Made by a program: the position numbers and the translations under genes. 28,332 nt of DNA from Candidatus Parvarchaeota archaeon. Its GTDB lineage: Archaea > Nanobdellota > Nanobdellia > Parvarchaeales > Parvarchaeaceae. Where the stretch lies: the NCBI GenBank assembly GCA_030044235.1, contig JASHWD010000102.1:1-28332 (forward strand), in the 5' to 3' direction. Every line of letters starts with the position of its first letter. Position 1 is the first letter of the stretch. The notes below the pieces were generated by a model, which saw only the letters and a program-made list of their open reading frames with translations, searched no databases and was not told the origin of the DNA. Positions 1-28,332 of the stretch are shown here, piece by piece.

Positions 1-2
1 TA

Positions 3-2468
3 TAAGAATTGTATTATCTTTTTGCCCAGTCTTACCGATAAGTCGTTGCTTACTTTAAGGTCCTGAAGCGCTGACGACAATCTTCTTTGCATGTACCCGG
101 ATATAGGAGTACGTATAACGTTGTCCATTAAACCTTCTCTGCTACTAGCTGAGTGTAGGAAGTATTCAACCGGATTCAAACCGGTCATATAGCTTGCGGT
201 AATAAATCCTCTGGCCTTGAGCCCGTTGTCTCCTTTAAGTGAATGCGCCGTAAGCCTACCCTCAAATCCGTTATTTATTCTAACGTCCCTTAAGAGCTGC
301 TGCCCTACAGCGCCAACGATTGGTATAAGGTTTGTAACGCTCCCTTTTGCACCGGTTGTTATCATAGATTCAACGTTGTTATTCTCTTTCTGTATAAATG
401 TATCAATAGCGTTTCTTATTTTTACCCTAATTTTATTCGTCAAGCTAAGTATCTTAGCTTCGCTAAGCTCGTTATAATTCTTTAATAATGAGCTTGCGTC
501 TTTATCTCCCTCAGCGATTATATCTGCTATGCTACTGTATGCAACTTTAGGCATGTCAAAGTCGCTTAAGTTAACGCTCATACCGTATTTAAGAAGGACC
601 ATCAGACCAAGGCGCCCGGATTGGTCTATAAATCTCGCAGTTATATCAGGGCCATACCTTACAAACAAAAACTGTAAGAGACTTCCATTTTCTTTACCTA
701 TTGTTGCGCTGTCTATAACTCCAGTCTCTAGTTTTCCATTCTTTATTTTTACGTAACTGTCTTCCTCTTTTGTAATTTTAAACGTCGTACTATTGCTTTC
801 AAAGTTAAGATCTTTTGGTAAAATCATGCTAAATATTTCTCTACCAGAATATTTGTCTTTTTTAAGCGATTGTTCAGCTCCTATATTAGCTAGAAGGAAT
901 TCTGCGGTCTGCCTATCAACTGACATGTCTTTACTAGTCAACATAGCGCAACCGGATACGTAATCCTGCGCAGCACCTATTAATGGTAAACCGTGCCTTG
1001 GCGAAACTATATTATGCTTTATATTTATTATCATATCCGCTTCTGCTAAAGCTTCTTCGTTCTGTAAAATGTGGATGTTCATTTCGTCCCCGTCGAAGTC
1101 TGCATTATAAGGCAAAGTCGAAGCAGGGTTTATACCCAAAGTATTGTAAGGTAAAATCCTTGCATAGTGACCCATTATAGACTGTCTATGCAGCGAAGGC
1201 TGACGATTGAAAAGGACAATGTCACCATCTACAAGGTGCCTTTCTACAATGTAGCCTGGTTTAATCTCTTCGATTAAGTTTTCTACGGTTAACTCGGTTA
1301 TTTTTTTCTTTATTCCGTCTGGCGTTATAACGTAGTTCGCGCCGGGATAAGAGTTGAAATTTTTAATTAAACCCTTTAGCCTATCTATATTTACGTCTGT
1401 AACGTATTCCGGGAATGTTATTTCTTTTGATATCTTAATTGGTATACCTACCTCATCCAGTCTTAAGAAAGAATCTGGTGATATGACAGAACGGGCCCCG
1501 TAGTTCACTCTTTTACCAAGAACTGAGCCTCTAAACCTGCCTTCCTTTCCCTTTATCCTATCTTCTAAAGTTTTAAGTTTCTTACCGGACTTGTGCCTTG
1601 CTATTGGTACCTGTGCGGTTCCATTAGAAATAAAAGTTGTTATGTGGTATTGCAGCAGGTCCCACAATTCATCTATTATTATTTCCGGAGCACCAGACTT
1701 TATGTTCTCTGCAAGTCTTTGATTTGTTCTAACTATATCGGTTAACTTATGCGTAAGGTCATCTTCACTTCTCTGTCCATTTTCTAGAGTTATAGAAGGT
1801 CTTATGGTAATCGGTGGCACTGGGAGCAGAGTTATTACCATCCATTCTGGTCTGGAATGATCTGGGTCAAGTCCCATAAATTGCAAATCGGAATCCTTTA
1901 TCTTTTCCAATCTTTCAAGTACATCTACGGGAGTTAATTTTTGCCCGCCGTATACAAATGTGTATGGTTTCTCTAATTTTGTTTTCTGTTGTTTTTCCTT
2001 ACAGAATGGACAAATTGTAACGTTCTTAGCGTGTTTTATTATTGCCTTTATAGTCTTGTTTTTCTTCTGATGTCCCTCGCTTGCTTCTATAGCTACCAAA
2101 GACTCGCTTAATTTCTTAAGTGAATTCTCGGGGATTAATATTCTCCCACAAGCATTACATGTAGCATTTATAAGATTGTAAATGTATGGCACCATCTTTA
2201 TATTAAAAACCGGACTTGCAAGTTCTATATTACCAAAGTGGCCAGGGCAATCTTTTATCGTATTACCGCAAGTTTTACATATCAAACCCGGGTCTGTAAC
2301 TCCCATCCTCAAATCTGAGAGCCCGCCGTCTATAGGAAAACCGTCTATATCATATAATTCAGAGGAGGTTACAGTTACAGAGCTCATCTTTTGTATTGTT
2401 TTTGGAGACAGTAGACCAAATTCTATCCCGTTTATCTTATTGAAAACAAAGTTCGAATCTAATTTCAT
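3..2468 (-). CDS. rpoA1: DNA-directed RNA polymerase subunit A' (Rpo1N); 3' end runs off the window start; absent from the ORF track
   Basis: Manual translation from ATG 2468 (ATGA overlap with the rpoB' stop) gives MKLDSNFVFNKINGIEFGLLSP...GLICKTCGNTIKDCPGHFG. The same frame carries NRQPSLH, catalytic NADFDGD (1086-1106) and the bridge helix (REGL...SGYMQRRL, 78-164). Frame checked at these points, not at every codon. Confidence 0.97.
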   Translation of the reverse strand, partial: MKLDSNFVFNKINGIEFGLLSPKTIQKMSSVTVTSSELYDIDGFPIDGGLSDLRMGVTDPGLICKTCGNTIKDCPGHFGNIELASPVFNIKMVPYIYNLINATCNACGRILIPENSLKKLSESLVAIEASEGHQKKNKTIKAIIKHAKNVTICPFCKEKQQKTKLEKPYTFVYGGQKLTPVDVLERLEKIKDSDLQFMGLDPDHSRPEWMVITLLPVPPITIRPSITLENGQRSEDDLTHKLTDIVRTNQRLAENIKSGAPEIIIDELWDLLQYHITTFISNGTAQVPIARHKSGKKLKTLEDRIKGKEGRFRGSVLGKRVNYGARSVISPDSFLRLDEVGIPIKISKEITFPEYVTDVNIDRLKGLIKNFNSYPGANYVITPDGIKKKITELTVENLIEEIKPGYIVERHLVDGDIVLFNRQPSLHRQSIMGHYARILPYNTLGINPASTLPYNADFDGDEMNIHILQNEEALAEADMIINIKHNIVSPRHGLPLIGAAQDYVSGCAMLTSKDMSVDRQTAEFLLANIGAEQSLKKDKYSGREIFSMILPKDLNFESNSTTFKITKEEDSYVKIKNGKLETGVIDSATIGKENGSLLQFLFVRYGPDITARFIDQSGRLGLMVLLKYGMSVNLSDFDMPKVAYSSIADIIAEGDKDASSLLKNYNELSEAKILSLTNKIRVKIRNAIDTFIQKENNNVESMITTGAKGSVTNLIPIVGAVGQQLLRDVRINNGFEGRLTAHSLKGDNGLKARGFITASYMTGLNPVEYFLHSASSREGLMDNVIRTPISGYMQRRLSSALQDLKVSNDLSVRLGKKIIQFL

Positions 2469-4267
2469 ACTTTTTTACCTAACGCTATCCTTGGGTATAT
2501 TCCGACCGATTTTAATTCGTCTAGTAATATCTTAAACGAAGCCGAGACCTCGATTAATTTTATAGGCGCGTCTTCTCCATCGAGTTGACAATAACCTGTT
2601 TTCTTTCTGACATTGTAAACTGAAATCATACCACATTTTCCACAAACCGGTATTGCTATCTTGTCGGAGTCAAATCTTTCCTTCAAAGACATTGCTGCGC
2701 CATAAGAAACAAAGCAGTCTTTCTCCATCTCCCCTAATCTTAAGCCGCCGCTCTTTGATTTACCCTCTGTAGGCTGTCTTGTAAGAAGTTGTATCGGGCC
2801 TCTAGCTCTCCATTGTATCTTATTAGATACAAAGTGCTTTAATCTTATGTAAGCCATATCACCAACAAAAATTCTTGTTTTCATCTCTTCGCCGGTTATG
2901 CCGTTATACATTGTTTCTACGCCATTTTCCCTAAAGCCGTAAGAATGAAGTTCTTTTCTCATAGACTCTTCGTCTTCGCCGGCAAATGGTGTACCATCTA
3001 TGTAGCGACCACCTAGCGCTCCGACTTTTGCACCCAAAAGTTCCAGAAGGTAAGCCATTGACATACGTGTTGGCAAAGAATAGGGTGAAAAGATTAAATC
3101 TGGTACTATACCAGAATAAGTAAACGGCATGTCTTCTTCGTCTAGCAACATTCCGACTACCCCTTTTTGTCCGCTTCTCGAACCAAACTTGTCTCCGATC
3201 TCAACTATTCTTTCTTGCCTTACTTTAATTGAAACGTACTTATTTCCATCTGCAGTCGATGTCAAAAACACATTGTCTACAGTACCGCTTTCCCCCGTCC
3301 TACACTCTACTGAAGATTCGACCTGCTTTTGAACGCCTAACCTAAACTTATCTATTGAAGACACAAATCGTGGCGGAGAAACTCTACCTATAAGAACATC
3401 GCCACTTTCAACTTTTGCAGATGGAAATGCTATTCCATCTTCATCAAGGAATTTATAAGCATCTTCGGATCTGTATCCGATTACGTCTTTATCCGGAACA
3501 GTTATAATGTCGCTCTGGCCGCCTATGTATTTTGTTTCTTCAATCTTATAAGGTCTGAAGAACATCGCTCTGAATAGTCCCCTGTCTACGGAGGATTTGT
3601 TTATTATAATCGCGTCGTCCATATTATAACCTAAATAGGAAACGACCGCAACGACTATGTTCTGGCCAAAGACGTGGCTCTTGAAAGATTCATTATCATA
3701 CATTTTTGTTTTTACTATCGGCAACTGTTGATCGATAGCGATCATCGAGTCATTATCCATTCTTATAAGATAATTATTAGAATAGATTCCTACTCCCTGC
3801 TGTACACTTTTAACGGCAGTAACATTTCTGTGCGCGTTACTGTGGTTTATAAACGGCAAAAGTGAAGCTTGGGTTCCAAATACGGAAAGAGGCGTTATTT
3901 CGAGGTGAGTATGTTGCGGAGTTAAATCGCTTTCGTTAAGCGCAACGTAAGCATCTTCTTCCTCATCAGCATCTAAATATTCGATTTTCCCGGATTGTAC
4001 CAGTGTGTCCCAAGTTATGTGATTTCCTTCTAAAAGGTTTATGTCCTCTTTTGTTACAAGCGGTTTGCCGTTTTTTACGACTATCAATGCTCTGACTAGT
4101 CTGCCACCATCGCTATTTATCATTACACTATCAGTTTCTTCTCTGTATCTTACATTAACGCTAGATGGAAGCGCGCCACTTCTTCTATCGTTTACAATAG
4201 CTTTAGCTAACTTTGGACCGTCGTCGGTTCTACCAGATAATCTCCCATTTACAAAGACAAATGTCAT
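2465..4267 (-). CDS. rpoB1: DNA-directed RNA polymerase subunit B' (Rpo2C, C-terminal half of split Rpo2)
   Basis: GDKF-SR-GQKG, LTRQPTEG, GGLRLGEME and a C-terminal CxxC zinc ribbon; starts at the usual archaeal split site (FVNG). Confidence 0.97.
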   Translation of the reverse strand: MTFVFVNGRLSGRTDDGPKLAKAIVNDRRSGALPSSVNVRYREETDSVMINSDGGRLVRALIVVKNGKPLVTKEDINLLEGNHITWDTLVQSGKIEYLDADEEEDAYVALNESDLTPQHTHLEITPLSVFGTQASLLPFINHSNAHRNVTAVKSVQQGVGIYSNNYLIRMDNDSMIAIDQQLPIVKTKMYDNESFKSHVFGQNIVVAVVSYLGYNMDDAIIINKSSVDRGLFRAMFFRPYKIEETKYIGGQSDIITVPDKDVIGYRSEDAYKFLDEDGIAFPSAKVESGDVLIGRVSPPRFVSSIDKFRLGVQKQVESSVECRTGESGTVDNVFLTSTADGNKYVSIKVRQERIVEIGDKFGSRSGQKGVVGMLLDEEDMPFTYSGIVPDLIFSPYSLPTRMSMAYLLELLGAKVGALGGRYIDGTPFAGEDEESMRKELHSYGFRENGVETMYNGITGEEMKTRIFVGDMAYIRLKHFVSNKIQWRARGPIQLLTRQPTEGKSKSGGLRLGEMEKDCFVSYGAAMSLKERFDSDKIAIPVCGKCGMISVYNVRKKTGYCQLDGEDAPIKLIEVSASFKILLDELKSVGIYPRIALGKKV

Positions 4268-5742
4268 ATTGGTTTAACCTCGTAATCTTTTAATTTCTTA
4301 ACTATTTCATTGGTTTCTACATTTTCATCGGATATCTTAGCTAGTAGAGCTATGTTCTTAGTTAAACCTATCTTAGGACCTTCTGGTGTCTCTACAGCGC
4401 AAAACCTACCAAAGTGTGTGCCGTGTAGGTCTCTCGCCCTATAATTTTCTCTATTAGAAGTAAGAAGCGATTCTACTTTCCTTAGATGAGACACAGTGGA
4501 AGGAAAACTTCTACGATCTAGGTGCTGTGTTATTCCTACTCTACCGCCAACCCACTGACCAGTTGCCAATGAAGATCTTAATCTAGAAGTTAGTTGATCT
4601 GAAGTAAATATATATCTAGGACTTGGAACTCTGTCTTTCTTTATTCCTCTTTCGAAGTTATACTTTGCATCGTTCAAAACCTGCTTGAAAACGAATCTAA
4701 AAAGCATATCAAGGTTATAATTCTCCGCGTGCAATCTTTTATTTGAATAGTGGTCCTTGTCTACTTCTTTCTTTGATATAGCGTAATTAAGAAGTCTTGA
4801 AACAACATAAATTAAGTATTCTCCTTTAAGTCTTCTAGATTCCTTATCGCGTCCTAAAAACGGAAACAGAAGCGCGTCTATGTTCAATTCTGCTGTTTCT
4901 ATTGAATGTACGGAATGAAGTGACTTGCCTATGTTGTCCAATGCGTCTTTCTCACTATCGACATTAAATGCTACAAGGTTTATGTCTATAGTATTCTCAA
5001 TGTCTTCATCGCCTTTAGATATCTTCTTTATCAATTCATTTTCGTTGGTGAATCCTAAGGCCTTTAATAAAATCATTACCGATACTTTCTTTAATTTTCC
5101 GAAGGTTATGTATAAAAGATTACTGTTAGATAATTGAATTGAATGTGGAACTTTTATATTGTCCGCATCCGCAAAGATTTTTACCGAATAAAGGAACCCT
5201 TCTTGACTTTCCTTCCCTATCAAAAGGTTATTTGGAGCTAAATCCTCTGTAGTTATTATTATTCTTTCTGTACCATTTATTATGAAATATCCGCCTGGGT
5301 CATTTGGATCTTCTTTTAATTTTACTAAATCTTCTCTAGATAAGCCCGAAAGATTGCAGAATTTCGATTTTACAACTATTGGAATCCTGCCGATGAATAC
5401 CTCTTCTTCTGCTACCGTCTTTTTATCAGCTAGATAGGAAACCGAAAGCACCATCGGCGCGTCATAAGTCAAATCTCTTATTCTTGCCTCCATAGGGGTC
5501 GTCGGTCTAGTAATGCTGTCGGCTTCTAATATGTCTGGCTTTCCTACAGTTAATTTACCAAGTTTAATTAAAAATTCGCCAACGCCTGTCGGTTTTATAA
5601 CCGGTTCTATAGTTGATTCGCTGTCTATTATTTTTTGCAGGCCCCTCTCTATAAAATATTCAAAGGAAGAGATGTGGTGCGCAGCTACGTTATTAGACTT
5701 AATTGCTGCTTCGAGCAGCTTATCACTTGCAGACTTGTCCAT
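4264..5742 (-). CDS. rpoB2: DNA-directed RNA polymerase subunit B'' (Rpo2N)
   Basis: TPMEARIRDLTY, DPGGYFIINGTER, RDLHGTHFGRFCAVETPEG; ATGA overlap with rpoB'. Confidence 0.97.
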   Translation of the reverse strand: MDKSASDKLLEAAIKSNNVAAHHISSFEYFIERGLQKIIDSESTIEPVIKPTGVGEFLIKLGKLTVGKPDILEADSITRPTTPMEARIRDLTYDAPMVLSVSYLADKKTVAEEEVFIGRIPIVVKSKFCNLSGLSREDLVKLKEDPNDPGGYFIINGTERIIITTEDLAPNNLLIGKESQEGFLYSVKIFADADNIKVPHSIQLSNSNLLYITFGKLKKVSVMILLKALGFTNENELIKKISKGDEDIENTIDINLVAFNVDSEKDALDNIGKSLHSVHSIETAELNIDALLFPFLGRDKESRRLKGEYLIYVVSRLLNYAISKKEVDKDHYSNKRLHAENYNLDMLFRFVFKQVLNDAKYNFERGIKKDRVPSPRYIFTSDQLTSRLRSSLATGQWVGGRVGITQHLDRRSFPSTVSHLRKVESLLTSNRENYRARDLHGTHFGRFCAVETPEGPKIGLTKNIALLAKISDENVETNEIVKKLKDYEVKPI

Positions 5743-5748
5743 AAATTT

Positions 5749-5982
5749 TTATTTAACTACAAAACGATAATATTTTGCTTGACCGGCGGTTTTACTATCT
5801 CGCGTTATTTCCAACACGTCTCCTTCATTCGCATTTAATTTCTTAACTGCCGGATCGGTAAGTTTAATTTTAGGTAAATCTCTTGTAATAACTTTAAATT
5901 TGTTAAGAATAGCCTCTACCTCGTCTACTTTCATTACACGATATTTTGGGGACAGGCGACTTGTAAAAACATCAATATCCAA
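5749..5982 (-). CDS. rpoH: DNA-directed RNA polymerase subunit H (Rpo5), TTG start
   Basis: LPKIKLTDPAVKKL...GDVLEITRDSKTAG..KYYRFVV; canonical first gene of the operon; GAGGT SD-like sequence upstream of the TTG. Confidence 0.95.
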   Translation of the reverse strand: MDIDVFTSRLSPKYRVMKVDEVEAILNKFKVITRDLPKIKLTDPAVKKLNANEGDVLEITRDSKTAGQAKYYRFVVK

Positions 5983-6031
5983 GCAGGTAACCTCTATACA
6001 GATTTACAATTACTAGAGGTGATATTTTTAG

Positions 6032-6047
6032 TATATAAAGCTTTCGG
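6032..6047 (-). promoter_or_regulatory. BRE plus TATA box of the rpoH-B''-B'-A' operon
   Basis: Minus strand reads CCGAAAGC-TTTATATA about 50 nt upstream of the rpoH start, matching the archaeal BRE/TATA arrangement. Confidence 0.65.
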
Positions 6048-6086
6048 TTTTGTTATGATTTTACAGTGATAGATAATTAAGCATTT

Positions 6087-6851
6087 TTATGTGTTTTGGC
6101 TCATGGCCCTGCGGAATAAAGAGGAGCTTATTTTATTGTTATTATATTTCATTAAAATTTTATACATTTTGTCTGCACTGAAAAGGTAACCTAGCATAAA
6201 AAAAGACACCACTATGCTCATCCCGAGATAGAAATACAGAAGATTTAGTCCGGTGTTGAATAGCAAAGAAACAAAAAACGTAAATAAAACGAGATAAAAA
6301 AGGAAAACCGGCAATATCTTTAGGAATCTGGCCTTTGTGATATTAAAAGAATCTTTAAGCGCCTCTGATAAGCTAACATTTCCGTTATGGCTCTCTATAT
6401 TAAAGAAAATGCTCTTTACGCCGAAATAAAAACCGGGTATTATAAGCAGTACAAAACCGCCAAAAAGCAAGAATAATTGGGATATTGTTGCTATAAAGAA
6501 CTTAGGAAACTTTATTAGCGCTGTCAAAAGCGCATCTTTAAAGTTTACCGGCGCTTTGAGCTCTACTCTCTTCTTAACTTCTAGACCCAGCGAAAGAAGA
6601 TAAAAAAATACAAAAACTTCGAGAAGAACTAGACCCAGGGCAGTTGGAATTACATAAGATGGATAGACAGTTGTGTACGTCGCACCTGAATTTAGTGTCA
6701 AATTTAGAAAAACGTATAATCCTAAATAAATTACAAGAAAAAGCGACAAAGCCATTGTGACAAAAATGGCGAATATCTTTGGTCTTATTATATAAGAGAG
6801 GCCTGAAAATATTGCAACCGCCGGATCTGTCTCAAAAATTGATGGGGCCAT
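6087..6851 (-). CDS. Hypothetical multi-pass membrane protein
   Basis: About 5-6 hydrophobic segments; starts 7 nt after the nth stop, so probably co-transcribed. Confidence 0.8.
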   Translation of the reverse strand: MAPSIFETDPAVAIFSGLSYIIRPKIFAIFVTMALSLFLVIYLGLYVFLNLTLNSGATYTTVYPSYVIPTALGLVLLEVFVFFYLLSLGLEVKKRVELKAPVNFKDALLTALIKFPKFFIATISQLFLLFGGFVLLIIPGFYFGVKSIFFNIESHNGNVSLSEALKDSFNITKARFLKILPVFLFYLVLFTFFVSLLFNTGLNLLYFYLGMSIVVSFFMLGYLFSADKMYKILMKYNNNKISSSLFRRAMSQNT

Positions 6852-6858
6852 AATTAAA

Positions 6859-7536
6859 TTATGACCGATGTTGCTTATAACTCTTATTTATCGTATTAAC
6901 TCGATTCTTGTAATATTTCTTTTTTTCGAATTTACAGTATGAATAAATTGGACAACGGTAACATTGTGGCGCAGTCGGTCGGCATAAGTCTTGTCCAAAA
7001 GTCACTAAGATGTGATTCGCTAGCATTCTTTGTTTAATATTCAATAGACTTTCTAGAACAACTTGAGTGTTCTCCGGCTTATTGTTTTTCGGAACTATAC
7101 CTAGCCTCTGAGAAATCCTATTAACGTGCGTATCAACGGGTATCGAAGGTATGCCAAAACCCCATACTTCTACTAGACTAGCCACCTTTGGACCAACCCC
7201 GGGTATCTTCAATAAATCTTCTTTTGCGCGCGGCACTCTGCCATTAAAATCTAATAAAAGCATTTCGGCTGCCTTTCTAAGAAGATTCGCTTTTGTCTTG
7301 TAAAAAGACACAGGATAAATAGTTTTTTTGATTGTATTGACATTCAACTTCGAAAGCTGTTCCGGATTTTTAGCGATTTTTAAAAGTCTATCTTGAGCCC
7401 CAAAAGTAGTTTCGTCTTTAGTTCGAGTTGAAAGAATACCATGTATAAGTATTTCAAATGGCCTTACTTTCTCGATCTTAACCTTATATTTTCTGTTAAG
7501 GATATTTAATATCTTGCCTATGTCTTTTTTGCCCAT
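6859..7536 (-). CDS. nth: Endonuclease III (HhH-GPD glycosylase/AP lyase with 4Fe-4S cluster)
   Basis: HhH LLKIPGVGPKVA, IPVDTHVNRI, and C-x6-C-x2-C-x5-C (CRPTAPQCYRCPIYSYC). Confidence 0.95.
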   Translation of the reverse strand: MGKKDIGKILNILNRKYKVKIEKVRPFEILIHGILSTRTKDETTFGAQDRLLKIAKNPEQLSKLNVNTIKKTIYPVSFYKTKANLLRKAAEMLLLDFNGRVPRAKEDLLKIPGVGPKVASLVEVWGFGIPSIPVDTHVNRISQRLGIVPKNNKPENTQVVLESLLNIKQRMLANHILVTFGQDLCRPTAPQCYRCPIYSYCKFEKKKYYKNRVNTINKSYKQHRS

Positions 7537-7607
7537 TTAAGATCCTTTTAGGAATACACCAGTATATATAATCAAATCTTATTAAATTAGTTTATTAATA
7601 ACTTAAT

Positions 7608-7937
7608 ATGAAATATTTGCCGAAGAGTGACGGTATAAAGTACCTTACAGAGAGATACGATATAAATTTTGATGATATAATCGACACCATAAAAGAAAAG
7701 AAATATGATAAAATCGCGATACAAATACCAGACGGCTTCAAAATGCATGCTCTTGAGATATCAGACTTTATAAAAGAAAATTCTGGAGCAGATGTCTATA
7801 TCTGGGGCGGAAGTACGTACGGGGCATGCGACGCTCCAACAGGTCTGGAAAAACTGGGCATAAAAATGATAATACAATTTGGCCATGCCAGATTCCGCGC
7901 AGACGAAACGAAGAAGCCTTCCGAGATAATAAAATGA
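7608..7937 (+). CDS. dph2: Diphthamide synthesis Dph2/Dph1-family protein, N-terminal domain only (109 aa)
   Basis: IAIQIPDGFK, STYGACD and IIQFGH match the first domain of archaeal Dph2; stop overlaps the rnhB start (ATGA). Confidence 0.8.
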   Translation: MKYLPKSDGIKYLTERYDINFDDIIDTIKEKKYDKIAIQIPDGFKMHALEISDFIKENSGADVYIWGGSTYGACDAPTGLEKLGIKMIIQFGHARFRADETKKPSEIIK

Positions 7938-8590
7938 ACCGGATAGGAATAGATGAAGCGGGCAGAGGGCCGGTTATAGGTCCTCTTGTTGTGGCTGGTG
8001 TAAGTTTAGATAAAGAAACCGCAGATAAATTTAAAATTGCCGGGGTAAAAGACTCAAAGCTTTTGAGCATAAAGAGAATATTTTTATTGGAAAGATTGAT
8101 AGTAGAAAATTCGTCGGGATACATGGTTGAGGAGATAAGTCCTGCGTCCATAGACTCTAGATTTGAGGACGGAACTAACCTTAATTTTCTTGAATTAGAC
8201 AGAATGATAAATATAGCAAATAAGCTCTTGGGAGAAACCGTTATAATAGACTGCCCAAGTTCAAATACAAAGAAAATAAAAGCGTTTTTAACCAAAAAAA
8301 TCCTCGGCAAAGAGCTTATAGTAGAAAACTACGCGGATAAAAACTTCGTTGAAGTTTCCGCAGCGTCTATAGTAGCTAAAGCACTAAGAGAACGTGAAGT
8401 GGCTGCCATAAAGAAGGAACTTGAATACGACTTTGGCAGTGGATATCCATCTGACCCGAGAACTATAAAATTTCTAAAAATAATAAAAGAAAATGGCCTA
8501 ATTCTCGAAGAAAAATATAAAAAACACATTCGTGGAACTTGGGCTACTTTTAAAAACTTAGAAAATAGAAATCTTCACGACTTTTTGTGA
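7934..8590 (+). CDS. rnhB: Ribonuclease HII (start corrected from 7826 to ATG 7934)
   Basis: GIDEAGRGPVIGP, VKDSK, ADK...VSAASIVAK, GSGYPSDP. Confidence 0.95.
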   Translation: MNRIGIDEAGRGPVIGPLVVAGVSLDKETADKFKIAGVKDSKLLSIKRIFLLERLIVENSSGYMVEEISPASIDSRFEDGTNLNFLELDRMINIANKLLGETVIIDCPSSNTKKIKAFLTKKILGKELIVENYADKNFVEVSAASIVAKALREREVAAIKKELEYDFGSGYPSDPRTIKFLKIIKENGLILEEKYKKHIRGTWATFKNLENRNLHDFL

Positions 8591-8982
8591 ATCAGTTTGT
8601 CTATTAGCTCCTTAGGTATCGGCACCGCTTTCCATTTATTTTTATCGATTACGACTTGTATTATATACCCTTCGCAAAGCAAGTCGCCATCTCTTCTTAT
8701 AGAAAAATCAAATCTTATCGCCTTTTCCGAGATTATACTTGGTGTAATGCCGACCCTTATTTTGTCTCCAGCTCTTGCGGATTTATAATATTTTGCATTT
8801 GATTCCACAACGACTAACCAAAGCTTTTCATTTATGGCTGGAAAAAGGTAGCCCGCACGTGCATTAGAAAATTGTTCTAAGGCGTCTGTGAAGAATCTAT
8901 AATAACCCGCATAATGAACTATACCTTGAGCATCGGTATCATATATTCTAACCATTTCGTCAAAAAAGAATTCGTCTTTCAT
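8575..8982 (-). CDS. Acyl-CoA thioesterase, hotdog fold (4HBT/YbgC family)
   Basis: VRIYDTDAQGIVHYAGY family motif; 135 aa. Confidence 0.88.
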   Translation of the reverse strand: MKDEFFFDEMVRIYDTDAQGIVHYAGYYRFFTDALEQFSNARAGYLFPAINEKLWLVVVESNAKYYKSARAGDKIRVGITPSIISEKAIRFDFSIRRDGDLLCEGYIIQVVIDKNKWKAVPIPKELIDKLIHKKS

Positions 8983-9086
8983 TTCTATTATAAAAGTTTA
9001 TAATTCTTATAGGTATCGTTATCAACTAATCTTATTTACATTGTTAAATGAAAAAGAGTTAAATTTAGTGGGCTCAAACGTTATTT

Positions 9087-10268
9087 ATGAGATTTATACA
9101 CATAGGCGATACGCATATAGGAAATGTTTATAAAAATGACGTTAGAAATGAAGACGTTAAAAATTCCTTTAGACAAGTTGTTGATGCCGCCATAAAAGAA
9201 AACGTAGATTTTGTCGTGCATTCTGGAGACCTTTTCAATGAAGGAAACCCTAGTTTAGAGGCATTGTTATTTGTTACAGACCAACTTAATAGACTAAAAC
9301 AAGCAGGTATAAGAGTTTTCATAGTGCCGGGATCCCATGATGTCGGTATGGGCGACGAAGACAGCATAGTAGAGCTATTTGATAGAAACGGTTTGTTAGT
9401 AAACTTAAATTCTAGACGTTACATATCCAATGAAGAATCTGGCTTTTACTTAACCGGGGAAACCTACAGAAATGCATTCATATGCGGCGTAAGGGGAAAA
9501 AGAAGCAAAGTAGAGAATGAAATATTCAAAAGACTAAATGTAAAAATAAACGATAAAGCGTGGATAAGGATATTTATATTTCATCACACAATATCCGCAC
9601 TGGGAGAACAATTTAAAGACCTAGACACGGAAAGTTTACCTAGAGGCTTCGAATATTACGCCGCGGGTCATTGGCATGGGCATAGAGACAACATAAAATT
9701 CGATAAAGGCATAGTCCAGTACCCTGGTTCTACAGAATACTGCGATGAAAAGGAGATAGTTGACAATCCAAACCGCGGGTATTATTTAATAGACTACGAT
9801 GAAAAAGGCATAGAAAAACTGGAATACTGCTTATTAAAAACGCGAGAAAAAGAAATAATTAGAATCAACGCAGACAAAAAGGTGGCTCTAGATATAGAAA
9901 ATGAAGCGCTGGCCAAGCTTAGCAAAAATTCTGGTAAAATCTTAGTTATAAAAATAGACGGGAAAATTTTCGGTAAAAAGGGCGAACTTAATGTAGGTCA
10001 TATCAAAAAGGAGGCTGTCGATTTAGGTTATTCATACGTAAGCGTAAATACCGCAAAGATTGTGGATAACGATGACAATGTCGTAGACATAAAAGAAAAC
10101 GAGCTAAACAATGTAGAATCCGACTTCCTTAGAAGCAGAGGATATAATGAGGACGCGATTGCCTTGGCAAAGATGTTAATAGACGCGACTTCTAACAAGA
10201 ACAACCCAGAATTAATAAAGCGCCAGGCGGAGGAACTTTTCGATAAATATGATAATAAAAGAACTTAA
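9087..10268 (+). CDS. mre11: DNA double-strand break repair nuclease Mre11
   Basis: Phosphoesterase motifs DTHIG, GDLF, GSHD, FHH, GHWH, YPGS; overlaps rad50. Confidence 0.93.
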   Translation: MRFIHIGDTHIGNVYKNDVRNEDVKNSFRQVVDAAIKENVDFVVHSGDLFNEGNPSLEALLFVTDQLNRLKQAGIRVFIVPGSHDVGMGDEDSIVELFDRNGLLVNLNSRRYISNEESGFYLTGETYRNAFICGVRGKRSKVENEIFKRLNVKINDKAWIRIFIFHHTISALGEQFKDLDTESLPRGFEYYAAGHWHGHRDNIKFDKGIVQYPGSTEYCDEKEIVDNPNRGYYLIDYDEKGIEKLEYCLLKTREKEIIRINADKKVALDIENEALAKLSKNSGKILVIKIDGKIFGKKGELNVGHIKKEAVDLGYSYVSVNTAKIVDNDDNVVDIKENELNNVESDFLRSRGYNEDAIALAKMLIDATSNKNNPELIKRQAEELFDKYDNKRT

Positions 10269-12645
10269 ACTAGAGAACATAAGGAGCCACAAAGATTCTG
10301 AAGTAATCTTTGATGATGGAATAAACATCATAACAGGAAATACTGGGAGTGGCAAGTCTTCAATCCTTATGGCTATTCAGTATTCGTTATTCGGAAAGAT
10401 AGGCGAGGGTAGGGAAGAGGGGAGGCTGCTGCTTAGACGCGGTTCGACAAAAGGCACTATCGCATTGAAATTTACTGATGGAGAATCTGAATATTATATA
10501 AAACGCGGCTTAAAAAAGGTAAAGGAAAACGTAAGAAATGACGATGAAGAAAACGAGATTAGAAAAGACGGAAGACTAATAGATTTACAAAACCGCGCTA
10601 CGGATCTAAATAATTATATATTAAAATTATTAAAAATAGAATCGTCAAACCCTATAAAGACATTTGAAACTATAACTTATATCAAACAGGATGAATTAAA
10701 GGACTTAATATTTGATACCGGCCAAGATAAACAACAGTACATCGATCAATTACTTCAATTAAATAAATACGCAGATGCATTTGATCGGTTAAAGGAAGTT
10801 ACAGACAAGATAAAAAACGAAATAGAAATAAACAGAATAGCGGTAACTTTAAGCATAGACGAAAACGAAATTATAAAAATAGAGAGTCGGATTAAAGAGC
10901 TAGAATTGCTAAATTTAGAAGCGTCTAAAAGAACCATAGAATTAGAAAATCAAATTAATAACAATAAAATTAGACAAACAGAATTAGAAGGAGAAGTAAA
11001 GTTTTACACCGGGTTAAGAGACCAAAGTATAAAACTAAACGTTGAACGAAGTGGAAATGTAAACTCAATAAATAAATTTGAGAAAGAAATTGCTTCTATA
11101 GAAGCAAGCATAGCTTCTAATGAAAGCACTATAAGAAAAATAGACGATTTAGTTCTTATCGATACAAAAAAAGCTAAAGCTAAAAATGAAACTTTATTTA
11201 ACGAGATAAATGTAAGGGAAAGAGCAGCCTACGAAGCGCTATACAGAAGCGAGTCTGATTTTAATTCTGAATCAAAGGAAGCCTCAGAGCTAGAAAAAGA
11301 AATAAAGTTCACTTTAGAACGAAATCGAGCGTTAGACAATGAAACAAGAGCATTAAAGTTACTGATAGAAAAATCTTGGAGCGGCGCACCTAAAGAAGAA
11401 TTAATGGGCAGAGTGGCGGAAATGATTAATCTAATATCCGAGTTAAAAGCTGAAAAAATAAGAGCTTTAGAAACAAACGTGTGCCAAATTTGCGGCGAAA
11501 GCTTTTCTGATAGCAAGCATCTTGATAAAGAGTACACAAACAAGATTAAAAAATATGAAGATATTATAGCCGACCTTGAAGCTGAAATAAGCAAGACGGC
11601 GCTGGGTAAAACTAAAAGAGAAATAGAAAGAGAATATGATAAAGCGGCTATTGAAATTGATGCTAACAAAGAAAAAATAAAAACATATCAATCTAAATTA
11701 ATAAAATTAAACCCTGTAGATACAAACAAAAAAACCGAATCTCTAAGAAAAGAACACAATATAATCTTAGAGGAGATGTCAAAAACTAAAGGTGAGATAA
11801 TTAGATTAAATAGAGAAATCGAAGAAGCCGAGCTTATAAAAACAAAAATAAATGAAATAGAGCTTTCAAGGTCTAAATTAAAAGATCGTAGTATTGACCT
11901 ACAAAAAGAACGAGAAGAGTTAAGAATACGCGAGGAAAAGATTGCAGCACTTGGTTTTGATGTTAACATTCTTGAAAAGAAGAACTTGGAATTTAGATCT
12001 GTTCTAAACGTTATGTCCGACTTACTTTCTAGAAAGTCCGGAATAAAAAGCGAAATAGATACTAGAAATTCCGAAATATCAGAAAATAAGCATAAATTTG
12101 ACGAGTTCAAAACGAATTTAGAAAAAAGAAAAGTCCTTTTAGAGGCGGTCAACAAAAAAGAGAGATTCCTTACATTGATGGAAAATCTACGTAAGGATAT
12201 ACGAGATATAAGAGAGTACGTAAGGAATAGATTCATAAAAGATTTTAAAATGCTTTTCCAGGCTCGTTTTGCAGAGATAAGAAGCGAAAGCGATTATGCG
12301 ACAGAGATTGACAATGATTATAACGTAAAAGTAATTGCGAATGACGAGGTACTAGACGCAAAAACCTTATCTGGTGGCGAAAAGACGTCGGTTGCACTCG
12401 CGTATAGGATGGCTTTATCCTCTATAGCTTCTCTTTTAGGAGGTGTAAGTAAAAATGAGTCATTATTGATGGACGAGCCAACTTCTGGGCTTGATAGAGA
12501 AGATATAAATGCGCTTTCTACTTGCATAACTAGAATAAACGATATAAACCAAATCGTAATAGTTACACACGAAGATACGATGAAGAATATCGCAGACAGA
12601 TTAATAACAATAACTAAAACCGCCGGTGAATCTAAAGTAAATTAA
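10249..12645 (+). CDS. rad50: DNA double-strand break repair ATPase Rad50
   Basis: Walker A GNTGSGKSS, long coiled coil with central CQIC zinc hook, LSGGE signature, Walker B MDEPT, H-loop VTH. Confidence 0.95.
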   Translation: MIIKELKLENIRSHKDSEVIFDDGINIITGNTGSGKSSILMAIQYSLFGKIGEGREEGRLLLRRGSTKGTIALKFTDGESEYYIKRGLKKVKENVRNDDEENEIRKDGRLIDLQNRATDLNNYILKLLKIESSNPIKTFETITYIKQDELKDLIFDTGQDKQQYIDQLLQLNKYADAFDRLKEVTDKIKNEIEINRIAVTLSIDENEIIKIESRIKELELLNLEASKRTIELENQINNNKIRQTELEGEVKFYTGLRDQSIKLNVERSGNVNSINKFEKEIASIEASIASNESTIRKIDDLVLIDTKKAKAKNETLFNEINVRERAAYEALYRSESDFNSESKEASELEKEIKFTLERNRALDNETRALKLLIEKSWSGAPKEELMGRVAEMINLISELKAEKIRALETNVCQICGESFSDSKHLDKEYTNKIKKYEDIIADLEAEISKTALGKTKREIEREYDKAAIEIDANKEKIKTYQSKLIKLNPVDTNKKTESLRKEHNIILEEMSKTKGEIIRLNREIEEAELIKTKINEIELSRSKLKDRSIDLQKEREELRIREEKIAALGFDVNILEKKNLEFRSVLNVMSDLLSRKSGIKSEIDTRNSEISENKHKFDEFKTNLEKRKVLLEAVNKKERFLTLMENLRKDIRDIREYVRNRFIKDFKMLFQARFAEIRSESDYATEIDNDYNVKVIANDEVLDAKTLSGGEKTSVALAYRMALSSIASLLGGVSKNESLLMDEPTSGLDREDINALSTCITRINDINQIVIVTHEDTMKNIADRLITITKTAGESKVN

Positions 12646-12650
12646 GCGGA

Positions 12651-13475
12651 TTACTTTTTGAATACAGCAAGGAAATGATCACTTACACCAACTACATCTG
12701 ATCTTTCTAAAAGTGAGAGATAAGTAGTCCATGCTATGTTCCAAAGTTTCTTATTCTTTTCTAATTGTTTCGTTGAATTTTTTCTGATGTAAAAGAAGCC
12801 CTCTAAAGCGAATATTCTAAGCTTTCTTGCTCCAGCCCTTTCTAATAACTCTCTAAATTCCTCTTGAAGAAAACCATGAAATGCCGTAAAGCCATAACCC
12901 CCATAATAATCGCCCCTAGTTACGAATGTTTTAAAATAAGGCGCCCCGAGTTCGTCCTGAAATTTTGGATCTATAGTTAATCTACATATAGACGCTATTC
13001 TGCTCATCACAGATACTAATATCGGTGCATCATTCTTAGCAACACGTAGTAATTCAGAAACGGTCTTTTTACGGAGCTTTATATCCATTACATGAGATAG
13101 TGGGCCGCCTAAACACAAAACTGCATCAAATTTCTTATCTTCGAACATTGAAAGGTCTTCTATTCTGCCTTTTATAACGTCTAAAACGTTCTTCTCTACG
13201 CCTTCATGACGTATCCTCTTTTTTGCGAAGTCTAGATTTGCCTGTGTCGTGTCTAACAGAATAACTTTATATCCTTTTTTCGCAAGCTCGATTGTATACC
13301 TACCGGGTCCTCCTCCAGCGTCTAAGATTAAGCCTCCTTTTGGTAGATATCTCTGCAAGAGGTAAATCGTGGTCTTATACTCTATATCATCCTTTTCGTG
13401 CCTTTTCCACTCTTTTCTAACTGCTTTTGTGTAATTCTCTTCTATCATCTTGTGCAAATGCACGTGTTTTTCCAT
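12651..13475 (-). CDS. Class I SAM-dependent methyltransferase (start corrected to ATG 13475; the track start lies inside the tRNA)
   Basis: ILDAGGGPGRY motif I, ILLD motif II, FDAVLCLGGPLSH. Confidence 0.88.
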   Translation of the reverse strand: MEKHVHLHKMIEENYTKAVRKEWKRHEKDDIEYKTTIYLLQRYLPKGGLILDAGGGPGRYTIELAKKGYKVILLDTTQANLDFAKKRIRHEGVEKNVLDVIKGRIEDLSMFEDKKFDAVLCLGGPLSHVMDIKLRKKTVSELLRVAKNDAPILVSVMSRIASICRLTIDPKFQDELGAPYFKTFVTRGDYYGGYGFTAFHGFLQEEFRELLERAGARKLRIFALEGFFYIRKNSTKQLEKNKKLWNIAWTTYLSLLERSDVVGVSDHFLAVFKK

Positions 13476-13483
13476 AGTTTCAG

Positions 13484-13566
13484 TGCAGGGAGAGGGATTC
13501 GAACCCTCGAAGGCCTGAGCCATCGGCTCTTGAGGCCGACACGTTTGACCGCTTCGCTATCCCTGC
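13484..13566 (-). tRNA. tRNA-Leu(CAA), long variable arm, CCA not encoded
   Basis: Acceptor GCAGGGA/TCCCTGC plus A73; anticodon arm TCGGC-CTCAAGA-GCCGA; T arm GAGGG-TTCGAAT-CCCTC. Confidence 0.96.
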
Positions 13567-13617
13567 GTTATAAATACAAGTATTTTACTTAATTTATAAA
13601 GAAAATTTATTATCGAC

Positions 13618-13866
13618 TTATTGGTTATCCGATGAGTCTTTGAAATTACGGGGCTTATTCGTGCTCAAATCCATGAAAAGTTCATTAATGGATTGACTCA
13701 GCTTATCAAGGTTTGCTTTAAGCCTATCTATACGTTTAGAAGTTTGATCAGATACGTTCTTTATCTTATCGTAACACTCTTCGATTTTTGGGGAATTGTG
13801 TCTCAGGTCTTCATACTGCATTTTAAATATGTAAGGTAAACCGATAAATACATCGTCTTGATCCAT
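13618..13866 (-). CDS. Hypothetical protein, 82 aa, probable coiled coil
   Basis: ATG ORF that fills the gap between tRNA and ferredoxin; CTTATAAG element about 22 nt upstream. Confidence 0.6.
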   Translation of the reverse strand: MDQDDVFIGLPYIFKMQYEDLRHNSPKIEECYDKIKNVSDQTSKRIDRLKANLDKLSQSINELFMDLSTNKPRNFKDSSDNQ

Positions 13867-13917
13867 ATAATTTTATTCTCAATCTTAGCTTATAAGTCTA
13901 AGTTTTAGACTAAATGA

Positions 13918-14238
<321 letters not shown>

Positions 14239-14254
14239 TTATTGTTAGTTTTAA

Positions 14255-14262
14255 TTTATATA
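14255..14262 (-). promoter_or_regulatory. TATA box of the ferredoxin gene (likely leaderless mRNA)
   Basis: TATATAAA on the minus strand, 22 nt before the ATG. Confidence 0.5.
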
Positions 14263-14302
14263 TCTTGCTCATTAAAAGCAAAAATAAATTATTAGATTGG
14301 AT

Positions 14303-14557
14303 TTATTTATACTTCACTTTAAGGGCTATTATTAAACAGATAAGCACAAAAGATACTGCATTCGCAAGTATCACTGGTAGAGAACTTATATAAAATCCAT
14401 AGATTAGCCACAAAAAATCTCCGCATGCGATTATCAAAAACATCAATAAAGAGACTTCCTTCGCCGATTTGTCCTTAATTATTTTTATTACCTGGGGTAT
14501 AAAACAACCAGTAGTCAGAGTCCCTGCAACCAAACCTATAACTGTAATCCAATCCAT
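14303..14557 (-). CDS. SemiSWEET / PQ-loop family transporter
   Basis: 84 aa, three TM helices, FIPQ motif, SAKEVS, LWLIYG, PVILAN. Confidence 0.92.
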   Translation of the reverse strand: MDWITVIGLVAGTLTTGCFIPQVIKIIKDKSAKEVSLLMFLIIACGDFLWLIYGFYISSLPVILANAVSFVLICLIIALKVKYK

Positions 14558-14576
14558 ATCAATAAATTATTTAAAT

Positions 14577-14697
14577 TGCGGGGAGTGGGATTTGAACCCA
14601 CGAGGGCGCTAAGCCACAGGATGTCTTATCTTGCATCAAATGCAAGGTTAACAAGGACTTAAGTCCTGCACGTTGGGCCAGACTTCGCTATCCCCGC
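14577..14697 (-). tRNA. tRNA-Leu(UAA) with a 35-nt intron at canonical position 37/38 (intron 14623-14657)
   Basis: Acceptor GCGGGGA/TCCCCGC plus A73; anticodon stem CAGGA/TCCTG; BHB core with CTTA pairing to intron TAAG and a 3' bulge AC|A; T arm GTGGG-TTCAAAT-CCCAC. Confidence 0.93.
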
Positions 14698-14733
14698 TTA
14701 GTTTAAAGATTAAAAGCATTTTATTTATATCTA

Positions 14734-16449
14734 TCAAATCTCAAAATAGGAGCTTGTTATCATCTCTCCGGTAATATTAAGCGCAGTTTTTAAGTTATTC
14801 AGATTGCTATTTCTTTCCTCCGGACTGGAAAGTCGAAATTCTAGAAAATTGCCCAAGTCGGATACTTTGCCATTTGTATTGACGTTTACTTCAAAGTCTA
14901 AAGAAAATACAGAACCGTTAAGACGATATAAAAATCTTGTCTTTTTTATTTGTTTTAATTCTCTATAAATTTGTGAAAGTCCTTCTTCTACATTTGGATA
15001 CGTATCTATATCTAACTTTCTTCTTTCGAATAAGCCATCTTTTGGTCCTTTATATGTCCACATTAATCTATTAGGCTCTCTGCGTATTCTTACGATTTCG
15101 TCCCTACAAGTTATGTCCATTCCACGAGCGTTATAGTAAGTGTCAATTTGTTCCGTCTTGTAAAGAAGTTCAGCTCCCAATTTTCTAAGTCTTTCGTGAT
15201 ATTCTAATTGGGTTCCGGATATCCTAAATTTAACTTGGCGATCCAAAACATTCGCACGTTTGGATTCTATTTCTGGATTATAACCGCTATTTATTATAAA
15301 ATCAGCATTAATCTTCGTTGGCTCTATATACTTTTCGTACATCGGTTCTCCGGTTTCTATGGTATAGCCTAATATTTTCGTCGCGGGCCATGTTGTTCTT
15401 TCCAAATCCCTTAGAAGCTTTCTTATAAGTCGATCGTGTTTGTTTGTATCTATAAATATTTTTAAATCACCATAAGTATCTAATCTAGAATTTAAAGCAA
15501 AAAGTCCTTCGACTATTATAACTCTATGTGGAGACACAACTTCATTCTTGTATGGGCCATCAGAAAAATCATAAATCTTTTTGTTTATAGTTTCACCGGC
15601 TAAAAGCTTCTCCAGATCCGCACTTGCTCTGTCAAGATCCAAAGCTTCCGGCTGATCGAAATTTATCTTCTGTCCGGATTTTGATAGTTCTTCTATATAC
15701 TTAGGACCAAAATAGTAATCATCTAAAGATATAAGAGCGGCATCGTCTCCAAATTGTGCCTTTAAGTCCTTTGCAAATGAAGTTTTGCCTGACCCAGAGC
15801 CACCGGCAATTAAGACCGTAACCGGCTTATTAGAGGAGGTTATAGCTAAATCAATTGTATTTTTTGCAAGAGACAACCCGTCTTTTAACTTTATTTCTGG
15901 CGGCTTTCCATTAGCGGCTAAGCTAGAATTATAATATCTTTTATCGTATGTTACCTCGAAAGAAAACCAATTTGGTTGCTTAAAAGATTCTGCTTTGTCT
16001 ATAGAGTCAAATTCTATCTCTGCGACATTCAAGCCGCTTAATTTATCTTTATAGATATTTAGTTCGATTGTATCCCCATTTTTAGTAGGAATTATATAAC
16101 GGGTCTTTCTTAGCGAAGTTAACGATTTGATTTCAATAGAATGAAATGTTTCTTTTGATATTTCGGCTTCGATTTCTGTTCTTTTAATGCCAGGACCGGA
16201 TTTTTCGGTTATATAATGCTTGTCTCCTACAGACCTTATTCTAACTTCAGACTTACCTTGAACGGGGATGTAATGTTGTTCTATCTCCTCTTTTTCATAT
16301 AAATCCAAGTTTTCCGGAAGGCTTGATATAAAGAACTTTCTTTCTATTTCATCATGTTTAACTGAGGATTTTAGAACTTCGGATAACGTTTCTTTGTCTA
16401 GTATTTGCTCAAGGCCGCTTTTTTCTTCGGAAAGCGACGACACTGTCAT
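14734..16449 (-). CDS. Triple fusion: CYTH domain + uridine kinase-like P-loop kinase + second CYTH (CyaB-like) domain
   Basis: N-terminal EIERKF...VRIR...KSGPGIKRTEIE...KTRY; middle GGSGSGKT, DDYY, FDQPEALD, EGLFAL, RD, YIEPTK; C-terminal QIDTYY...VRIR...TYKGPK...KKTRFLY...GNFLEF. Confidence 0.88.
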   Translation of the reverse strand: MTVSSLSEEKSGLEQILDKETLSEVLKSSVKHDEIERKFFISSLPENLDLYEKEEIEQHYIPVQGKSEVRIRSVGDKHYITEKSGPGIKRTEIEAEISKETFHSIEIKSLTSLRKTRYIIPTKNGDTIELNIYKDKLSGLNVAEIEFDSIDKAESFKQPNWFSFEVTYDKRYYNSSLAANGKPPEIKLKDGLSLAKNTIDLAITSSNKPVTVLIAGGSGSGKTSFAKDLKAQFGDDAALISLDDYYFGPKYIEELSKSGQKINFDQPEALDLDRASADLEKLLAGETINKKIYDFSDGPYKNEVVSPHRVIIVEGLFALNSRLDTYGDLKIFIDTNKHDRLIRKLLRDLERTTWPATKILGYTIETGEPMYEKYIEPTKINADFIINSGYNPEIESKRANVLDRQVKFRISGTQLEYHERLRKLGAELLYKTEQIDTYYNARGMDITCRDEIVRIRREPNRLMWTYKGPKDGLFERRKLDIDTYPNVEEGLSQIYRELKQIKKTRFLYRLNGSVFSLDFEVNVNTNGKVSDLGNFLEFRLSSPEERNSNLNNLKTALNITGEMITSSYFEI

Positions 16450-16470
16450 AATAAGATATGTAGCTCAAGT

Positions 16471-16478
16471 TATATAAA
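16471..16478 (-). promoter_or_regulatory. TATA box of the CYTH-kinase-CYTH gene (likely leaderless)
   Basis: TTTATATA on the minus strand, 21 nt before ATG 16449. Confidence 0.5.
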
Positions 16479-16506
16479 CAATTAACTGAAATAATAAACA
16501 AAAACC

Positions 16507-16623
16507 CTAAGCACTTCTTTCACGAAGAAGCCTTCTCTTTCTCTTACGCTCAAGCATTTTCTTCTTCCTAGTTTTCCACCTGTCTTTGTGGTATTTTTTC
16601 CAGTTTTTTGAACTTCTCTTCAT
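16507..16623 (-). CDS. rpl41e: Ribosomal protein eL41 (L41e/eS32)-like, 38 aa; missing from the ORF track
   Basis: Manual translation MKRSSKNWKKYHKDRWKTRKKKMLERKRKRRLLRERSA* resembles the archaeal L41e pattern KRSSxxWKK...RWK...KKR; starts 5 nt after the dcd stop. Confidence 0.8.
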   Translation of the reverse strand: MKRSSKNWKKYHKDRWKTRKKKMLERKRKRRLLRERSA

Positions 16624-16628
16624 AGGTT

Positions 16629-17171
16629 CTACTTCCTTTTGTTCAAATTTATATCTTTCGCACCTGTAACACCCGTCGAATTCTGGTATTTTCCAGCGTA
16701 TGGTTGATTTACTTTGGAATTTGTCCTGCTAAAAACTAGGTGCAGCATCCTGGTGTCCCTTTCTATGACTACCGGTACCGGACCACCAGTAAGCAATATA
16801 GTCAGATACCCGCTGAAACCTGCATCTGCTATAGTGGGCGGTATTGACATTCCTAGCCTTACAAAAGTGCTTCTTATGTTACAGAAACCCACTAAGTCAT
16901 CTGGTAAAGTTATTTTTTCCTTTATTTTAACAAGCACTCTCTCGTTCTTGCCCAAGACAAAAGACTTCTCTACTTTTTCTAACTTATATAATTTTGGTAA
17001 TTCTTCCTTTTTAGATACATCGACTGGCGAATCTGTATCTACAAATCTGCTTATCTCATCGCCTATTCGTAAGTCAACTCCATTCTCTCTTATAGTGTCA
17101 TCAGAAATCTGATCTATTACTAATTTTTTGGAATCTAAGTATAAACGAATATCAGCATCACTTAAGATCAT
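16629..17171 (-). CDS. dcd: dCTP deaminase/dUTPase-family protein (start corrected to ATG 17171)
   Basis: MILSDADI, IRENGVDLR, RSTFVRLG, DAGFSG, PYAGKYQ; resembles Sulfolobales-type Dcd. Confidence 0.9.
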   Translation of the reverse strand: MILSDADIRLYLDSKKLVIDQISDDTIRENGVDLRIGDEISRFVDTDSPVDVSKKEELPKLYKLEKVEKSFVLGKNERVLVKIKEKITLPDDLVGFCNIRSTFVRLGMSIPPTIADAGFSGYLTILLTGGPVPVVIERDTRMLHLVFSRTNSKVNQPYAGKYQNSTGVTGAKDINLNKRK

Positions 17172-17243
17172 AGTAATCCTTAACCTGTCATTAATAAAAG
17201 CCTTTTTGTAACAATTAAATAAGTTGAATTGGTAATTTAAGAT

Positions 17244-17903
17244 ATGGAATACAAAGGTCTTAATATAGATTGGCTCCACCATAACTGTTTTAGAATATGC
17301 GGTAAAAATGCGACTATTTACACCGACCCGTATAAAATAAATAAGAATTACAACGATGCTAGCTTAGTTCTAATAACGCACGACCATTATGACCACCTAG
17401 AAGCGGCCAGCATAAGCAAAGTTATATCTAAAAATTCTGTAATTGTCGCACCAAAGGACTGCGAAAACCCTCTGGCAGCATTTAAAAATAAAAAGATTCT
17501 AGTTTCTCCATACGAAGTAAAGATAATAGATGAAGTAACTATAAAGACAGTACCTTCTTATAATACAAATAAATTTAGGGACAAAAAAGAAGTCTTCCAC
17601 CCAAAAAGCAAGGGCAACGTTGGTTACGTCTTTATTGTAGACGGAATAAGGCTCTACATTGGCGGCGATACAGATCTGATAGAAGAAATGGGCGATCTCA
17701 GAGTCGACGTAGCGTTTTTGCCTGTAAGCGGAACATACGTTATGACCGCAGAAGAAGCTGCAGAAGCAGCAAAACGAATACATGCCGACCTGACCATACC
17801 ATCCCACTACGGCTCCGGCATAGGAACATCACAGGATGCTCAAAGATTTAAAAAACTTGTTGGTCAAGACCTTAATGTAAAAATCCTAGACTCGGTGGAT
17901 TAA
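17244..17903 (+). CDS. MBL-fold metal-dependent hydrolase (UPF0173/UlaG-like)
   Basis: TDPY, THDHYDH (HxHxDH), GGDT, PSHYG. Confidence 0.9.
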   Translation: MEYKGLNIDWLHHNCFRICGKNATIYTDPYKINKNYNDASLVLITHDHYDHLEAASISKVISKNSVIVAPKDCENPLAAFKNKKILVSPYEVKIIDEVTIKTVPSYNTNKFRDKKEVFHPKSKGNVGYVFIVDGIRLYIGGDTDLIEEMGDLRVDVAFLPVSGTYVMTAEEAAEAAKRIHADLTIPSHYGSGIGTSQDAQRFKKLVGQDLNVKILDSVD

Positions 17904-17906
17904 AGG

Positions 17907-17914
17907 TTTATATA
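17907..17914 (+). promoter_or_regulatory. TATA box of rps8e (likely leaderless)
   Basis: TTTATATA 24 nt before ATG 17939. Confidence 0.55.
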
Positions 17915-17938
17915 TTAACTTATTAATAAGATAGAAAT

Positions 17939-18316
17939 ATGTCAAAAAGCACTGCGCCGAGTTTAAAGAAACGCGGAGGCGGATTTAAATCTAAATATAG
18001 GGATAAGAGAAAAAGTGAATCAATAGAAGTACCTATACCGACACAAATTGGCGAGGAAAAGAAAAATTCTGTAAGGACTGTCGGAGGGCACAGAAAAATA
18101 AGGCTTCTTAAGATAAAAACTGGTAACTTATTCGATGCAAAAGCAAAGACGTTCACAAAGGTAGAACTTCTTAAAGTAGTAGAAAACGCCGCAAATAGAT
18201 CCTATGCCAGAAGAAATATACTAACTAAAGGTTCAGTGGTAGAAACTTCAGGAGGAAAGGCTTTGGTTATAAATCGGCCTGGTCAAAGCGGGCAAGTTAC
18301 TCTAAAGAAGATTTGA
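17939..18316 (+). CDS. rps8e: 30S ribosomal protein S8e
   Basis: RTVGGHRKIRL, VVENAANRSYARRNILTKG, GKALVINRPGQSGQV. Confidence 0.95.
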   Translation: MSKSTAPSLKKRGGGFKSKYRDKRKSESIEVPIPTQIGEEKKNSVRTVGGHRKIRLLKIKTGNLFDAKAKTFTKVELLKVVENAANRSYARRNILTKGSVVETSGGKALVINRPGQSGQVTLKKI

Positions 18317-18385
18317 GTGACTAAGTTATTATAAGAAGCGGATGCTCTTAATATTTATTGATTATAATTTTAATTAATCTAAAAT

Positions 18386-20677
18386 ATGCAGGTAGAAACT
18401 AAAAAATACGATTCATTTATAAATAAACATAAGAAAGCAATAATAATATTTTGGCTTGCTGTGTTTATAATATCAATACCATTTGCAACCAAGCTTTTCT
18501 CTGTCGTTTCATACAACATAACCGGGAATTCTAATTCGACGAATGTTTCGGGCAATTCTACATCACAGCAGGTCTTATTAATAGTTCAGAATAATGACAC
18601 CTATTCTAATTCTACAAAGACTTTTCTTACGCAACTTAGCGCGGATTTTCCAAATGGAAACTTTACATCAATATACAGTGTAGAAAATAACCTCTTAAAC
18701 CAAACTTATTATGAATTAGAGGGAGATGCAATAAAATACGAGCAGCTTTATTTAATTACTAATCCAAACTCATCGATTACTTCCGGCGTTCTTGCAAATA
18801 TCTCTTTAGAGATATACGATAATTTCCTTATGTCAGTGAACTCTTCTTCTGTTGAGCAGCTGATGACAGGTCCAACGCTAATTTCTTTTGTTAGCGGCAT
18901 TGTTAGAAATTATTCAAATTCTACTCCGATTTCGATCTACGATAATTATAACTTTCCTAACTATCCCGTGATGCCGTCTAAGTCGGTAAGTGCTGAGCTA
19001 GTAGACTCAGGAGAAAACTTGACTTTAGTATCTATGAGCACATACAATTATTCGAACGCGTCTTCTTTTTTAAATAAATTTGCGAGTGATTCTGATGAGA
19101 AGGTCTACGTAACTGGCGCTCAAGCTCTAGGTAATTCTATACAAACAAGCACTCTTATCGGGAGTCTACTGGCAATATTGCTTGGACTAATAATTGCAAT
19201 AGTAATAACCGGCATAATCTTCAGGTCGTATGTTGCAGCTTTCGTGCCATTGCTTATATTCATTGTAAATATAGTTATATCTTACTCGCTTTTTTACATT
19301 ATATTTAAGTCCATTCTAAATACTACAATCTCTTTCTTCGATCCTGTTTTAACATCTATATTGATGCTCGGCCTATCTACTGATTATATAATTTATATAT
19401 TATACCGCTATAGACAAGAGAGACTTAATAAAGAAAAACAAGAAAAGGCGGCTAGCATGGCATTTGGATGGGCCGGCGGTGCCGTTTTTGTAAGCGGCTT
19501 AACAGTTATAAGCGCATACATAGTCCTTTCCTTTTTTAATCTGCCATTCATAGGCGGCTCCGGAATACTTAATGCAGTTGGTATAAGCGTGGTATTACTT
19601 TCAGGAGTTACACTCCTGCCTGCGATTCTGCACCTAAGAGGGGACAAACTTATTAACACAAAAGCTAAAACTTTTAGAATCGGCACATTTTTTGACAAAA
19701 TTGCATCATTTGATAAGAAATATGCAAAAGAAATAATAATCGCTTTTATATTAATTGCGGCGCTGTGTTTTTACGTTTTTGTCACAGTAACTCCGGATTT
19801 TAATATAATCAGTTTGCTACCAAGCTCTTCGGCAACCGCCTCTTTCTCTGTAACTACAAATAACTTTGGTTACGACGTTATAGACCCGGTTTACTTGAGT
19901 TTTTTAAACCATAGTCAAACTGGATCTATGACTACCTCTATAATAAATGGCATAAAAAACGTAGCGGGTGTATACTCTGTGGTATCTACCGGCAATAATA
20001 TTAGCGGAAACTATGACATATACTTTAAAAATTTTGTATTCACCGGTCAGGGAGTTACTACGTATAATAATTTAAACTCTTATCTAGAAGGTTCTGGGGT
20101 TAAATACAATTTGAGTGGCACCGCCACCTTTGTTTCTAGTTCATACAATGCGATAGAAAACGACGTATACCCATTAATTATAATACTTGGGATAATCATC
20201 TTCATAATATTGTTTATTATATTATTTTCGATAATAACGCCTGCGAGGTTAGTTCTAATGCTCTTCTCAATACTTTTAATCGCTAATTCGCTGACAGTAT
20301 TTATTTTCTATTTTTTATTGGCGCTTCCATTTATAGTTATAGCACAAGTTTTTCTAATAATAAACATAATGGGCGTTGGAGTTGACTATGATATATTTTT
20401 AGTTATGAGAATAAGGGAGCACGTTAAAAAAGGGGAGACAAACGAACAGGCTATAAGGGCCGGAATATCAAAAAGCGGCCCGATAATAATAAGCATAGGC
20501 GCGATATTGTCTTCCGTTTTCTTCGGTTTAGCTGCGAGCGGCATCCCTCTATTAGCGGAGATAGGGTTCATAGTAGGAGCTGGCATACTTATAGATACTT
20601 TTGTTTCTATACTTGTTATAATCCCTTCTTTTATGTTTTTATTATCTAAATATAACTGGTGGCCGAGTAAAATATAA
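18386..20677 (+). CDS. MMPL/RND-family membrane transporter
   Basis: Two repeats of TM + large loop + five TM; GLSTDYIIYILYRY and GVGVDYDIFLVMRIRE motifs. Confidence 0.9.
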   Translation: MQVETKKYDSFINKHKKAIIIFWLAVFIISIPFATKLFSVVSYNITGNSNSTNVSGNSTSQQVLLIVQNNDTYSNSTKTFLTQLSADFPNGNFTSIYSVENNLLNQTYYELEGDAIKYEQLYLITNPNSSITSGVLANISLEIYDNFLMSVNSSSVEQLMTGPTLISFVSGIVRNYSNSTPISIYDNYNFPNYPVMPSKSVSAELVDSGENLTLVSMSTYNYSNASSFLNKFASDSDEKVYVTGAQALGNSIQTSTLIGSLLAILLGLIIAIVITGIIFRSYVAAFVPLLIFIVNIVISYSLFYIIFKSILNTTISFFDPVLTSILMLGLSTDYIIYILYRYRQERLNKEKQEKAASMAFGWAGGAVFVSGLTVISAYIVLSFFNLPFIGGSGILNAVGISVVLLSGVTLLPAILHLRGDKLINTKAKTFRIGTFFDKIASFDKKYAKEIIIAFILIAALCFYVFVTVTPDFNIISLLPSSSATASFSVTTNNFGYDVIDPVYLSFLNHSQTGSMTTSIINGIKNVAGVYSVVSTGNNISGNYDIYFKNFVFTGQGVTTYNNLNSYLEGSGVKYNLSGTATFVSSSYNAIENDVYPLIIILGIIIFIILFIILFSIITPARLVLMLFSILLIANSLTVFIFYFLLALPFIVIAQVFLIINIMGVGVDYDIFLVMRIREHVKKGETNEQAIRAGISKSGPIIISIGAILSSVFFGLAASGIPLLAEIGFIVGAGILIDTFVSILVIIPSFMFLLSKYNWWPSKI

Positions 20678-20679
20678 TT

Positions 20680-21444
20680 ATGTTAGAAGCGTTTAAGAAC
20701 CTGTTCAGAAGAAAATCATCCGAAAAATTAATCTATTCATCAAAAGAAGGCGATGATACGATTTCTGTAGTTGAGAACGACGAGGAGAGATCAGTTAAAC
20801 TTAACAATATAACTTATTCTAGACTTAACAAAAAGTCTATTTATACAAATTCTTATTGGGACTATTTTATTCCTTTGCCGGCACTTTATAAGAAACCTAA
20901 AATTCTTATGATAGGTCTAGGAGGAGGAACTATAGCATTCCAACTCAAGAAAATATTTGGTGAGAAGGTTTCTATAGATATTATAGAATTAAGTAAAAAA
21001 ATGGTTGAGGCATCAAAATACTTCCTTCCGAAGAAATTAACCGGTGTAAAAATTATTATAGAAGACGGAGCTAGCTATATTAAAACAAAAACCGACTATT
21101 ACGACATAATAATCCTAGATGCATACGAGGGCGACCATATCCCCTCTGTTTTTCTTGCAAATGAATTTGCAGCAGATGTGAACAAAGCATTAAAGAACAA
21201 TGGCGTGTTCGCTGTAAATTATGCTCTAAGCTTAAGTGCACTTGTATACTTAGAACATTATCTAAAAGACTTAAGAAAGTTATTCAATGTTTATACTATA
21301 AATAATCCTTTTACTTCAGGGAATATGTTAATCTTAGGCTCAAAAAGCTTCAATAGAGACGAAATTCTAAAGAAAATAAAAGAAGACTTCAAAGAAAATG
21401 ACGAAAATAAAACGGTACTTATGGGCTACAGAGAGATGACATAA
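20680..21444 (+). CDS. Spermidine synthase-like class I SAM-binding protein (probable methyltransferase)
   Basis: ILMIGLGGGT, IDIIE, EDGASY, DIIILDAY, GVFAVN. Confidence 0.8.
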   Translation: MLEAFKNLFRRKSSEKLIYSSKEGDDTISVVENDEERSVKLNNITYSRLNKKSIYTNSYWDYFIPLPALYKKPKILMIGLGGGTIAFQLKKIFGEKVSIDIIELSKKMVEASKYFLPKKLTGVKIIIEDGASYIKTKTDYYDIIILDAYEGDHIPSVFLANEFAADVNKALKNNGVFAVNYALSLSALVYLEHYLKDLRKLFNVYTINNPFTSGNMLILGSKSFNRDEILKKIKEDFKENDENKTVLMGYREMT

Positions 21445-21446
21445 AC

Positions 21447-22907
21447 ATGGATTTTAATAAGCCTAAATTCTCAAGGATTTCTGACACGATTTGGGAGATA
21501 AATAAAACATTCAAAGAAGGCATGTTGGTGCCGGCTAGAATGTATGCAACAGAAAAACTTCTAAAAGAAATGGATTCACAGGTATTCGATCAGATAGCAA
21601 ATGTCGCATCCCTCCCTGGGATACAAAACTACGCTTTTGGAATGCCAGATGCACATTCCGGATATGGCTTTCCAATAGGCGGCGTCGCAGCTTTTGACAT
21701 AAATAGAGGAGGAATTATCTCGCCCGGCGGAATAGGTTTTGACATAAATTGCGGAATGAGATTAGTGCTAACAGATCTTACAGTAGATCAGGTTAGACCA
21801 AGAATAAAAGAACTTACCGATAGCCTCTTTAAATCTATCCCGGCAGGTGTTGGAAGCCAAAGCAAAATAAAGTTAACAAAGGAAGATTTCAAGGAGATAG
21901 CGACGCTTGGTTCTGCCTGGGCGATTAAAAAAGGATATGGCTGGAAGGAAGATCTAAAAGTAACCGAATTAAACGGCTCGGCGGATTGGGCCGACGCTTC
22001 AAAAATTTCTGATAAGGCAATCTCCAGGGGAATAAAACAAATGGGAACCCTTGGCTCTGGTAATCACTATTTAGAAATTCAGTATATAAAGCCCGGTTTT
22101 ATAAACGACCGTAAACTTGCTAAGAAATGGGGGCTCTTTGACGGACAAATAGTAATAATGTTCCACTGTGGGTCGAGAGGTGCGGGCCACCAGATAGCAA
22201 CTGATTACTTGAGCTCTTTTCTTGGGGTTATGGAAAGAAAATATAAGATTAAGGTTTATGATAAAGAACTAGCCTGTGCACCATTTGATTCAAAAGAAGG
22301 TCAGGATTATTATAAAGCTATGGCTTGCGGGGTGAATATAAGTTTCTTTAACAGACAGCTTATAATGAATAAAATACGAGATTCGTTCTCAGATATATTC
22401 AAAAAAGACCCAGAAAAACTGGGTATGTACCAGTTATTTGATGTAGCCCATAATCGTGCTTCTTTAGAAAAACACCAAGTAGATGGAGAAATGAAAGATT
22501 TACTTGTGCACAGAAAAGGAAGTACAGCATCATATCCATCCGGACGCAAGGAGATACCGAAGACTTTCATTAAAGACGGTTCGCCGGTTATAATTGGGGG
22601 AAGCATGGAAACCGGTTCTTATCTCCTAGTTGGATCAGAAAATGCAAAAGAAACTTTTGACTCAACGGCGCATGGCAGTGGCAGGACTATGAGTAGAACT
22701 AAGGCAAAAAAGATTTTTAATGGTCAAGAACTTTTCAAAAAGATGCTAAGCAATGGAATATATGTAAAAAGCGCATCTTGGTCCGGTTTAGCTGAAGAGA
22801 GCGGTGAGAGCTACAAAGATTTAGAAGAAGTTGTAAATTCGACAGAACTTTCTGGTCTCTCAAGACGTGTTTGTAAATTCGCTCCTATCGGGAACGTGAA
22901 AGGCTAA
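21447..22907 (+). CDS. rtcB: RNA-splicing/repair ligase RtcB
   Basis: PDAHSGYGFPIG, GFDINCG, GNHYLE, HCGSRG, HRKG, STAHGSGR. Confidence 0.97.
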   Translation: MDFNKPKFSRISDTIWEINKTFKEGMLVPARMYATEKLLKEMDSQVFDQIANVASLPGIQNYAFGMPDAHSGYGFPIGGVAAFDINRGGIISPGGIGFDINCGMRLVLTDLTVDQVRPRIKELTDSLFKSIPAGVGSQSKIKLTKEDFKEIATLGSAWAIKKGYGWKEDLKVTELNGSADWADASKISDKAISRGIKQMGTLGSGNHYLEIQYIKPGFINDRKLAKKWGLFDGQIVIMFHCGSRGAGHQIATDYLSSFLGVMERKYKIKVYDKELACAPFDSKEGQDYYKAMACGVNISFFNRQLIMNKIRDSFSDIFKKDPEKLGMYQLFDVAHNRASLEKHQVDGEMKDLLVHRKGSTASYPSGRKEIPKTFIKDGSPVIIGGSMETGSYLLVGSENAKETFDSTAHGSGRTMSRTKAKKIFNGQELFKKMLSNGIYVKSASWSGLAEESGESYKDLEEVVNSTELSGLSRRVCKFAPIGNVKG

Positions 22908-22910
22908 TAT

Positions 22911-23342
22911 ATGGGATACAGATTCTTAGAAGATTTTTCTATAGCGGATGTAGTCTTTGAGGTAGATAGTAAAACTCTAAATGGATTGTTTGGATACGCA
23001 TCCGATGCGCTTGTAAATACCCTAATAAAAAATGTGAAGGATATAAAACTAAAAAATAAAAAATCCTTCAAAGTAAATGGGGACTCATTGGATTTGCTTT
23101 TAGTCGAGTACTTGAATAGGCTAATCTTCTATAAAGACACAGAACAGTTAATCTTCAGGGAAGCGGTGATTAACGTAGAAAAAGATTCAGACTCGTGGAG
23201 AGCGGATTGCGATTTGCGAGGAGAAAAACTTGATCCCAAACGACATGAAATGTCTGTAGACGTTAAGGCTGCTACTATGCACATGTTAAAATTAGAAGAA
23301 AATAAATCCGGATGGAGCGCGAGAGTAGTTCTTGATATATAA
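22911..23342 (+). CDS. Archease (RtcB cofactor)
   Basis: N-terminal IADV and C-terminal DVKAATMH...VVLDI; directly after rtcB. Confidence 0.93.
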   Translation: MGYRFLEDFSIADVVFEVDSKTLNGLFGYASDALVNTLIKNVKDIKLKNKKSFKVNGDSLDLLLVEYLNRLIFYKDTEQLIFREAVINVEKDSDSWRADCDLRGEKLDPKRHEMSVDVKAATMHMLKLEENKSGWSARVVLDI

Positions 23343-24462
23343 TGTGGAAAGATACGGTTTAAGCATACATTATGGAGAAATTGCGCTTAAAGGCAAACTT
23401 AGGCCTCGATTCGAAAAGCAATTGCGAGAGAACATAAGATACGAGACCGGCTCTTTACCAAGCACCACTGATAATCGCCTCCTAATGGACAAGACAGACG
23501 AAGAAACAAAAAATCTCTTAAAAATGACCCCGGGTGTTTCATGGTTTGGAGATGCGGTGATAATAGACAGAGACGAAAAGTTGCTTCTGGAAAACTTAAA
23601 AAATATTATTTCAACTTATGGTTCTTCCGTAAACTTGGACGTAAAAAGAATAGACAAAAAATTTGAAAATACATCTCTAGAATTAAAAGAAAAAATAGCA
23701 AAGACCTTAGGAATGCATTTCGATCCACATGAGTACAAATTAAGAGTAGAAATAATGCCAAAAAATTATATAATAAACTATTCTATACAGCGAGGAATCG
23801 GCGGGGTGCCAGTTGGAAGCGCTGGAAAGGTAATTTCATTGTTCTCTGGCGGAATAGACTCAGCTGTAGTTCCTTTCGAAATGATGAAACGAGGATGTAG
23901 CGTAGACCTTCTACACGTATATGCGTTGCCGACTAGAGATGCTGTAATCAACAGCAAAATCGTTGATTTGGCTAAAAAAATATCTAGTATAGCACCAACA
24001 CGATTATTTCTAGTTCCTTTCCATTTCTTTGGTCTTAAGGTTATGGAAATCGATTCGCGTTATGAGCTAGTCTTATTCAAAAGGTTCTTGCTAAAACTAG
24101 CTGAAAGACTTGCAAAGGAGTATGGATACAAAGGAATAGCGACAGGAGATTCTCTTTCGCAGGTTGCATCACAGACTTTAGACAATATAAACGCGATAAG
24201 TTACGGCTTTGATATTCCTATATTCAGGCCTTTGCTTACTTACAATAAAGAAGAGATAATCAATAAGGCAAAGATGTATGGAACTTATGATACCTCCATA
24301 AAAGATTATAAAGACTGTTGCTCGATAGTATCAAAAAGACCTGCTACTGCTGCAAATCTGCTTAAGATAAAAACCCTAGAAGCACAAATCAATTTGGATA
24401 AAATTGTAAATGAATGTCTATCTAAGTTACAGACAGAAGATTTTACCAGAAAATTACGCTAA
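23332..24462 (+). CDS. thiI: tRNA 4-thiouridine(8) synthase ThiI (THUMP + PP-loop, no rhodanese domain); start uncertain (TTG 23332 or GTG 23344)
   Basis: YGEIALKG, FSGGIDS PP-loop, TGDSLSQVASQTL, IFRPL, DCC. Confidence 0.93.
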   Translation: MIYNVERYGLSIHYGEIALKGKLRPRFEKQLRENIRYETGSLPSTTDNRLLMDKTDEETKNLLKMTPGVSWFGDAVIIDRDEKLLLENLKNIISTYGSSVNLDVKRIDKKFENTSLELKEKIAKTLGMHFDPHEYKLRVEIMPKNYIINYSIQRGIGGVPVGSAGKVISLFSGGIDSAVVPFEMMKRGCSVDLLHVYALPTRDAVINSKIVDLAKKISSIAPTRLFLVPFHFFGLKVMEIDSRYELVLFKRFLLKLAERLAKEYGYKGIATGDSLSQVASQTLDNINAISYGFDIPIFRPLLTYNKEEIINKAKMYGTYDTSIKDYKDCCSIVSKRPATAANLLKIKTLEAQINLDKIVNECLSKLQTEDFTRKLR

Positions 24463-24502
24463 AAGAAGCTATTTTAACTAGTAAAAGTCTATTAAAATAA
24501 CA

Positions 24503-24877
24503 ATGGAACAGAATTACGATAGTCTTGGTGAAGAACTAAAGGTAACTTACGCCTCTATAGACGAAAGCACGAAAAGAGCAAACGAAGCGATAGAAGCGTC
24601 CCAAAAGAGTCTAGATTTCGCTTTTAGCAGAAACTCGGAATATTCTAGAAATACGATTAGTGAAAGAATTGGAACGGCTAATCTAGCAATAGCAACATCA
24701 GCAAGAAATTTAGACGCGCTCCTAAATGGAAAGCCTATTAAGGTAACGCCTTTAACAGCGAAAAATGATTATTCTGAAAGCGCAACTCCTAAAAAGTATT
24801 TTTATACCGGCCTTGGCAACAGTCTACGCTCTAGCTTTAGTAAGCTTGCAAGTTATATTCATAAAAAGGATGCATAA
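24503..24877 (+). CDS. Hypothetical protein, 124 aa
   Basis: ATG ORF that fills the gap between thiI and the convergent glycosylase; no motif recognised. Confidence 0.6.
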   Translation: MEQNYDSLGEELKVTYASIDESTKRANEAIEASQKSLDFAFSRNSEYSRNTISERIGTANLAIATSARNLDALLNGKPIKVTPLTAKNDYSESATPKKYFYTGLGNSLRSSFSKLASYIHKKDA

Positions 24878-24913
24878 AATCTCTAAATATCACCGCTTGT
24901 GATAATTTTAAAG

Positions 24914-25744
24914 TTACTTTATTTTGTTTAGTCTCGAATAATTATATATAAATAATTGCGCGTATCCAGCATATTTTCCAAAATAGTTGACCATTGCTTG
25001 ACGCTTAGATTTATAATTTTTAGCGCCGTTTAGAATATGATTATATTCTTTTGTCAATATCCTGAACATCCACACATCCATTGGGAAGGCGCTTAAATCG
25101 TGGAGACCATAAAGTAAAATGCAGTCTAAAACCTTTTCTCCAACTCCTTTTATGTCTAATAGGCGATCTCTAAGATCTTCGGTTCCTAAAGATTCTGATA
25201 ACTCATGTTTATAAAAATATTCTGCTGCGGATAAGACAAACTTTGTTCTAAATCCTAGCTTTTGATTTTTTAGAGCCTCTAAACCCCCTTCTTTTATTTC
25301 GGTATAATTTGGAAAGCTGTAGAAAGTTTTGCCGTCTAAATCTGATTCTCGTCCGTAAGTTCTTGAAAGCGAGGATATTCTTCTGAGTATAAGAGGGATA
25401 TTTGACTGAATTGATAAAATGAAGCTAAGAGTCGCTGGCCATAAACCATCGTTTATAACCCTCAATGTTCCTGAATATTCAATTGCCTTATCCAAGAAAT
25501 CGTCCTTGTCTAATTCCGCTCTTATTGATATTATATCGTCGCTTAAGCCTAATCTTTTTTTTATTTCATCTTCGCTTCCGCCGTAGTATTCTATTTTATC
25601 CCCTACTTGTTTTAATATTATTGGCTTTCCTATAAACGAAACCCATTTATCTTCTCTCTTTTCCCAAGAAAATGTCTGACCGGCGCTAAGAGTCTTGTCA
25701 AGAGAAAAGTCATTAACTGTAAATTCCATATTTAGGTCAATCAA
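24914..25744 (-). CDS. 8-oxoguanine DNA glycosylase, Ogg1/AlkA-type HhH-GPD (start TTG 25744 or ATG 25729)
   Basis: TLSAGQTFSW N-terminal OGG domain, LGFRTKF, HhH LLDIKGVGEKVLDC, AFPMDVW, AGYAQ. Confidence 0.9.
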   Translation of the reverse strand: MIDLNMEFTVNDFSLDKTLSAGQTFSWEKREDKWVSFIGKPIILKQVGDKIEYYGGSEDEIKKRLGLSDDIISIRAELDKDDFLDKAIEYSGTLRVINDGLWPATLSFILSIQSNIPLILRRISSLSRTYGRESDLDGKTFYSFPNYTEIKEGGLEALKNQKLGFRTKFVLSAAEYFYKHELSESLGTEDLRDRLLDIKGVGEKVLDCILLYGLHDLSAFPMDVWMFRILTKEYNHILNGAKNYKSKRQAMVNYFGKYAGYAQLFIYNYSRLNKIK

Positions 25745-25794
25745 ATTAATATAAAATGATAGCTATATAGCTTTAATGATTTTATAAGATATAT

Positions 25795-25877
25795 GCTGGG
25801 TTGGCTGAGCGGTTAAAGCGTCGGTCTTGAGAACCGATTTCCGTAAGGATGCGTAGGTTCGAATCCTGCACCCAGCG
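25795..25877 (+). tRNA. tRNA-Ser(UGA), long variable arm, CCA not encoded
   Basis: Acceptor GCTGGGT/ACCCAGC plus G73; anticodon arm TCGGT-CTTGAGA-ACCGA; T arm GTAGG-TTCGAAT-CCTGC. Confidence 0.96.
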
Positions 25878-25907
25878 TTTTAAATTATTCTATTTATAAT
25901 GCTTTTT

Positions 25908-26228
25908 CTAAACTGCCACTATAGACGCTTTACTCACTTTTTCATTTCTAAAAATAACTCCATCTTTAAGTAGCTTGTTCCTTTTGACTATAAGGGTCTT
26001 AGAATTGGTTTTGCCGTTAATTGTATAGCCACAAAGACTGCCATCCGAGCTAACTACTTTATAGCAAGGATACTCAATTGGATGATCATTTTTGCTCAGT
26101 ATCCTGCCTACCTGCCGCGGATTTAATCCCAATTTTTGGGCGATGTTTCCATACGTAGTTACTTTACCTTTAGGTATCCTTTGTAATAATCTATAAACCT
26201 TTTCGTCTACATCGTTTATTTCATTCAT
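25908..26228 (-). CDS. MGMT/ATL-family protein (C-terminal domain only) with a variant active-site motif
   Basis: IPKGKVTTYG, PRQVG, N-hinge and PCYKV in place of PCHRV. Confidence 0.88.
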   Translation of the reverse strand: MNEINDVDEKVYRLLQRIPKGKVTTYGNIAQKLGLNPRQVGRILSKNDHPIEYPCYKVVSSDGSLCGYTINGKTNSKTLIVKRNKLLKDGVIFRNEKVSKASIVAV

Positions 26229-26917
26229 AAATTTTCGTCTATATCTTTTACTATTTCATTTTCTGTTTTTATTTCTTTAACGCCAAGCTTTTCGAACCAG
26301 TTATTTATATTCTTTATGTCTCTAAAAAGGAACTCTTTTGTAAAGCTGCTTAATTTTAATGCCTGAGAGAAATCTATCAAGTATGGCTCTCCATTAAAGT
26401 TAAGAATGTTATAAGGACTTAAGTCTCCGTGTACAAAACCACGTTTCCCCATTTTTATTATAAAATCCATAATTTTCTTATACCACATTTGCAATTCAAA
26501 GTTTGTATCTTTTATTGCTAGTCTTGCCGGAATTCCATTTTTGCCTATAAACTGCATCACTATAACGTTTTTGAAGAGGCGATAAGGTTCCGGCGCATTT
26601 ACACTTGCATTAAACGCCCTAGATTGGAAGGTGAATTCATATCTTGTCCAATCATCTATCCTTTTAAGGAAGCCACCGCTTTTTGTACCCCTGAATTTAA
26701 GATATGCAGGTATTTTTTTGAACGACCCTATATTATGCCTATGTATTTTTACGGCAACTTCTCTTTTTTGATAATCCGTGCTTAAAAAAACGTATGATTC
26801 TTTTCCGGATCCTATAGGGCCGATTAATTGATTTATGTACCCGGCGCTTTCAAGTTTTCTTATATTATATATAGTATCTTGATCAAATACGTGGAGATAA
26901 GTTTTAAGATCCGGCAT
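26225..26917 (-). CDS. rio1: RIO1-family serine/threonine kinase/ATPase
   Basis: [32 protein letters not shown]. Confidence 0.92.
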
Positions 26918-28331
26918 AGCGTTTCTTAAAAGCGTGCTTTATCGACTTTATAAGTCTCCTCTTATTTGCATTGTCTACCATAGCATATTGGATAACGCCG
27001 ATTATATCTTTGACCGGTATTATTTTTATTTTATTATTTGGATCAGGAACTACGTCCCCCAAGTTTGATGCTGGGATTATTACTTCCCTCTCACCAGCAT
27101 TATTCGCAGCCTCTATTTTAGAGTTAACTCCCCCGACTGGAAGAACCTCACCTAATATAGATATGGAACCTGTCATGGCTGTAGATTGCTTTATAGGAAT
27201 CCCTGTAAGTGCGGATAGTATACTTATTGCGACACTTACGCTTGCACTATCCCCTTCTACGCCAGAATAAGCCTGAAGGAACTGTATATGTATGTCGTAA
27301 TTTGTCAAGGATTCCTTTGAGTACAATTTTATTATAGCTGATACGTTCTTTACCGCTTCTTGGGCTATTTCACCAAGTTTACCTGTCGCTATTATAGCAC
27401 CTGCGCCTTTCTGCATGCTTTTTGTCACCAAGGATTCTATTGGCAGAAGAAGACCTGGAGCTGAAGGATCTTCTCCTAATATCGCTAGACCATTAACGCG
27501 ACCTACTCTAGAGCCACTTATCTGTATAACTTCATAATCCTTCATTTCCTTTATGTATCTCAAAGCTGTCTGCTGTTCCACAGAGCCTGCAAAGTTCTTC
27601 GCCTTCTCTATATCCGACACGGTTACTACAGCGTGCTTATTTTCTTTAGCCAGGTCTCCTGCGACCCTTACTATGCCGCCTAACTCCCTAAGTTTCAATG
27701 TCAATGCATTCTTCTTTCCTGATTTTCTTCTAGCTTCTTTTACTATTTCTGCCGCCGCTTCTCTTGAAAATTGTGGTATCTTCTTGTCCTTGCTGACTTC
27801 TTGCGCAATAAATCTAGCAATTTTATCACGATTTTCTAATGTATCTGGCATAGTGTCATTCATATAAATCTCATATCCATAACCTCGTATTCTAGAACGC
27901 AATGCCGGGCTCATGCTAGATATAGAAGCTGGGTTGCCTGCGCCAACAAGAATGAAATCGCATGGAACTGGTTCTGTTTTTACCATGGCTCCTGCACTTC
28001 TTTCACTTCTTCCAGTTATAGCGGCTTTCCTTTCTTGCATCGCCGTAAGTAGCTGTATCTGCATTTCTGGGGATAGATTGGCTATTTCGTCTATAAATAA
28101 TACTCCGCCGTTGGCTTTGTGTATGTCTCCAAGAACAACACGTTCATGCGCCGGCGTTCCCAATCCGCCCGATTGAAATGGATCGTGTTGAACGTCTCCG
28201 AGAAGTGCTCCTTCGTGACCCCCAGTCGCGTCTATAAACGGTGCGTGGGTTAGCCCGGAATTGTCTAAAAGAAGCTTAGGCGTGGGCCCGGTAACTCTTT
28301 GTTTACCTAACCTGTACATTAAAAGAATTAT
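26904..28331 (-). CDS. lonB: Archaeal ATP-dependent Lon protease (LonB); 5' part lies outside the window
   Basis: Walker [17 protein letters not shown], Ser-Lys dyad GDSAS...[10 protein letters not shown]; frame stays open past the track start to the window end (...IILL-MYRL). Confidence 0.95.
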
Positions 28332-28332
28332 A

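Follow-up and report, generated by a model that had tools for sequence, protein, structure and literature searches.

To understand what a protein that sets a nucleoside kinase between two CYTH domains might do in a very small archaeal genome, we analyzed a gene on a 28,332-nucleotide stretch of Candidatus Parvarchaeota DNA (contig JASHWD010000102.1, here called the window). An initial annotation, made from the letters alone, had read the gene as a CYTH - nucleoside kinase - CYTH fusion with asymmetric catalytic motifs and had suggested that its setting would suit nucleotide scavenging by a symbiont. We followed this up by identifying the domains and their folds, measuring how well residues are conserved, tracing homology to TTM1/2 and surveying the genome's gene content. 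On these observations we put the probability that the gene product is an enzyme of three parts serving nucleotide and phosphate metabolism, with domains acting as proposed below, at about 0.55.

Gene layout, family and neighborhood

The fusion gene (14734..16449, minus strand) is an intact single open reading frame of 571 amino acids plus a stop codon. A whole-protein Pfam search returned PRK at residues 214-389 (E 3e-26) and CYTH in two stretches (E 1.3e-18). Together with structural matches and an AlphaFold2 model of the 571-aa protein (mean pLDDT 90.6, pTM 0.70), this bore out the CYTH - kinase - CYTH layout, and every motif quoted in the initial annotation was found: EIERK at 34-38, DRQVK at 403-407, GGSGSGKT at 216-223, DDYY at 243-246 and YDFSDGPY at 293-300. 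Structure prediction, which had been suggested as a check, gave beta barrels for both CYTH regions, with TM scores of 0.73-0.74 to NeuTTM for one and 0.82-0.83 to SaTTM for the other. The N-terminal extension (residues 1-33; 16351..16449, minus strand) was predicted as two short helices (12-16 and 19-28, with pLDDT ~89-91 past residue 10 in the AlphaFold2 model), and no sequence conservation was found in it across the fusion family. Models disagree on how the N domain is oriented against the rest of the protein (rmsd 14.6 Å to K2FZZ4). The chain stops with its C-terminal barrel (...SSYFEI), and no hydrophobic tail follows.

The three-domain version had not been recognised from the sequence, and this held for the literature but not for the databases. 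Within the literature searched (most subscription journals lie outside it) neither a prokaryotic nor a three-domain kinase-CYTH protein was described in any paper we found, but UniProt K2FZZ4 has the identical three-domain layout, and full-length homologues at 40-44% identity numbered over 100, mostly from Patescibacteria. The conserved architecture is new to the literature searched, though not unique to one genome. Clustering at 50% identity gave over 200 clusters with three- or two-domain forms, again mostly patescibacterial, and the fusion was carried by ~1% of the species genomes sampled. The window gene belongs to an archaeal subgroup of the family; in an unrooted tree the archaeal sequences fell mostly in one region, with one of the nine sequences labelled archaeal (P0259) outside the core group, at modest support (SH-aLRT 94; 75/83 for the wider group). 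Two-domain homologues, which start at the linker/pre-P-loop region (window residues 180-205), were scattered through the tree. We rejected contamination or mis-binning of a "bacterial" gene: the contig carries S8e and Mre11/Rad50, it shows synteny with a same-genus genome, and relatives of the gene lie in clearly archaeal contexts.

Upstream of the fusion lies a dCTP deaminase-like gene (dcd; 16629..17282, minus strand; Pfam DCD 1.5e-28). Its true start is probably Met38, near 17171; the Pfam DCD match begins at residue 39, and the long dcd ORF overlaps a divergent MBL-fold gene (17244-17903). Downstream are an 84-aa SemiSWEET/PQ-loop gene (14303..14557, minus strand; Pfam PQ-loop 1.7e-12, MtN3_slv 1.1e-7) and a ferredoxin gene with two Fe-S cluster motifs (13918..14232, minus strand; Pfam Fer4 families). 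The same-strand arrangement with dcd and SemiSWEET described initially is there, but it is not a conserved functional unit, because SemiSWEET is absent from the loci of relatives and the dcd adjacency was seen only in the window genome. By tblastn, SemiSWEET was found only at the window's own loci, being absent beside the fusion in the closest relative (G018) and at all other loci, and dcd had no match in the other fetched fusion loci. For the same absence of SemiSWEET we rejected a pairing of SemiSWEET and kinase as a PnuC/NadR-like facilitator-and-trapping system. In several archaeal relatives the fusion does have a ferredoxin gene as its neighbor. A homologue of the window's ferredoxin adjoins it in G018 (96% identity, across a gap of 258 nt) and, upstream, in G219/L016 (48%), while a different ferredoxin lies downstream of the fusion gene in L099. 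No conserved neighborhood was found in Patescibacteria, where the neighbors included TrmB, DUF4349, the ATP synthase operon and SAM synthetase.

The two CYTH barrels

The N-terminal CYTH domain (residues 34-179; 15913..16350, minus strand) gave no Pfam match when searched on its own. It did align end to end with NeuTTM (NE1496, PDB 2fbl/3typ), a specific inorganic tripolyphosphatase, at E 5e-20 (4e-49 with the family profile) and ~35% identity over the whole 150 residues, and its model has the beta-barrel/tunnel fold (TM 0.72-0.74 to 2fbl/3typ over 147 columns, pLDDT ~86-97). The ExExK motif is present as E34-I-E36-R-K38, with E34, E36 and K38 retained in 195, 191 and 178, respectively, of ~205-220 domain-bearing homologues. 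The ExE motif and the basic tunnel residues (E144, E146, R70, R72, K83, K115 and R117) are likewise present and invariant or nearly so; each of these residues, as well as E34, E36, K38 and Y60, occurs in at least 85% of domain-bearing homologues, and most of them in more than 90%. By alignment, Y60 and K83 are the NeuTTM catalytic dyad Tyr-28/Lys-52 (PMC3440374), and both are invariant in the N-domain family alignment. Across the set of 280 homologues, then, the N barrel retains all four metal-binding Glu residues and the Tyr/Lys dyad, and it shares all catalytic residues with NeuTTM. It differs in that NeuTTM is a stand-alone protein and this domain is joined upstream of a kinase, and in that position 131 is Asn in the window lineage, against Asp in 96% of the family. 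With every catalytic residue present, the N barrel is probably a NeuTTM-type tripolyphosphatase that hydrolyses PPPi or a related triphosphate.

The C-terminal CYTH domain (residues 399-571; 14737..15255, minus strand) was recognised by Pfam (CYTH, 1.4e-11, 45 bits against a cut-off of 23.2). Its closest solved relative is the archaeal tripolyphosphatase SaTTM (Saci_0718, PDB 7ns8-7nsf), matched at 2e-8 to 7ns8 and superposed at TM 0.82-0.83 with an rmsd of 2.5 Å in the model. The two barrels share the TYKGPK and RxR motifs, but SaTTM, which is active, has ExExK and E135-x-E137, whereas the fusion's C domain has D403-x-Q405-x-K407 and E537-x-R539. In TTM proteins metal site 1 is formed by the first Glu of ExE, and metal site 2 by both Glu residues of ExExK and the second Glu of ExE (PMC4641920, PMC8233210). 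The C domain lacks a complete site 2: the substrate-binding site 1 is retained, and two of the three ligands of the catalytic site 2 are lost. The window lineage also has Asp in place of Glu at position 403; mutating an ExExK Glu to Asp impairs the activity of AtTTM3 (PMC4641920).

These replacements are not peculiar to one gene. Q405 was found in 261 of 277 homologues, and at position 539 Arg (194 sequences) was followed by Gln (22) and Lys (19), with Glu outside the six commonest residues. The family pattern ExQxK was present in at least 93% of homologues and ExR in at least 70%, and E537, R454, R456, K467, K503, R505 and D518 were conserved. The conservation of ExQxK and ExR, with Glu outside the commonest residues at 539, argues for selection for an altered site and not for decay. 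The asymmetry between the two sets of catalytic motifs, noticed initially in a single sequence, is real and family-wide (280 homologues). A thiamine triphosphatase-like specificity was also considered and rejected. Its criterion is W/YxRxR (PMC8233210), and the corresponding residues are E-V-R-I-R in the N domain and I-V-R-I-R in the C domain, position 452 being I, L, M or V across the family.

The kinase and its pyrimidine salvage setting

The central uridine/cytidine-kinase-like P-loop domain (residues 206-398; 15256..15834, minus strand) matched the T. thermophilus uridine kinase at 1e-24 and UCK2 at 1.6e-17, and its modeled fold gave TM scores of 0.74-0.81 to the T. thermophilus (3asy) and human UCK2 (1udw) structures. 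It has in common with them Walker A, the catalytic Asp of DDYY and the ribose-binding Asp of NFDQP; K222, D243 (UCK2 Asp62) and D265 (UCK2 Asp84) were retained in 277, 278 and 280 of 280 homologues, respectively. It is changed at UCK2 His117 and Arg176, the residues that read the pyrimidine base in UCK2. The position of His117 is occupied by G298 in the window protein and by Gly or Ser in the family, and that of Arg176 by W354 and by Gln or Trp. The initial annotation was therefore right that the pyrimidine-specifying His is missing, and with both equivalents replaced the true nucleoside could differ. In addition, the fusion kinase has a pre-P-loop helix instead of the C-terminal helix of UCK enzymes, so that it appears adapted to the fusion. 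Scores did not reach the NCBIfam udk equivalog cut-offs (135 against 180 bits for NF004018 and 129 against 220.3 bits for TIGR00235). A zeta-toxin or defence role was rejected, as the Pfam Zeta_toxin match (5e-6) covers only the P-loop segment 204-245 and the PADLOC match to that same segment reached only 0.0018.

We then turned to gene content. The 768-kb genome and two same-genus genomes each have the fusion as their single PRK-family gene, and in seven of the nine fusion-bearing genomes examined it is the sole PRK-family kinase. Each of the remaining two has a separate PRK-family gene as well, udk-like in G439 and a weaker match of 229 aa in G302, which is a hint of a non-redundant role. 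One near-complete same-genus genome yielded no PRK-family gene, so the kinase is not indispensable in the lineage. Searches for OMP decarboxylase came up empty in the window genome and in three near-complete genomes from the same genus. Neither the window genome nor its closest relative, which is 100% complete, yielded a CTP synthase, and UPRTase gave only sub-threshold matches in the window genome. A UMP-kinase-like AA_kinase gene is present in the window genome, and in one archaeal relative the fusion gene lies head to head with CTP synthase. The scavenging setting suggested initially fits a genome in which OMP decarboxylase and CTP synthase were not found and the fusion is the only PRK-family kinase, and this gene content leaves little doubt that the metabolic setting is pyrimidine salvage. 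Because no de novo marker, CTP synthase or true UPRTase was found, scavenged uridine and cytidine are the kinase's most likely substrates, with UMP and CMP as products. The central domain would then be an ATP-dependent ribonucleoside kinase and the sole recognisable entry point for pyrimidine nucleosides in the organism.

Relation to plant TTM1/TTM2 and a proposed mechanism

The kinase and C-terminal CYTH together are a prokaryotic counterpart of the plant TTM1/TTM2 module, a likeness that the initial annotation had pointed out: in the PDB and Swiss-Prot this part of the protein matched TTM1/2 best. A profile of the kinase and C-terminal CYTH found AtTTM1 (7z66) as its best match at E 2e-48, with profile positions 5-376 colinear with AtTTM1 28-379, and residues 183-570 superposed on models of TTM2, TTM1 and Dictyostelium udkC/D with an rmsd of 3.7-4.0 Å over ~400 residues. 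Residues 183-571 share their order of parts with TTM1/TTM2 (7z66/7z67) and udkC/udkD, namely a pre-P-loop helix, a UCK-like kinase, a short helical linker (helix 392-398 in the model) and a CYTH barrel whose acidic patch is damaged. The lid motif R-x-G-Q-x-P-E-x-I is also shared with TTM1/2, in which the equivalents of UCK2 His117 and Arg176 are lost too. The linker and pre-P-loop helix (residues 180-205; 15835..15912, minus strand; helix 188-205 in the model) fall in the region that aligns with AtTTM1 residues 28-45. An extra N-terminal helix ahead of the P-loop completes the kinase core of AtTTM1 (PMC9582702), and from the alignment we infer that helix 188-205 is its equivalent.

There are also differences. 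The eukaryotic TTM1/2-type proteins are without the N-terminal CYTH and have ~20% identity to the fusion protein; the plant proteins, at 643-674 aa, carry a coiled coil and a tail anchor, where the fusion ends at its barrel. The plant TTM has TxIxK and QxQ where the acidic patch was lost and carries a YxRxR motif, against E/D-x-Q-x-K, I-x-R-x-R and E-x-R in the fusion family. AtTTM1 and AtTTM2 phosphorylate uridine in vitro, with an inactive TTM domain packed against the kinase, and the kinase-TTM tandem has been described as unique to plants (PMC9582702).

These likenesses suggest how the parts may work together; substrate identities, a sensor role and any coupling between domains are what we infer from them. 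The C barrel, the kinase and the pre-P-loop helix form a rigid two-domain module, as in TTM1/TTM2 and udkC/D. In the C barrel, the basic tunnel residues and the site-1 Glu would hold a triphosphate-Mg ligand, with Gln and Arg in place of two of the three Glu residues of site 2, the site that activates the attacking water. With site 1 retained and site 2 degraded, this barrel should bind a triphosphate (PPPi, or an NTP such as the end products UTP or CTP) without hydrolysis, and would thereby gate the kinase, a role proposed for autoinhibited AtTTM1. The N barrel may detoxify PPPi or remove the ligand read by the sensor barrel. The boldest form of this proposal would be a triphosphate switch, in which the C tunnel, on sensing PPPi or UTP/CTP, locks the kinase or frees it, and the N tunnel destroys the ligand and resets the system, with the family as the prokaryotic source or nearest living model of plant and Dictyostelium TTM1/TTM2; we hold it tentatively and consider it unlikely to be right in full.

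Several other readings of the protein have to be weighed, of which the most serious concerns the kinase substrate. It would not be uridine or cytidine but another riboside, a vitamin-type riboside or a phosphorylated metabolite, and the tunnels and kinase would carry out a new coupled phosphotransfer. The family-wide changes at His117 and Arg176, the scores below the udk equivalog cut-offs and the coexistence of the fusion with a separate PRK-family gene in some genomes are consistent with this, and the authors of the AtTTM1 structure raised the same possibility for the plant proteins (PMC9582702). The initial annotation went further and took a non-uridine substrate from the missing His, a step that does not follow, because the Thermus enzyme has Tyr and AtTTM1 has Ser at that position. 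AtTTM1 and AtTTM2, with Ser at the His117 position and Gln at that of Arg176, still convert uridine to UMP in vitro (PMC9582702). Moreover, the ribose-binding and catalytic Asp residues are invariant, seven of nine fusion-bearing genomes have no other PRK-family kinase, and no other route to UMP or CMP is visible in these organisms, so we regard a different substrate as rather doubtful, and uridine and cytidine as the most likely substrates. It is improbable that the protein is an ordinary uridine kinase with both CYTH domains fused to it for co-expression only and its parts functionally uncoupled. Stand-alone udk (~208-250 aa) and NeuTTM-like CYTH proteins (~180 aa) do occur in related genomes, one stand-alone CYTH sharing 68% identity with a fusion's N domain, and two-domain forms are scattered through the tree. 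Yet the unit of kinase and C-terminal CYTH is conserved from Patescibacteria and archaea to plants and Dictyostelium in the same predicted relative orientation, the AtTTM1-aligned pre-P-loop helix stands in place of the C-terminal helix, and the C barrel has a specific conserved non-canonical site, all of which favors domains that act together.

Two further readings concern the barrels. The C-terminal CYTH might be a working hydrolase of altered chemistry, such as the pyrophosphatase reported for AtTTM1/2, which would make the protein two phosphohydrolases and a kinase with no sensor. AtTTM1/2 are reported to be weak pyrophosphatases (PMC9582702) despite missing the TTM signature, so a TTM may degenerate without becoming inert, and the conserved Q405, R539, E537 and basic residues point to a site under selection. 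Against this, site 2 lacks two of its three ligands, changes of Glu to Asp or Glu to Ala at such positions cripple AtTTM3 and YgiF (PMC4641920), and the plant activity is low compared with a control pyrophosphatase (PMC9582702), which makes a working hydrolase quite unlikely and leaves us preferring a barrel that binds its ligand. The other reading is a class IV (CyaB-type) adenylate cyclase or other cyclic-nucleotide signaling enzyme, a nucleotide-signaling role that the initial annotation had also entertained. Many homologues bear that name at NCBI, and residues 406-571 matched TIGR00318 (cyaB) at 51.9 bits, a score below the curated cut-off of 57.95 bits. Class IV enzymes are marked by HF before ExExK, a small residue in place of the first Arg of RxR and Ala in place of the second Glu of ExE (PMC8233210), and all three signatures fail in both barrels. 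HF is missing four residues ahead of ExExK in each, the sequence being E-S-K-R-A-N-V-L before D403 (family consensus E-A-x-R-S-G-x-H-E) and S-S-V-K-H-D before E34; both Arg residues are retained (R454/R456 and R70/R72), and the second Glu of ExE is Glu146 in the N domain and Arg539 in the C domain. A cyclase is thus very improbable, and the result corrects the label "class IV adenylate cyclase" that is widespread among homologues.

The protein remains best read as a salvage kinase joined to one intact and one altered tunnel, and as such it is a candidate key enzyme for modeling how Patescibacteria and DPANN archaea scavenge nucleotides. A module called plant-specific is also present in prokaryotes with very small genomes. 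Plant TTM1 and TTM2 act in senescence, immunity and flowering time, and the prokaryotic form offers a route to their substrate and regulatory logic. It is the more informative form, as its degenerate tunnel has a sharply conserved ExQxK/ExR and an intact NeuTTM-like tunnel lies in the same chain for comparison. Being soluble, without a membrane anchor and available in natural two- and three-domain variants, it lends itself to a search for the ligand that the "dead" tunnel binds. If the switch reading is true, the ligand and the physiological reaction of the plant and Dictyostelium proteins would be directly testable in a small soluble protein.

Domain architecture and the two unequal barrels

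The fusion gene (14734-16449, minus strand) is an uninterrupted reading frame of 571 residues. Pfam analysis of the whole protein identified a PRK (phosphoribulokinase/uridine kinase) domain at residues 214-389 (E 3e-26) and matched CYTH in two stretches. Searched alone, the C-terminal piece (residues 399-571) matched CYTH at 45 bits and the N-terminal piece (34-179) had no Pfam match; the latter aligned over its full length with the tripolyphosphatase NeuTTM (2fbl/3typ; E 5e-20 as a single sequence, 4e-49 as a family profile), and the archaeal tripolyphosphatase SaTTM aligned with the C-terminal piece. An AlphaFold2 model built with 61 homologues as input had a mean pLDDT of 90.6 and a pTM of 0.70. 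Foldseek comparison of this model gave TM scores of 0.72-0.74 for the N-terminal barrel against NeuTTM, 0.74-0.81 for the kinase against uridine/cytidine kinases and 0.82-0.83 for the C-terminal barrel against SaTTM. What the initial annotation had seen in the sequence was thus confirmed: each proposed CYTH region models as a barrel, and all the quoted motifs were found (EIERK at 34-38, Walker A at 216-223, DDYY at 243-246, YDFSDGPY at 293-300 and DRQVK at 403-407). Its interpretation was supported in part.

When key positions were counted across 280 aligned homologues, the asymmetry between the barrels proved to be a property of the whole family. In the N-terminal barrel, E34, E36, K38, Y60, R70, R72, K83, K115, R117, E144 and E146 were each kept in at least 85% of the sequences bearing the domain (most in more than 90%), Y60 and K83 being the equivalents of the NeuTTM Tyr-28/Lys-52 dyad. 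In the C-terminal barrel, E537, R454, R456, K467, K503, R505 and D518 were each kept in more than 92%. Position 403 is Glu in 217 sequences and Asp, as in the window, in 31; position 405 is Gln in 261/277 and Glu in 2; position 539 is Arg in 194, Gln in 22 and Lys in 19, with Glu outside the six commonest residues. According to structural work on AtTTM3, YgiF and SaTTM, the first Glu of ExE holds metal 1 along with the triphosphate, whereas its second Glu joins the two of ExExK in holding metal 2, the ion that activates water for attack; a change from Glu to Asp is enough to cripple hydrolysis (PMC4641920, PMC8233210). Taken with these published roles, the tally shows that the C-terminal barrel has kept its substrate-binding apparatus and lost two of three catalytic-metal ligands, one being replaced by a cationic Arg. 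The altered site is under purifying selection, a conservation pattern that is the signature of a binding domain and not of a decaying enzyme.

The kinase domain and its relation to plant TTM1/TTM2

Alignment with human UCK2 equated its P-loop Lys with K222 (kept in 277/280 homologues), Asp62 with D243 (278/280), Tyr65 with Y246, Phe83 with F264, Asp84 with D265 (280/280) and Tyr112 with Y293. In UCK2 the pyrimidine base is contacted by His117 and Arg176; the equivalents here are G298 (Gly or Ser in the family) and W354 (Gln or Trp). Tyr occupies the His117 position in the Thermus enzyme. In the plant kinase-TTM protein AtTTM1 the His117 and Arg176 equivalents are Ser and Gln, yet AtTTM1/2 produce UMP from uridine and ATP (PMC9582702). 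These substitutions are therefore compatible with uridine or cytidine, and the earlier proposal that the missing His denotes a non-uridine substrate was not borne out. Scores against NCBIfam uridine-kinase equivalogs were 135 and 129 bits, both under the cut-offs (180 and 220 bits).

Built from 50 sequences, two-domain forms among them, a profile spanning the kinase and the C-terminal CYTH had AtTTM1 as its top PDB match (E 2e-48), in one colinear stretch through the pre-P-loop helix, kinase, lid motif (RtGQxPedI against RAGQEPEEI), kinase-barrel junction (NeYnP against NKFNP) and barrel strands. The AtTTM1 tandem kinase-TTM (7z67) was also the top Foldseek match of this part of the model (E 3.6e-23), so that the likeness to plant TTM1/TTM2 already noted holds by both profile and fold. 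The top four Swiss-Prot models were TTM2, Dictyostelium udkC, TTM1 and udkD, covering residues 183-570 with an rmsd of 3.7-4.0 Å over ~400 residues. Superposition on the AtTTM1 crystal form was poor (rmsd 14.6 Å), which is consistent with that crystal representing a swung-in autoinhibited state, unlike the AlphaFold state (PMC9582702). The kinase-TTM tandem has been called a plant-unique cluster (PMC9582702); the prokaryotic family carries the same module, with ExQxK, IxRxR and ExR in the barrel in contrast to TxIxK, YxRxR and QxQ in the plant proteins. The fusion protein is a TTM1/2-type kinase-TTM carrying an extra domain of NeuTTM type that appears to be active.

Distribution and neighboring genes

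More than 100 full-length PRK + CYTH proteins of 540-610 aa (35-44% identity) came from a word-indexed search; the named ones are labelled Patescibacteria, Parcubacteria or Paceibacterota, with 'class IV adenylate cyclase' or 'uridine kinase' as product. When 1.84 billion cluster representatives were searched exhaustively with phmmer, 209 clusters reached E ≤ 1e-30, both three-domain (~550-590 aa) and two-domain forms (kinase + C-terminal CYTH, ~390-420 aa) being included; stop codons upstream of the two-domain ORFs that were checked show these to be real. The AlphaFold DB entry K2FZZ4 (597 aa) aligned to residues 34-570. The three-domain layout, which the initial annotation did not recognise, is thus not unique, and the prokaryotic family is uncharacterised. 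Among 300 genomes of the window's own phylum the fusion was confined to its genus, and 400 Patescibacteria genomes held ~2 three-domain and ~3 two-domain forms; stand-alone udk (~210-250 aa) and NeuTTM-like CYTH (~180 aa) were far commoner than the fusion in both samples. The family is sparse per genome and widespread in metagenomes. A ~367-aa AAA_28 (NadR-type) kinase + CYTH cluster also occurs in Patescibacteria (Minisyncoccota), so that kinase-CYTH fusions may have had more than one origin among small-genome bacteria.

In trees, the window's clade (with sequence P0002 and the closest relative, G018) grouped with a Nanoarchaeota sequence (L016), with proteins from contigs of archaeal character (GatD/E, aIF5B, RpoL, Thg1, archaeal pilin) and with a protein labelled Nitrososphaerota. 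This group was embedded among Patescibacteria sequences; the careful tree placed P0259 (L15e/Pcc1 context) immediately beyond its core. As the tree is unrooted and of modest support, transfer between Patescibacteria and archaea may have run in either direction.

The window genome comprises 768 kb in 103 contigs and is 82% complete; the contig is archaeal, with genes for ribosomal protein S8e and for Mre11/Rad50. The order on the fusion's (minus) strand is dcd (16629-17282), a very basic ORF of 38 aa (MKRSSKNWKKYHKDRWKT..., 16507-16623) that begins 5 nt past dcd, the fusion, an 84-aa SemiSWEET/PQ-loop gene (14303-14557), a ferredoxin gene with two Fe-S cluster motifs (13918-14232), an 82-aa ORF and a methyltransferase. 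In its long form the dcd ORF shares 39 nt with the divergent gene for an MBL-fold hydrolase (17244-17903, plus strand), and Pfam matches it from residue 39 onward; the true start is probably Met38 (MILSDADIR...), near 17171.

G018, whose fusion gene is 78-79% identical, keeps the order fusion, ferredoxin (96% identical), small ORF, methyltransferase, Rad50, Mre11. SemiSWEET was absent from its syntenic position (compared at L096:1590-1847 and L007) and from all other loci compared, so the link is local to the window genome and SemiSWEET does not stand as a conserved neighbour; compared with G018, a small transporter gene has been gained or lost recently. The dcd neighbour was seen in the window genome alone: none was found near the fusion gene of the same-genus genome G219, and the G018 contig stops inside the fusion gene. 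Two assemblies of the closest relative, independent of each other (G018:C5, which is L007, and an ENA contig in L096), both break off inside the region encoding the N-terminal CYTH or immediately upstream of it, suggesting a repeat or strain-variable region upstream. At four archaeal loci a ferredoxin with two Fe-S cluster motifs directly adjoins the fusion gene (in relatives, L016:5464-5850 and L099:11246-11611), downstream in three and upstream in one, even where the fusion proteins share only ~40% identity. Its first motif is CxxDxxC...CP, a pattern of the 7Fe type.

Pyrimidine metabolism and proposed function

OMP decarboxylase was not found in the window genome, G018 (100% complete), G219 or a further genome of the genus, G142 (both 98%). 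CTP synthase was not found in the first two and was present in G219 and G142. The fusion is the only PRK-family gene in the window genome, G018 and G219, and G142 has none; seven of nine fusion-bearing genomes examined had no second member. In the window genome UPRTase gave sub-threshold matches only, and the one AA_kinase gene is probably UMP kinase. At L100, a probably archaeal locus (V-type ATPase subunit I is present), the three-domain gene (2613-4220, minus strand) and CTP synthase (4320-5978, plus strand) are divergent neighbours, which ties the fusion to pyrimidine nucleotide metabolism a second time.

Three stand-alone CYTH genes (C73:447-872, plus; C33:4301-4687, minus; C4:2035-2505, plus) bring the number of CYTH barrels in the 0.77-Mb window genome to five. 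Two of these genes are close paralogues whose products begin with MSHLN(I/V)EIKA, NxExK thus replacing ExExK, and retain EIE near the end; the product of the third begins with IEIEYR.

We infer a composite enzyme, at a probability of about 0.55, in which the kinase would phosphorylate scavenged pyrimidine ribonucleosides, the C-terminal barrel would bind a triphosphate-Mg ligand without turnover and regulate entry to the nucleoside site in the way suggested for AtTTM1, and the N-terminal barrel would hydrolyse PPPi or a similar triphosphate. What the analysis shows directly is the identity of the domains, their folds, their conservation and their homology; ligands, regulation and coupling belong to the inference. 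That the kinase acts on something other than uridine or cytidine is unlikely: although the two base-contacting residues are replaced and the equivalog scores are low, AtTTM1 makes UMP with a comparable site. A residual or altered hydrolase activity of the C-terminal barrel seems doubtful beside its missing metal ligands. Slightly less probable still are domains without functional coupling, for which the abundance of stand-alone udk and CYTH may be set beside the colinear kinase-barrel module shared with AtTTM1. A cyclase, the product name of some homologues, is very improbable. Given the gene absences in this lineage, a uridine/cytidine kinase would be its visible entry to both U and C nucleotides.
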